Shown piece after piece: positions 1 through 64,000 of a stretch of DNA of 64,000 bases (the stretch's first letter is position 1; every line of letters begins with the position of its first letter). Under the pieces are notes generated by a model. It was given only the letters and a program-made list of their open reading frames with translations, was not told where the DNA came from and did not search any database. Location of the stretch: NCBI GenBank assembly GCA_016871515.1, contig VHDE01000008.1:16829-80828 (forward strand), written 5' to 3'. This DNA comes from Verrucomicrobiota bacterium (lineage in GTDB: Bacteria > Verrucomicrobiota > Verrucomicrobiia > Limisphaerales > SIBE01). The translations under genes and the position numbers were made by a program.

Positions 1-2053
1 CGGCGACGACCTTTTGTTCCATTTCGCGCGGCATCTCTTCGTAGTGGCTGAAGTCCTCGGTATGAATGCCCCGCCCGCCGGTGAGGGACCGAAGGATCGT
101 CGAATAATGGTAAAGTTCCATCTGCGGGACTTGGGCTTTGAGAATTTGAAAACCGTCCGCCGAATCCATGCCGAGAATCTTGCCGCGCCGGCTCGACAGG
201 TCACCCATCACGTTGCCCATGCATTCTTCGGGCACCTGAACTTCGATGGTGTAAATGGGCTCGAGCAACGTCGGCTTGGCTTTTAAGAATGCTTCCTTGA
301 AAGCCTGTTTGCCGGCGATTTGGAACGCGATGTCTTTCGAGTCTACGGGATGCATCTTGCCATCGTAAAAATCGATCTTCACATCAACGACGCGGTAACC
401 CGCGACCACGCCTTCTGCGCACGCCGATTTGACGCCTTTCTCGACTGACGGCACAAAAACGCGATCCACGTTCTGCCCGGCTAACGTTTCGGTGAATTCC
501 ACGTCGGTGTTGCGCGGTTTGGGTTCGATCCGCATCCACACTTCGGCGAACTGGCCGGCGCCGCCCGTTTGTTTCTTGTGGCGGTACTTCGAATCGGCCT
601 TGATCTTGATCGTTTCGCGGTAAGGAATTCTCGGAGCAACGAGATCGAACTCGACCTTGTAACGCCGCCGCAAGCGCTCGGAAATGACCTGCAGATGCAG
701 TTCGCCTTGCCCGGAAATGACGGTTTGGTGCAATTCCGAATCGACGTGGTACAGAAACGTCGGGTCTTCTTCGTGCAACATCGCCAGGCCTTGTGCGATC
801 TTGTCTTCCTCACCTTTGGATTTGAGTTTCAACGCGGCGTGAATGTTCGGTTTGGGGTAATTCACCTTCGGCAACGAGACGTTGCGCTTGTGATGACAAA
901 GGGTGTTGCCGGTGTGCGTATCTTTCAATTTGACGACCGCGCCGAGATCGCCCGCGTGCAGACTGCCGGCCGCTGTGCGGGTCCTGCCGTTGAGGATGTA
1001 AATCTGGCCGATCCGTTCGGTGTTGCTGCGTGAGCTGTTGTAAAGGTCCATCCCAACTTTGATCGAGCCTGAGTACAATCGGAAATAGGACAATTCGCCG
1101 AATTGCGCCTCGCTGATCGTTTTGAAAACATAGAGGACTGGGTCCGGATCGGTCAGAGAAACATCGACTTCCGTGCCGTTGACATCGACTGCTTTGACCT
1201 TCTGCCGGTCCACGGGCGAAGAACCGTACTTGGCGATGAAATCCATCAGACGGGCCACGCCGATGTTCGACTCGGCGGCCGTGCAGAAGAGAGGGATGAA
1301 GGCTTGTTTTTGCACAGCCGCGTGAATGCCCGACCGCATTTCTTCCTCTGACAAACCGCCTTGCTCGAAGAACTTCTCGAGCAACGTGTCGTCAGATTCG
1401 GCGATGTGCTCGATCAATTCCTGGTGCAGCTGTTTGACCTTTTCCTCCCAAGCGCCTGTCGCGGGAGCTTCCTGGTACTTCCCGGCGCCATCGGTTTGGT
1501 AAGTGACGATCTCGCTGCGCAACACATCGAGAACCTGATTGAACCCCGGCCCGGGGTTGACCGGCAAAGTCATGGGAAACACGCGGTCGCCAAACCGTTT
1601 CCGGGCTTGTTCCAAGACTCGATCAAAGCTCGCGTTCTCTTTATTGACCGCGTTAATGACGATCATCTTGGGCAGGCCGTATTGCGTGGCGTAATTCCAA
1701 ACCTTGTCCGTGCCGACTTCGACGCCGTGGTTGGCATGGATCACAACCAGCGCAAAGTCACCGACACGCAGCGCGCCCAGCCCTTCACTGATAAAGTCCA
1801 AGTATCCCGGCGTGTCGATGATGTTGAATTTCTTGCCCTGCCATTCGAGGTGCAACAATGACGCATGAATGGAAATCTGGCGTTCAGGTTCTCCTTCGTG
1901 ATAGTCAGAAACGGTCGTTCCATTAGTGATGATTCCCAACCGATTGATCACGCCCGCGCAGGCCAGCATCGACTCACTGAGCATGGTCTTGCCCGACGAA
2001 GCGTGGCCAACAATTGCAAAATTACGAATGTCTGCGGATTGATACTCTTTCAT
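1..2053 (-). CDS. Elongation factor G paralog (EF-G2/FusA2-like), 3' end runs off the window
   Basis: Manual translation from ATG at 2053: MKEYQSADIRNFAIVGHASSGKT...FNIIDTPGYLDF...GQGELHL...YRETI...KKQTGGAGQFA...LLEPI...GDLSSRRG. Absent from the ORF track because there is no stop inside the window. Confidence 0.93.
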   Translation of the reverse strand, partial: MKEYQSADIRNFAIVGHASSGKTMLSESMLACAGVINRLGIITNGTTVSDYHEGEPERQISIHASLLHLEWQGKKFNIIDTPGYLDFISEGLGALRVGDFALVVIHANHGVEVGTDKVWNYATQYGLPKMIVINAVNKENASFDRVLEQARKRFGDRVFPMTLPVNPGPGFNQVLDVLRSEIVTYQTDGAGKYQEAPATGAWEEKVKQLHQELIEHIAESDDTLLEKFFEQGGLSEEEMRSGIHAAVQKQAFIPLFCTAAESNIGVARLMDFIAKYGSSPVDRQKVKAVDVNGTEVDVSLTDPDPVLYVFKTISEAQFGELSYFRLYSGSIKVGMDLYNSSRSNTERIGQIYILNGRTRTAAGSLHAGDLGAVVKLKDTHTGNTLCHHKRNVSLPKVNYPKPNIHAALKLKSKGEEDKIAQGLAMLHEEDPTFLYHVDSELHQTVISGQGELHLQVISERLRRRYKVEFDLVAPRIPYRETIKIKADSKYRHKKQTGGAGQFAEVWMRIEPKPRNTDVEFTETLAGQNVDRVFVPSVEKGVKSACAEGVVAGYRVVDVKIDFYDGKMHPVDSKDIAFQIAGKQAFKEAFLKAKPTLLEPIYTIEVQVPEECMGNVMGDLSSRRGKILGMDSADGFQILKAQVPQMELYHYSTILRSLTGGRGIHTEDFSHYEEMPREMEQKVVA

Positions 2054-2188
2054 GACTTAAACTCCTAATAATACTGGGGTGGGTCATATTCTGGGCTAAG
2101 TGCCGTTAGGATGGCCAAGATTCCACTGAGAAGGGAAGAAGAAATTTCTGGATTTGCAAAGTTTTTTGAGGAAGAGAACCGTTCAGAG

Positions 2189-2490
2189 TCAGGGCCGGGA
2201 CGGTAGAACTTTCAGCCCCGCCAGGCTGGCCAGCGTGCGCGCGTCGAGATCAAAGCTGTAAAACTCCTCACACAGCAAAATACGAGCGGCGCCAGCATGC
2301 AATAGATACAGGGCGCGAAATCCTTTTGCCTCCGTGTGCGTTTCGCCGAGACGTTCAGTCTCGCGGAGCGCTTCTGTCCAATCCAAGGGTTGGTGCGCTA
2401 TGAAAACACCGTCCTGCAAATCGTTGTCATGATCGCGCAAGACTTGGAGTGCATCGTCGGTCGAAAGGTTGATTTCTCCACTTCGAAGAA
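2189..2490 (-). pseudogene. C-terminal half of a PIN-domain (VapC-like) toxin
   Basis: LDWTEALRETERLGETHT...FRALYLLHAGAARILLCEEFYSFD...LASLAGLKV resembles a VapC C-terminus. The N-terminal hhDT/S motif is absent and the expected Asp reads Tyr. Confidence 0.7.
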
Positions 2491-2712
2491 GGCGTTAATT
2501 TGATGAGAGGCAAATTGCTTCTTGCCAAAAATGGCTTTTTGCCGCGCTCTAAAGTCGGGGAGAGCACCGCGTCCTTTGCGGGCAGCTCGCCGAGGAGCCA
2601 GCTCGTGCTGCCGTCCATCCTGATAGCGGATGATGACGCCTCCGTCCCGCTCACAGGCCGCGAGCACTTCGGCTGTGCTGCGCGATAGTTCGCGAACATT
2701 AAAGGATTTCAT
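2398..2712 (-). CDS. Phd/YefM-like antitoxin; C-terminus probably replaced by out-of-frame toxin sequence
   Basis: MKSFNVRELSRSTAEVLAACERDGGVIIR...LPDFRARQKAIFG is a Phd-fold N-terminus located directly upstream of the PIN remnant. Confidence 0.7.
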   Translation of the reverse strand: MKSFNVRELSRSTAEVLAACERDGGVIIRYQDGRQHELAPRRAARKGRGALPDFRARQKAIFGKKQFASHQINAFFEVEKSTFRPTMHSKSCAIMTTICRTVFS

Positions 2713-2714
2713 TT

Positions 2715-2750
2715 GTCAGACACGCTGTCTGACTCTGCCTTATCTGTCAA
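2715..2750 (-). promoter_or_regulatory. TA promoter/operator: -35 TTGACA and perfect 8-bp inverted repeat over the -10 region; leaderless
   Basis: Plus strand GTCAGACA-CGC-TGTCTGAC at 2715-2733, 2 nt from the ATG. TGTCAA at 2745-2750 reads TTGACA on the minus strand. Confidence 0.7.
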
Positions 2751-2919
2751 TCTGTGCTCCCGAGGGCTTCTCGAGTTCTCGGTGATTCTGCGGCTGTTGC
2801 GCTGCCGAAAGACCGGTCGTAAATCAGGTCGAGATGACTGTGCAGGGCTGGTCTGATTCCTTGAATGTCCTGCGGACAGCAATGTGGGCGGTCCGATGGC
2901 AAAGCGGGCAGTCTCGAAA

Positions 2920-5900
2920 ATGACTTCGATCCAACATGACATCGCAGCCAAAGGCCGAGAGATCTTCGGCCGGATGAATGGCGAAACTCCCCGCTTGTTC
3001 AGCCATCGGAATATCACCGGTCGCTTGCTGGACTGGTCAACGCGCGACGAGCAACTCAAGGTGCAGTTGTTTCGCTTTGTCGATGTGTTGCCTTCATTGA
3101 AGTCATCCGCGGCAATTGCCGAACATGCCTGCCATTATCTTTTAGGCAACGGCGCCAAAGGCTTGCCTGCGGTGGTTCGTTGGGCGATTCGCGTCTCGCC
3201 CCGGTTTCCTTTCATAGCGGCTTTTGCGGCGCGGCAGAGCGTTGCTCAAATGGCCAGGACGTTCATCGTGGCGAGGAATGCTGATGAGGCCGTTCCTGCG
3301 CTGCGTAAGATGAGAAGGCAGCCTTTGGCTTTCACTGCGGACATTCCGGGCGAAACAACGGTGAGCGAAGCGGAAGCGGCAGCTTGCCACGATCGCTATC
3401 TCGAATCGATCGAACGCTTGGCCGAAGAGTCCAAAACCTGGCCGCCGGTCGAACAGATCGATTGCGATGATCGCGGCGAAATTCCGAAGGTTAACGTTTC
3501 CATCAAAATCTCCGCGCTTTACGCGCAGATTCACCCTGCCGACCCGGACCGGGCGCTGATGTGCCTTGCCGACCGCGTTCATCCATTGTTGCGACGCGCC
3601 AAGGAGCTCGGCGTGTTCATTAATCTCGACATGGAGAGCACTGCCCTCAAGGACCTCACTTTAGACCTTTTCAAAACGCTCCTCGACGAACCCGCGCTGC
3701 AGGATTACCCGCACGCTGGCATCGCGCTTCAAGCGTATCTTCGAAGTTCCGAACGTGATCTGGATACGCTGGTTCAATGGGCGGAACAACGCAACCGGCG
3801 CATCACCGTTCGGCTGATCAAGGGGGCCTGCTGGGACCACGAACGCGTCATGGCCCTGCAACGCGGATGGCCAGTGCCCGTATTCGAACGCAAGGCGGAA
3901 ACGGATGCCAATTACGAGCGGCTCGCGCGCCGCATGCCGGAGTGTTCGCGTTACATCGCGCCGGCGTTCGGCACGCACAGCGTTCGCAGCATCGCCAGTT
4001 GCTTGGTGCAAGCCGAGAAGCTTGGATTGCCGCAATCAGGCATTGAAATCCAAATGCTTCACGGGATGGCCGAACCGATCAAGCAAGCGCTCGTCAAGAT
4101 GGGTTATCGCGTCCGAAACTATTGTCCGATTGGCGAAATCCTGCCCGGCATGAGCTATTTGGTGCGCCGTCTCCTTGAAAACACCTCCAGCCAAGGTTTC
4201 CTGCGCGCCACGTTTTCCGAGCATGCCTCACTCGGGGAACTGCTTCGTGATCCCGCGACCACTGCATCTCGGCCGTTGATTGCGAAGAATAGCCAGGCGG
4301 ATCATACTCTGGCCAAGAGCGGCCAGGAATTCACGTTCGCCAATGGTTTGCCGCGGGAACGCCCGACCTCCGATACGATGCATTTTGCCAACGAGCCGCA
4401 CACCGACTTCACCGTCGCCTCGAACCGCGAGCGCATGGCAGCCGCGTTGGCCGCGGTTCGAACTCAATTGGGAAACAAATTCCCGCTCGTCATCGGTGGG
4501 AAAGCTGTCTGGACCACGGAACAGATCGTGTCGGTCAATCCGGCCCGTCCAAGCGAAGTTGTGGGTCGCGTGGCCAAAGCTGGGCAATCGGAAGCCGAAG
4601 CGGCTCTGGCTGCGGCGCGCCAAACCTGCGTCGGATGGGTCTCAACAAGCGTCGACGAACGCGCTCGTTTGCTCGAACGAACCGCCGGCTTAATCCGAGC
4701 AGAACGTTTCGACATCCCTGCGCTGGAAGTATTCGAAACGGGCAAGAGTTGGGTCGAAAGCGACGCCGACGTCGCCGAGGCGATCGATTTCTGCAATTTC
4801 TGCGCTCAGGAAATGCGGCGTATTGCCAGCCACACTTACAGAGTTCCGGGCGAAATAAATCTCCAGCATTACGTCCCGCGTGGGCTCGGTGTGGTGATTG
4901 CACCCTGGAATTTTCCGCTCGCGATTCTTTGCGGGATGACCGCGGCATCAGTCGTAGCGGGCAATTGCGTCATCGTGAAACCCTCCGAACAATCGTCGGT
5001 GATCGGCGCTCGATTCATGGACCTGCTCGTGCGGGCCGGCCTTCCTCCCGGCGTCGTCAATTTCCTGCCCGGGTCCGGTGCGAACATCGAAGCGTTCTTA
5101 GTCGAGCATCCGCAAATCGACTTCATTGCGTTTACCGCTTCGGGTGAAGTTGGCTTGAAAATCTACGAAGCCGCGGGAAGAACGCGGCCCGGCCAAAGGC
5201 AACTGCAGAAAGTTGTCTGTGAAATGGGAGGCAAGAACGCGGTCATTATCGACAGCGATGCCGATTTGGACGAGGCCATACCGGGAGTGATTTATTCAGC
5301 ATTTGGTTACCAGGAACAGAAATGCTCGGCTTTGTCGCGATTGATTGTTTTGCGGGAGAATTACGATCGCGCGCTCGACCGGTTGATCGAAGCTTGCCGC
5401 AGTTTGCAGATTGGGCCGCCGGAAGACCCCGGAACAATCGTCGGGCCGGTTATCGACCAAGAGGCTTTCGAGCGCATCAACCGCTCCATCGAAATAGGCA
5501 AGCAAGAGGCGGAATTAGCCTTTCAGGCTTCCGTGCGCTCGGGAGAAGGTTTTTTGTTCCTCCGACGATTTTCAAGAATGTCTCACCCAAGGCGCGCATC
5601 GCTCAGGAGGAAATCTTCGGGCCGGTTCTCTCTGTGCTGAAAGCCCGCGATCTGAACGAGGCCTTGGCCTGGGCGAATGACAGCGAATATGCGCTTACCG
5701 GAGGATTTTATTCACGCAATCCGGCCAACATCGAAAGCGTGAAACGTGAGATGCAAGTGGGCAATCTTTACATTAACCGCGGGATCACACGCGCATTGGT
5801 GGCGCGCCATCCTTTCGGCGGATTCAAGCTGTTCGGCGGCGGGACCAAAGCGGGCGGACGCGATTACTTGCAACACTGCCTGTTTCCCCGTGTCATTGCG

Positions 5901-5945
5901 GAAAATCAGATGCGCCGCGGGTTTGCTCCAGAAGAGAGTGAATGA
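2920..5945 (+). pseudogene. putA: Bifunctional proline dehydrogenase / P5C dehydrogenase, frameshifted
   Basis: QLFRFVDVLP, INLDME, YLVRRLLEN, IAPWNFP, EMGGKN, QKCSA, then EEIFGP and PFGG in a second frame. The frame switches at the T6 run 5550-5555 and many motifs carry substitutions. Confidence 0.85.
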
Positions 5946-5997
5946 ACACAAAGCACGCGAAGTTCGCGAAGATTCAACCACGGGTTTCGATGAAGTC

Positions 5998-6024
5998 GCA
6001 GGACAGGCGTCTCGCCTGTCCTGC
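5998..6024. repeat. REP-like perfect hairpin between convergent genes (possible terminator)
   Basis: GCAGGACAGGCG-TCT-CGCCTGTCCTGC; the same GACAGGC...GCCTGTC core occurs at 12367-12385. Confidence 0.7.
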
Positions 6025-6047
6025 CAATCAGCGGAGAAGTTATGCAC

Positions 6048-6689
6048 CTATGGTTCGGCGAGAATTTTAGCCCGTTGTTCGTGATATTCCTGCGGCGTGA
6101 CCTTGTCGGCTCTGTAATCGCGAAGCAAATTCACCAATCGTTCCTGTTTGGTTTTCGGGCCGGGCGGAGTTGTCTCCGGGGGCGCGGCGGCAGGAACTGT
6201 TTCATCCGTTTTTGGCTTCTTAGTTTCGGTCTTGGCCGGCGTCACCTTGGGTTTGCGTGTTGTTTTGGTTTCCTTTAACTCGGGCAGAGTCTCAGATGGC
6301 GCATCCGCCGTTTTTGCAGGGGTCGCTTCTGTGGGGGCGGAAGTTGAGGGCGGTGATTGTGAAGCGCGATCTTTTTCCATTGCGGCACGAAGAGCTTCCA
6401 AAGCCCGCTTCTGGTCCATCGTGTCTGCTTCAACTGGCGCAGGCGGCGGACTAGCCTTTTCCTCGGTTGCCTTTTCTTTGGCTTTTCCGGCAGGCGACTT
6501 TGGTGCAGCCGGTTCGACAGCGGGAACGGCTTTCGTGTCGGCGCCCGGAGTGGCTGCTCGCTCTTCAGCGAGTTTCTGCCTCAAGATTTGCAGCGCCCTT
6601 TGCTGTTGAGCTTCTGTCTCTTGTCCGGAAACCGTCACCAGGCCGATGCTGGCCGCGAAAATAATTGGAACAAACTTGGAGAATTGCAT
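6048..6689 (-). CDS. Secreted Pro/Ala/Lys/Thr-rich hypothetical protein with a short SHOCT-like C-terminal helical domain
   Basis: Signal peptide MQFSKFVPIIFAASIGLVTVSG, low-complexity linkers, C-terminus KQERLVNLLRDYRADKVTPQEYHEQRAKIL. Confidence 0.8.
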   Translation of the reverse strand: MQFSKFVPIIFAASIGLVTVSGQETEAQQQRALQILRQKLAEERAATPGADTKAVPAVEPAAPKSPAGKAKEKATEEKASPPPAPVEADTMDQKRALEALRAAMEKDRASQSPPSTSAPTEATPAKTADAPSETLPELKETKTTRKPKVTPAKTETKKPKTDETVPAAAPPETTPPGPKTKQERLVNLLRDYRADKVTPQEYHEQRAKILAEP

Positions 6690-6762
6690 GGCTTCATTTA
6701 CTCAAGATTCAGTCTGGAGGCAATCGGTTTTCCAGCCAACCGGGCATTAGGACAAAACAAAC

Positions 6763-6790
6763 AAAAAAGCGGGCATCTTGCGACGCCCGC
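6763..6790 (-). terminator. Rho-independent terminator
   Basis: Minus strand GCGGGCGUC-GCAA-GAUGCCCGC-UUUUUU. The GNRA loop and G-U pair only work on this strand. Confidence 0.85.
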
Positions 6791-6898
6791 CCCAACCCAA
6801 ACAACCAAACGTACCTCCTTTCCGCTAATGTAGTTGGCCGACCCTGCTTCAGGAGGGGGATGCCTCCCGCTCAAACCCAGAGAACCAAACAAACTACT
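6763..6898 (-). ncRNA. Candidate small regulatory RNA (~135 nt)
   Basis: Bounded by an ECF-type promoter and a strong terminator. Contains two copies of a GUUUGGUUNUNUGGGUU motif, each followed by a hairpin, and no convincing ORF. Confidence 0.6.
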
Positions 6899-6903
6899 CC
6901 AAT

Positions 6904-6931
6904 GAGACGATGGAGGGTACTTAAATGTTCA
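6904..6931 (-). promoter_or_regulatory. ECF sigma-type promoter
   Basis: Minus strand TGAAC-17 nt-CGTCTC fits the AAC (-35) / CGT (-10) ECF consensus. Confidence 0.55.
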
Positions 6932-7055
6932 AACTTTTTTCGAAAAAGTCGGCGCGGCTCTGCCGTAAATTCGCTCTATCGCAGGGTGAAAGCCCGCCAC
7001 GTGCGCCACGTACATTTCACATTCCGCATTTCCTAATTCTGGGTTAGAGTCTCTT

Positions 7056-8432
7056 ATGCGAATTGTAAATTTGAACCCGGCCAGCGACATCGGAGCGAGC
7101 GCTTGGTTCGTCGATATCGAAGGCCATCGTCTGTTGATGGACGCAGGCACGCACCCCAAGCACGAGGGCCGTGAAAGCTTGCCACTCTACGAATTAGTCA
7201 AGAATGAGTCGCTGGACGCCATCGCCATCACCCATTGCCATCACGACCACGTCGGCTCCTTGCCAGTAGCTCTGCGTTACTTCCCCAAAGCCCATGTCCT
7301 GATGAGCGAATTAAGCTATTTCCTCGTCGAACGCGTCCTCCACAATTCAGTGAATGTTATGATGCGCCAGCGCGACGAATTAGGTATTCGCGAATATCCT
7401 CTGTTCACGCATAACGAGGTGGACGAACTGGCTTACCTCTTTCAGGGCTACAAGTACAATCGCGAGGTCGCGTGGGCGTCCTTTCAGAAAACTCGCGCCG
7501 GTTTCCCGTCGCCGACCTTGGAATTCTTCGACGCCGGCCACGCTCTCGGTTCCGCGGGAGTGATGGTTCGCGGACAGAGACAAACGCTGTTCTATACCGG
7601 CGATGTCTGTTTTCAGGATCAAACTATTCTGAAAGGCGCGCGGTTCGAGGACATCAAAGCGGATGTGCTCATTATGGAAACGACGCGAGGCAATCGCCCA
7701 ATTCCGCCTGGCTTTACGCGCGAAGGCGAAGCGGAACGTCTCGCCCAGGCAATCCAGCGGGTCCTGGAACGGAATGGCTGTGTTCTTATTCCTGTGTTTG
7801 CTTTGGGTCGAACCCAGGAGATTCTGGCTCAGCTCGCATTGCTCATGAACGCCGGCAAAGTACGGAAGCAACCAATCTTTATCGGCGGTCTCGGGCGTGT
7901 TTTTACGGAGATTTACGACCTCGAAGCCCACCGGGCTCACCGGCAACACACCAATCTAATGCTGACCGAAGCGCTGAATCTCAGCGTGCTGGAAAAAGGC
8001 CAGGTTGAAAAAATGCGCCTGTCGGGTGGACGGATCTTTGTGCTGACTGCAGGAATGATGAGCGAAAAGACAGCTGCGCATGACTTGGCCCTCCGCATGA
8101 TCGGAGATGAACGCCAAGCGATCTTCTTCGTTGGCTACGCTGATCCGGACACACCCGGAGGCCGGCTCAAAGCGGCCAAGCCTGGGGAGACATTCTTGCT
8201 CAGCCCGAGCGGCGGTGAGGTCACCAAGCTCTGTGAAGTCCAGGATTTCGACCTGACTGCGCACGCCAATCGCGACGAATTGGTGAAGTTCGTCGGTGAA
8301 GTCGAGCCTCACACCGTGCTCTTAGGCCACGGCGACGAGGAGTCACGACTCTGGTTTCAGGAACAGATCCGAGTGCGGTATCCGAAGATCAAAGTCATCC
8401 AGCCGGCCCCAGGATTAAGGGTGGACGTGTGA
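7056..8432 (+). CDS. MBL-fold metallo-hydrolase, beta-CASP family nuclease (YSH1/CPSF-like)
   Basis: MDAG, THCHHDH, AGHALGS, YTGD, METT, PVFALGRTQE, VGY, AHA and GHG motifs. Confidence 0.9.
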   Translation: MRIVNLNPASDIGASAWFVDIEGHRLLMDAGTHPKHEGRESLPLYELVKNESLDAIAITHCHHDHVGSLPVALRYFPKAHVLMSELSYFLVERVLHNSVNVMMRQRDELGIREYPLFTHNEVDELAYLFQGYKYNREVAWASFQKTRAGFPSPTLEFFDAGHALGSAGVMVRGQRQTLFYTGDVCFQDQTILKGARFEDIKADVLIMETTRGNRPIPPGFTREGEAERLAQAIQRVLERNGCVLIPVFALGRTQEILAQLALLMNAGKVRKQPIFIGGLGRVFTEIYDLEAHRAHRQHTNLMLTEALNLSVLEKGQVEKMRLSGGRIFVLTAGMMSEKTAAHDLALRMIGDERQAIFFVGYADPDTPGGRLKAAKPGETFLLSPSGGEVTKLCEVQDFDLTAHANRDELVKFVGEVEPHTVLLGHGDEESRLWFQEQIRVRYPKIKVIQPAPGLRVDV

Positions 8433-8554
8433 CGCCAGCGGCTTCTCGTTACCCGCCTGGCAATTCAGCGAGAAGATTTCGAAAAGTAGTGTCTCGCCCT
8501 TGCTGGCTGGCAAACCTCGGCTTCGCCCGGAGGCCGCCCTGACGCGAGATCGCT

Positions 8555-8577
8555 CTTTGCGTCTTTGCGTCTTTGCG
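8555..8577. repeat. Tandem octamer (CTTTGCGT) x3
   Basis: CTTTGCGT-CTTTGCGT-CTTTGCG just upstream of addB. Confidence 0.75.
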
Positions 8578-8591
8578 ATTAAGAATCGGGT

Positions 8592-11500
8592 GTGCAAGTT
8601 CGCTTTCTGCTCGGGCCGTCAGGGACAGGCAAGACGTTCCGTTGTTTGACGGAAATACGGTCGGCTTTGTTAGCTTCTCCTGCGGGACCGCCGCTGGTTT
8701 TCCTGGCCCCAAAACAAGCGACTTTTCAATTGGAACGACAGTTGCTCGCCGATTCAAGGGTCCCGGGCTACACGCGTTTGCAGATACTTTCGTTTGATCA
8801 GCTCGCCGAATTGATCCTTTCCGGATTCCAACAGAGCCCCGTCCGATTGCTGAACGAAGATGGGCGCCTCATGGTGTTGCGCGCGCTGCTGGCGCAGAAA
8901 CGAAACGAACTGAAACTGTTCCGATCCACGGCCCGTTTGCGCGGTTTTGCCCAGCAACTCAGCGCGGCCCTTCGAGATATTCAACGCTCGCAAGTTCCGC
9001 CGAGCGAACTGATCGCACTCGCCGCAAAAATCGGGTCTGAAACAGCTTTAGGTTGCAAGCTACAGGACGTCGCCACGATGCTTTCGGCGTACCTGGACTG
9101 GCTGCGTGAACATCATTTGCATGACCAGGATTTGCTGGTTGATCTCGCCGCCGAGGCTTTGTCCGAATCCATGGGAGTGCGAACAGCTTCGCCTAAGCCT
9201 TTCTATCAAGCGAAGGAAAGCGCTAGGACCAATGGTCCCGCGCCGCGGCGCCACTTCAGAACATTGCACATTGCCGGCCTATGGTTTGACGGTTTTGCCG
9301 AATTGGCTGCGCAAGAAATAGCCCTCCTCACGGCGTTGCTCCCCTGTTGTGATCGCGCCACGCTCGCGTTTAACCTTGATCGCGAATCGTTGAGCGGTGT
9401 CTCATGGCTTTCCACCTGGTCCGCAGTCGGGCGAACCTTTCAAAAACTTCAACAGCGGCTGGCCGAACAACCGGACACCGACGTGATTGTCGAATGGCTG
9501 GATCGTGCGGAGGGCCAGGGCCGTTTTCGAGAGAATCCCATCCTTCGACATTTGGAAGAAAATTGGGCGCATCCAAAATCTTTTGACAACGCGATGGGAG
9601 CGCGGACTGCCAAGTCCGCGAGCGAAACGGTTGAAACAGCCAAAACGCCCGCGGACGCGGCAGTCCGTGCGCCCGGCGCCGTGTCCAGTCATCCGGCAGA
9701 ATTGGCGGAAACGCTCCGTGCAGCCATTTGTGCGAATCCCGAAGCAGAAGCCACGCTGGCCGCGCGCGAAATCCTGAGATTTGTTCGTTCGGGCGGACGG
9801 TATCGAGATGTGGCCGTTGTCGTTCGCGAACTGGAAAATTATTACGAACCCGTCCGCCGTATTTTGGCGCGTTACGGAATCCCATTTTTCCTCGATCGGC
9901 GCGAGCCAGTCGGACGCCATCCCTTGGCTGAACTGATTCGGAGCGCGCTTCGGACAATTGCGCTCCATTGGCAGCATGAGGATTGGTTTGGCGCATTGAA
10001 AACGGGTCTCGTGCATAATGAGGAAACAGAGATTGATTTCCTCGAGAATGAGGCCCTGGCGCGAGGCTGGAAAGGGGAGGATTGGTTTGGGCCGCTGACA
10101 ATTAAAGACGATCCGCGATTGGCCGACCGGATTGAGAAGTTGCGAATTAAGTTGCTTGCTCCATTTCAGGAACTGATGGAGGCACTGGGCGTTCAAGCCA
10201 ACTTGGGCGCTGCCGAGAGCAGAACGAGTGCTGGGATCAATGGCAATGCACTGGCGGATGCCCTCCGCATTTTTTGGCGGCGTCTGAAGATCGGAGAACA
10301 AATGGCCGAATTGAGCACGGGCTCCGGCAATCCCATGCATGTCACGCTCTGGCGGCAAATGCAGGAGTGGCTCGATAACCTCACTTTGGCCTTTTCTTCC
10401 GAAACGCTCACCTTGCGCGAATGGCTGCCCATTCTGGAGGCCGGCTTGGCCAGCCAAACCGTTGGGGTTATCCCTCCGGCGTTGGACCAGGTTCTCGTCG
10501 GCGCGATTGACCGTTCCCGCAATCCCGATCTCAAACTCGCCATCATTTTGGGAATGAACGAATCGGTTTTTCCGGCCGCACCCACAGGTTCAGCTCTGCT
10601 GACAGATGCTGAACGGGAACAACTTTCCCAACTCGGCGTCGAACTCGGTCAGACCGTCCGGAGCAGGCTGGCTCAGGAACATTACTTGGGATACATTGCC
10701 TGCACTCGCTCCCGGCAGCGGCTCGTCCTTACCTGCGCCAGACGCGACGACAATGAGAACGCTTTGAATCCGTCGCCATTCCTCGCGCATTTGCGGCGTC
10801 TTTTCCCGTCGTTGCAGATTGAGAGTTACGCATCCGGATTCTCCTGGATCGAAAGCGAGCATGTTTGCGAGTTGGCTGGCCCGCTCTGGCGGCGGGCAGC
10901 GGACGAACCGGCGGAAACTGAACCGTTCGCCTCGCTCATCAAGCTTCCGGCTTTTGAACATCTCTGGAAACGACTTGAACATTTGCCAAGGGATGCTGGA
11001 GGGATCGGTCAGTCTCTTTCGCCCGTCTTGGCGGAACGGCTTTACGGCGCCGTGCTGCGAACGTCCGTAAGCGGACTCGAAGAGTTCGCCGCTTGTCCGT
11101 TCAAATTCTTTGTCAGTTCCGGTTTGAAGGCTAAGGAGCGCCAGCGGTTTGAATTGGACGCGCGTGAGCAAGGAAGCTTTCAGCATGAAATCCTGGCGCG
11201 TTTTCACCGGCAATTGCGGACGGAGGGCAAACGTTGGCGAGAACTCACCCCGGACGAGGCGCGCGAACGCATCGGCCAAATTGCCGAGGAAATTATCCCC
11301 AACTACCGCGATGGGTTGCTTCAAGCGAGCGGCCAAGCCAATTTTGCGGCCCGCAGTCTAACCGCGTCGCTGCAAAGTTTCATCCATACGATTATCGGTT
11401 GGATGGCCCAGTATCAGTTCGATCCTTACGCTGTCGAACTGGCGTTCGGCATCGAGGAGAAGCCGCTGCCCGCTTGGGATTTGGACTTGGGCAAAGGACA

Positions 11501-12152
11501 TTCCCTTTCATTGCGAGGCAAGATCGACCGCGTCGATTTATGGCGGCGGCCTGAAGCGGACGAAGCGTTTTGCGTGGTCATCGACTATAAATCGAGCGCC
11601 CGAAAGCTTGATCCGCTTCTGCTGGCGCATGGCATTCAACTGCAGTTGCCGGCCTATTTAAACGTCTTGCGCGGCCTTTCCAATCCGCGCTCGATTTTTG
11701 GAGTTGGCCGGCTGATTCCGGCGGGCGTCTTCTTTGTCAACCTGCGCGGCGCTTACGACGGGGCCAAAACACGGCAGGAAGTGTTCGAACGCTTCGCCGA
11801 CGCACGCAAATCCGCCTACCGCCATGCAGGCCGGTTTGATGCGGAATTGCGGACTAAGCTCGACTCGCGTGCCGGGGTCGATGAGGGCGATCAGTTTAGT
11901 TACCGGCTTGCCGGCAATGGCGCCATCCACGGCTCATGCCGCGAACCGATGACAGCACACGACTTCGCGACGATGCTTGACGCGGTCGAAGGCCATCTGC
12001 GCCGGATGGGGCAGGCGATCTACGCGGGCGAAGCAAAACCGGACCCGTACCGCAAGGGCTTTGATTTGCCCTGTCAGAGATGCGTTTATCAGTCTATCTG
12101 CCGCATTGATCCGTGGACGCATTCCTACCGGGTCTTGCGAAAGATTGGGTAG
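8592..12152 (+). CDS. addB: ATP-dependent helicase/nuclease subunit B (AddB-like, PD-(D/E)XK nuclease)
   Basis: N-terminal GPSGTGKT; SVSGLEEFAACPFKFF; RGKIDRVD; VIDYKS; QLPAY; C-terminal CQRCVYQSIC completing four Fe-S cysteines. Confidence 0.88.
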   Translation: MQVRFLLGPSGTGKTFRCLTEIRSALLASPAGPPLVFLAPKQATFQLERQLLADSRVPGYTRLQILSFDQLAELILSGFQQSPVRLLNEDGRLMVLRALLAQKRNELKLFRSTARLRGFAQQLSAALRDIQRSQVPPSELIALAAKIGSETALGCKLQDVATMLSAYLDWLREHHLHDQDLLVDLAAEALSESMGVRTASPKPFYQAKESARTNGPAPRRHFRTLHIAGLWFDGFAELAAQEIALLTALLPCCDRATLAFNLDRESLSGVSWLSTWSAVGRTFQKLQQRLAEQPDTDVIVEWLDRAEGQGRFRENPILRHLEENWAHPKSFDNAMGARTAKSASETVETAKTPADAAVRAPGAVSSHPAELAETLRAAICANPEAEATLAAREILRFVRSGGRYRDVAVVVRELENYYEPVRRILARYGIPFFLDRREPVGRHPLAELIRSALRTIALHWQHEDWFGALKTGLVHNEETEIDFLENEALARGWKGEDWFGPLTIKDDPRLADRIEKLRIKLLAPFQELMEALGVQANLGAAESRTSAGINGNALADALRIFWRRLKIGEQMAELSTGSGNPMHVTLWRQMQEWLDNLTLAFSSETLTLREWLPILEAGLASQTVGVIPPALDQVLVGAIDRSRNPDLKLAIILGMNESVFPAAPTGSALLTDAEREQLSQLGVELGQTVRSRLAQEHYLGYIACTRSRQRLVLTCARRDDNENALNPSPFLAHLRRLFPSLQIESYASGFSWIESEHVCELAGPLWRRAADEPAETEPFASLIKLPAFEHLWKRLEHLPRDAGGIGQSLSPVLAERLYGAVLRTSVSGLEEFAACPFKFFVSSGLKAKERQRFELDAREQGSFQHEILARFHRQLRTEGKRWRELTPDEARERIGQIAEEIIPNYRDGLLQASGQANFAARSLTASLQSFIHTIIGWMAQYQFDPYAVELAFGIEEKPLPAWDLDLGKGHSLSLRGKIDRVDLWRRPEADEAFCVVIDYKSSARKLDPLLLAHGIQLQLPAYLNVLRGLSNPRSIFGVGRLIPAGVFFVNLRGAYDGAKTRQEVFERFADARKSAYRHAGRFDAELRTKLDSRAGVDEGDQFSYRLAGNGAIHGSCREPMTAHDFATMLDAVEGHLRRMGQAIYAGEAKPDPYRKGFDLPCQRCVYQSICRIDPWTHSYRVLRKIG
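9596..9674. repeat. Palindromic REP-doublet-like element lying in frame inside addB
   Basis: GGGAGCGCGGACTGCC-AA-GTCCGCG...CGCGGAC-GC-GGCAGTCCGTGCGCCC inverted repeat; each arm is itself a small hairpin. Confidence 0.75.
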
Positions 12153-12298
12153 GTTGCGTGCCTGCCCAAGGGAATAGATTTCAGCCACCCGCGCCAAGTT
12201 CACGCTCGAGCATCAGGAGATCACCCTTCTGATTTGGCACACGCTGGCTGAGTTTGTCCGGCATCAATTCTGTGATCTGTTACATAGGCCTTCTGCTC

Positions 12299-12334
12299 GA
12301 CAAAGATTACGATTACGTTTACGACGAAGAGCAA
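12299..12334. repeat. Degenerate tandem hexamer array
   Basis: GACAAA GATTAC GATTAC GTTTAC GACGAA GAGCAA. Confidence 0.55.
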
Positions 12335-12344
12335 ACAGCTTCAA

Positions 12345-13958
12345 ATGAGTGTGTTCAAACTTCGCAGACAGGCAGGCCGCCTGTCCTACAAAGTCGCATT
12401 CGTGGCGATTCTAGTTTTGACGTTCACTGCTTGCGTGCAGAAGGAACCTCCGGCGGACTTGGTCATCATCAATGGTCCCGAACCTGAATCGCTCGATCCG
12501 GCACTGACGACTGGCCAGGCGGACGGAAGAATTATCCTTTCGCTCTTTGAGGGGCTCACGCGTTACAAAGCCGACACCGCGCTGCCCGAACCCGGATTGG
12601 CTGAGCGGTGGGACATCTCCGAAGACGGCCGGACTTATATCTTTTACCTTCGCACCAACGCGGTTTGGTCTGCCGGTGAACCGATTGCGGCGGAGGATGT
12701 CGTTTACTCTTGGAGGCGGATTTTGGATCCCGCCATAGCGTGCGAGTACTCGAGTCTTTTGTTTTACATCAAGAATGGCGAGGAATTCGCCATCGGAAAG
12801 ATTAAGGACCCATCGCTGCTCGGGCTGCGTGCGCTCGACGCACAGACGGTTCAGGTAAATCTGAATAACCCGACGCCGTTCTTTCTCGATATCTGCGCGT
12901 ACCCAACCTTATGCATTGTGCCGCGGCATGCCATTAATAAATCGGGAGATCGCTGGCTGACGGCTTATCCCGTTCCGAGCAGCGGCGCGTATGAGTTGGA
13001 AACGTGGCGGCTCAATGACAAAATCCGTGTCCGCAAGAATCCCCGTTATTGGGACGCAGCCAACACGCGTTCATCTGTGGTTGATCTTCTGCCGTGCCTC
13101 TCCGCGAGCACCGCGTTGAATTTATACGAAACCGGGCAAGCCGACATCGTTTGGGACAAAGAATTGGCGCCGACCGAATTGATCGACATCCTGAAAAAGC
13201 GTCCTGATTTTCATGGCTTCGATTATCTCGGCACCTATTTCTTTCGGTTCAACGTCACACGCAAACCGTTCGACGACGTTCGAGTCCGGAAGGCATTGGC
13301 GATGGCGATCGACAAGGAACGCATTGTCGGAAAGATTACGCGCGCAGGCGAGAAGGTTGCGCACAGTTTGGTTCCGCCTGGGTTGCCAGATTACGCGTCT
13401 CCGCCCGGTCTCGAGTATGATCCGGCGGAAGCGCGGCGCCTTTTAGCAGAGGCCGGTTTTCCCGGCGGAAACAATTTCCCGCTTTTTCATTACCTCTACA
13501 ACAACACTGGACGAAACCACGAACAAATCGCGGTGGAATTGCAGGAGATGTGGCGCAGGGAACTTGGGATTCACATGGAGCTGCGGAAGCTGGAGTGGAA
13601 GGTGTACTTCCGCGCCCAAAACATGCTGGACTACGACCTTTGCCGGAGCAGTTGGATTGGGGACTACAATGACGCCAGCACTTTTCTCGATGTGTTCTTG
13701 AGCAACAACGGCAATAATCGCACGGGCTGGAAAAACACACAGTACGACTCGTTGCTGCGCCGCGCGAACGCACAACGCGACGTCGCTGAACGCGCGAAGT
13801 TATTGCAAGCCGCAGAAAAGTTGTTGGTTCGTGACGAGGCGCCGATTGTGCCTGTCTACATTTATGCTGGGTTCGAGTATTACGATACGAACAAGATCGA
13901 GGGCGTGTTTTCGAACATGCGCAGCGAACATCCTCTGCGAACGATTCGGAAGAAGTGA
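12345..13958 (+). CDS. oppA: Peptide ABC transporter substrate-binding lipoprotein (OppA-like, SBP family 5)
   Basis: Lipobox-like FTAC, EPESLDP, LFEGL, AERWDISEDG, VRKALAMAID, WIGDYND. Confidence 0.9.
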   Translation: MSVFKLRRQAGRLSYKVAFVAILVLTFTACVQKEPPADLVIINGPEPESLDPALTTGQADGRIILSLFEGLTRYKADTALPEPGLAERWDISEDGRTYIFYLRTNAVWSAGEPIAAEDVVYSWRRILDPAIACEYSSLLFYIKNGEEFAIGKIKDPSLLGLRALDAQTVQVNLNNPTPFFLDICAYPTLCIVPRHAINKSGDRWLTAYPVPSSGAYELETWRLNDKIRVRKNPRYWDAANTRSSVVDLLPCLSASTALNLYETGQADIVWDKELAPTELIDILKKRPDFHGFDYLGTYFFRFNVTRKPFDDVRVRKALAMAIDKERIVGKITRAGEKVAHSLVPPGLPDYASPPGLEYDPAEARRLLAEAGFPGGNNFPLFHYLYNNTGRNHEQIAVELQEMWRRELGIHMELRKLEWKVYFRAQNMLDYDLCRSSWIGDYNDASTFLDVFLSNNGNNRTGWKNTQYDSLLRRANAQRDVAERAKLLQAAEKLLVRDEAPIVPVYIYAGFEYYDTNKIEGVFSNMRSEHPLRTIRKK

Positions 13959-14060
13959 GACGTGATGCGTGATGCGTGATTGCGCGAGACTTGCAGACGC
14001 CCTGGGTTTCAGCAACGCTCACATCTCACGGATAACGCATTACGTTTCACGTCGCACGCC
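13955..14060. repeat. Inverted pair of degenerate heptamer arrays
   Basis: GTGAGAC GTGATGC GTGATGC GTGATTG ... TCACATC TCACGGA TAACGCA TTACGTT TCACGTC GCACGCC. Confidence 0.7.
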
Positions 14061-14975
14061 ATGTTCATCCTAAAGCGCCTCGCTTACATGCTGCCGATGC
14101 TGGCGCTAATCAGTTTTCTGGCGTTTATGCTCGTGCGGCTCGCGCCAGGAGGCCCATTCGATCGGGAGCGAACGCCAGCATCCCCGGAGATCGAACGGGC
14201 GCTAAATGCCAAGTACCACCTCGACGAGCCTCTTTGGCAACAGTACGTTCGGTACTTGGGCGACCTCGTGCGCGGAGACTTTGGTCCTTCGACGAAGTAT
14301 CGAAATCACACGGTCAATGACATTATTGCCCAAGGTTTGCCCATTTCACTTTCTCTAGGGGCGCTCGCTTTTTGCTTCGCCATGGGTGTTGGGATTCCGC
14401 TGGGCGTCTGGACGGCCCTGCGGCGCGGCCGCTGGCAGGATTACTTGGGAGGTCTGGCCGCTCTTATGGCGATCTGCGTGCCGGGCTTGGTCATTGGGCC
14501 TTTGCTCACCATGCTGTTCGCTATCGAGCTTAAATGGTTCCCCGTGGCGCTCTGGGAATCATCTTGGCACTTCGTTCTTCCGACGATAACGCTCGGACTT
14601 TATTTTGCGGGCCGAATCGCGCGCTTAATGCGCGAAGGCATGCTGAACACGCTGCATGCGGAGTTTATTACGACCGCGCGGGCGAAAGGATTAGGCGAAG
14701 GCGCCGTTGTCTGGAAGCACGCCTTTCGTTTGGCCGTGCTGCCGGTGGTCTCTTATTCCGGACCGCTGCTCGCGGATTTGCTGACCGGTTCGTTCGTCGT
14801 CGAGAGCATTTTTCAAATCCCGGGCATCGGCGTTTTCCTCGTCAATAGTTTCCAGAATCGAGATTATCTGATGCTTGTTGGATTGGTTCTTCTCTATGCG
14901 GTCCTTTTGCTCGGCTTAAATCTAATCGTCGATATTGCCTATAGCGTGCTCGATCCACGCGTGAGATATGAGTGA
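14061..14975 (+). CDS. oppB: Oligopeptide ABC transporter permease
   Basis: MFILKRL..., APGGPF, EAA-loop TARAKGL, HAFR, LDPRV. Start placed at ATG 14061. Confidence 0.9.
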   Translation: MFILKRLAYMLPMLALISFLAFMLVRLAPGGPFDRERTPASPEIERALNAKYHLDEPLWQQYVRYLGDLVRGDFGPSTKYRNHTVNDIIAQGLPISLSLGALAFCFAMGVGIPLGVWTALRRGRWQDYLGGLAALMAICVPGLVIGPLLTMLFAIELKWFPVALWESSWHFVLPTITLGLYFAGRIARLMREGMLNTLHAEFITTARAKGLGEGAVVWKHAFRLAVLPVVSYSGPLLADLLTGSFVVESIFQIPGIGVFLVNSFQNRDYLMLVGLVLLYAVLLLGLNLIVDIAYSVLDPRVRYE

Positions 14976-15939
14976 GGTGCGGCAAGTCGAACACGTTCAT
15001 TTGAGCCCAAATCAAAGGGCTTGGCGGCGATTCAAGAGCAATCGAATTGCTGCCGTTAGCGGAGCGCTTTTGATTGCGCTTGTTCTGATCGTGATGGCGG
15101 GGCCAATTTTGAGCCGTCCGACGATTCGAAATTACGTTCCGGCAGCGTTAGCACAATCGCCGCTGGCGCTTTCAGATCTGCAGTTTGGGGCTCCGAGTGG
15201 AGAGCATTGGCTGGGCACTGACGTTCATGGCCGCGATTTGTTAAGCCGTGTGTTGTATGGCGCGCGTATTTCGTTGCTGGTCGGAATCGTGGGCGCGGGT
15301 GTGAGTCTCGTTATTGGCGTGCTTTGGGGCGCTTTGGCCGGCTATCTCGCGGGGAGATGGGATAGCATCATGATGCGGATTGTCGATATTCTCTATACCG
15401 TTCCTTCAATCATCTTCGTGATTCTTTTAATTAGCGCCTGGGAGGCGGTGTTGAAAGATCAAATGGCGCGAGCGTTTTCGGCGGAGATGGTGGCGCGGGC
15501 GCGTTTGATTTTCCTGTTTGTGGGGCTTGGCGCCGTTTCGTGGCTGACGATGGCGCGAATTGTTCGGGGTGAAGTGCTGTCATTGCGGACCAGGAATTTT
15601 ATTGATGCCAGCCGGGCGTTGGGAGCGAGTCACGCGCGAATTTTGTTCCGGCATATTCTGCCGAATGTCTCGGGGGTTATCATCGTTTATCTCACGTTGA
15701 CGGTGCCTTCGATCGTCCTGCACGAGTCTTTCCTGAGTTATTTGGGATTGGGAATCCAACCGCCGCAGGCCAGCTTGGGTTCGCTCATCGCGGAGGGCGC
15801 GGCACAAATCAACCCAATCCGGGTTTATTGGTGGATGATTATTCCGCCGTGCGGATTTCTCGCTGCGACGTTGCTGGCTTTGAACTTTGTCGGTGACGGA
15901 TTACGGGATGCGTTTGATGCGAGGCTTGAAAGCCGGTGA
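14968..15939 (+). CDS. oppC: Oligopeptide ABC transporter permease
   Basis: HWLGTDVHGRDL, ASRALGA, RHILPN, SFLSYLGLG, GDGLRDAFD. Confidence 0.9.
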   Translation: MSEVRQVEHVHLSPNQRAWRRFKSNRIAAVSGALLIALVLIVMAGPILSRPTIRNYVPAALAQSPLALSDLQFGAPSGEHWLGTDVHGRDLLSRVLYGARISLLVGIVGAGVSLVIGVLWGALAGYLAGRWDSIMMRIVDILYTVPSIIFVILLISAWEAVLKDQMARAFSAEMVARARLIFLFVGLGAVSWLTMARIVRGEVLSLRTRNFIDASRALGASHARILFRHILPNVSGVIIVYLTLTVPSIVLHESFLSYLGLGIQPPQASLGSLIAEGAAQINPIRVYWWMIIPPCGFLAATLLALNFVGDGLRDAFDARLESR

Positions 15940-16069
15940 AGAGGAGATGCGAGAGTCGTTGCATCGTTACAAGGTTACATGAGTTGCATGGGGCCGAAGG
16001 TGCTCCATCGACCCGGAACCTCCGACACGCTGTCGCGCCAACGGATAGGCCAATCGATTGATGACAAGT

Positions 16070-16894
16070 TCATTCGTCGATTTTCAATTTCATCCGCGGA
16101 TCGGCGAAGGGGTTTTTCGAAGCGATCATAGCGTCCCCAAGCCGTGGAAGACGCCAAGGAGATAGAAGGACAAAGGGCCACGCGAATGCCAGGTGGAACG
16201 CGCCAACGAAGAGCAATTGCAGCAAGTTAATCTGGCGACACGCATAAGCTGCTACTCCGGCGCTCATCAATAACGCGCCCGGTATCAGGCAGGCGCAGGC
16301 GGTTTGCCAGGCACCGGCCAACGTAATGTTACGGTCTGCAAAAAGAGCGATGATGCGAATCATCGGCATGTAAAGAAGAGCCAGGAGGCTCCACGCAATG
16401 AAAAGCATCACGATCGTGAACAGGCCTAACATTGCCGCAAACACCGGATGCCAGGCGCCCCACCAGGGTTCCACGTTCATGCGGTTCAACGAAATTGTGA
16501 TGGACTGCGGGTATGGAATCGACAGATAGCCGAACAGAGATCGGATGCGCAAATGCCTTTCACCGAATTCCAATTGAACATCGCCAACATGGCCGAGTTC
16601 TCGCGTGTCGAAAAGGTCGACGACGATCGATAAGAAGCTTCCTTCGGCCAGGCGTTCCGGACTTGGACCGCTCCATTCCAGAATGCCTCCTCGAAGAGCG
16701 CCCGCGTCAGGCAAGCGCGCTATGGCCCCGTGCACGGGTGGTTCCCACCCCAAGTAGAACAAGCAGATCACCGATGCGGCACAGACCAATCCAATGACGA
16801 ATTCGACGGCCAACAGCCGAAAGAGCGAAGCGCGCGCAAATGCTGCAATTCCGCCAAAGGTCAGAGGCAGCCAAGGCGACGACGCGGCCTGCAT
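16070..16894 (-). CDS. Hypothetical membrane protein (possibly DUF1189-like)
   Basis: One N-terminal and several C-terminal hydrophobic segments; in an operon-like run of minus-strand genes. Confidence 0.7.
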   Translation of the reverse strand: MQAASSPWLPLTFGGIAAFARASLFRLLAVEFVIGLVCAASVICLFYLGWEPPVHGAIARLPDAGALRGGILEWSGPSPERLAEGSFLSIVVDLFDTRELGHVGDVQLEFGERHLRIRSLFGYLSIPYPQSITISLNRMNVEPWWGAWHPVFAAMLGLFTIVMLFIAWSLLALLYMPMIRIIALFADRNITLAGAWQTACACLIPGALLMSAGVAAYACRQINLLQLLFVGAFHLAFAWPFVLLSPWRLPRLGDAMIASKNPFADPRMKLKIDE

Positions 16895-16905
16895 AGCTCA
16901 TTTCC

Positions 16906-17346
16906 TTAACTCTCGGTTTGCTCGACGCGAGAAGCAGCGGCGCCAGCCGCCGGCTGAGCAAGGATGATGGGGAGAGGAAAGCGAAGTTTCATGACATCAT
17001 CGACGAGCACTTCCACAAAATAAACTCCCGGAACCTCGAACTTGATTTGCGTGAAAACAGTCGCGTTCGTTGCGTTGTGCGAAGCATCCTTGAGGGCGAA
17101 CTTGACTTGGCTTTGCCGCATCATCGTTGACTGGTCGGGGGCGATGAGCCGGACGCTTTCCGTGAATGTTCCAACGCCGGCAGTCCAGCGATTGAAGACG
17201 CAAAGTTTGAAAGCTGTGACTGGCAATTGCGCCACGTGCACGTAGCCGATAATGCCAATGAGAATGAAATTACCGTTCATTTCCTGGCGAATCTCTTCGC
17301 AAAGAAGGGAGCATTGGAGGTCGGGCAGAATTCGTGTGGGTTGCAT
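16906..17346 (-). CDS. Conserved hypothetical protein, beta-rich (DUF6941-like)
   Basis: LLCEEIRQE..GNFILIG ... FEVPGVYFVEVLVDD pattern. Confidence 0.7.
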   Translation of the reverse strand: MQPTRILPDLQCSLLCEEIRQEMNGNFILIGIIGYVHVAQLPVTAFKLCVFNRWTAGVGTFTESVRLIAPDQSTMMRQSQVKFALKDASHNATNATVFTQIKFEVPGVYFVEVLVDDVMKLRFPLPIILAQPAAGAAASRVEQTES

Positions 17347-17405
17347 GATTTTCCTTAATCCCTGTCAAAGCTGTCTTGGTTGCATCCAAATGCAGATGCC
17401 CTTCT

Positions 17406-17540
17406 GTAGCGCAGAGTTTCACTCTGCTGTATCGCCGACTTGCAGTCGGCCACGTGTTCGACTGGTCCAGCGCCTTCGATCGTGCGAGAGCGCCGCAGAC
17501 TGAAAGTCTGCGATACAGCAAGAGTGAAACTCTGCGCTAC
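17406..17540. mobile_element. 135-bp GTAG-terminated palindromic element (REPIN/MITE-like), copy 1
   Basis: GTAGCGCAGAGTTTCACTCTGCTGTATCGC...GCGATACAGCAAGAGTGAAACTCTGCGCTAC terminal inverted repeats with nested mini-hairpins. Confidence 0.8.
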
Positions 17541-17574
17541 CCTCCAGCAACAATTCTTTGGGGCGGCTTGCATT

Positions 17575-18465
17575 CTAATTCCGCAAAGATTGATCGGCGG
17601 CTCGGACCGTGTTTGCCATTAACAGCGCGATGGTCATTGGTCCGACTCCGCCAGGATTTGGTGTGATCTTTCCAGCTTTCGGCTTCACGCGCGCGAAGTC
17701 TACATCTCCAACCAGTCGAGTGCCTGCCTTGGCGCTGGCGTCGGCGACGCGATTAACTCCGACATCAATGACCGTGGCGCCAGGTTTCACCATGTCCGCT
17801 TTGAGAAACCCGGCGACGCCGATGGCAGCGATAATGATATCGGCGCGCCGGCAATGCTCAGCCGTGTTCCGGCTCTGTGAGTGGCATAATGTAATGGTCG
17901 CGTTCGCATGACGCGCCTTTTGCAGCAGCAGAGCGGCCATCGGCTTGCCAACGATATTGCCTCTCCCCAGAATCACGACTTCTGCGCCCTCGATTGGAAC
18001 ATGACTCCGAATGAGCAACTCATGAACGCCAGCTGGAGTGCAAGGCACAAACCCCGTCCGATCGCCCAGCAAGAGTTTCCCCATGTTCACCGGATGAAAC
18101 CCATCGACGTCTTTGTCCGGCGAAACGGCGGAATAAATCGCCGCAGAGTTGATGTGATTCGGGATGGGTGACTGGACGAGAATGCCGTGAATCTTTGGAT
18201 CGCGATTGAGACGGTCGATGACTTTGAGCAACTCGCTCTCGGTGGTTTTTTCAGAAAACACTTGGGTGCTTGATTGGATTCCCAAGCGTGAGCTCACGCG
18301 TTCCTTCATTCCGACGTAAACTTGCGAGGCTGGATCTTCGCCGACGCGAACGAAGACTAGACCTGGCTGCAGACCGCGCGTTTTTAGAGCGGCGATGCGT
18401 TGAGCTGTTTCCTGATGAATCAGTTCGGCGATGGCGCGACCGTCGATAAGATTGTCAGGCGACAT
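17575..18465 (-). CDS. folD: Methylenetetrahydrofolate dehydrogenase/cyclohydrolase
   Basis: DPASQVYVGMK, KDVDGF, PCTP, GRGNIVGKP, PGGVGPMT. Confidence 0.96.
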   Translation of the reverse strand: MSPDNLIDGRAIAELIHQETAQRIAALKTRGLQPGLVFVRVGEDPASQVYVGMKERVSSRLGIQSSTQVFSEKTTESELLKVIDRLNRDPKIHGILVQSPIPNHINSAAIYSAVSPDKDVDGFHPVNMGKLLLGDRTGFVPCTPAGVHELLIRSHVPIEGAEVVILGRGNIVGKPMAALLLQKARHANATITLCHSQSRNTAEHCRRADIIIAAIGVAGFLKADMVKPGATVIDVGVNRVADASAKAGTRLVGDVDFARVKPKAGKITPNPGGVGPMTIALLMANTVRAADQSLRN

Positions 18466-18521
18466 TCAGGGAGAACCTCGATGTTTTTGTAACACGCACA
18501 GGGACGATAAACCATTGCGGT

Positions 18522-18590
18522 GGTAGGGCGGCGTTGCTGCGCCGCCAACATCGGGGGGTTGACAAGGCGGCGCAGCAACGCCGCCCTACC
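18522..18590. repeat. GTAG-family REP doublet with a perfect 25-bp inverted repeat
   Basis: GGTAGGGCGGCGTTGCTGCGCCGCC-19 nt-GGCGGCGCAGCAACGCCGCCCTACC. Confidence 0.85.
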
Positions 18591-18597
18591 TTCCGAT

Positions 18598-19623
18598 TCA
18601 TGGAGACAACTCGATGGTATCGATTTGGATGAGGGGTGTTTTGGGCCAGCGTGAATCGATGTTTTCCTCGCCCGTGACGACAATTTTCTTGCCTTTGAAA
18701 TCTTTGAGGCTGATTCCGACTTCGTCCGCATGCAGGTAATTGATGACCTTCCGCGTTTCGGGACTAACCAATTCAAAGTAGGTCGGCGCCTGGATGCTTT
18801 TGGTGCTGCGAACGACTCCTTCGCGGCGGACAATGCGTTTGGGCACAGGTTCGGGAGTAGTTGAACTAGCGGCCGTTTTGGCTGTTTCGTCTGACTGCGG
18901 AGGCGGCTGTGTCGAAACCTCGGTGTTGGTCACCGCCGATGCGACAGCTGGAGCCGCGTTAGTCGGTGCATTAGGGATAATGGGTGGTGGTGTTGAGATT
19001 ACCGGGGGCGTAACGATTTCCGCTTTTGGCGGCTGCGTCGATTCAGCTGGCGGGACAGGGCGGATGTCCGTCGCGCGGGGCTGCTGGGTTTCTGCGGCAA
19101 CGGACGGCGGAGCTGGCTTTTCGAGAACGTTCGGTGCGGCGTTCGCCTGTGATCTGGCGAGCAAGTTGGCGGCGACAAACGCATAGGCCCCGCGTGGAGT
19201 TTCAATTTCCATCCATTCGTCAACCGTCCGAATTTCTTTCACTGTATCCCCCTTTTCGAGACGTCCGACGACGCTGTAATTCTCCCCTGGGCCTGCGCGG
19301 AGATTCAAGCGAGGCACATTGACGGTCTTATTGGCAGAGTCAATGAAAGTGGCAAAGACCCAAACCGGGGTATTGGCCGGCATTTGAATGCGCAGCCATT
19401 TCGCGGGTTCGTCAGGCCTCGGCTTTGCGAGCGTCATTTCTTCAAGGATCGTGACCTTGTCGCCCTTTTGAAGCTGGGTGATGACTTCTCCGAAAAGGGA
19501 AGCCTGGCCCCGTACGTTAATTCGATTCTCCGTTACAATGGCGGTCTCCTCGGCTGCGAATGAGTCAAGGAATGCCCCGGCAATAATCAACGCCAGCCAG
19601 ATTGAAGGCTGAAATGTTTTCAT
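18598..19623 (-). CDS. Secreted protein with two bacterial SH3 domains, a Pro-rich linker and a C-terminal beta domain
   Basis: Signal peptide from Met at 19623; INVRGQAS..QLQKGD..W and LNLRAGPGENYSVVGRLEKGD..W..AFV. Confidence 0.85.
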   Translation of the reverse strand: MKTFQPSIWLALIIAGAFLDSFAAEETAIVTENRINVRGQASLFGEVITQLQKGDKVTILEEMTLAKPRPDEPAKWLRIQMPANTPVWVFATFIDSANKTVNVPRLNLRAGPGENYSVVGRLEKGDTVKEIRTVDEWMEIETPRGAYAFVAANLLARSQANAAPNVLEKPAPPSVAAETQQPRATDIRPVPPAESTQPPKAEIVTPPVISTPPPIIPNAPTNAAPAVASAVTNTEVSTQPPPQSDETAKTAASSTTPEPVPKRIVRREGVVRSTKSIQAPTYFELVSPETRKVINYLHADEVGISLKDFKGKKIVVTGEENIDSRWPKTPLIQIDTIELSP

Positions 19624-19658
19624 AACATCATGTTTCGGATTCCGAACTCGAAGCCTAC

Positions 19659-20396
19659 TCAAGCAGGGCCATCTGTCGCGCCGCTTGGCAGTAGAGATTT
19701 TATTTCTGGTTCTGTCAATGTTCTCCATTTTCCGGTCGGCAATTCGCCTAATTTGATGGGGCCGATCTGCACGCGTTGGAGGCGTGTTACGACCAGCCGC
19801 TGACTTTCGAACAACCGGCGCACTTCACGGTTCTTCCCTTCGGTGAGCTCAATTTCCACTATGCTTTGGGAATTGTTGCGCCGGATAATGCGCGTTCTCT
19901 CCGCCTTCAGTTTCTCTCCGTCATGAGTGACACCTCGGGTCATGGCGGCTAGTTGCTCAACTTCCACTGGTCCCTCCAGAGTCACGAGATATTTCTTGCG
20001 CACTTGAAACCGGGGGTGGGTTAGCCGCAAAGAGAATTGGCCGTCATTGGTTAAAAAAATGAGACCCTCGCTGTTAAAGTCCAAGCGGCCGACTGTAAAA
20101 AGGTTCGTCCATTCCTTGGGCAAAAGTTTGCTGACAGATTGACGTTCCAGCGGATCGTAGCGTGAGCAGATATAACCGCGAGGTTTGTTCAAGGCGACGT
20201 ATAGTTTGCGTTTGAGCCTGACTAAGTGTCCATCAACGGAAACCTGATCGTGGGCAGGATCGACCTTCGAGCCAAGTTCACGAAGCACGCGGCCATTAAC
20301 AGCAACGCGTCCGTCCTGAATGATCTTTTCACTGGCGCGTCGCGAGGCTACACCGGCTTCTGCCAGATATTTTTGCAGGCGGACACTCATGGTCAT
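19659..20396 (-). CDS. rRNA pseudouridine synthase, RsuA/RluB family with S4 domain
   Basis: RLQKYLAEAGVASRR, LNKPRG, VGRLD, EGKNREVRR. Confidence 0.93.
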   Translation of the reverse strand: MTMSVRLQKYLAEAGVASRRASEKIIQDGRVAVNGRVLRELGSKVDPAHDQVSVDGHLVRLKRKLYVALNKPRGYICSRYDPLERQSVSKLLPKEWTNLFTVGRLDFNSEGLIFLTNDGQFSLRLTHPRFQVRKKYLVTLEGPVEVEQLAAMTRGVTHDGEKLKAERTRIIRRNNSQSIVEIELTEGKNREVRRLFESQRLVVTRLQRVQIGPIKLGELPTGKWRTLTEPEIKSLLPSGATDGPA

Positions 20397-20487
20397 GGAC
20401 CGAAGGCCGGGAGGTTAGCGCAGGATTGGCGTTCGCACGGCCGATTTCGCAGAGTGCATTTGATGTTCTGCCAGACGCCCTCGAGAA

Positions 20488-20643
20488 TTACGCTTCACCC
20501 TTTGTCTTGCGAAGGCCGGTGACGCGGTCGCCTGGCTTCCACTGGCCGCGTTTCTTCAGCAGTTCGACGCGCTCAAACCGTTTGAGGACGTTGCGTTTGG
20601 CGCCAAGAGCGCTTGTGCCCCGCAGGCTGGAATGTTGTGACAT
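20488..20643 (-). CDS. PVC-superphylum small basic signature protein (51 aa)
   Basis: Manual translation MSQHSSLRGTSALGAKRNVLKRFERVELLKKRGQWKPGDRVTGLRKTKGEA; below the ORF-track size cutoff. Confidence 0.88.
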   Translation of the reverse strand: MSQHSSLRGTSALGAKRNVLKRFERVELLKKRGQWKPGDRVTGLRKTKGEA

Positions 20644-20814
20644 AAGTCCGGTTCTCTTTCGTTGTTAAATTGTTATGTGTAAGCCGCCTCATTTTTGCGG
20701 CGGCCAAGACCTGTAACATATCATGCCGTTGCGTGCCAATGGTAATTCGCGGCGCGGCACGCGGGCCACGCGGGCGCATTTTGAGACCAACACCGGCCGG
20801 AGCGCGCCGTTTTC

Positions 20815-20949
20815 GTAACGCAGAGTTTCACTCTGCTGTATCGCGGCTTTTCAATCCGCAAGGCTTCCGCCATGACCAGACGCGCTCGACAACACGAAGT
20901 CCGTGCCGACTGAAAGTCGGCGATACGGGAGACGAGAAGTCTGCGCTGC
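20815..20949. mobile_element. 135-bp palindromic element, copy 2 (right arm decayed)
   Basis: GTAACGCAGAGTTTCACTCTGCTGTATCGC...GCCGACTGAAAGTCGGCGATAC...AAGTCTGCGCTGC; left arm 29/30 identical to copy 1. Confidence 0.78.
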
Positions 20950-21008
20950 GACCAGAGCGCCAAGAACGATTCGACATGGCGAGCGAGCCGACTTAGGCTA
21001 CGCAAGCC

Positions 21009-22031
21009 GTGAAACCGCTGACCTCTTACACGTGCGAACTGACAAATCTTCAGGGGAAAACCTTGTTGGCCTCCTTGCGCGCCCAGGAATACAACTTCCG
21101 AGAAGTCCCGTACGCGCAGTTCGCCGCCAGCAAAGGGCCGGTTAACATTGTTCTGTACGAAAGTGGCAAGCTGGTTGTGCAAGGAAAGGGCACGCAGGAA
21201 TTTGTTGAATTCGTCTTGGAACCGCAAATCCTTGGCGAAGCGCGGCTGGGATACGAAGCGATTTTGAACCCTGAAATTCTTTTGCCGCGACTGGGCGTTG
21301 ACGAAAGTGGCAAGGGCGATTTCTTTGGACCACTTTGCATTGCGGGCGCTTACGTTAATGAGAATGTGGTCAACGCGTGGCGGGATTCGGGCATTCGGGA
21401 TTCGAAAAACATTTCGAGCGACAAGAAGATGGCGGCTCTGGCGAAACTGATCCGAGAAACGCCCGGTTGCATCAGCACGGTTGTTCCAATTGGCAACGAG
21501 GCTTACAATCGGCTCTACAAGAACATGCGCAGTGTCAACTCTCTACTCGCTTGGGGCCACGCGCGTGTGATTGAGAATCTGATGCTGCAAAAGCATCGCA
21601 TGAATCCGCAGCCGGTGCGGGCGATTAGCGACCAATTTGCTGCGGACAAAAACACGGTGGCAAGCGCGCTCATGGGACTGGGCAAGAAGATCGAACTGGT
21701 CCAGAGGCACAAGGCCGAAGCAGATTTAGCCGTCGCAGCCGCTTCAATCCTAGCCCGGCACGAGTTTGTGACGCGTTTGGAGAAGCTTGGGCAAGAATTT
21801 GGAATGGCTCTTCCGAAGGGCGCGTCGGCGGCGGTCGATGCAGCCGCAAAGGAATTTGTCGTCCGACACGGAGCGGAGAATCTGCCGAAGGTTGCGAAAA
21901 TGCATTTTCGAACTGCGAACCGGGCGCAAGGTCTGCCGGAACCTGAAAGGAGGGTGTGGCAACGTCCTTCCTCTAATTCTAATGAACGAACGAAAATTCC
22001 GAAAATTCAAGAAAGCGGAGAAAACCATTGA
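21009..22031 (+). CDS. rnhC: Ribonuclease HIII
   Basis: N-terminal TBP-like domain (YESGKLVVQGKG), GVDESGKGDFFGPL, RDSK, DQF, AVAAASILAR, KMHF. Confidence 0.93.
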   Translation: MKPLTSYTCELTNLQGKTLLASLRAQEYNFREVPYAQFAASKGPVNIVLYESGKLVVQGKGTQEFVEFVLEPQILGEARLGYEAILNPEILLPRLGVDESGKGDFFGPLCIAGAYVNENVVNAWRDSGIRDSKNISSDKKMAALAKLIRETPGCISTVVPIGNEAYNRLYKNMRSVNSLLAWGHARVIENLMLQKHRMNPQPVRAISDQFAADKNTVASALMGLGKKIELVQRHKAEADLAVAAASILARHEFVTRLEKLGQEFGMALPKGASAAVDAAAKEFVVRHGAENLPKVAKMHFRTANRAQGLPEPERRVWQRPSSNSNERTKIPKIQESGENH

Positions 22032-22057
22032 CACAATGAGAGCCGCTTTTATATGCT
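22028..22057 (+). promoter_or_regulatory. Sigma70-type promoter for the tRNA-Thr/tuf operon
   Basis: TTGACA (22028-22033), 18-nt spacer, TATGCT. Confidence 0.55.
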
Positions 22058-22192
22058 GCGTAAGTTAGTTCGGTCGTGAAAGACTAAGAAGCCGGCAATC
22101 CCATAAGCTTTCCGAAGAAGAAATTGGGGTTTGTGGGTTTTTTGTCGTTTTTGGGTGTCAGGATCGAGAATTCTGAGTGTGGTTTGACTATT

Positions 22193-22268
22193 GCCCATGT
22201 AGCTCAGCCGGCAGAGCGCGTCCTTGGTAAGGACGAGGTCATCAGTTCAATCCTGATCATGGGCTCCA
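22193..22268 (+). tRNA. tRNA-Thr(GGT)
   Basis: Cloverleaf GCCCATG...CATGGGC-T-CCA; anticodon loop TTGGTAA; GTTCAA T-loop. Confidence 0.96.
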
Positions 22269-22309
22269 TTTGTCCGAAAGAAGAAACTATTTAAAACCAG
22301 GAATACGCA

Positions 22310-23500
22310 ATGGCAAAAGAAGCCTTTCAAAGAACAAAGCCACACGTAAATGTGGGTACGATTGGTCACGTTGATCATGGCAAATCAACTCTCACCGCCG
22401 CAATTGTCGCGGTCCAATCTCGAAAAGGATTGGCGAAGCCGATCTCATACGCGGATATTACCAAGGGCGGGACTGTTCGCGATGCAACCAAGACGGTGAC
22501 TATCGCTGTCTCGCACGTGGAATACGAGAGCGACACGAGGCACTATGCTCACGTCGACTGTCCGGGCCATGCGGATTATGTGAAGAACATGATTACAGGC
22601 GCGGCGCAGATGGACGGCGCCATTTTAGTCGTGAGTGCCGCGGACGGGCCAATGCCACAAACGCGCGAACACATTCTTTTGGCGCGTCAGGTTGGTGTTC
22701 CTGCCGTCGTGGTTTATCTGAACAAGATCGATTTAGTGGACGATCCAGAGTTGCTGGAGTTGGTTGAGATGGAAATCCGCGACTTGCTGAACAAATACCA
22801 GTTTCCTGGGGATACGACGCCAGTGGTTCGAGGGAGTTCGAGCGCTGCCTTGGCTGGAAAACCTGAGGGTGAGAAATCGATTCAGGATCTGATGAATGCC
22901 ATTGATGCGGCGATCCCGCTTCCAACGCGTGAAGTGGATAAACCATTTCTGATGTGTATTGAAGACGTATTCAATATTGAAGGCCGCGGAACCGTGGTAA
23001 CTGGTCGCGTGGAGCGTGGCGAATTGAACAAGATGTCTGACGTTGAGATTGTTGGCTTGCGTGAGACGCGCAAGACAGTAGCGACGGACATTGAAATGTT
23101 CCGCAAACTGCTCGATAAGGCGAGCGCTGGCGATAACGTCGGAGTGCTCCTTCGAGGCACCAAAAAAGATGAGGTGGAACGCGGCATGGTTTTGGCGAAG
23201 CCAGGGAGTATAACTCCGCACACACACTTTAAGGCGGAGGTATATGTGTTGTCTAAAGAGGAAGGCGGGCGGCATACTCCGTTCTTCACCAATTACCGTC
23301 CACAGTTTTATTTCCGGACGAGTGATGTGACCGGAACGATAACCTTGCCGCAAGGCGTGGAAATGGTGATGCCTGGTGATAATGTGGCCTCAGAGATCAA
23401 GCTTATCGCCCCTGTCGCAATGGAAAAGGGCCAGCGATTTGCCATTCGAGAAGGTGGACGGACGATTGGTGCTGGCCGTATCAGTGACATTATTGAGTAG
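22310..23500 (+). CDS. tuf: Elongation factor Tu
   Basis: [35 protein letters not shown]. Confidence 0.98.
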
Positions 23501-23527
23501 TACGAACAGCGTGAAAAGGCAATTTGT

Positions 23528-23603
23528 AGGGCGGTAGCTCAATTGGTAGAGTAGCGGTCTCCAAAACCGTCGGTTGTGGGTTCGAGTCCCTCCCGCCCTG
23601 CCA
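23528..23603 (+). tRNA. tRNA-Trp(CCA)
   Basis: AGGGCGG...CCGCCCT-G-CCA; anticodon loop CTCCAAA. Confidence 0.96.
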
Positions 23604-23618
23604 AAAGGGTATCGAGCC

Positions 23619-23707
23619 GGAGGGGTGGCAGAGTGGTCTATCGCGACGGTCTTGAAAACCGTTAAGGCTAAACACCTTCGGGGGTTCGAATCCCTCCCCC
23701 TCCGCCA
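23619..23707 (+). tRNA. tRNA-Ser(TGA)
   Basis: GGAGGGG...CCCCTCC-G-CCA; anticodon loop CTTGAAA; long variable arm. Confidence 0.95.
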
Positions 23708-23716
23708 GATGAATTT

Positions 23717-23977
23717 GTGAATAACGACTTACTGAAACTGTTGATATGGACCGTGGTGGTCGCTGTGGTCTTTGCGATCCTATGGCGTAAGGGCTATCTT
23801 TTGCGTCTTTCGAATTATGTGATCGAGACGCGAGAAGAACTGAGAAAATGCACATGGCCGACGTTGGACGAACTCAGGGGATCGACTGTGGTCGTCATGG
23901 TCACCATCGCTATCTTAGGAGTATTCACGGTAGGCGTGGATTACGTCATATCTCTGCTGATTACGATGATTACGTAG
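23717..23977 (+). CDS. secE: Preprotein translocase subunit SecE
   Basis: ELRKCTWPT motif plus TM helix; located before nusG. Confidence 0.92.
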   Translation: MNNDLLKLLIWTVVVAVVFAILWRKGYLLRLSNYVIETREELRKCTWPTLDELRGSTVVVMVTIAILGVFTVGVDYVISLLITMIT

Positions 23978-23997
23978 AGTTCAATTAATGCTGAGAT

Positions 23998-24546
23998 ATG
24001 CAGAGCCAATGGTTTGTCATTCATACGCTTTCGGGCCAGGAACAGAAGGTCAGAGAAAGCATCGAGAAACGCCTGAAGACCGAGGAGATGGGCGAATACA
24101 TCAAAGAAGTGCTCGTCCCTATGGAGAAGGTTGCCGAAGTCCGCAGTGGGAAAAAAACGGTTACGACCCGCAAACTTTATCCGGGTTACGTTTTTGTGGA
24201 CATGGTGCTTCTGGATGAGAATAAGCGAGTGATTGAAAAGCCGTGGTACTTTATCAGAGAAACTCAGGGGATCATTGGATTTGTGGGCGGTGACCGGCCC
24301 ACGCCAACATCGCGTGATGAAATCGACTCAATCAAAGCGCAGATCTCCGATTCTGAAGATCGAGAGAAACCCAAGGTCTCATTTGAAGTTGGCGAAACGA
24401 TTAAGATTAATGACGGGCCATTCTTGAATTTCAGCGGCGTTATTGAAGAAATCGAACCGGATCGCGGCAAACTTAAAGTGACGGTAAATATCTTCGGCCG
24501 TAATACACCGGTCGAACTGGAATACTGGCAAGTAGAAAAAGCTTAA
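23998..24546 (+). CDS. nusG: Transcription termination/antitermination factor NusG
   Basis: [21 protein letters not shown] motif [14 protein letters not shown]. Confidence 0.97.
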
Positions 24547-24553
24547 GCATTTT

Positions 24554-24979
24554 ATGGCGAAGAAGATTGTTGGACAGATCAAACTGCAGATCCCTGCAGG
24601 GCAAGCGAACCCGGCCCCGCCGGTGGGGCCCGCCTTAGGGCAGCAGGGGGTCAATATCATGGCATTTTGCAAAGAGTTTAATGCCACTACCAAAGACCAA
24701 GCAGGAATGATTATTCCGGTTGTCATCACGGTCTATCAGGATAAGTCATTCACCTTTATTACGAAATCGCCGCCCGCCTCGGTCCTGTTAAAAAAGGCGG
24801 CCGGAATTGCCTCAGGCTCGAAAACGCCAAATAAGGAGACCGTGGGTAAAGTCACTCGCAAGCAAGTGATGGATATCGTGAAGCTCAAATTGAAGGATTT
24901 GAATGCTACCGACGAGGAGGCCGCATTTCGCGTGGTGGCAGGGACCGCGCGAAGCATGGGAATCGAAGTCCAAGGCTAG
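24554..24979 (+). CDS. rplK: 50S ribosomal protein L11
   Basis: [20 protein letters not shown]. Confidence 0.98.
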
Positions 24980-25001
24980 GCTTCGAATTGTAACCGTTAA
25001 C

Positions 25002-25030
25002 GCGGGAGAGTTCGCGCTCGTTCGCACCGC
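25002..25030 (+). promoter_or_regulatory. Putative L1-binding autoregulatory mRNA site before rplA
   Basis: GCGG-GAG...A-CCGC hairpin with an asymmetric internal loop, resembling the GGGAG...ACC L1 target. Confidence 0.55.
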
Positions 25031-25041
25031 ACAAATCACTA

Positions 25042-25740
25042 ATGCCAAGCAAACGCTACAAAAAAGCTCTTGAGATGGTGGAAAGCCAGAAGGCTTATCC
25101 ATTGAAATCGGCCATCGAAGTCCTTCGGAAATTCCCGAAGGCTAAGTTCAACGAAACCGTTGAGTTGGCTTTCCGACTCGGGGTAGATCCAAAACAATCG
25201 GACCAAATGGTGCGGGGCACGGTTCCTTTGCCACATGGCAGCGGCAAGACAGTGCGAGTACTGGTCTTTGCCAAAAATGGAGCTGCCGCCGATGCGGCTC
25301 GTGCTGCGGGCGCCGAGCATGTTGGTTATGACGACATGATTAAGAAATGCACCGAAGGGTGGACTGATTTTGACGTTGCCATCGCCACTCCTGAAGCAAT
25401 GGCCGAAGTGCGAAAGCTTGGCAAGGTCCTGGGTCCTCGTGGTTTAATGCCAAATCCAAAGACCGGCACGGTCACTGAAGATACAGCGAAAGCTGTTAAG
25501 GAAGTTAAGGCCGGACGAGTTGAGTTTAAGATCGACAAAGCGGGAAATGTGCATGTGCCCGTTGGGAAGGTTTCATTCACGCCAGACCAAATCGCAGATA
25601 ATGCGCGATCAGTGATTGAAGCGGTATCGAAGGCTCGTCCTTCCAGTGTGAAAGGTGTTTTCATCCAAAGTTGCACTTTGTCTGCGACAATGAGCCCTCC
25701 GGTCCTCCTGGACCTCCGAGAGTTCGTGGCCGCCGCTTAA
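25042..25740 (+). CDS. rplA: 50S ribosomal protein L1
   Basis: LGVDP, LPHGSGK, LGPRGLMPNPKTGTV. Confidence 0.98.
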   Translation: MPSKRYKKALEMVESQKAYPLKSAIEVLRKFPKAKFNETVELAFRLGVDPKQSDQMVRGTVPLPHGSGKTVRVLVFAKNGAAADAARAAGAEHVGYDDMIKKCTEGWTDFDVAIATPEAMAEVRKLGKVLGPRGLMPNPKTGTVTEDTAKAVKEVKAGRVEFKIDKAGNVHVPVGKVSFTPDQIADNARSVIEAVSKARPSSVKGVFIQSCTLSATMSPPVLLDLREFVAAA

Positions 25741-25765
25741 ACCAAACCTTCTTTTAGAAAAATAC

Positions 25766-26275
25766 ATGCGAGCTGAGAAACAATTCATTGGCAATGAGTA
25801 CTTAGGGCGGTTGAACGCCTCGCCATTCTTCATCATTGTGGATTATCGCGGGCTAACGGTTGGGCATTTCACGGAACTGCGCAAGCGCCTGAAAAAGGCG
25901 GGCGGCGAGATTCATGTGGTGAAGAACTCGATTTTCCGAATCGTGGCGAAAGAGGCTGGCGTCTCCGATCTCAAAGGAAGCTTGGCGGGACAACTTGCTG
26001 TGGTGACGGGCCAGCGTGACATTTCGGCAACTGCCAAAGTCATCAAAACATTTCAGGCTGAATTCGATAAGCCTAAAGCCAGATTCGGCTATCTCAATAA
26101 TCAACGACTCGAAACTGCTGACCTTGTGGCGTTGGCCGATTTGCCGTCGATTGAGGTTCTTCGGAGCAAATTGCTCGGCGTTCTCAAGGCGCCCGCAGGC
26201 CAACTAGTCCGCCTGTTGAACACGCCAGCCACGCAATTAACTCGCGTGCTGCAGGCCCGGGTAGAAAAAGGTTAG
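25766..26275 (+). CDS. rplJ: 50S ribosomal protein L10
   Basis: DYRGLTV, VVKN, LADLPS; synteny. Confidence 0.96.
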   Translation: MRAEKQFIGNEYLGRLNASPFFIIVDYRGLTVGHFTELRKRLKKAGGEIHVVKNSIFRIVAKEAGVSDLKGSLAGQLAVVTGQRDISATAKVIKTFQAEFDKPKARFGYLNNQRLETADLVALADLPSIEVLRSKLLGVLKAPAGQLVRLLNTPATQLTRVLQARVEKG

Positions 26276-26379
26276 TCCTTTGCGGTCGAGTTTCGGAACG
26301 CTGGAGCTATTCCAGAAGGGTTTAACAATTTCCGCGCCGGCAATTAGCGGTGCGGAAGCACAAGACAAAACAAAGTAAA

Positions 26380-26433
26380 TCGTCGGTTCGCGGGCTGCGA
26401 ACTTAAAACTTCCTTAGCTGAGGAAGACGACGA
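26380..26433 (+). promoter_or_regulatory. Predicted three-way-junction RNA in the rplL leader
   Basis: P1 TCGTCG/CGACGA enclosing GTTCGC/GCGAAC, a TTAAAA linker and CTTCCT/AGGAAG. Confidence 0.55.
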
Positions 26434-26447
26434 GACTGAAAGGTAAT

Positions 26448-26837
26448 ATGGCAGATCTAGCAGCATTAGTTGAACAGTTGGGCAAGTTAACGGTCATTGA
26501 AACGGCAGAGTTGGTAAAGCAGCTGGAGACAGCTTGGGGTGTCACCGCTGCCGCTCCGGTCGCAGTAGCCGCCGCGGCGCCAGCAAGTGGCGCAGCTGCA
26601 GCACCAGCCGCCGAAGCTAAGACAGCATTTGATGTGATTTTGGCCTCGGTCCCGGCAGATAAGAAGATCGCCGTTATTAAGGCGGTCCGTGAAGTCAAGA
26701 CGGGCTTGGGGCTGGCTGAAGCAAAGAAGCTCGTCGAAGAAGCGCCGAAACCGGTGTTGGAGGGGGCTAATAAGGCGGACTCGGATGCTGCCAAGAAGAA
26801 ATTGGAAGAAGCAGGGGCGAAAGTTGAAGTTAAGTAA
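26448..26837 (+). CDS. rplL: 50S ribosomal protein L7/L12
   Basis: [33 protein letters not shown]. Confidence 0.98.
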
Positions 26838-26847
26838 ATATGGTTTA

Positions 26848-26990
26848 TTGTGGCGGCGGACGTATTCCGTCGCCACAAGTTGGTCAGGCGGAACAGAACT
26901 GAATTGATAAAATAAGTCGAACGTTCCATCCAGAGGTAATTGAACTAGATTTGCCGGCACTTCTTGGGGACTCCCAAGGAGACCGGTATT
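26848..26990 (+). terminator. Two strong hairpins in the rplL-rpoB spacer (terminator/attenuator or processing sites)
   Basis: TTGTGGCGGCGGA-CGTAT-TCCGTCGCCACAA and TGCCGG..CTTCTTGGG-GACT-CCCAAGGAG..CCGGTA; U-tails are weak. Confidence 0.5.
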
Positions 26991-27046
26991 GTGTCGTTAT
27001 TGCTTAAAAACCGGCTGGTTTAGGCCAGCAAACATTTGAGGTCAAA

Positions 27047-30000
27047 ATGCCATCGCGAGCGTCAGAACGAATTAATTTTGGTAAGATTAAAGAGATTATC
27101 GCTCCCCCAAATCTGATTGAGATACAGGTCAACTCTTACCATGAGTTCCTGCAAGCTGAAATAGCGCCGTCGAAACGGAAGAATCTCGGATTGCAAGCCG
27201 TGTTTACCGAGGTGTTTCCGATCGAGAGCTACGATGGTAAATCGGTTCTTGACTATCATAGCTATGAGATCGGTGAGCCAAAGCAGGATTGGCTCGAATG
27301 TCTTCGCGAGGGCATCACGTTCGGCGCGCCTCTGCACGTAACCTTTTTGCTAAAAGAAGAAAAAGGGACCAAGGAGGAGAAGGTTTTTATGGGTGAACTC
27401 CCTTTGATGACGCCACAAGGCACGTTTGTCATCAATGGAGCCGAGCGCGTTATCGTGAGCCAGTTGCATCGGTCGCCCGGTTTGGCCTTCGAAGCGACCC
27501 AGCATCCAAACGGTAAAACGCTCCATTCATTCCGAATTATTCCCGATCGCGGTTCCTGGTATGAAGCTCAGTTTGACACCAGCGATCTGCTTTATGTTTA
27601 CCTCGACCGCAAGAAACGCCGCCGGAAGTTTTTGACCACCACGTTTTTTAGGGCGCTGGGTTATGGCTCGGATGCTGACATTCTCAAGCTCTTCTACGAA
27701 ATCGAGGAATTGCCGCTCAAGGAAGCTGAGAACCTTGATAATATTCAAAACAAAGTTCTCATTGAGGACGCGGTTGACCCAGACAAGGGCATCGTCGTGG
27801 CTCGCGCGTTTGAACCGCTTTCCAAAGCAGTCCTGAAACAGATTGCCGAGCTTGGGGTGACGAAGATTCGCGTTGTCGATACGACAGTCGATGACGGAAT
27901 CATCATCAAGTGTCTCAAGAAGGATCCGACCAAGAACGAAGAAGAAGCCCTCAAAGATATTTATCGGCGCCTGCGACCTGGCGATCCTCCCACCGCCGCC
28001 AACGCGCGTGCGCTTATCAAGCGATTGTTTTTCGATCCCAAGCGCTATGATCTCGGCCGCGTCGGGCGTTACAAAATCATGCAAAAACTGAGCCTCAAGG
28101 GAAATGAGGATTCTCGGATTCTCACTAAAGAAGACTTGGTCGCTGCGACTAAGTATCTGCTTCGACTCAAGAAAGGTGAGGGGACGTTGGACGACATCGA
28201 TCACCTCGGCAGCCGTCGTATTCGAACGGTCGGTGAATTGCTGGCGAACCAATGCCGTGTTGGCTTGGCTCGAACGGAACGCCTGGTTAAAGAGCGCATG
28301 ACGTTGTTCGATCAGGGGATGGACACGATGACGCCGCAGAAGCTGATCAATCCGAAGGCGCTCTCGGCGGTCGTGCGCGATTTCTTCGGTCGCAGCCAGC
28401 TGTCGCAGTTCATGGACCAAATCAATCCCCTGGCAGAGTTGACGCACAAGCGCCGGTTGTCTGCTCTTGGGCCTGGTGGTCTTTCGCGCGACCGCGCGGG
28501 TTTCGAAGTCCGCGACGTTCACCCGTCGCATTACGGCCGCATCTGTCCGGTCGAAACTCCGGAAGGACCCAACATCGGACTCATTGCATCTTTGGCGACG
28601 TTTGCGCGCGTTAATGATTTCGGGTTCATTGAAACGCCTTATCGCAAAGTCGAAAAAGGCCGCGTCACCACTCACATTGATTACCTTACCGCGGATCGAG
28701 AGGAGTCCTTTATCGTCGCTCAGGCCAATGCGCCCATCGATGAAAAGGGGCATTTTCAGACGGACAAAGTCATGTGTCGTTGCAAAGGCGACTTCATTGA
28801 CGTTGAACCGGCGCGTGTGGATTACATGGACGTTTCGCCCAAACAACTGGTTTCGGTTGCTGCGGGACTGATCCCGTTCCTCGAGCATGACGATGCGAAT
28901 CGCGCTTTGATGGGTTCAAACATGCAACGCCAGGCCGTCCCGCTGTTAGTCACGGAAGCCCCGCTCGTCGCGACGGGTTTGGAAGAGCGCGTGGCCCGTG
29001 ATTCTCGCGCGGTTATTGTTTCCTATGAAGGCGGCAAAGTCGCTTCCGTTACCGGGAGCCAGATTATTATCACGTCAGACGGAAAGCTCCCTGAAGGCAA
29101 GAAACGAATCAAACACGATCCCGCCGAAGGGGTTCACGTCCACAACGTCCGCAAATTCATGCGTTCGAATGCGGCCACGTGTATCAACCAGAAAATTCTG
29201 GTCGCGAAGGGCGACGCTGTGAAGAAGGGCCAGGTTATTGCGGATGGTCCGTGCACTGCGGGTGGCGAATTGGCGCTTGGCCGCAATGTGCTCTGCGCGT
29301 TCATGCCGTGGAACGGTTACAACTTCGAAGACGCGATTCTGATTAGTGAACGGATTGTTAAGGATGACATCTTCACTTCCATTCACATCGATGAATTTGA
29401 AGTCGGCGCGCGCGACACCAAACTCGGGCCTGAAGAAATCACGCGCGACATTCCTAACCTTGGCGAAGAAGCGCTCAAGAACTTGGGCACCGATGGTGTG
29501 ATTCGGATCGGCGCCGAAGTTAAGCCGGGTGACATTTTGGTTGGCAAGATTACGCCGAAGAGTGAAACGGAACTGGCGCCGGAAGAACGTCTCCTCCGCG
29601 CAATCTTTGGTGAAAAAGCCGCCGATGTTAAAGACACTTCGCTGAAAGTTCCCTCGGGAACGTACGGCATTGTCATGGACGTCAAGGTTTCCTCGAAGAA
29701 GGAAATTGATCGGGGCGCCGCGCGTGTTTCACCTTCGGAAGCGAAGAAACACGCGAAGCAGGTCGAAGAGGAATACAAGACAAAGATCGACGAGTTGCGC
29801 GAGCAGCTGACCGAGGCTTTGAGCAACATTCTCCTCGGCGAAAAGATTCCGCTGGACGTCGTTAACTCTGAGACGGGCGAAATCATTATTCCGGCGAATC
29901 GGAAGATCACCAAGACTCTGCTGCGCAAGTTGGCCGGCGTCTACGATCGGATCGAAATCGATCCATCTCCAATTCGGAATAAGATCAACGAAATCATCGG

Positions 30001-30868
30001 CAGCTTCAAAAAGCGGTTTGATGATTTGCAAATGCAACACGACGAAGAAATGGAGCGCGTGGAAGCGGGCGATGAAGTTGATCCCGGCATTATCAAGTCG
30101 GTCAAAGTGTATATCGCGTCCAAGCGCAAGCTTTCGGTTGGCGACAAGATGGCAGGCCGTCACGGGAACAAGGGTGTCGTGGCCAAGATCGTTCCTGAAG
30201 AGGACATGCCATTCCTCGCCGACGGCACGGCTGTCGATATCGTGTTGAATCCGCTGGGCGTTCCATCGCGCATGAACGTCGGTCAAGTGTTGGAAACCCA
30301 TTTGGGTTGGGCGGCGAAGCTGTTAGGCCTTCGCTTTTCGACGCCGGTCTTTGACGGAATCAAGGAGAAGGACATCCGGGTTTATCTCAAAGACGCCAAG
30401 TTGCCCGAGCACGGCAAGACGATGTTGTATGACGGTCGGACGGGCGAAGCGTTCGATCAGGAAATTGTGGTGGGCTACATCTACATGATGAAGCTTGGCC
30501 ACTTGGTCGCGGACAAGATTCATGCGCGCGCGGTCGGGCCGTATTCACTGGTCACTCAGCAACCGCTCGGTGGCAAGGCCCAGTACGGCGGCCAGCGCTT
30601 CGGGGAAATGGAAGTGTGGGCCATGGAAGCTTATGGTTCCGCGTACACCTTGCAGGAATTGCTCACGGTCAAATCGGACGACGTGCAGGGCCGCACGCGG
30701 ATTTATGAAAGCATCGTGAAAGGTGACAACTCGTTGGAAGCCGGCGTGCCGGAATCATTCAACGTGCTGGTCAAGGAAATGCAATCGCTCGGCTTGGACG
30801 TGAAGGTTGGTTATTCCAACCCAATCGATCAGCCGGCGCAACCAGCGGCTTTAACTGCTCTCGCTTAA
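27047..30868 (+). CDS. rpoB: RNA polymerase beta subunit
   Basis: [30 protein letters not shown]. Confidence 0.99.
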
Positions 30869-30891
30869 ACAAGTTTAACGATTTCTTTTTT

Positions 30892-33800
30892 ATGATTAGC
30901 ACCAAAGAATCCGCACGTGAATTGCTCGGTCTCGACAAGGTCAATCTAGTCGATTACGTCGCCATCACCGTTGCGTCGCCGGAATCGATTCGTTCCTGGT
31001 CCAAGGGCGAAGTGAAGAACCCCGAGACGATCAACTATCGCACGTTCAAACCTGAGAAAGGCGGATTGTTCTGTGAACGTATTTTCGGCCCCGTCAAGGA
31101 TTGGGAGTGCTCCTGCGGAAAGTACAAGCGCATCAAACATCGCGGTGTGGTTTGCGATCGCTGCGGTGTCGAAGTGACCTTGTCGCGCGTGCGTCGCGAG
31201 CGCATGGGACACATTGAACTGGCTGTCCCGGTTTCGCATATCTGGTTCTTCAAATGCATGCCGTCGCGCATCGGATTGATGCTCGACATGACCGCGCGGA
31301 ATCTCGAACGGGTGATTTATTACGAAGATTATCTCGTGATCGATCCGGCCTCGACGCCGCTCAAGCAGCACCAACTGTTGAGCGAATTGGAATATCGCGA
31401 GGCGAAAGAAACGTACGGCCCCGACGCATTCCTGGCCAAGATGGGCGCCGAGGCTGTGCGCGAGGCTCTGTCGAATGTCGATTTGCAGAAACAAATCAAT
31501 CAGTTGCAGGTCGCCATGACGGAAACCAAGAGCAAGCAGATTCGGAAGAAAATCGCCAAGCGCATCAAGCTGTTTCAAGGGTTCATCAGCTCGAAGAGCC
31601 GCCCCGAATGGATGATCTTGACGGTGCTTCCAGTCATCCCGCCGGACCTGCGTCCCCTCGTTCCTTTGGAAGGCGGACGGTTTGCCACCTCCGATCTCAA
31701 TGATTTGTATCGGCGCGTCATCAATCGCAACAACCGGTTGAAGAACCTTCTCCAGCTTAAGACGCCCGAAGTCATCATTCGAAACGAGAAACGGATGCTG
31801 CAGGAAGCCGTGGATGCCTTGTTCGATAACGGCCGCCATGGTCGAGCGGTGACGGGTGCGGGCAATCGACCGCTCAAATCTCTTAGCGACATGCTAAAGG
31901 GGAAGAGCGGGCGCTTCCGCCAAAACCTCCTCGGCAAACGCGTCGATTATTCAGGTCGATCAGTGATCGTGATCGGGCCGGAGTTGAGACTTCATCAATG
32001 TGGTTTGCCCAAAAAGATGGCGCTGGTGCTGTTCGAGCCGTTCATTATCCGGCGGCTCAAGGAATTTGGCTATGTGCATACCGTGCGTTCGGCCAAGAAA
32101 ATGATCGAACGTCAATCGCCGGAAGTTTGGGATATTTTGGAAGAAGTGACGAAAGGACATCCCGTTCTGTTGAACCGCGCGCCGACGCTGCACCGCCTGT
32201 CGATCCAGGCCTTCGAGCCGGTGTTGATCGAAGGAGAAGCGATTCGCATTCATCCGCTGGTTTGCACGGCTTACAACGCAGACTTCGATGGCGATCAGAT
32301 GGCCGTCCATGTGCCACTTTCGGTCGAGTCGCAAATGGAGGCGCGGCTGCTGATGATGGCGCCGAACAACATTTTCAGTCCTTCGAGCGGCAAACCAATT
32401 ATGACGCCGACGCAGGACATCACGCTTGGTTGCTATTATCTGACGGCGAATCCCCGCGCAGATGGAACCGGGCAAAATGGCGACCGAACGAAACTCTTCG
32501 CCTCCAAGAGCGAAGTTATCTTTGCTCACAGTGATGACGCTGTCGGCACGCACGAGAAAATTCGATTGGCCAACCCGGACCTAGGTCAAAAGACGGTTTA
32601 TGGAGACCAGGAAAAGAAAGTCATCGAGACAACGGTTGGCCGCGTCATTTTCAGCGAAATCTGGCCGCCGGAGCTCGGATTTCCCAACAAGGTCATTGGC
32701 AAATCACAAATCGGCGAATTGATTTGGAATTGCTACAAATTCTGCGGGCACGAAAAGACGGTTGCCACGTTGGACAAACTCAAAGAGCTTGGCTTCTACG
32801 AAGCGACTCGCGCCGGCGTGTCCATCGGAATTGACGACATGATCATTCCGAAAGAAAAGACGCACGAGATCGAGGGCGCGCAAAAGCAAATTGGCGATGT
32901 CGAGAAGCAGTATCGCAAGGGCGTTATTACTCCGGGCGAACGCTACAACAAGGTCATTGATATTTGGACGCATTGCACCGACCAAATCGCCAACGTCATG
33001 CTGCGCACCTTGGAAAACAACCAAGGCAAGCGCGAGTACAACCCGGTTTGGTTAATGGTCGACTCAGGCGCGCGAGGCAATCGCCAGCAAGTCCGGCAGC
33101 TGGCCGGCGTGCGCGGGCTGATGGCCAAGCCGTCGGGTGACATTATCGAAAAACCGATCCTCTCGAACTTTCGCGAAGGTCTCACCGTGCTCGAATACTT
33201 CATTTCGACGCACGGCGCGCGCAAAGGGTTGGCAGATACCGCGCTCAAGACGGCCGACTCAGGATACATGACGCGCAAATTGGTAGACGTCGCTCAGGAT
33301 GTAATCATTCGTGAGGACGATTGCGGAACGACCAACGGCATTTGGGTGCAGTCGATTTATGAAGGTGAAGATGAAGTGGTCAAGTTGAGCGAGAGATTGG
33401 TGGGGCGCTTCAGTTGCGATGACCTTTCCCACCCGACTGATCCGAAGAAGAAAATCGTCAAAGCCAATGAGGAGATCGACGAAGTTAAGGCCAAGGCTAT
33501 TGAAAAGTCAGGCATCGAAAAAGTGAAGATACGTTCGGTGCTCACCTGCGAAAGCAAGCACGGCATTTGCGTCGGTTGCTACGGACGCAATTTAGCAACC
33601 GGTCATTTGGTCAAATTAGGTGAGGCCGTGGGCATCATTGCGGCACAATCTATCGGCGAGCCCGGCACGCAGTTGACGATGCGCACGTTCCACATCGGTG
33701 GAACTGCGTCCCAGGTCTTCAAACAGCCGCAGATCAAAGCGAAGTACGACGGCGTGGTGCGCTACAATGACCTCCGTTTGGTCGAGCTGGAGGACGGCAA

Positions 33801-35025
33801 CAACATCGTCCTAAACAAAAATGGATCGATCTCGATTCTGGCTGATGACGGCCGTGAGTTGGAAACTCATAACGTTGTGATAGGCGCCGTCATCGCGGTA
33901 TCCAATAATGGCAAGGTCAAACGCGGTGACACCTTCGTGCAATGGGACCCATATAACGTCCCGATTCTCTCCGAGAAAGCGGGTCGAATTCAGTTCCACG
34001 ACATCATCGAAGGTGTGACGATGAAACAAGAGGTCGATGAAACGACCGGCCAGGAAGCGAAAGTTATCATCGAGCACAAAGAAGATTTGCATCCGCAAAT
34101 CATCATCACGGATGAAAAGGGCGAGCCCGTCGCAAACTATCCAATTCCTTCGGGAGCGCACATTGTTGTGAATGAAAGCGACAAGATTGTCGCTGGAACG
34201 CTCATGGCCAAGACGCCGCGCAAGACTTCGAAGACGAAAGATATTACCGGTGGTTTGCCTCGCGTCGCAGAACTGTTTGAAGCGCGCCGTCCGAAAGATG
34301 CAGCCGAGATCTCGAAGATCGATGGCATCGTTGATTTCGGGCCAAGTGTCCGCGGCAAACGAACGATTCTGATCAAGGATCCTCAAACCAGCCTCGAAGA
34401 AGAGCACCTGATTCCGATTGGCAAGCACGTCATTGTGTTCAAGGGGGACTTCGTCAAGAAAGGACAGCAATTGACCGAAGGGCCGGTTGTGCCGCATGAG
34501 ATTCTGGACGTCTGCGGGCCCCAGGAATTGCAGGAGCACCTCGTCAACGAAGTGCAGGAGGTTTACCGGCTGCAAGGCGTCACGATCAATGACAAGCACA
34601 TTGAGATCATTGTCCGCCAGATGTTGCGCAAAGTGCGCATCACGGAGCCCGGTGACACGACGTTCCTTTGGGGCGAACAGATCGACAAGATTGCGTTCGA
34701 GAACGAAAATCAGCGCGTCGAGAAGATGGGCGGCAAACCGGCCGAAGCGCAGCCTGTGTTGTTGGGCATCACGAAGGCCTCCTTGGAAACCGAAAGTTTT
34801 CTGAGCGCCGCGTCGTTCCAGGACACAACGCGTGTCCTTACGGAAGCCGCGACGATGGGCAAGGTCGATCATCTGCGCGGTTTCAAAGAGAACGTCATCA
34901 TGGGGCACATCATCCCGGCTGGGACGGGCTTCAACCGCCACCGGAAAGTGCAACTGAAACCTCTCGTTGAGGAGTTGCCTGTGGAAGAGCCGAATCCTTT
35001 AGTGGATGAACCAATGGTCAGCTAA
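30892..35025 (+). CDS. rpoC: RNA polymerase beta' subunit
   Basis: NADFDGD, zinc-binding cysteines, GEPGTQLT. Confidence 0.99.
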
Positions 35026-35155
35026 GAAATGGGCGTAAGAACTCAAAAAATTGTTCAAATACTTGTTGCAACCGAGAGGTCCTTTGTTAATACTCGCGCT
35101 CCGTTTCTCCAGAGTTTAGGAAATGGTGTGGAAGTACGGAAATTGGATAGCTGCG

Positions 35156-35560
35156 ATGCCGACAATTAATCAACTCGTCCGTAAAGGGCGAAACAAACTG
35201 AAGTATAAATCCAAGTCGCCCGCCTTGGAAAATGCGCCGTTTCGCCGCGGCGTTTGTGTCCAGGTCATGACCCGTACCCCCAAAAAGCCGAACTCGGCGA
35301 TGCGGAAAGTGGCGAAGGTGCGTTTGACGAATGGGTATGAAGTGATAGCGTACATTCCGGACGAGGGACACAACCTACAGGAGCACTCGATTGTTTTAGT
35401 GCGTGGCGGGCGTGTGAAAGACCTTCCTGGGGTTCGGTACCACATCGTTCGTGGCACTCTAGATGCCGCTGGCGTGGAAAAGCGGCGAGTGAGCCGATCC
35501 AAGTACGGGGTCAAGCGGCCCAAGGCAGCCAAGGCGGCTGCCGCCGCAGCGAGCAAGTAG
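35156..35560 (+). CDS. rpsL: 30S ribosomal protein S12
   Basis: [23 protein letters not shown]; start corrected to 35156. Confidence 0.98.
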
Positions 35561-35573
35561 TTGAATTGATTTT

Positions 35574-36047
35574 ATGTCGAGACGCCGCCAAGCCGTGAAG
35601 AGAGGTGTGTCTGAGGACGCGAAGTTCCACAGCACGCTCGTCTCACGATTAGTGAACGTGGTCATGCAGTGTGGCAAGAAAAGCGTTGCGCAAAGGATTG
35701 TCTACGGAACGTTCGACCGAATCGTCGAAAAGAATCCGAATGCCAACCCGCTCGAGATTTTGCAGCGCGCGGTTGACAACGCGAAGCCACGCTTGGAAGT
35801 TAAGGCCCGTCGCGTTGGCGGCGCGACCTACCAAGTGCCTGTGGAAGCAGCGCCAGATCGGCAGTTAGCGCTGGCTTTGCGGTGGTTGGTTGATTTTGCG
35901 GACGCGCGCAAAGGGATTGCCATGAAAGAGGCATTGGCTGCCGAAATCATGGATGCCTACCAAGGCCAGGGAAATGCGATCCGAAAACGCGATGAAGTGC
36001 ACAAGATGGCGCAAGCCAATAAAGCTTTCGCTCACTTCCGCTGGTAG
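35574..36047 (+). CDS. rpsG: 30S ribosomal protein S7
   Basis: RRVGGATYQVP, ANKAFAHFRW. Confidence 0.98.
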   Translation: MSRRRQAVKRGVSEDAKFHSTLVSRLVNVVMQCGKKSVAQRIVYGTFDRIVEKNPNANPLEILQRAVDNAKPRLEVKARRVGGATYQVPVEAAPDRQLALALRWLVDFADARKGIAMKEALAAEIMDAYQGQGNAIRKRDEVHKMAQANKAFAHFRW

Positions 36048-36061
36048 TTAATTACAATTTT

Positions 36062-36098
36062 AAATCGCCCCGAAGGCTAGCAAATCGGGGCATTTTTA
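36062..36098 (+). terminator. Terminator-like hairpin between rpsG and fusA
   Basis: GCCCCGA-11 nt-TCGGGGC followed by ATTTTT. Confidence 0.5.
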
Positions 36099-36124
36099 TT
36101 CTCTGAGAGACTGAGATAATTAGA

Positions 36125-38302
36125 ATGGAAGCAGTAATGGACAAACCGAAGTCGGTGAATTCACCCGACCGGCAATATTCGATGGAGCGGACGCGCAACA
36201 TCGGCATTGCCGCGCATATTGACGCTGGCAAGACGACGACTACCGAGCGCATCCTGTTTTACACTGGCCTCATCCACAAAATGGGCGATGTCGATGACGG
36301 CAATACGGTCACAGACTGGATGGAACAGGAGCGGGAGCGCGGCATCACCATCACTTCGGCCGCGACCACCTGTTATTGGACGCAAAAGGAAGATGGCATC
36401 GGCAAGAGCTTTGTCGAGGTGCCCCATCGAATCAATATCATTGATACTCCAGGGCACGTCGATTTCACAGCGGAGGTCGAGCGATCCATGCGCGTGCTGG
36501 ACGGCGCCGTGGCCGTTTTCTGCGGTGTCGCCGGAGTTCAGCCGCAATCTGAGACGGTCTGGCGGCAGGCGACGAAGTATAAAGTGCCGCGAATCGCGTT
36601 CGTGAACAAAATGGATCGCACGGGCGCGAACTTCGAAAACGCAGTTTCCGAAATGCGCAAGAAGCTGGGCGCTTATGCGTATCCGGTCGTAATTCCTATC
36701 GGCAAAGAAGATTATTTCAGGGGCGTGATCGATGTCATCAATCAGAAGGCCATCATTTATGATATGTCGGATGAAGTCGGCCTTAAGTATCAGGTGGCCG
36801 AGATTCCGAACGAAGACAAGGAGCGAGCAAAGTTTGCTTTGGACGAATTGATCGATGCCGTTGCCAATAAGGACGACGAGATTGCTGAACTGGTGATTGA
36901 GGAAAAGCCGATTGAATCGCTCGTGCTCAAACAGGCCATTCGTCGTTTGACTTGCAAGATCGAGATGGTTCCGGTGTTGTGCGGCTCCGCGTTTAAAAAG
37001 CGCGGCGTTCAACCTTTGGTCGATGCGGTGATTGATTACTTGCCGTCGCCTCTGGATGTGCCCCCCGCTGTCGGCGAAGAACCAGGCAATGCCGAGAATC
37101 GTATCGAGGTTAACTCGGACGACAACGGCAAATTCTGTTCGTTGGCTTTCAAGCTTTGGACTGATCCATATGTTGGCAAGTTAGTGTTCTTCCGCGTTTA
37201 CCGCGGGATGCTGAGCAAGGGCGACATCATTTACAATCCGCGGACGCGCAAACGCGAGCGAGTGAGCCGCGTGATGATGATTCAAGCCGACAAACGGATT
37301 GAAGTGGAAACCACGTACGCCGGTGATATCGCGGCCTTGGTCGGTTTGAAGAATATTACGACGGGCGATACGCTTTGCGACGAGGATTTTCCAATTCTTC
37401 TTGAGCCGCCGACATTCCCTGAGCCCGTCATCTCGATGGCGGTTGAGCCGAAGACGAAAGCGGACCGCGACAAAATGTCTGAAGGCCTGCAGCGGCTGGC
37501 CGAAGAGGATCCGACTTTCCGTTGTTTCACGAACGAAGAAACCGGACAGCTAATCATCGCGGGAATGGGCGAGCTTCACCTGGAAATTATTCGTGATCGT
37601 CTGTTCCGTGAGTTCAAAGTCGAAGCTAATGCGGGCGCGCCGCAAATTGCCTATCGCGAAACGATCACAAGACCAGCGGAAGGCGAAGGCAAATTCATTC
37701 GGCAATCCGGCGGCCGAGGCCAATACGGTCATGCGTTGATCAAGATTGGGCCGAACGAACGCGGCAAAGGCGTCGAGATCGAAAATGAAATCGTGGGCGG
37801 AGCGATTCCAAAGGAATACATCCCGGCAGTAATCGACGGTGTGAATGAGGCGATCCTAAGCGGAGTGCTGGCGGGTTACCAAATGGTGGATGTTAAGGTC
37901 GCGATTGTCGACGGAACGTTCCATGAAGTCGATTCGAGCGAATTGGCGTTCAAGATGGCCGGTATTTTCGCCCTCAAGGATGCGGTCAAGAAGGCAAATC
38001 CCGTCTTGCTCGAACCGATCATGAAGGTCGAGGTTACGACGCCGGACGAATATCAAGGCGATTTGCTGGGAGATTTGAATCGCCGGCGAGGCAAAATTCA
38101 AACAATTGAAGCGAAAAACAACGCCACCTATCTTTATGCTGAGGTGCCGCTAGCCGAAATGTTCGGTTACGCGACTGCGATCCGCTCCTTATCGAAAGGC
38201 CGCGCAGCCTATTCGATGGAGCCGTCGCACTTCGAGCAGGTGCCCAACAGCATTGTGGCGGCAATTCTGGATTCCGCGAAACCGAAACCAGCGCGCGCTT
38301 AG
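36125..38302 (+). CDS. fusA: Elongation factor G (canonical; start may be 36137)
   Basis: [30 protein letters not shown]. Confidence 0.98.
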
Positions 38303-38329
38303 GAAACCAAACTTTAACTGTTCTTTGAT

Positions 38330-38638
38330 ATGGCAGGACAACGGATACGCATTCGGCTTAAGGCTTATGACCATCGGGTCATAGACCAATCAGCCCACGA
38401 TATTGTCGAGACGGTAAAACGGACTGGTGCTCGAGTCGCTGGGCCGATTCCCCTGCCAACTCGAATTGAACGGTTCACGGTACAGCGTTCCCCTCATGCG
38501 GACAAGAAGTCGCATGAAACCTTTGAGCAGCGCACGCACAAGCGTTTGCTCGACATCATCGATCCCACGGCCAAAACGGTGGACGAACTCAAAAAGTTGA
38601 ATCTGCCCGCCGGGGTTGACATCACCATTAAGATATAA
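38330..38638 (+). CDS. rpsJ: 30S ribosomal protein S10
   Basis: [21 protein letters not shown]. Confidence 0.98.
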
Positions 38639-38643
38639 AGGCT

Positions 38644-39303
38644 ATGCTTGGCTTGCTCGGAAAGAAACTAGGACAAACGCGCGTTTACGACGCCAAAGGC
38701 AACCTCATTCCTGTGACGGTTGTCCTCGCCGGTCCCAATCGCGTGGTCCAGTGCAAGACGATCGAGACGGACGGTTACAAGTCCGTTCAGTTGGGTTTCG
38801 ACGATCAGAAAGAACATCGCGTGAGCAAGGCGTTGAACGGACATTTTCGAAAACAGAAAGCAACACCAGTCAAGCGGCTGCGCGAGTTTCGTGATTTTTC
38901 CTTGGACGTGAAGCCGGGCGATGTTGTCGGTGTGAATATTTTCGCCCAAGGCGATTTGGTGGATGCGATTGGAGTCACCAAAGGCCGCGGCTTTGAAGGG
39001 GTAGTCAAGCGGCATCACTTTCGTGGAGGCGATATCACTCACGGCGCCAAAGGCTGGCATCGGCGGTCGGGCGCGATCGGTCAACGTTTGTTTCCCGGGA
39101 CCGTTATGCGCGGGATGAAGATGCCGGGTCACATGGGGCAGGTCCGGCGGACGGTTCAGAACCTCGAGATCATTCAGGTGCGCGAAGCGGACAATGTCCT
39201 GTTGATCAAAGGGGCGGTGCCGGGCGCCAAAGGGGATTACGTCGTCATCCGAGAATCCAAAAAGTATCCTAAGAAGGCCGCCGCTCCGGCCGAGACAAAG
39301 TAA
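38644..39303 (+). CDS. rplC: 50S ribosomal protein L3
   Basis: GKKLGQT, KGRGFEG, MPGHMG, KGAVPG. Confidence 0.97.
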   Translation: MLGLLGKKLGQTRVYDAKGNLIPVTVVLAGPNRVVQCKTIETDGYKSVQLGFDDQKEHRVSKALNGHFRKQKATPVKRLREFRDFSLDVKPGDVVGVNIFAQGDLVDAIGVTKGRGFEGVVKRHHFRGGDITHGAKGWHRRSGAIGQRLFPGTVMRGMKMPGHMGQVRRTVQNLEIIQVREADNVLLIKGAVPGAKGDYVVIRESKKYPKKAAAPAETK

Positions 39304-39324
39304 TCTGCAATTGATTGGGAACCG

Positions 39325-39951
39325 ATGAAACTGACGATTAAAGATATACAAGGGAATAACCAGGGCGAGTTGGATGTGAAGTTCCCGATCATCGAGGATG
39401 GCCGAGGCACCCAAGCCGTGCACGATGTTGTGGTTGCTTATCAAGCGGCTCAACGCAGCGGCACAGCTTGCACCAAAACGATGGGTGAAGTGGCCGGCTC
39501 CGGGAAAAAACCGTGGCGGCAGAAAGGCACCGGTCGCGCGCGCGCCGGTTCGTTTGCTTCTCCGCTTTGGCGTGGCGGTGGTGTTGTATTCGGGCCGAAA
39601 CCTCGCGATCACGGCAAGAAAGTTTCTAAGTCCACGAAGCAACTGGCTTTTCGCAAGGCGCTCAGCGAGCGATTGAAAGCGGGAGATGTGTTCGTGCTGG
39701 ACGACCTCAAGTTGAGCTCGCCCAAAACGAAAGAGTTCTTGCGCGTGCTGTCGGCGCTGCAAATCACCGGAACGACTTTGGTCGTTGCTCCGAGCGTCGA
39801 TCAGAATTTGATTTTGGCTTCACGCAATGTCCCAAACGTCGAGCTGACCACCAGTGACGCGTTGAATACTTACGAAGTGCTGCGGTTCGGCAAACTGGTT
39901 TTTACCCGAGGCGCGTTTGAAAAGGTCGAGCAACGTTTGGCTGCCGAGTAA
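39325..39951 (+). CDS. rplD: 50S ribosomal protein L4
   Basis: KPWRQKGTGRARAG. Confidence 0.97.
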   Translation: MKLTIKDIQGNNQGELDVKFPIIEDGRGTQAVHDVVVAYQAAQRSGTACTKTMGEVAGSGKKPWRQKGTGRARAGSFASPLWRGGGVVFGPKPRDHGKKVSKSTKQLAFRKALSERLKAGDVFVLDDLKLSSPKTKEFLRVLSALQITGTTLVVAPSVDQNLILASRNVPNVELTTSDALNTYEVLRFGKLVFTRGAFEKVEQRLAAE

Positions 39952-39956
39952 TCACC

Positions 39957-40238
39957 ATGAACACTTTTGAAGTCATCAAAACAGTCCGCCTCACGGAGAA
40001 GGGCACAATCCAGAAGGATAAGTTCAATCAGTACACCGTGATCGCGGACCGGCGCGCCAACAAAGTTCAGATCCGGCAAGCTGTCCAGGAGCTTTTTAAG
40101 GTTACTGTTTTGGATGTGCGGACGCTTAATGTCCGGGGGAAACTCCGGCGGCAACGGACCACACAAGCTGGCAAGGCCCCGGATTGGAAAAAGGCCATCG
40201 TCACTTTGAAGAAGGATGACAAGATTGTCCTGACCTAA
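39957..40238 (+). CDS. rplW: 50S ribosomal protein L23
   Basis: TEKG, ANKVQI, WKKAIVTL. Confidence 0.96.
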   Translation: MNTFEVIKTVRLTEKGTIQKDKFNQYTVIADRRANKVQIRQAVQELFKVTVLDVRTLNVRGKLRRQRTTQAGKAPDWKKAIVTLKKDDKIVLT

Positions 40239-40250
40239 ACCGAGATTTGT

Positions 40251-41096
40251 ATGCCAGTTAAATCATTTCGACCCCTGACTCCGTCCACGCGTTACATCAC
40301 GATCGCGTCGTTCGACGAGATCACGAAGACGAAGCCAGAGAAGAATCTGGTTTTCACCCGCAAGAAAACGGGAGGCCGCAATTCGCATGGACGCATCACG
40401 AGCCGGGGCCGGGGGCAGGGCCACAAACAAAAGGTCCGTAATGTCGATTTCAAGCGCGATAAGCGCGGTATGGAAGCGAAGGTTGTGGCGATCGAGTATG
40501 ATCCGTTGCGTTCGGCCCGTTTGGCCCTGCTCGAATACACCGATGGAGAAAAACGTTACATTGTTGCTCCGAACGGGCTGAAAGTTGGCGCGAAGTTGAT
40601 GAGCGGAGCGGTGGCGCCGCCCGAGATCGGGAATAGTTTGCCATTAAAGACAGTTCCCATCGGGTTGCCGATTCATAATTTGGAGATCACGCCCGGCAAA
40701 GGCGGTCAGATGGTTCGCAGCGCGGGCGGCTCGGCTGTGGTCATGTCGCGCGATGAAGGTTACGCGCAAGTGCGCCTGCCCTCGGGTGAGATTCGCCGTT
40801 TCAATGAGAATTGTTTTGCCACGATTGGCCAGGTCGGAAACACGGAGCATGAGAACGTAATTCTGGGTAAAGCGGGCCGGGGACGTCATCGTGGCTTTCG
40901 CCCCTTGAGCCGTGGCGTTGCGAAGAATCCTGTCGATCACCCGATGGGCGGGGGAGCGGGAAAAACCTCAGGCGGCGGTCATCCGGTCACTCCGTGGGGC
41001 GTGATTACCAAGGGCTTTAAGACGCGCCAGCGCCACAAACAATCGAATCGCTTTATCATCGTGCGCCGTGATGGACGTCCGATGAAACAACTCTAA
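40251..41096 (+). CDS. rplB: 50S ribosomal protein L2
   Basis: [19 protein letters not shown]. Confidence 0.98.
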
Positions 41097-41104
41097 TAAG
41101 TCTT

Positions 41105-41386
41105 ATGGGACGCTCGATCAAAAAAGGTCCATTCGTCGACGCGCATTTGCTGGAAAAGATTTCCAAGCTGAATGCGGCGAACACCAAGAAACCGATCAAG
41201 ACCTGGTCGCGCCGGTCGATGATCACGCCGGAATTTGTTGGACATACTTTCAACGTGCATAACGGCAAAGTCTTCAACCCCGTCTTTGTCACGGAGAATA
41301 TGGTGGGCCACCGTTTGGGAGAGTTTTCCTTGACGCGAACGTTCAAGAAGCACGGCGCTCACACGGCTAAAGCCGAAGCCAAATAG
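41105..41386 (+). CDS. rpsS: 30S ribosomal protein S19
   Basis: [21 protein letters not shown]. Confidence 0.98.
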
Positions 41387-41392
41387 GCACCT

Positions 41393-41725
41393 ATGGAAGT
41401 CCAAGCAATCACCCGCAACGTTCGCATGTCCGCCCAGAAGGTGCGCGAGGTCGTCCGGCAAATACAGGGTCTTCCCGTTCAGGAGGCCGCGGCGGTGCTG
41501 GCGGTCGTCCCGCGGAAATCAGCGCGGCTCGTGGCCAAGACGTTGAAGTCGGCGATGGCGAACGCGGAAAACAACAAGAATGCGAAACTGGAAAGTTTGC
41601 GCGTCAAAGAGGCGGTGGCGGGGACAGCGAGGACCATGAAGCGTTTCACTCCGAAAGCTCGCGGGTCGGCCGGCCCGATCTTGAAGCGGAGCTGCCACAT
41701 CATGATTACCTTGTCGGATAGCTGA
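41393..41725 (+). CDS. rplV: 50S ribosomal protein L22
   Basis: [19 protein letters not shown]. Confidence 0.96.
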
Positions 41726-41732
41726 TTTATTT

Positions 41733-42410
41733 ATGGGCCAGAAGACAAATCCAGTTGGTCTGCGCGTCGCCGTCAATAAAGACTGGCGTTCAAAATGGTA
41801 TGCCGAGAAAAAAGAGTTCGGCAAGCTCCTGTCCGAGGATCGCAAGATTCGAGACATTTTGAAGAAGAAGCTCGAATCGGCGTCGGTCCCGAAGATTCAG
41901 ATCGAGCGGGCCGCGACGCGTTGCCGCATCACCATCTTCACGGCGCGCCCCGGAGTGGTGATTGGCCGCAAGGGCGCGGAAATCGACAAGCTCAAAGAAG
42001 AACTGAGCAAGATGACCGGCAAAGAGATTTACGTCGATATTCAAGAAGTCAAAACTCCCGAGTTGGACGCCCAATTGGTGGCTGAGAACATTGCGCTGCA
42101 ATTGGAGCGCCGCATTTCGTTTCGACGCGCGATGAAGAAGGCGGTTCAGACTGCTATGGACTTTGGCGCGGCCGGAATTAAGGTGCGCTGCGCCGGGCGA
42201 TTGGGAGGCGCAGAGTTGGCGCGCGTCGAGTCATACCACGAGGGGAGTGTTCCGCTGCATACATTGCGGGCAGCGATTGACTACGGATTTGCCGAAGCCC
42301 ACACGCTCTACGGAAAGTTAGGAATTAAATGCTGGATTTGCAAGGGCGAGGTCAAAGCTGAAAAAGGCGGGCCGAGTTCCACGGCCAGTCCAGTCGCCGC
42401 AAGTGTTTAA
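41733..42410 (+). CDS. rpsC: 30S ribosomal protein S3
   Basis: [25 protein letters not shown]. Confidence 0.98.
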
Positions 42411-42434
42411 CCCGTTTATTCGTCGAGATTTTTT

Positions 42435-42854
42435 ATGCCATTGATGCCGGCCAGAGTGAAGTACCGCAAGATGCATCGCGGCAGCCGTACGGGGATCGCT
42501 TCCCGCGGCGAGAACGTTGCCTTTGGCGAGTATGGATTGCAGTCGCTCGAACGGTGCTGGCTCGACACGAAGCAGATCGAAGCTGCGCGCGTGGCGATCA
42601 GCCGTTTTATGAAGCGGCGCGGCAAGGTGTGGATTCGCATTTTCCCAGACAAGTCCTACACGAAAAAACCGCTCGAAACGCGAATGGGCAAGGGCAAGGG
42701 CCCGGTCGAGTCGTGGGTGGCCGTTATTCGCCCGGCGAGTGTTTTATTTGAAGTGGACGGAGTGCCGGAAGCGGTCGCGCGCGAGTCCATGCGGCTGGCG
42801 GCAGACAAGCTTCCGATTCGAACCAAGTTTATCTCGCGTCATAAACTGGGATAG
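42435..42854 (+). CDS. rplP: 50S ribosomal protein L16
   Basis: QIEAAR, RMGKGKG. Confidence 0.98.
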
Positions 42855-42862
42855 AAACAACC

Positions 42863-43060
42863 ATGAAAATGTCTGAGATTCGAGATTTGACGGCAGCGGA
42901 GTTGGCGGTGAAGAACCGCGATCTGCGGCAGGAACTGTTCAACCTGCGGCTGCAGCAGGCGACCAGTCAGTTGGAAAAGTCGGCGCAGCTTCGGCTGTTG
43001 CGGCGCGATATCGCTCGTATTGAAACGCAGATTTCAGCGCTTCGCAAAAAAGCTGCCTAA
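42863..43060 (+). CDS. rpmC: 50S ribosomal protein L29
   Basis: ELFNLRLQ, RRDIARI. Confidence 0.96.
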   Translation: MKMSEIRDLTAAELAVKNRDLRQELFNLRLQQATSQLEKSAQLRLLRRDIARIETQISALRKKAA

Positions 43061-43069
43061 TTGTTGCCT

Positions 43070-43357
43070 ATGTCTAACAGTGTTGTCCGCGGTCAACGTA
43101 AAGAACGGTTGGGAGAAGTCATTTCGAACAAGATGACGAAAACGATTGTGGTCCGCGTCGAGCGCCGCTTTCGGCATCCGAAGTTCAAAAAGGTCGTGAC
43201 CCGCTACCGAAAGTTCTACGCGCACGATGAGAAGAGCGAAGCCAAAGTGGGCGATCGAGTGCGGATTGAAGAAACGCGCCCGCTTTCCAAAATGAAGAGC
43301 TGGCGCCTGGTTGAAGTTTTGGAGCGCAACAAGCAGGCCGTGGCGGCGGCAGTCTAG
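43070..43357 (+). CDS. rpsQ: 30S ribosomal protein S17
   Basis: [19 protein letters not shown]. Confidence 0.97.
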
Positions 43358-43367
43358 CATTCAATTT

Positions 43368-43733
43368 ATGTTGCAAATTCGTTCTATCCTGGATGTGGCC
43401 GATAATACCGGCGCGAAACGAGCCGCTGCGATTGGCGTCATTGGGCGTAATCAGTTTTATGCGCGCGTCGGTGACGTGATTAAGGCTCACATAAAAGAAG
43501 CGACGCCCGATGGAACGGTCAAGAAGGGTGAAGTAGTGGATGCGGTCATTGTCCGAACGCGGCAGCCCATTCGGCGCAACGATGGTTCGTACCTTCGTTT
43601 TGACACCAATGCCATTGTCATCATCGACAAAGAAAACAATCCGCGCGGCACACGCATCTTTGGACCGGTCGCCCGCGAATTGCGCGACAAGAAGTTTATG
43701 AAAATCATTTCGCTGGCCCCGGAGGTCATTTAG
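43368..43733 (+). CDS. rplN: 50S ribosomal protein L14
   Basis: [21 protein letters not shown]. Confidence 0.98.
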
Positions 43734-43737
43734 CGCT

Positions 43738-44013
43738 ATGGCCAAATGTCATGTCAAAAAAGGTGATGAAGTGGTCGTCATCGCTGGAACGGAGCGCGGC
43801 AAGCGGGGCAAGATCATCACTGTTTTGTCCGGACACCAACGCGTGATTGTCGAGGGCGTGAAGATGATCAAGAAACACACGCGCAAGAATCAGCAAAACC
43901 CGAACGGCGCGATCATCGAACGAGAAGGGTCAGTTCATATTTCGAATGTCATGCGAGCAGACCAGTTCGATGCCCGCGCCAAGAAACGTGGAACTGCGGA
44001 TGCCAGCGCTTGA
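43738..44013 (+). CDS. rplX: 50S ribosomal protein L24
   Basis: KKGDEVVVIAG, VHISNV. Confidence 0.96.
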   Translation: MAKCHVKKGDEVVVIAGTERGKRGKIITVLSGHQRVIVEGVKMIKKHTRKNQQNPNGAIIEREGSVHISNVMRADQFDARAKKRGTADASA

Positions 44014-44029
44014 GACGGGACGATACGCC

Positions 44030-44575
44030 ATGAAGCCACGACTGTATCACAACTATATCGACAAGGTGAGGCCCGCTTTGATGGAGAAGCGAAAGTACAA
44101 GAACCTTCATCAGGTTCCGCGCATTGAGAAGATTGTGCTCAACATGGGCGTGAGCTCATCATTGGAAAAGGGGGCGGTCGATGATGCGGCCAAGGATTTG
44201 AGCATCATTACGGGACGAAAACCGGTTATTGCCAAAGCTCGGAAGAGCATCGCGAATTTCAAACTGCGGCAAGGGCAGCCAATCGCTTGTCATGTGACGT
44301 TGCGGCGGGAAGTGATGTATGAGTTTTTTGACCGGCTGGTCGCGGCGGCTTTGCCGCGCATTCGCGATTTTCGTGGGTTGTCCACGCGTTCTTTTGACGG
44401 GCGCGGCAATTATTCGATAGGCATTACGGATCAGACGATTTTCCCCGAAGTCGATTTGGATAAAATTAAGCGGCAACAAGGAATGGACATTACGATTGTC
44501 ACATCCGCCAAAACCAATGAGGAAGCATTGGATCTCCTCAAAATGATGGGAATGCCCTTCGCCGAAGGAAGATAA
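44030..44575 (+). CDS. rplE: 50S ribosomal protein L5
   Basis: KIVLNMG, LPRIRDFRG, FDGRGNY. Confidence 0.98.
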   Translation: MKPRLYHNYIDKVRPALMEKRKYKNLHQVPRIEKIVLNMGVSSSLEKGAVDDAAKDLSIITGRKPVIAKARKSIANFKLRQGQPIACHVTLRREVMYEFFDRLVAAALPRIRDFRGLSTRSFDGRGNYSIGITDQTIFPEVDLDKIKRQQGMDITIVTSAKTNEEALDLLKMMGMPFAEGR

Positions 44576-44578
44576 TTT

Positions 44579-44848
44579 ATGGCAAAGAAAGCATGGATTG
44601 AGCGCGAAAAGAGAAAGCGCAAAGCAGTACAAAAATACGCCGCCTTGCGGGCGGAACTTAAGGCCAAAGGCGATTACGCCGGATTGGCCAAGCTTCCGCG
44701 AAATGCCAGTCCTTCGCGATTGACGAACCGCTGTTCGATCTCCGGACGCCGGCATGGTTACCTGCGCAAGTTCGCTTGCTCGCGGCTTGTGTTTCGAGAG
44801 TCGGCGTTGAGCGGTTTGATTCCCGGCGTCACCAAGGCTAGCTGGTAA
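44579..44848 (+). CDS. rpsN: 30S ribosomal protein S14 (89-aa, zinc-independent type)
   Basis: [23 protein letters not shown]; no complete CxxC pairs. Confidence 0.96.
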
Positions 44849-44852
44849 GCTT

Positions 44853-45239
44853 ATGACAGACCCAATTTCTGACATGCTGACGCGCTTGCGCAATGCCAAT
44901 CAGGCGCTGCTGCCCACCATCGAGTTGGCCCACTCCAAGATGAAGGAAAGCATCGCGCGGATTTTAAAGCGAGAGGGCTACATCGCTGATTGCTCGGTGG
45001 AAGGCAATAAGATCAAGAAGTTGAAACTCAAACTAAAGTTCCAGGACCGCCAAGGGATTATTACTGGTCTGCGGCGTGTGAGCACTCCAGGATTGCGCCG
45101 TTACGTGCGATCGACAGAGATTCCGCGTGTGCTCGGTGGAATGGGCACGGCCATCCTTTCCACGCCTAAAGGCGTGATGACCGGTTTTGAAGCTCAAAAG
45201 CAGCGCCTCGGCGGCGAAGTTCTTTGTTTTGTTTGGTAA
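44853..45239 (+). CDS. rpsH: 30S ribosomal protein S8
   Basis: DPISDMLTRLRN, STPGLR, GGEVL. Confidence 0.97.
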   Translation: MTDPISDMLTRLRNANQALLPTIELAHSKMKESIARILKREGYIADCSVEGNKIKKLKLKLKFQDRQGIITGLRRVSTPGLRRYVRSTEIPRVLGGMGTAILSTPKGVMTGFEAQKQRLGGEVLCFVW

Positions 45240-45248
45240 GGCAATTGT

Positions 45249-45785
45249 ATGTCGAGAATTGGAAAAATACCCGTCCAAATTCCTCCCAAGGTCAAAGTAG
45301 AGATCAAGGAAGGAAAGGTTTTTGTCGAAGGTCCGAAGGGCAAATTGGATTTTGCGCTGCCGAAGCGCACTTCCGCCGCGGTGACGGGCGACAAGATTCT
45401 TGTCACTCGGCAAGGTGAAGACGCTGAGGCGAAGTCGCTCCATGGGTTGAGCCGCGCGATTCTCAATAACATGGTTAAAGGGGTGGCGGATGGATTCATG
45501 AAGAAGCTGGAAATACAGGGCGTTGGTTTCAAAGCGGCTGTGCAGGGCAACAATGTCAACCTTAACCTCGGCTATTCGCATCCCGTTTTGTATCCGATAC
45601 CGGACCAGATCACCGTAAAGGTGGAGGACAACACCAAGGTGACAATCGAAGGTCCCAGCAAAGAATTGGTGGGTCGCGTGGCCTCCGAAATCCGGAGTTA
45701 CTATCCACCTGAGCCGTACAAAGGCAAAGGTGTACGCTATGTGGGCGAGAAGGTCGTGCGCAAGGAAGGCAAGACCGTGCAGTAA
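45249..45785 (+). CDS. rplF: 50S ribosomal protein L6
   Basis: MSRIGK, GYSH, PEPYKGKG. Confidence 0.98.
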   Translation: MSRIGKIPVQIPPKVKVEIKEGKVFVEGPKGKLDFALPKRTSAAVTGDKILVTRQGEDAEAKSLHGLSRAILNNMVKGVADGFMKKLEIQGVGFKAAVQGNNVNLNLGYSHPVLYPIPDQITVKVEDNTKVTIEGPSKELVGRVASEIRSYYPPEPYKGKGVRYVGEKVVRKEGKTVQ

Positions 45786-45833
45786 GGGCATTAACTAATT
45801 GAGGGTTACGGCCAAGACCGTGACCCATAATCA

Positions 45834-46199
45834 ATGAGAACCGAAAAAAAACTTCACTTGGCGCAACTTCGGCGCTGGCGCATTCGCAAGAAAGTTGTCG
45901 GCACACGGGAACGGCCTCGCATGAGCGTCCGTTTCACCGGCAAGAACATTTACGTCCAATTCATTGATGATGTTGCGCGGACGACCTTGGCGGCCACTTC
46001 CACTTTGAGCAAGACAATCGAGGACCGCGACAAACTGCGAGCCAATGTTGCCACCGCCAAACGAATTGGCCAACTGGCCGCCGAAACGGCCAAGAGCAAA
46101 GGAATTCAGAATGTCGTGTTCGATCGCAGTGGCGCGCGCTTCCATGGCAAAGTGAAAGCATTGGCCGACGCGGCTCGCGAAGGCGGCCTGCAATTTTAA
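45834..46199 (+). CDS. rplR: 50S ribosomal protein L18
   Basis: RPRMSV, VFDR, AREGGLQF. Confidence 0.97.
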   Translation: MRTEKKLHLAQLRRWRIRKKVVGTRERPRMSVRFTGKNIYVQFIDDVARTTLAATSTLSKTIEDRDKLRANVATAKRIGQLAAETAKSKGIQNVVFDRSGARFHGKVKALADAAREGGLQF

Positions 46200-46220
46200 T
46201 CGAGATCAGGAGAAAATATC

Positions 46221-46895
46221 GTGGCTGAACAAACCAAAAGTACTGTGGAACCGGGACGGATGGGTGGCCGGGGAATGGGTCGACCGGGCCGGCGGACTCG
46301 CCCGGCGGCCGAGGGCTCGGACCAATCGAACGCGGGCGGCAAAGATTCCAACAATTTAAGCGAGAAAGTAGTTTTCATAAATCGATCATCGAAAGTCGTC
46401 AAAGGCGGGCGGCGTTTCAGTTTTAGCGCCCTCGTTGTGGTTGGCGACAAACAGGGGCGGGTTGGAATTGGACTGGGCAAGGCCGGCGAAGTGGCAGATG
46501 CCATTCGCAAAGGCGGAGAAGATGCCAAGCAACACATGGTCAAGATTTCGTTGCGAGAAGCGACGATCCCGCATGATGTGATCTCTACTTACGGTGGCGC
46601 CCGGGTATTGCTTCGGCCAGCTTCACCTGGCACGGGGATCATTGCCGGAAAAACGGTTCGCGCCGTGGTCGAATCCGCGGGCGTTAAGGACGTCCTCAGC
46701 AAATCGTTGGGGTCTAAAAATGCCGCTAACGTGGCCAAGGCAACTCTCGCGGCCTTGCAAGCGCTCCGCTTGCGTGAAGACATCTTTCGAAGTCGCGGGC
46801 TTTCCGTCAAACCGAAGGAGCCAGTTCCCGCCATTCCGCCTGCAACGCCGGCGCCTGCACCCGACATCGCGTCAGCCGCAAATTCAGCGTCGTAG
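46221..46895 (+). CDS. rpsE: 30S ribosomal protein S5 (N- and C-terminal extensions)
   Basis: [19 protein letters not shown]. Confidence 0.97.
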
Positions 46896-46901
46896 AAGTT
46901 T

Positions 46902-47372
46902 ATGCGTTTACATAATCTCAAACCTCGGCCCGGCGCCAAACACCGCCGAAAGCGGCTTGGTCAAGGCGAGTCGAGCGGGCATGGCAAAACGAGCGGACGC
47001 GGCGGCAAAGGCCAGACAGCAAGATCGGGCAGTTCCATCCGGATTGGTTTTGAAGGCGGCCAGATGCCGTTGATTCGGCGTATGCCGAAGAGAGGATTCA
47101 ATAATCCTCGCGGCACGCGTTACATCCCTGTCAATTTGAGCGCTCTAAATCAATTCGAGGATGGCGCGCGCGTGGATGAAGCGGCCTTGCGATCAACCGG
47201 CTTGGCCAACGGACGGGCTGATGGCATCAAAATTCTCGGTGAGGGAGAGTTAACCAGGAAACTGACCGTCCGCGTCCATGCCTTTAGCGCCTCGGCCCGC
47301 GCCAAGATCGAAGGACTGGGTGGCGTTTGCGAATTGGTCACTCCTTCGAAACCGCAGGCCGCTCAAGGCTAA
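46902..47372 (+). CDS. rplO: 50S ribosomal protein L15
   Basis: GKTSGRGGKGQ, FEGGQMPL, PKRGF. Confidence 0.98.
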   Translation: MRLHNLKPRPGAKHRRKRLGQGESSGHGKTSGRGGKGQTARSGSSIRIGFEGGQMPLIRRMPKRGFNNPRGTRYIPVNLSALNQFEDGARVDEAALRSTGLANGRADGIKILGEGELTRKLTVRVHAFSASARAKIEGLGGVCELVTPSKPQAAQG

Positions 47373-47386
47373 TTCTCTTCCGACGC

Positions 47387-48760
47387 ATGCTCGCGAACAT
47401 TGCCAATACATTTGCCAATTGCTTCAAAATTCCCGAACTCAAATCGAGGATATTCTTTACTTTGATGGTATTGGCGATTTGCCGAGTGCTGGCTTGGGTT
47501 CCCGTGCCCGGTTTGGACGGGGCTTCTTTAAGGGCGTTCTTCGAGGCCAACGCTAATCAGATGGATAATTCGTTGCTCGGCATGTACAGCCTTTTCACCG
47601 GCGGCGCTCTGCAGAATTGCGCGGTCGGTGCGTTGGGCATTATGCCGTACATCACAGCCACGATTATCATCCAGCTTCTGACGGCGGTGATTCCCACATT
47701 GAGCAAGCTAGCCCGCGAAGAGGGTGGCCGCGCCAAGATCGTCCAGTACGGACGTTATCTGACGGTTCTCCTTTGCTTGGGACATGGAACGTTGATGACT
47801 CTTAGCTGGGAGCATCCCGGTGAAGTCTTCAAGGGATTCGCGGGAACGTTGGTGCTGGATCCCGGGTGGTGGTATCGAATTCAGACCGTCTTAATCTTAA
47901 CGACAGGAACGCTCTTGCTCATGTGGCTGGGCGAGCAGATTACCGAACGGGGCATTGGCAATGGCATCTCCTTGGTCATCACCATTGGAATCGTGGCGGA
48001 CTTGCCACTGGCATTTCAAGAGTTGCATCGCATGTTCTGGCGACCGGTCGGTCCACGGGAATTCCACTTTTTCCATGCGATTGCTCTTCTGTTGCTGCTT
48101 GTGGCTGTTGTCGCCGGCGTTGTCGCCATGACGCAGGCGCAGCGAAAGATTCCTGTCCAGTATGCGCAGCGGGCGGTGGGGCGGAAGGTTTATGCCGGTG
48201 GGAGTTCGTTCATGCCGTTGCGTGTCAATTACGCCGGCGTGATGCCGATCATTTTTGCTCAAGCTATCTTGATGTTCCCACAGATGATCTTTCTCAGGAT
48301 CGGCGAATTGGCGGACATTCCGTTTTTCCGAAGCATCGGTGTGCAGTTGGGCAGCGGTCATTTCCTGTACTACGCTCTGTATAGCGCGATGATTCTCTTC
48401 TTTTCCTATTTTTGGGTCGCGACGCAGTTTAACGAGATTCAGATTGCCGACGATCTCAAGAAGTATGGCGGCTATATTCCTGGAGTTCGGCCGGGACAGG
48501 CGACCAGCGATTTTCTGCATCGGAGCATGAGCCGGATCACGTTGGCTGGAGCGATATTTTTGACGGTGATTGCCATTATTCCCAATTTGATGGCCGAGAT
48601 ATTTGAGATTAATTTCCGAGTTTCGCAATTCTTTGGCGGGACGAGCATGTTGATTACGGTGGGTGTCATGCTGGACACGATGAGGCAGATGGAATCGCAT
48701 TTGTTGATGCGCCACTATGACGGATTCCTGAAGAAGGGGCGCATCAAAGGCCGTTTTTAG
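47387..48760 (+). CDS. secY: Preprotein translocase subunit SecY
   Basis: LGIMPYITA, GIGNGIS, IPGVRPG, FGGTS. Confidence 0.98.
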   Translation: MLANIANTFANCFKIPELKSRIFFTLMVLAICRVLAWVPVPGLDGASLRAFFEANANQMDNSLLGMYSLFTGGALQNCAVGALGIMPYITATIIIQLLTAVIPTLSKLAREEGGRAKIVQYGRYLTVLLCLGHGTLMTLSWEHPGEVFKGFAGTLVLDPGWWYRIQTVLILTTGTLLLMWLGEQITERGIGNGISLVITIGIVADLPLAFQELHRMFWRPVGPREFHFFHAIALLLLLVAVVAGVVAMTQAQRKIPVQYAQRAVGRKVYAGGSSFMPLRVNYAGVMPIIFAQAILMFPQMIFLRIGELADIPFFRSIGVQLGSGHFLYYALYSAMILFFSYFWVATQFNEIQIADDLKKYGGYIPGVRPGQATSDFLHRSMSRITLAGAIFLTVIAIIPNLMAEIFEINFRVSQFFGGTSMLITVGVMLDTMRQMESHLLMRHYDGFLKKGRIKGRF

Positions 48761-48761
48761 A

Positions 48762-49409
48762 ATGAAACGGCGGGTTGTACTTCTCGGACCGCCCGCGTCT
48801 GGCAAGGGGACTGTGGCAAGCCAATTGAAGTCGGATTTTGGCTTTTCCCACGTCTCGTCCGGACATTGGTTGCGTCGAGAAATTGAGCTTGGGACCGAGA
48901 TAGGCCGCCAAGTTCAAGTGTTCCTTGATAAAGGCGAATTAGCGCCCGATGAGCTGGTTCTGGAGTTTATGGAACATCGGCTGCAGGCCGAGCTCGCTGA
49001 GGCATTCTTGCTGGATGGTTTTCCGCGAACTGTGGCTCAGGCCAAAGCTCTGGACGAATGGCTCGTTGCTCAAGGCGCGCCGATCGAGGCCGTGATCTTT
49101 TACGAGTGTCCGGAAAGCTTGATTTTGGACCGGGTGACTGGCCGCCGGACTTGCGCGAGATGTGAACGGATTTATCATGTGCGCAATCGGCCGCCGCAAA
49201 CTCCCGGCCGGTGCGATCTGTGTGGCGCAGCATTAATACAGCGTGAAGATGACACGGAGCCGGTTTTGCGGCAGCGCTTGAAAGTTTATGTTCAGCAAAC
49301 CGAGCCGCTAGTCGACTATTACCGAGAGCAGGGCAAACTGAAAGTGGTCGATGCGACGCTGCCGTCTGGCCAGATCTATGCGGCCTCGATTGAGGCTTTG
49401 AAGCAATGA
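48762..49409 (+). CDS. adk: Adenylate kinase (zinc-LID type)
   Basis: GPPASGKGT, LDGFPRT, CxxC..CxxC LID, REDD. Confidence 0.95.
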   Translation: MKRRVVLLGPPASGKGTVASQLKSDFGFSHVSSGHWLRREIELGTEIGRQVQVFLDKGELAPDELVLEFMEHRLQAELAEAFLLDGFPRTVAQAKALDEWLVAQGAPIEAVIFYECPESLILDRVTGRRTCARCERIYHVRNRPPQTPGRCDLCGAALIQREDDTEPVLRQRLKVYVQQTEPLVDYYREQGKLKVVDATLPSGQIYAASIEALKQ

Positions 49410-50182
49410 TCATTCTGAAAAACGAGCGCGATGTAGAAGCGATGCGAGCGGCCGGAGCGGTGGCGAGCACAGTGCTCCACGAAGTTTGCGCGTGGATAAC
49501 GCCCGGCGTGACGACGAAGGAAATTGACAATTTTGCCGCGTCGCGAATTAAGAGTCATGGGGCCAAGAGCGCGTTTCTCGGGTATCGAAAGTATCCGTGC
49601 CACGTTTGCTTGTCGGTTAACGAACAAGTGGTTCATGGTTTGGCCAGCAACCGTCGTTTGGATTTCGGTGACATCGTGAGCACGGACGTGGGTGTGATAT
49701 ACGAAGGTTATATCGGTGATACCGCGCGCACGGTAGCCGTGGGCGGATGCGACGTGTTGGCCCAAAAACTGATCGATGTGACCGAGAGGGCGCTTTACGA
49801 AGGTATCGCGCGGGCGCTGCTCGGGAATCGCGTCGTTGATATCTCGCGAGCCATTCAGAGTTACGTCGAGCGGAACGGATTCAGCGTCGTGCGCGAATTT
49901 GTCGGTCATGGTGTGGGACGGTCGATGCATGAAGAGCCGCAAATTCCCAACTATGTCGACGGCAAGTCGTCACCTAAGCTGCGGCCCGGGATGACTCTGG
50001 CTATTGAACCGATGGTGAACGCAGGATCGCCTGCCGTCGAGATACTGGCCGATGGATGGACAGTGGTGACGAAAGACGGACAACCGTCAGCCCATTTCGA
50101 GCATACGGTGCTGATTACGGAAGGTGAGCCAGAAATATTAACGTGCCCCGAGAAGACGCAATTGAAGTTGAAGGCCGAGTAG
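49406..50182 (+). CDS. map: Methionine aminopeptidase type I
   Basis: VVHG, GHGVG, AIEPM, SAHFEHT. Confidence 0.97.
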
Positions 50183-50376
50183 TCGAGGCCCTCCCGAATA
50201 CGATATTTCGGGTGGAGCTAGCGAATGGCCATCGGATTCTGGCGCACGTTTCCGGGAAAATGCGTATGAATTTCGTTCGCATTTCGCCGGGAGATACAGT
50301 AACAGTTGAGATGTCGCCTTACGATTTGTCGAAGGGTTGCATTGCATCTCGTCCAGAGACAGATAGATCAAGTTGA
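50143..50376 (+). CDS. infA: Translation initiation factor IF-1 (GTG start, divergent C-terminus)
   Basis: [25 protein letters not shown]. Confidence 0.92.
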
Positions 50377-50378
50377 AT

Positions 50379-50492
50379 ATGAAAGTTCGCGCGTCAGTTA
50401 AGAAGCTTTGCGAGCACTGCAAAGTGGTCCGGCGGAAAGGTGTCATTCGTGTCATTTGCACGAATGCGCGGCACAAACAACGACAAGGTTAA
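50379..50492 (+). CDS. rpmJ: 50S ribosomal protein L36 (zinc-binding type)
   Basis: Manual translation [37 protein letters not shown]. Confidence 0.97.
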
Positions 50493-50506
50493 GAAAGAGT
50501 TGCTCT

Positions 50507-50902
50507 ATGGCACGTATCTTAGGTGTGGACATACCCGGTGAAAAGCGCATCGACATTGCGCTTCGTTACATTTACGGAATTGGTCCGGTCAACGCGAAAG
50601 TCATTCTGGAGAAGGCCAAAATCGACCCGGCGATTCGCGCCAAGAATCTGGACGAGCAACAGTTGTCGCAGATCGTTCATGCTATCCAAGAAGGCAAGTA
50701 TGTGATCGAGGGCGACCTGCGTCGCGAACTCGGAATGAACTTGAAACGTCTCCAAGGCATCAAGTGCTACCGAGGCATTCGGCATTTGCGCGGTCTTCCG
50801 GTAAGAGGCCAGCGCACTCAGACCAACGCGCGCACGCGCAAAGGCCCGCGCAAAACCGTCGGTGTTCAACGCAATCCTAACGCAAAAACTGGCATTCACT
50901 AA
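50507..50902 (+). CDS. rpsM: 30S ribosomal protein S13
   Basis: [23 protein letters not shown]. Confidence 0.98.
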
Positions 50903-50911
50903 ACTGTTCCT

Positions 50912-51544
50912 ATGGCTGACGAGACAAAACCGAAGAAACCCGCCGCCAAAAAAGAAGCCAAAGCTGAAGCGGCGCCAGCGGCGGCGCCCGCCGCCGAACA
51001 AGCCGCGCCAAAAACTGCGGCCGAGCCTCGCCCCGCCAAACCGGCGAAAAAGGGAGGCGAACCCCAAGCCGCTGCCGCTCCTGCTGCCGAGGCGCCAAAG
51101 CCCGCCGAACCGGTTGCCGCAGTTGCGCCGACAGCCGCCGAACTGCTCGGCGAGGATCCAAACGCAAAGAAGATTATCAAGGCCAAAGGCGCCAAGAACA
51201 TCACCAGTGGCGTGGCCAATATCCTGGCTACTTTCAACAATACCCAGGTCACGATCACGGACATGCACGGCAATGTCTTGGGCTGGTCTACTTCCGGCAA
51301 GGTCGGCTTTAAGGGTTCACGGAAAAGCACGGCGTTCGCGGCCCAACAAGTGGCTCAGGATGCGGCGCGTCAGGCAATGTCCCACGGCATGCGCGAAGTC
51401 GAGATTAAGGTCAAAGGACCTGGCTCCGGACGCGAGTCAGCGATTCGAGCTTTACAGGCGATTGGCCTCGAAATCACAACCATCAAAGATGTGACGCCTG
51501 TTCCGCACAATGGCTGTCGTCCGCGCAAGAAGCGTCGCGTCTAG
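50912..51544 (+). CDS. rpsK: 30S ribosomal protein S11 with ~80-aa N-terminal extension
   Basis: [26 protein letters not shown]. Confidence 0.97.
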
Positions 51545-51547
51545 GCA

Positions 51548-51577
51548 TTTCAAATCTCAAATCTCAAATACCAAATA
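51548..51577. repeat. Short heptamer array before rpsD
   Basis: TTTCAAA TCTCAAA TCTCAAA TACCAAA. Confidence 0.6.
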
Positions 51578-51583
51578 ACAAGT

Positions 51584-52192
51584 ATGGCTCGTTATACTGG
51601 ACCTCGAATTCGAATCAGTCGTCGATTTGGCACGCCCGTTTTTGGCCCGTCAAAGTACCTCGAACGGAAAAACTACGGACCCGGCGTGCATGGTCCAAAG
51701 TCTCGGCGGAAAAATACCGACTACGCGCTAGGCTTAATCGAGAAGCAAAAGCTCCGCTATTATTATGGGCTGTTGGAGCGCCAGTTCCGCGGCGTTTACG
51801 AGCGCGCTTTGAAGCGTCGCGGTGTGACTGGTGAAACGATGTTGCAGATTCTCGAGACGCGCCTGGACAACGTGGTTTATCATCTTGGTTTTGCCAATAC
51901 TCGGGCCGGGGCCCGCCAGATGGTCTCGCACGGTCATATCAAGGTCAATGGCCGTTCCGTGAATATTCCGTCCTGCGGATTGAAAGTGAACGACGTTATC
52001 GAGGTCAAAGACTCAAGCGTCTCACGGCAAATGGGAACGCGAAATCTCGAATCTTCGACCAGCCGGTCAGTTCCAGATTGGCTTTCCTTAAACAAAGATG
52101 CTTTCAAAGGCACGGTCTTGCGGATTCCGTCGCGCGATGACATTCAACCCATTGCGAACGAGCAAGCCGTCGTCGAATTTTATTCCCGCTAA
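51584..52192 (+). CDS. rpsD: 30S ribosomal protein S4
   Basis: MARYTGP, EKQK, LETRLDN, VEFYSR. Confidence 0.98.
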   Translation: MARYTGPRIRISRRFGTPVFGPSKYLERKNYGPGVHGPKSRRKNTDYALGLIEKQKLRYYYGLLERQFRGVYERALKRRGVTGETMLQILETRLDNVVYHLGFANTRAGARQMVSHGHIKVNGRSVNIPSCGLKVNDVIEVKDSSVSRQMGTRNLESSTSRSVPDWLSLNKDAFKGTVLRIPSRDDIQPIANEQAVVEFYSR

Positions 52193-52293
52193 CTAAACCC
52201 GCTCTCGATCGGGAGCAAAACAATTATACGGGCTCGCATTGCCGGCGGGAATGAAGCAGCGCGAGTCAGATTAAAATTGTTAGAAAGAGAACT

Positions 52294-53307
52294 ATGCCAG
52301 TACGTTTAGGTCGGTTCGAAATGCCGAAACGGTTGACCAAGGAAGATTCAACCGCCACAGAAACCTACGCGAAATTCATCGCTGAACCCTTCGAAACCGG
52401 ATACGGCCACACGATCGGGAATTCCCTCCGTCGCGTTCTTATCTCCTCGCTCGAAGGCGCCGCCATCACGTCGATTCGCGTTGATGGCGCGATGCACGAA
52501 TTCACGACCATCGATGGAGTGGTCGAAGATGTCACGGACATCATTCTGAATCTAAAGAAAGTGCTCTTCAAGGCGCATAGCCGCGAGCCACAGACGGTCC
52601 TGCTTTCCGTCAACAAGGATGGTCCGGTGTCCGCCGGCGACATTAAGTTGAATCAGAATTTAGAGCTGGTTAACCCGAAACAGTTGATCTGCACGCTCGA
52701 TAGAAAAAAGAAGCTCGAAATGGAATTGGAGGTAAAGATCGGACGCGGCTTTTGCCCCGGTGACGAAAACAAGAAGCCGGACCAGCCCATTGGCGTCATC
52801 GCCATCGATTCGCTCTTTTCGCCCGTGACGCGTGTGCGGTACGCGGTCGAAAGCGCGCGTGTTGGCCAGCGCACCGATTACGACCGGTTGATCCTCGAAA
52901 TCTGGACGGATGGCCGTGTTTCCCCGGACGACGCGCTCACGCAAGCCTCCGCAATTCTGCAGCATCACTTGGACGTCTTCGTCGGATATGACAAGAATGC
53001 GGTCGAGTTTGAGGAGGTCGTGGACAAGCAGGACGACGAAAAGGCGCGGCAACGCAAACTCCTCAACATGAGCGTCAATGAAATCGAATTGAGTGTCCGG
53101 GCCGCCAATTGTTTGAACAATGCCAACATCACGACGGTCGGGCAGTTGGCGATGAAGACGGAAGCGGAAATGCTGAAGTACCGCAACTTCGGCAAGAAAT
53201 CGCTCAATGAAATTAAAGAGAAACTGACCAGTCTCGGTTTGTCTTTGGGAATGAATATCGATGCCACATTGCTCGACGCTCCTAAGGAAGAAGCCAAGTC
53301 GGCCTAG
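52294..53307 (+). CDS. rpoA: RNA polymerase alpha subunit
   Basis: GHTIGNSLRR, LSVRAANCL, NFGKKSL. Confidence 0.98.
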   Translation: MPVRLGRFEMPKRLTKEDSTATETYAKFIAEPFETGYGHTIGNSLRRVLISSLEGAAITSIRVDGAMHEFTTIDGVVEDVTDIILNLKKVLFKAHSREPQTVLLSVNKDGPVSAGDIKLNQNLELVNPKQLICTLDRKKKLEMELEVKIGRGFCPGDENKKPDQPIGVIAIDSLFSPVTRVRYAVESARVGQRTDYDRLILEIWTDGRVSPDDALTQASAILQHHLDVFVGYDKNAVEFEEVVDKQDDEKARQRKLLNMSVNEIELSVRAANCLNNANITTVGQLAMKTEAEMLKYRNFGKKSLNEIKEKLTSLGLSLGMNIDATLLDAPKEEAKSA

Positions 53308-53318
53308 CATTAATTCCC

Positions 53319-53840
53319 ATGCGACATCAGAAAAGAACAGCCAAATTAGGACGCACCGGTTCACACCGCAATGCGATGCTGGCTAATTTGGTTTGCAGCC
53401 TTATTCAGCACAAGCGCGTCACAACCACTCTGGCCAAGGCAAGAGCCGCGCGTTCGGTCGCGGAAAAAATGGTGACGTTGGGCAAAAATGGAACGATCCA
53501 CGATCGCCGTTTGGCGGCTGCGAAACTGCGCCACAACAGCCAACGCATGCTCAAGAGCAAGGCATTGATTGCTCAGGCGCATAAAAATGATGTGGTGCGC
53601 ATCTTGTTTGACGAGATCGCACCCGCGTTTAAGGAGCGCCGTGGCGGTTATACGCGCATCATAAAGCTCAATCGCCGCCAGGGTGACGCCGCCGATTTGG
53701 CAATCCTCGAATGGGTCGAGCTACCTGTAGCTGCGCCCGCACCCGCGGCGGCTCCGGCAAAAACTGAAACCGCTGCCGCCGGGCAATCTGAGTCCGCGCC
53801 GGCAGCCTCCGGTGGCGAAGCCACCCCGGAGAAGAAGTAA
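53319..53840 (+). CDS. rplQ: 50S ribosomal protein L17 (internal insertion and Ala-rich tail)
   Basis: MRHQK..KLGR, TTLAKA, GGYTRI, GDAA. Confidence 0.97.
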   Translation: MRHQKRTAKLGRTGSHRNAMLANLVCSLIQHKRVTTTLAKARAARSVAEKMVTLGKNGTIHDRRLAAAKLRHNSQRMLKSKALIAQAHKNDVVRILFDEIAPAFKERRGGYTRIIKLNRRQGDAADLAILEWVELPVAAPAPAAAPAKTETAAAGQSESAPAASGGEATPEKK

Positions 53841-53861
53841 ACATCGCATCGGCCTTTGCGC

Positions 53862-53897
53862 GAAAGCCCGTTCGAAAGAACGGGCTTTCTGTTTTTT
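53862..53897 (+). terminator. Rho-independent terminator ending the alpha operon
   Basis: GAAAGCCCGTTC-GAAA-GAACGGGCTTTC-TGTTTTTT. Confidence 0.9.
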
Positions 53898-53939
53898 AAG
53901 AGTGCCGAACCGCTCCAATCCCTGTACAGTCAACCTCCA

Positions 53940-55292
53940 ATGCAAATGCAATCTCGGCCAGGCTTTCTGTTCTTATCCATTCTCCTCCTGCAAGCGTTGC
54001 CATTGAGCGCTGAGGAACACTGGCCCCAGTTCCGCGGGCCAAAGTCTCTCGGAACTTCCGAGAACAACAATCTTCCGACGACTTGGGGCGCGAATCAGAA
54101 TGTCAAATGGCGGACAGACGTTCCCGGCTATGGGTGGTCCTCTCCGATCGCTTGGGGTGATAAGATATTTCTCACATCGGTCGTTAAGGACGGCGAAGTC
54201 GAGACGCCGAAGAAGGGACTTTATTTTGGAGGCGATCGGCCGACGCCCTCCTCGGCCCGTCATCAGTGGATGGTTTATTGTCTGGATTTGAAATCCGGAA
54301 AGAAGCTTTGGGAAAAGCAAGCGCATCAAGGGGCGCCTTCCAGTTCCATTCACCTAAAGAACACTTACGCTTCCGAGACTCCCGTCACCGATGGCGAGCG
54401 TGTTTACGCTTACTTCGGCAACGTTGGGATTTATTGTCTCGATTTCGCGGGCAACGAGATTTGGTCAAAACGCCTCGAGTCTTTCAAAACACGTTACGGC
54501 TGGGGAACAGCCGCTTCACCCATCTTGCACAATGGACGGCTCTACATCGTGAATGATAATGAGGAGCAATCGTTCCTTGTTGCGCTCGATGCGAAAACAG
54601 GCCGGCAAATCTGGCGGGTGGAGCGCGACGAAAAGAGCAACTGGGCTACGCCGTACATTTGGGAAAATGAGAAACGCACTGAGATTGTCACTCCGGGACG
54701 GAACAAAGTCCGCTCTTACGATCTCGCTGGCAAGCTGCTGTGGGAATTCGGCGGCATGTCTACCATTGTGATCCCAACACCGTTTTCAAAGTTTGGTTTG
54801 CTCTACGTTTGTTCCGGATATGTCGGGGATGGAACTCGCCCGGTCTTTGCCATTCGCCCCGGCGCCTCCGGCGAGATTTCGCTCAAACCGGGTGAAACGA
54901 GCAACGAACATATCGCGTGGTATCAAAAGACGGCGGCTCCGTACAATCCTTCGCCGCTGGTGTATGGCGATTATTTCTACGTGTTGTACGATCGCGGCTT
55001 GTTCAGTTGTTATGAAGCGCGAACCGGCCGGTTGGTTTATGATCGCGAACGCTTAAACCCTGAGGGAACCGGCGCTTACACTGCGTCGCCCTGGGCTTGC
55101 AATGGCAGAGTCTTTTGCTTGAGCGAGGATGGCGACACGTTTGTCATTGAGGCTGGACCCAAGTTCAAATTGCTGGGCAAGAATTCGCTGAACGAAATGT
55201 GCATGGCCACGCCAGCCATGGCCCAGGAGAGTTTGATTGTGCGCACAACCTCCAAACTCTATTGCATCCAAAACCGCGGAACGGCCAATTAG
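53940..55292 (+). CDS. Secreted PQQ-binding-like beta-propeller protein (BamB-like repeat family)
   Basis: Signal peptide, WPQFRGP, repeated ALDAKTG..W / SP motifs. Start moved downstream of the terminator. Confidence 0.88.
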   Translation: MQMQSRPGFLFLSILLLQALPLSAEEHWPQFRGPKSLGTSENNNLPTTWGANQNVKWRTDVPGYGWSSPIAWGDKIFLTSVVKDGEVETPKKGLYFGGDRPTPSSARHQWMVYCLDLKSGKKLWEKQAHQGAPSSSIHLKNTYASETPVTDGERVYAYFGNVGIYCLDFAGNEIWSKRLESFKTRYGWGTAASPILHNGRLYIVNDNEEQSFLVALDAKTGRQIWRVERDEKSNWATPYIWENEKRTEIVTPGRNKVRSYDLAGKLLWEFGGMSTIVIPTPFSKFGLLYVCSGYVGDGTRPVFAIRPGASGEISLKPGETSNEHIAWYQKTAAPYNPSPLVYGDYFYVLYDRGLFSCYEARTGRLVYDRERLNPEGTGAYTASPWACNGRVFCLSEDGDTFVIEAGPKFKLLGKNSLNEMCMATPAMAQESLIVRTTSKLYCIQNRGTAN

Positions 55293-55366
55293 AAAGCCGT
55301 GTTTCGGGTGAACGCAATTTAATGACTGGACAGCGGTCGGAAGGGAAAAGGAGCGCGAGACTTTAC

Positions 55367-55397
55367 TTACGCAAGTTGCGTAACGCAATTTGCGTAA
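55367..55397. promoter_or_regulatory. Two overlapping palindromes (putative operator) abutting the ATPase start codon
   Basis: TTACGCAA-G-TTGCGTAA overlapped by TAACGCAA-T-TTGCGTAA, then T-ATG. Confidence 0.7.
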
Positions 55398-55398
55398 T

Positions 55399-56535
55399 AT
55401 GAAGTACCCTTTTGAGTACGGCGGGGTGGTGACCGGCGTGGCCTTCTGCAACCGCGAAAAAGAAATCGGCGACCTGCTACGGGCGATGGAGAATGCGGAG
55501 AAACTGTTCGTGTTCTCGGAACGGCGCTACGGCAAGACCTCGCTCGTGCGCGCCGCCCTCGGCAAGCTTCCCCGCAAGGGCTGTCTATGGGCGTACGTGG
55601 ATTTATGGCCGACCGGCGGCGAGGCCACATTCGTCACCTCAGTGGCGAAGGCGATTACTGAATCCATGAGCACGTCCGTAGGGAAAGTATTGGAGACGGC
55701 GAAGAAGTTCTTCGGCAGCTTGTCGCCGAGTGTGACTGCGGACGAGGAAGGCAAACCGGTCTTAACCTTTGGCTTGGGCAAGCAGGCCCGAGTCGGCCCG
55801 GCCTTGGATGAAGTTCTGGAAACTCCAGCGCGAATTGCCGCCAAGGGCGGGCCGCGCGTCGTCGTGGTGCCGGACGAGTTTCAGCAGATTCTGGAGTATG
55901 GCAGCGACCATGTGGAACGGAAACTTCGGAGCGTGATTCAGAATCATCACCAGGTGAGCTATCTCTTCTTGGGCAGCCGCAAACATCTGATCCCCAAAAT
56001 GGTTTTGGATCGTAATCGCCCTTTGTATCGGGCTGGGGGCCACTATCCTCTCGGTCCAATTGCCGAGAAGCATTGGCAGCCGTTCATTCATCAACGCTTT
56101 GTGGCGGGGGACAAGGGTATTGACCGTCGGTGCGTTCATGAGATTTGTGAACTCACACAAGGACACCCATTTTATACTCAACACCTGTGTCATGTGCTTT
56201 GGGAGCTATGCGAACCGAAGTCCGGCATAAACACAGAAATGCTTCAGGCGGCGGTAAAGGTGTTGTTGGACCGCGAGAGCTATGCCTACACGACGTTGTG
56301 GGAGTCACTGACCCTTTCTCAGAAGCGATTCTTGAAAGGGCTGGCCGGCGAGACCACCGGAGTGAAGGTCTTTGCCGGTGAATTTGTAAGCCGTCACGGA
56401 CTCAGTTCCGCATCCAGCGCGCAACGGGCCGCGCAGGCGTTGCTGGCCAAGGACATTATTGATCGGGACAATGGTTCATTCCTCATTACCGATCGGTTTT
56501 TGCGGCAGTGGATTCAATCTGTGCAGTCGGCCTAG
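55399..56535 (+). CDS. Archaeal-type AAA+ ATP-binding protein with a probable C-terminal winged helix
   Basis: PF.YG, FCNREKE, Walker A ERRYGKTS, Walker B VVVVPDEFQ, GS, TQGHPFYTQ, DRFLRQWI. Confidence 0.85.
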   Translation: MKYPFEYGGVVTGVAFCNREKEIGDLLRAMENAEKLFVFSERRYGKTSLVRAALGKLPRKGCLWAYVDLWPTGGEATFVTSVAKAITESMSTSVGKVLETAKKFFGSLSPSVTADEEGKPVLTFGLGKQARVGPALDEVLETPARIAAKGGPRVVVVPDEFQQILEYGSDHVERKLRSVIQNHHQVSYLFLGSRKHLIPKMVLDRNRPLYRAGGHYPLGPIAEKHWQPFIHQRFVAGDKGIDRRCVHEICELTQGHPFYTQHLCHVLWELCEPKSGINTEMLQAAVKVLLDRESYAYTTLWESLTLSQKRFLKGLAGETTGVKVFAGEFVSRHGLSSASSAQRAAQALLAKDIIDRDNGSFLITDRFLRQWIQSVQSA

Positions 56536-56648
56536 GCCAACCATCATGCCTGCCATAACTCGTCCGCGATTACGAGCAATCGCGTAATTCATTGATTACT
56601 GGGATATGTGACCTTGCACGGGATAGCCCACCCGCTTACGCTCGCGCC

Positions 56649-58043
56649 ATGAGATTCGTTGCAACGAAGAACCCAGGGAAGCTCATGGCTATCGCGATCG
56701 CTGCTGCCGCAGTTTCGGTCATGATCCCGAGCATCGGTGCGGCGGAACAGCGCGGTGACGACTGGCCACGCTTTCTGGGCCTGCAGGCGAACGGCATTTC
56801 TACGGAAACAGGCTTGCTTGACAAGTGGCCGCCTGGTGGACCTCCGCTCGTCTGGGAGAAGCCTGTTGGGACCGGCTATAGCGCGCCATCCATTCGCGGG
56901 AACCGGTTGGTTGTCCATCACAGGGTCAAGGACCAAGAGATTGTCGAATGCCTCGACGCCGCGACTGGCAAGCCAATTTGGCGTTACGGCTATCCAAGCC
57001 GATTCATCGACCCTTACGGTTATAACAATGGTCCGCGTTGTTCGCCGTTGCTTACCGAGGATCGCTGTTACACTTTCGGGGCAGAAGGCAAATTGCTCTG
57101 CGTTGAATTGGATTCGGGCAAGTTGATTTGGCAGCGTGACACGGACAAGGACTGGGAAATTCCAGCAGCGTTTTTTGGGGTCGGGAGCACCCCTATTCTC
57201 GAAGGTGACGTGCTGGTCGTGATGGTCGGCGGCCAGCCTAACTCGGGAATGGTCGGTTTTGACGCGCAAACCGGAAAGACGCTCTGGGAGAGCGTCGGTG
57301 AAAAGAATTGGCACGGAATCAAGATGACGGCATGGCGTGGAGAACCGCTTTACCGCTGGGATCGCACAGAAAAGCAAGCGAGCTACGCAACCCCCGTCGC
57401 GGCGACCATCGGCGGGAAACGCCATATTCTCTGCCTGATGCGTCAAGGCTTGGTTTCAATCGATCCCAAGAACGGCGGCGTCAATTTCAGCTTCTGGTTT
57501 CGTTCGCAATTGAACGATTCGGTGAACGCGATGAATCCGATTGTCGTGGATGATTTGATTTTAATTTCGGGCGCGTACTATCGCGTCGGGTCTGTCTTAT
57601 TGAAGGTCAAACCAGATGGTCGCGGCGTCGATGAAGTTTGGCGCAGCACTGTGTTGGAGATTCACTGGACGACGCCCATCTATCATGAAGGTTTTCTCTA
57701 CGCATTCAGCGGCCGCAATGAACCCGACGCGCGCTTTCGTTGCGTGGAATTGAAAACGGGAAAGTTAATGTGGGATCGCCAGGAAAGCTGGCCATCGCAT
57801 AGCACGCCAACTCCGAGCGTTTACGGACGCGGCTCCGCGATCATGGCTGACGGCAAGTTGATTGTGTTAGGAGAAGGCGGCCTTTTGGGAATGTTCAAGG
57901 CAAATCCTAAGGCTCCCGAAGAGATCGGGCGCTTTCAGGTTCCGCAATTGCATTATCCGTGCTGGCCGGCTCCGATATTGGCTCATAAGAAACTGTACCT
58001 GCGCAGCGAAGACCGGCTCATCTGCTATAATCTGGCAAAATGA
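56649..58043 (+). CDS. Secreted PQQ-binding-like beta-propeller protein
   Basis: Signal peptide, DWPRFLG, CLDAATGK..W repeats. Start may be 56685. Confidence 0.88.
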   Translation: MRFVATKNPGKLMAIAIAAAAVSVMIPSIGAAEQRGDDWPRFLGLQANGISTETGLLDKWPPGGPPLVWEKPVGTGYSAPSIRGNRLVVHHRVKDQEIVECLDAATGKPIWRYGYPSRFIDPYGYNNGPRCSPLLTEDRCYTFGAEGKLLCVELDSGKLIWQRDTDKDWEIPAAFFGVGSTPILEGDVLVVMVGGQPNSGMVGFDAQTGKTLWESVGEKNWHGIKMTAWRGEPLYRWDRTEKQASYATPVAATIGGKRHILCLMRQGLVSIDPKNGGVNFSFWFRSQLNDSVNAMNPIVVDDLILISGAYYRVGSVLLKVKPDGRGVDEVWRSTVLEIHWTTPIYHEGFLYAFSGRNEPDARFRCVELKTGKLMWDRQESWPSHSTPTPSVYGRGSAIMADGKLIVLGEGGLLGMFKANPKAPEEIGRFQVPQLHYPCWPAPILAHKKLYLRSEDRLICYNLAK

Positions 58044-58477
58044 ACATTCAAGGAACCTGCACCATCGCGGCTCCTCCTCAACGCGTCTTCGAAGCGTTGA
58101 TCGATCCTCATATTCTGCAGCAGGTCATTCCCGGCTGCGAGAAGATGGAAAAGACCGGTGAGGATGAATACAACGCTCATCTAAAGCTCGGCATTGCCTC
58201 GGTGAAGGGAAGCTATACTGGGAAGGTAAAGGTCACCGACAAACAACCACCTCACAAGTTCACTTTGCAAATGGAAGGGAAGGGCGGTCCGGGGTTCGTG
58301 AAAGGCACGTGCCTGATCGAACTCAAAGCGCAAAGCTCCAACACGCAGCTTGTCTACACAGCGACTGTGCAAGTGGGCGGCCTAATCGCGGCCGTCGGTT
58401 CGCGCGTCATTGAAGCAGCGGGCAAGAAGCTGGCCCAGGAGTTCTTCAGCAAGTTTTCCAAGCTCATCGAAACGTAG
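58040..58477 (+). CDS. coxG: CoxG-like SRPBCC-fold protein
   Basis: VFEALIDP..L..IPGCE, VGGLIAAVGSRVI..FF. Confidence 0.8.
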   Translation: MNIQGTCTIAAPPQRVFEALIDPHILQQVIPGCEKMEKTGEDEYNAHLKLGIASVKGSYTGKVKVTDKQPPHKFTLQMEGKGGPGFVKGTCLIELKAQSSNTQLVYTATVQVGGLIAAVGSRVIEAAGKKLAQEFFSKFSKLIET

Positions 58478-58724
58478 CTGGGAATTGCTCTGTTCCTGGT
58501 GCAAGCTTGGCCCAGAATTAGCGCATGGTTGAGAATCAAACCGCAACCGAACCGAAGGCCTTTCTGTTCTGTTCTTTTGATCCTTGGGAGTCTAAAAGTG
58601 GGCGGCAGCGCGGGAACTTCGGAAGCGGCGACAATCCAGCTACCGCTCGGAGGCTGCAGAGAGTTGAACCCAAAAACCACGGTTGAGCGGGGGCGGCGCT
58701 TTTGGCAGAGGGGAGTGTTTGCTC

Positions 58725-59195
58725 TTACTCCATTTCGGTGACGCGCACGCGCTTGCGGTCGCGGCAAGCCTCTACGCTCTTCCGCAATTGCTCGCGCAGT
58801 TCGGCAGCGCCTCGGATGGCCTCGATTTCCAACGTCGGTGTCGAGGTATCGTTCGTAGCGATGCGAATCGTTCCGACGCCAAACAGCCGTTGCACCAGCG
58901 GTTCAAACAGCGTGATGTCCTCGACTCGATAGAGCTCCATCTCATCAGTCCTCTTGTTGACGATGCCCGTCCTTACTCGGACTCTTTCGGTGGTAAGCTC
59001 GTAAGTGCGCGAGCGAATAACGATCCACCGCACCGCCATAAGAATCAGTGTAACGCCAGCGACAATCAGCAGCCAGATCGACAGAACAATGGCGCCGACG
59101 ATGGCGGCAACCACAATCATACTGCCGAGCAGAAATGTTCCGAGGCTGACGACGAACGAGGATGAACCTTTAAAGAGCGTCGTTTCTTCACTCAT
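58725..59195 (-). CDS. Membrane-anchored bacterial PH-domain (bPH_2) protein
   Basis: Two TM helices, then YELTTERVRVRTG..QRLFGVGTI. Confidence 0.85.
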   Translation of the reverse strand: MSEETTLFKGSSSFVVSLGTFLLGSMIVVAAIVGAIVLSIWLLIVAGVTLILMAVRWIVIRSRTYELTTERVRVRTGIVNKRTDEMELYRVEDITLFEPLVQRLFGVGTIRIATNDTSTPTLEIEAIRGAAELREQLRKSVEACRDRKRVRVTEME

Positions 59196-59293
59196 ACCGA
59201 GAGCTTCCTTTCTTTGGGCAAGTTAACGAACAAACTGGCTTAAGGAAGTCCTTTTCTTTAAGTCAAAAGTCTGCGCTACGACGCCGGTCTTGC

Positions 59294-61339
59294 TTATCGG
59301 AATCCTAATTGGCCGACCCAATCGGCAATGGCATCGTCGCTTAAAACGGCTGGCTCGCGGCGGAATTGTTGGGAGGCGTCGAGGCGCTGGTAAAGGTCCG
59401 GCAACGACGGTGTGAGAAATTTCGAACCGGTGTTATGCAGCAGGACAGAGCGCGGCGCCGCCAGCGCCAGCACGCCTTCGAACGCGCCAATTTTTCGGAT
59501 GCCTGGAACGAAGAGGTCGTGCGCCAGCAACGCTTGATCGTCAGCCATATCCAGGGAATCGCAATCCGCGACGACAGCATCGACAGCGGGCGCGGCGAGC
59601 AGCGACCAAAGACCAGCGCGGCCGGCGCCGCAGAGGACAACGCGGCGTCCTTTGCTGTGGGTCTTAGCGAACGCGGCCGCCGTAATCAAGTCTTGCACGC
59701 GTTCCTGCAAGTCCGTCCGATTGTAGGTGCTGAAATAATTGGCGAAAGGCTTGCGATCTTTTTCGATGTCAGCATTGGCCAAGCCACCGGTTTGAAACAG
59801 GTCCGCCAGCAGAATGGACTGGCCGCGGTCGAGAAATCTCTTAGCCAATCCGATCGGTTCTCCCGCGGAATCCAAATAACCAGCTTTACCCTTGGGATGC
59901 GCGAGAACCACAAACAATCTGTGCGAATCGTTCGAGGGATTGATCATCAAAGCAGACAGCCGGTCTCCTTTCCCGGCCCGGCCCAGCGAGAATTCGGTGA
60001 CGGTTCGACCTGCGATCTTCTTGGCTTGGCCCGCTTCGACCACGAGCGACCGTTCCGGAATCTCCGCCTGCAACGTGTGACGCCACGCAGGCCACATCAG
60101 TTCGTGATATTGTTTCTGCGAACGCGCGTTGGTCGGCTTGATTGTTTCCAACTGCGCTTGGGATGACTTGATTAGCGACTTGATGAGAGATGTTTCATCC
60201 AGAGCGTCATCCGGCAATTTGCCATCCGGCCAAACTCGCAACTCCTGGTCCGGCTCCTTTTGGTAGGCGATCTCTTTCAGGGAGGCTGGCTCGGGATGGC
60301 GCAGCAACCAGCGGCCGAACCACTCGTACACAGCTTCGCGACTCGTGCGATTATAATTGTGCGGAAAGTCGAAGCGGACGTGGCGAAACCGATCGGCCCG
60401 GTCGAACAGGCGATAGACCCTTTCAATCGCGGGTCCCTCAACAGCCGGCGTGTCTTTAGTCCAATCTCCCGAGGCCGCGACTAGCAACTGCGGACGGGGC
60501 GCGGGAACAGCGGCAATTTCCATATTGGAATATTCGACGCGCAAGCCCGGCGCATTTTCACACAGGCATCCGCCCTGCATCGAGTGCGAGACCATGACGA
60601 TGGGAGCTTGGACTGTGAGTCGATCGTCAATCGCCCCGAGCATAAATGTTTGGGTGCCGCCTCCCGATTCGCCCGTGCATGCCAGACGCGATTTGTCTGC
60701 ATCCGGCAACGAAGCCAGGAAATCAAGCGCGCGAATGCTGTTCCAGGTTTGCAGGCCCATCAAGCTGATGTTCCAGAGGAGATTGGTGGGGTTGCTGGCG
60801 AAGTTGTGCTTTACCTGGATTGTGTCGTTGTACCCAACCATGTCATAGGAGAACGCGATCATCCCTTGTCGAGCGAAGTTAATGCAGCGTGCGGCGATGC
60901 TGCCGTTCTCTTCGTCTGCCATGCGGCCATTGCTCCAATGGCCATGAGGATTCAGGATTGCTGGGAACGGGCCATTCCCTTTTCCGATGGGACGGTACAG
61001 GTTGCCGGCCAAATAAAAGCCGGGATACGTCTGCAACGCCACCTTCTCGATGCTGTAACCGTCGCGAAGCACCTTGCCAAAGACCTGGGCGTTGAGGGGC
61101 GTTTTCTCAGGCATCGGCCAAAGGCCGCAACTGACAAGGACATGGTCTCGAATTTCTTTGGCGCGAGCTTGCCATGCCGATTTCGAGGTAACATTCGGGA
61201 ATGTCCGGAGTGTATTAAGAGTTTTCGGCTTGGTCGCGCGCAGGTCGTGCTCCGGGAGGGACTGAGCCGAGAGTCCGGCGTCGGAGGCCTTAGAAAGAGC
61301 GAGCAAGACGAGGGCGAATCGCAAGAGATGGTTTCGCAT
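59294..61339 (-). CDS. Secreted tandem alpha/beta-hydrolase (acetylxylan esterase-like)
   Basis: Signal peptide, PHGHW, nucleophile elbow GESGGG, HNY. The second domain has a degenerate GAG elbow. Confidence 0.8.
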   Translation of the reverse strand: MRNHLLRFALVLLALSKASDAGLSAQSLPEHDLRATKPKTLNTLRTFPNVTSKSAWQARAKEIRDHVLVSCGLWPMPEKTPLNAQVFGKVLRDGYSIEKVALQTYPGFYLAGNLYRPIGKGNGPFPAILNPHGHWSNGRMADEENGSIAARCINFARQGMIAFSYDMVGYNDTIQVKHNFASNPTNLLWNISLMGLQTWNSIRALDFLASLPDADKSRLACTGESGGGTQTFMLGAIDDRLTVQAPIVMVSHSMQGGCLCENAPGLRVEYSNMEIAAVPAPRPQLLVAASGDWTKDTPAVEGPAIERVYRLFDRADRFRHVRFDFPHNYNRTSREAVYEWFGRWLLRHPEPASLKEIAYQKEPDQELRVWPDGKLPDDALDETSLIKSLIKSSQAQLETIKPTNARSQKQYHELMWPAWRHTLQAEIPERSLVVEAGQAKKIAGRTVTEFSLGRAGKGDRLSALMINPSNDSHRLFVVLAHPKGKAGYLDSAGEPIGLAKRFLDRGQSILLADLFQTGGLANADIEKDRKPFANYFSTYNRTDLQERVQDLITAAAFAKTHSKGRRVVLCGAGRAGLWSLLAAPAVDAVVADCDSLDMADDQALLAHDLFVPGIRKIGAFEGVLALAAPRSVLLHNTGSKFLTPSLPDLYQRLDASQQFRREPAVLSDDAIADWVGQLGFR

Positions 61340-61394
61340 AGAGTGGCCACTCTTTTAGGCCAACCACGATTTTGTTCAACTCGAAACCGACCGA

Positions 61395-62345
61395 TTAGCC
61401 TAGCGCCGCGATTTGCTTCTGACTTTCAGTCAAGTAACCGAGATAATAGGCAAGCCGCTCTTTCATTTCCTTGCGATGAACGATGGCATCGATCAGCCCA
61501 TGCTCGAGCAAAAACTCCGCAGTCTGAAAGCCGGGCGGCAGTTCGCTTTGGGTCGTGTCCTTGATGACGCGGGGGCCAGCAAAGCCGATCATGGCTTCGG
61601 GTTCGGCGATGATCAGATCGCCAACACTGGCAAAACTTGCCATCACGCCGGCGGTCGTCGGATCTGTCAGCACGCTGATGAAAGGCAATTTGTGTTTGGC
61701 GTGATATGCGAGCGCGCCGCAGGTCTTCGCCATTTGCATCAGGCTGCACATTCCTTCGTACATGCGCGCTCCACCACTCGAGGAAATAATAATTACGGGC
61801 AATCCTTTGTCCGTGGCGGCCTCAATCAAGCGCGCCAATTTCTCCCCGACGACCGAGCCCATGGAACCTCCGAGGAAGCTGAAGTCCATCACACCAAGGC
61901 CGACGCGATGCGTGTCAATCTTGCCAATGCCCGTAATGACCGCGTCCTTTAATCCGGTCAATCGCTTATTGTCCTGGAGCTTGCCGCTGTACGAGGAAAC
62001 GCCAGCAAATTTGAGAATATCAACACTGGTCATTTCGGCGTCCATTTCCTCAAAGGAACACGTCTCGACCAGGGAATGAATGCGTTCGCGCGCGCCAATC
62101 CGGAAATGATGATTGCAGTGCTGGCAGACCTTCAAGTTTTCGTCCAGGTCTTTATCGTAGAGCATGACCGAACATTTCGGGCACTTCGTCCACAAACCTT
62201 CAGGTATTTCTCGTTTCCTGGACTTCGAAGGAGCGATCTTGGGCTTTTTGAGAAAGGTAGTCGGCGCGGCGGCGGTCTTAGGCTGAGCAGTTGCTTCGGC
62301 AACTTCCAACCCCAGCATTTTCTTAGTGAAGGAGCTCGTAGCCAT
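61395..62345 (-). CDS. accD: Acetyl-CoA carboxylase carboxyltransferase beta subunit
   Basis: WTKCPKC..CQHC, GGSMG, SGGARM, GFAGPRVI. Confidence 0.96.
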   Translation of the reverse strand: MATSSFTKKMLGLEVAEATAQPKTAAAPTTFLKKPKIAPSKSRKREIPEGLWTKCPKCSVMLYDKDLDENLKVCQHCNHHFRIGARERIHSLVETCSFEEMDAEMTSVDILKFAGVSSYSGKLQDNKRLTGLKDAVITGIGKIDTHRVGLGVMDFSFLGGSMGSVVGEKLARLIEAATDKGLPVIIISSSGGARMYEGMCSLMQMAKTCGALAYHAKHKLPFISVLTDPTTAGVMASFASVGDLIIAEPEAMIGFAGPRVIKDTTQSELPPGFQTAEFLLEHGLIDAIVHRKEMKERLAYYLGYLTESQKQIAALG

Positions 62346-62464
62346 AATTCAGGGATGAATCAAGTGAACCGGCTGAGTTTCACGGGGCAAACAATTCCGA
62401 TTGGGCCGGAACTGTGCCCTGGATTTGAATATCTTCACAATCTTGGGAATAAATACTACTCGAT

Positions 62465-63226
62465 TCAAAGTCCGCGAGCAACAGTCCAGACACAAACTGG
62501 TCCGGACCCATTCTCCCGCAAAACTTTAGCGCAGGAACTCGTGGTCGCCCCAGTCGTCAGCACGTCGTCCAGCACGATCACTCGCTCGCCGTTTAGTTTG
62601 CCGACCAGCCGGAAGGCGAACGCATTCTTTACATTCGCAGCTCGCTCGGACCGGGTCAGATGGGTCTGCGTCCTGGTTGGTTCGACACGCTTGAGAAGCT
62701 TTGCCTGGACGGGGATGTTCGTAGCGACGCTGAGATGATGCGCCATGCGTTCGGCCTGATTGAATTCGCGTTCGCGTTTCTTCAATGGATGCAGTGGAAC
62801 AGGAACGATCAGGTCCCATTTTTCCATTTGCAACACGGGCGCCGCCGCGCGAACTAAAAGGTCAGCTAGGAAAGGCTCGAACCAACGTTCTCGTTGGTAT
62901 TTATAGCGGTGAATCACTTCCAGGACCAGGCCCCGGGCAACCACGGCCGACCGAGCCGATTCAAAGTGAAGTTCCATCTCGCGGCAATTGCTGCATTCAA
63001 AAGCCGTTGTCATCTCCCCTTCGAATGGGAGGCCGCAGACTCGACAGAAAGGTGGCTTGATAAAACGGACGCCGTCGGTTCGAGACCAACAACGAACACA
63101 GACATATCCCTCGTGGGCGGTCGCGCGCTCGACAAAGCAAATCTGGCAGATATTCGGATAAACGAATCCGAGGCTGGCATCAAGCCAGGCGCTTAGCGAA
63201 CTGAAATTAGGGTTCGCTGTCTTCAT
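62465..63226 (-). CDS. comF: ComF family protein (double zinc ribbon plus phosphoribosyltransferase domain)
   Basis: Four CxxC motifs, PVPLH, REFNQA, LDDVLTTGAT. Start placed at Met 63226. Confidence 0.88.
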   Translation of the reverse strand: MKTANPNFSSLSAWLDASLGFVYPNICQICFVERATAHEGYVCVRCWSRTDGVRFIKPPFCRVCGLPFEGEMTTAFECSNCREMELHFESARSAVVARGLVLEVIHRYKYQRERWFEPFLADLLVRAAAPVLQMEKWDLIVPVPLHPLKKREREFNQAERMAHHLSVATNIPVQAKLLKRVEPTRTQTHLTRSERAANVKNAFAFRLVGKLNGERVIVLDDVLTTGATTSSCAKVLRENGSGPVCVWTVARGL

Positions 63227-63236
63227 ATGGCTTCGG

Positions 63237-64000
63237 TTATTTTCCCGCGACACCGTCGGCTTCTTCCTTGGCGCGATCCTGAGATATCTGTGATTCCGTT
63301 GCGAGCATCTTCGTTCGAGCGAACAGGACGAACATTGCGAGGAGAATGACAAAGCAAAGCCAGCCATCGATCAATCGACTCGAACCCCAGAACCAGGCAT
63401 TAATTGGGCCGGCCTGTTTTGTCATATAACCGTAAGACTTCACCCAAAATACCCAACCCGCGTGGAGCCCGATTGAAAAGTAAACCGAACCCGATCGTTG
63501 ATAGGCCAAAGCCAGTATAGCTCCCGCGAGAGTCAGATTAAGAAAGCCTGGCGCCAATTTCTCCAAATCGCCGAATCCTCGCATCATCTTGACGAGCGTC
63601 GTCAAGCCGGACGCCCAAGTAACCGGCTCGGTTGCCGGGGACGGCTCAAAGAAATGGAGCAGCGCGTAAATCGAACTGCTTACCCATAGCGCTGCGGACC
63701 AGGTCAGCGCTTTACGCAGCACGCCGAAGAGCGCGCCGCGGAAGAATACCTCTTCCCAACCAGCAACCACGATCGCGGTCAAACTGATCTGAAACAGATG
63801 CCCCACAATGTCCGTCCACGCCCGGTCGGGCCGAACGTGCCGAGCCCCGAATGCGATTGCGATGAGCGCCACGCAGGCCAAGGAAGCAAAACCAAGCGAG
63901 AAACCCTTGCTGACCAGCCTCCAGGATCGCGGTGCTCTTCCAAGCCCAACATCGGCCCACGAACGCATTCCCATGCTTCGAAGCAGAGGCCACAAGCTGA
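63237..64000 (-). CDS. CPBP family intramembrane glutamic endopeptidase, 5' end outside the window
   Basis: EEVFFRG, YALLH, GLHAGW motifs; the frame is open to the window edge. Confidence 0.88.
   Translation of the reverse strand, partial: SLWPLLRSMGMRSWADVGLGRAPRSWRLVSKGFSLGFASLACVALIAIAFGARHVRPDRAWTDIVGHLFQISLTAIVVAGWEEVFFRGALFGVLRKALTWSAALWVSSSIYALLHFFEPSPATEPVTWASGLTTLVKMMRGFGDLEKLAPGFLNLTLAGAILALAYQRSGSVYFSIGLHAGWVFWVKSYGYMTKQAGPINAWFWGSSRLIDGWLCFVILLAMFVLFARTKMLATESQISQDRAKEEADGVAGK

Follow-up and report, generated by a model that had tools for sequence, protein, structure and literature searches.

RybB, MicA, MicL and VrrA are proteobacterial small RNAs (sRNAs) whose expression depends on the ECF sigma factor sigma-E. 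GcvB targets C/A-rich enhancers through its GU-rich R1 seed, and PrrF1/PrrF2 and Qrr are tandem multicopy sRNA families. The locus analyzed here lies in a 64-kb stretch of verrucomicrobial DNA (the window), taken from a genome of 5.73 Mb in 246 contigs that is 92.46% complete (the source genome; its order is referred to as the own order). It resembles the sigma-E-dependent sRNAs in that it is a small gene predicted to stand alone, that its ECF-type promoter is near consensus, and that it has a short conserved single-stranded stretch that may act as a seed and an intrinsic terminator; as with those sRNAs, its promoter is the best genomic match to the promoter motif. It differs from them in that the presumed seed lies near the 3ˊ end, before the terminator, rather than at the 5ˊ end, in showing no sequence or structure homology to them by Rfam, and in belonging to another phylum, in whose representative here, at the completeness given, Hfq (PF17209) was not found. 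Like GcvB, it has a conserved single-stranded G/U-rich stretch that would favor C/A-rich targets; unlike GcvB, it has no Rfam GcvB match, does not lie beside gcvA, has an ECF-type rather than a GcvA-dependent promoter, and gave no targets in the searches described below. In one genome of the own order (G059) three head-to-tail copies, each with a promoter and a terminator, recall the PrrF1/PrrF2 and Qrr arrangement, whereas all other genomes searched are single-copy.

No Rfam family, RybB, MicA and GcvB included, reached its gathering score either in the window region (E≤10) or in 10 orthologous loci (E≤1), a check that the initial annotation of this DNA had proposed for novelty. The only model scoring on the sRNA was L20_leader (RF00558; 21.6 bits against a gathering score of 58.7, E 0.22), which shares the order of hairpin, spacer and G+C-rich terminator with U-run; however, the score comes mainly from the terminator and the L20/infC operon is not downstream of the sRNA. 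A 20-bit snoRNA match elsewhere in one fetched locus (L030) is irrelevant to the sRNA. Our literature search on small RNAs and structured non-coding RNA motifs of Verrucomicrobia and Akkermansia found no description of this sRNA, and no description of a regulatory sRNA of this kind in Verrucomicrobiota. Judged by comparative sequence analysis, the locus is a real and conserved small RNA gene that has an ECF-type promoter and had not been described before.

Organization of the locus

The 5ˊ end of the predicted RNA is placed near a conserved GUAG, 8-9 nt past CGTC, and its 3ˊ end at a run of six U residues. The features of the locus, in window coordinates, are listed below.

6690-7055: intergenic region between two divergent genes, hosting the sRNA gene on the minus strand
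6933..6946, minus strand: A/T-rich, UP-like tract directly upstream of the -35 element; its A-rich positions are conserved in the weight matrix of 42 promoters (consensus AAAAATTTTTGAACAA)
6932-6927, minus strand: -35-like TTGAAC, followed by a 17-nt spacer
6909-6904, minus strand: -10-like CGTCTC, CGTC(TC), from sequence reading, ortholog comparison and the matrix
6898-6763, minus strand: predicted sRNA of ~136 nt, ends inferred from promoter geometry and terminator
6897-6894, minus strand: GUAG at the start of the predicted RNA
6890-6866, minus strand: GU-rich 5ˊ module, repeat copy 1 (GUUUGGUUCUCUGGGUUUGAGCGGG), 84% identical to 6786-6810
6869-6850, minus strand: hairpin P1 (CGGGAGG / CCUCCUG), from the MFE fold
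6841-6821, minus strand: hairpin P3, imperfect in the window copy (about 6 of 9 pairs)
6821-6813, minus strand: Shine-Dalgarno (SD)-like AAAGGAGGU
6810-6794, minus strand: GUUUGGUUGUUUGGGUU, near-invariant single-stranded 17-mer, the presumed seed
6810-6786, minus strand: repeat copy 2 (GUUUGGUUGUUUGGGUUGGGGCGGG) of the 25-nt direct repeat, 21 of 25 positions identical, the copies 80 nt apart
6790-6763, minus strand: intrinsic terminator GCGGGCGUC-loop-GAUGCCCGC, stem 6790-6769, U6 at 6768-6763
6689-6048, minus strand: downstream ORF of 213 aa (the 6689 gene)
7056..8432, plus strand: divergent neighbor, a 458-aa MBL/beta-CASP/RMMBL ribonuclease-like, CPSF-like protein (Pfam)

The initial annotation had described a minus-strand promoter, with the -35 element read as TGAAC from 6931, ahead of an RNA of ~135 nt that ends in a terminator with six U residues and carries a 21/25 internal repeat with a perfect SD-like motif between its two modules; each of these elements is present. 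The terminator was also called at 6793-6766, as a 12-pair stem (7 G-C) with a 4-nt loop followed by a T-run. Within 6500-7300 no sigma-70-like promoter was predicted. The 213-aa ORF has no Pfam or NCBIfam match, and the NCBIfam matches of the 458-aa beta-CASP protein fall under their cut-offs. Elsewhere in the window are a PutA-type proline dehydrogenase/aldehyde dehydrogenase fusion, an AddB-like nuclease and three tRNA genes (2884-5640, 8592-12152 and 22193-23704, all on the plus strand).

Taken by itself, the window copy stays within chance expectation, with a fold z-score of -1.36 (23 of 200 shuffles fold equally well) and one terminator-like site against 1.2 expected from shuffles. It is conservation that raises the sRNA above chance: BLAST matches in 21 of 60 relatives, covariance-model matches in 78 of 151 genomes, and covariation that beats 500 of 500 shuffles.

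Promoter class

In the portion of PMC5758882 consulted, AAC at -35 and CGT at -10 are given as common to ECF promoters, with several ECF sigma factors recognizing CGTC. Akkermansia housekeeping promoters, in the part of PMC4782308 consulted, have a -35 element and a TATAAT box. By the definition in that portion of PMC5758882, the sRNA promoter is of the ECF type, with AAC in the -35 element, CGT/CGTC in the -10 element and a spacer of 16-17 nt. The initial annotation had assigned it to this class, and the orthologs agree: 43 of 52 distinct loci have (T/A)TGAA(C/G)-N16-17-(C/A)GTC, its two elements at a fixed spacing, 104-140 nt upstream of the motif, where ~1 is estimated by chance, and 30 of those 43 promoters match all ten specified bases. 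The weight matrix of 42 orthologous promoters has the consensus AAAAAtTTTGAACAa ... aGCGTCTGA, and GUAG often resumes 8-9 nt past CGTC in orthologous loci. We take this promoter to resemble the RpoE/AlgU motif (GAAC ... TCTGA).

A scan of the source genome for the same motif had also been suggested by the initial annotation. When the window was left out of the matrix, the sRNA promoter scored 33.2 bits and the next best site in the genome 20.5. The strict motif is not enriched there (10 matches against ~17 expected). The other matrix sites in the genome are weak and mostly intragenic, and none lies upstream of a sigma gene. Since the motif is essentially unique in the source genome, the sRNA could not be linked to any ECF regulon or autoregulated sigma gene. 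The promoter is nevertheless real and special, and of the ECF type as far as its sequence tells.

Conservation and distribution

Of 60 relatives compared by BLAST, 21 gave a match at E≤1e-5, among them 11 of the 12 same-family genomes; beyond the genus, the alignable part shrinks to the 3ˊ ~60 nt, at 80-95% identity. A covariance model built from 54 sequences (model R2; threshold E≤1e-3) recovered the sRNA in 78 of 151 own-order genomes and in 60 of the 110 high-quality ones, with one copy per positive genome except G059; the single copy in the source genome scores 78.9 bits. Presence is consistent within families (three of three genomes in f2, f8, f13 and f14, none of three in f5 and f9-f12, for example). 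Weak R2 hits are validated where they stand back to back with the beta-CASP gene. At least one genome that R2 scored negative, G018, holds a longer, diverged homolog (L233, C30:20152-20682) with a TTGAACA-N16-CGTCT promoter, GAUUGUUUGGGUUGG and a long terminator upstream of its beta-CASP gene, so the positive rate of 52% is a lower bound. In the rest of the phylum (150 genomes) R2 found no real copy; a single 28-bit match (in G135) was rejected, since it reads by eye, untranslated, as a coding stretch. Within one order of Verrucomicrobia, the predicted sRNA is passed down as a unit in single copy.

Each of the three tandem copies in G059, a one-contig genome, has its own terminator and its own ECF-like promoter, ATGAAC/TGTAAC-N16-CGTC (L030 1380-1880; C1:3203600-3204009 in the genome). 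The SD-like element is absent from all three, and GGUUGUUUGGGUU, the GU core of the motif, is kept in two, the middle copy being degraded.

Among the matches listed by an exact scan with the 17-mer (one genome per species), a set biased toward the unchanged motif, the record titles of the added loci are mostly Verrucomicrobia or Verrucomicrobiota MAGs. In the unbiased set of 22 real BLAST-derived loci, GUUUGGUUGUUUGGGUU is exact in 13 and differs at one to three positions in most others. No convincing sRNA was found on 22 viral contigs carrying the 17-mer (the best, L173, scored 22 bits), and a phage origin was rejected on that count. Five further contigs with the sRNA (L039, L041, L045, L064 and L078) come from MAGs titled Cyanophyceae, Limnocylindria, Methylomirabilota and Kapaibacterium; L045 and L078 also have the divergent beta-CASP gene, at 75-77% identity to that of the window. 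The five contigs are probably mis-binned verrucomicrobial DNA.

Two small Patescibacteria genomes, with records titled Taylorbacteria and Saccharibacteria, contain a block of hairpin-AAAGGAGGU-N3-GUUUGGUUGUUUGGGUU-terminator (L048 ~1370-1550, plus strand; L062 ~1467-1640, minus strand; 52.9 and 50.6 bits with R2). There the promoters of the block are sigma-70-like, and its neighbors are a DNA polymerase III delta'-like gene on one side and frr-rseP on the other. It was absent from 150 further genomes of that phylum. Horizontal transfer is suggested for the Patescibacteria copies.

RNA architecture and covariation

Across loci the order of elements is conserved: the 5ˊ domain, variable and often beginning with GUAGUUUGGUU, then the hairpin that covaries, AAAGGAGGU, a gap of 2-4 nt, GUUUGGUUGUUUGGGUU and the terminator. 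Hairpin P3 could not be aligned by MAFFT alone; a covariance model (R1) was therefore seeded with seven sequences of equal geometry (alignment A4) and all matches were aligned to it (A5/A6). Covariation was computed on the 57 distinct rows of A5, an alignment fitted to the model, which favors structure. In it, 96.5% of cells are in standard pairs, compared with 77.8% in shuffles (none of 500 reaching the observed value) and ~43% when the partners are shifted against each other. Of the 16 modeled pairs, 14 show compensatory changes; motif conservation and stem covariation had been proposed as a check by the initial annotation. The changes fall in seven of seven pairs of P3 (92.5% of cells paired) and in seven of nine pairs of the terminator (99.4% paired), a G+C-rich stem-loop with a U-run. 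The stem arms differ as words between lineages, as in CCGCCAG/UUGGCGG, UGACUG/CAGUCA and GCCGAAAUG/CAUUUCGGU.

P3 of the relatives is a 5-11 bp stem adjoining AAAGGAGG. The window copy of this hairpin (6821-6841, minus strand) has two to three mismatches, and the same-genus loci L009 and L010 have a perfect 9-bp stem; the mismatches may reflect either genuine weakening of the stem or a fault in the assembly. P1 is variable across the order, and same-genus loci have a hairpin at the same position made of other letters.

The GU-rich 3ˊ motif is, on the alignments, the most conserved element of the predicted RNA, and its core is retained in the copies that have diverged most. The SD-like element is kept as A(A/G)AGG(A/G)GG in most loci and is degenerate or absent in L023-L027, L030, L087 and L096. 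It is conserved though its upstream CCUCC partner occurs only in a subset of loci, and structure thus does not explain its conservation.

Two details of the initial annotation belong to the lineage of the window. The duplicated module is present there, but its 5ˊ copy is only partly conserved: by eye, the 5ˊ end is GU-rich in about half of the loci, with no such stretch in several. Likewise, the words GUAGUU (6897-6892) and AACUAC (6835-6830), which had been said to pair, both exist, but their pairing is absent from the MFE fold and is not kept in relatives; same-genus relatives read AACCAUG or AACCGUG where the window has AACUAC. The core idea of the earlier reading holds, and the duplicated motif and the 5ˊ/internal pairing are lineage-specific details.

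Proposed function and target searches

The best reading of the locus, and one that we hold to be just on the probable side, is a trans-acting regulatory sRNA that is ECF-sigma-driven and uses its GU-rich stretch as a seed. An ECF sigma factor, released under envelope or other stress, would transcribe the sRNA; the seed would pair with C/A-rich stretches of several mRNAs, G-U wobble allowed, and the pairing would alter translation or stability of these targets. Constraint from many targets is proposed as the reason why the seed is nearly unchanged across more than 50 families.

The sequencing runs listed for this DNA include none of RNA. Exact complements of at least 10 nt number 91 in the source genome and form no coherent gene set. 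Three copies of a ~60-nt repeat, CTAAATCAAAACAACCAAC...GGCAGGGCGCGTCACTCCGTGCGCGCCGTC, contain a 10-nt complement of the motif (contig C12, ~39480-39560; C159, ~2100-2230; C164, ~850-950), and were rejected as target genes because they are repeat copies and not genes. Four paralogous genes have GGTTGTTTGGGG on their sense strand (C26:19645, C69:16668, C71:11468 and C92:3544), in a stretch that translates by eye to ...TLVVWGGEFGRTP, presumably a DUF1501-type motif; these matches have the orientation of the sRNA core itself and cannot pair with it, and the four paralogs were rejected as targets. A contiguous-helix scan near the starts of source-genome genes gave no enrichment over 12 shuffled seeds, with start calls that are crude and codon periodicity that persists upstream of them. 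The exact 13-mer complement occurs in 89 rows over the 151 genomes, of which 39, by hand count, are the sRNA genes themselves; the remaining 50 are similar to a backwards control whose total was estimated rather than summed. Duplexes of the seed with the beta-CASP translation start average -14.0 kcal/mol, no better than the -13.2 kcal/mol of shuffled seeds. Simple seed pairing does not explain the conservation of AAAGGAGGU.

Alternative explanations

The RNA might be a leader or attenuator that acts in cis on the gene downstream of it, here the 6689 gene, as the initial annotation had itself considered in the form of a mere 5ˊ UTR. The 73 nt between the terminator and the 6689 start lack a predicted sigma-70 promoter, so that read-through could feed the gene, and in both Patescibacteria genomes the element is always upstream of frr. 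Against this, a homolog of the 213-aa protein lies beside none of the orthologous loci, whose downstream genes have unrelated functions (PGK, PgpA, an MFS transporter, a CN-hydrolase and an M16 peptidase) and are convergent in several cases; the constant, related, same-strand downstream genes of riboswitches and cis-leaders are not seen. Because the downstream genes vary and are sometimes convergent, the sRNA is not the leader of the 6689 gene; the leader reading is largely refuted for Verrucomicrobia and overall very improbable. Translation of the RNA itself, into a tiny protein (MVVWV...) from a UUG 5 nt from the SD-like sequence, finds an open frame in the window (ORF 6698-6892), but no locus has a stop codon in this frame ahead of the terminator, 1-nt indels between motif and terminator shift the frame among relatives, and the motif is invariant at every codon position, all of which leaves this idea scarcely credible. 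With its own ECF-class promoter and intrinsic terminator, conserved within the order, 6898-6763 on the minus strand is a predicted stand-alone gene for a non-coding RNA of ~136 nt, in keeping with the independent, unannotated gene first proposed.

Other readings accept such a gene and give it another partner than a set of mRNAs. As a protein- or ribosome-binding decoy or sponge, the RNA would use AAAGGAGGU and its U/G-rich tail to titrate 30S subunits or an RNA-binding protein under stress, the perfect anti-anti-SD sequence binding the 3ˊ end of 16S rRNA in the 30S subunit. The failure to find an mRNA target signal, the conservation of AAAGGAGGU as a sequence in most loci while a CCUCC partner is limited to a subset, and the recurrence of the 26-nt block AAAGGAGGU-N3-GUUUGGUUGUUUGGGUU in two Patescibacteria genomes, for which a universal partner, the ribosome for instance, would account, all speak for it. 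We consider it unlikely all the same: the SD-like element is degenerate or missing in the true homologs L023-L027, L087 and L096 and in all G059 copies, which keep the GU core, a neighboring CCUCC is able to sequester GGAGG in about one third of the loci, and the rarity of the block in Patescibacteria fits horizontal transfer better than a universal partner. A titration of CsrA, with the GGA in AAAGGAGG and further GGA motifs as binding sites, has next to no likelihood. CsrA is encoded in the source genome (79.5 bits) and some homologs have three to five GGA motifs (L040, for example), but across 151 genomes the two do not co-occur (both in 44, sRNA only in 34, CsrA only in 37, neither in 36), the genomes with the sRNA and without CsrA include one-contig G059, and the single conserved GGA lies outside a loop, unlike the sites of CsrB/Rsm-type RNAs. 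The divergent CPSF-like beta-CASP ribonuclease offers a third partner, whether through shared or overlapping promoter control, antisense to the RNase 5ˊ UTR, or joint action on RNase targets. By hand comparison of coordinates, with weak model hits taken in, the two genes stand back to back in 49 of 78 positive genomes with gaps of ~50-480 nt, and tblastn on the fetched loci found the beta-CASP gene beside the sRNA in 28 of 64, in the same orientation in all 28. At L021, L067 and L103 no more than about 15-25 nt lie between the -35 element of the sRNA and the start codon of the RNase, so the RNase promoter must overlap the sRNA promoter or sit inside the sRNA gene on the other strand. Yet the RNase is near-universal (142 of 151 own-order genomes) while the sRNA occurs in about half, the RNase gene is preceded by other DNA in 19 of 20 sRNA-negative genomes, 29 of the 78 sRNA genes are located elsewhere, and the seed pairs with the RNase translation start no better than shuffled seeds do. 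The adjacency may be ancestral synteny or a functional link; as it may be merely ancestral, a functional partnership or local regulation seems distinctly unlikely. A more elaborate version, which we regard as a long shot, would make the sRNA the RNA half of a pair with the adjacent RNase: the GU stretch and the SD mimic would pick out transcripts that are C/A-rich or mRNAs bound by ribosomes and pass them on to the RNase, giving an Hfq-free, ECF-switched decay, and the 26-nt block would have moved horizontally to Patescibacteria, upstream of the ribosome recycling factor gene.

Significance

The sRNA family is a well-defined first candidate: it is single-copy, has a clear promoter and terminator and strong covariation, and can be recognized in genomes by model R2 and a 17-nt signature. 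Read as an ECF-driven, trans-acting regulator, it could be used to test whether a stress circuit of the proteobacterial type, in which an ECF sigma factor acts on mRNAs through an sRNA, had an independent origin in the PVC group, and how an sRNA acts where Hfq is not detectable. It could also reveal which ECF sigma factor recognizes TTGAACA-N16-17-CGTCT, for which the near-unique sRNA promoter would be a clean reporter.
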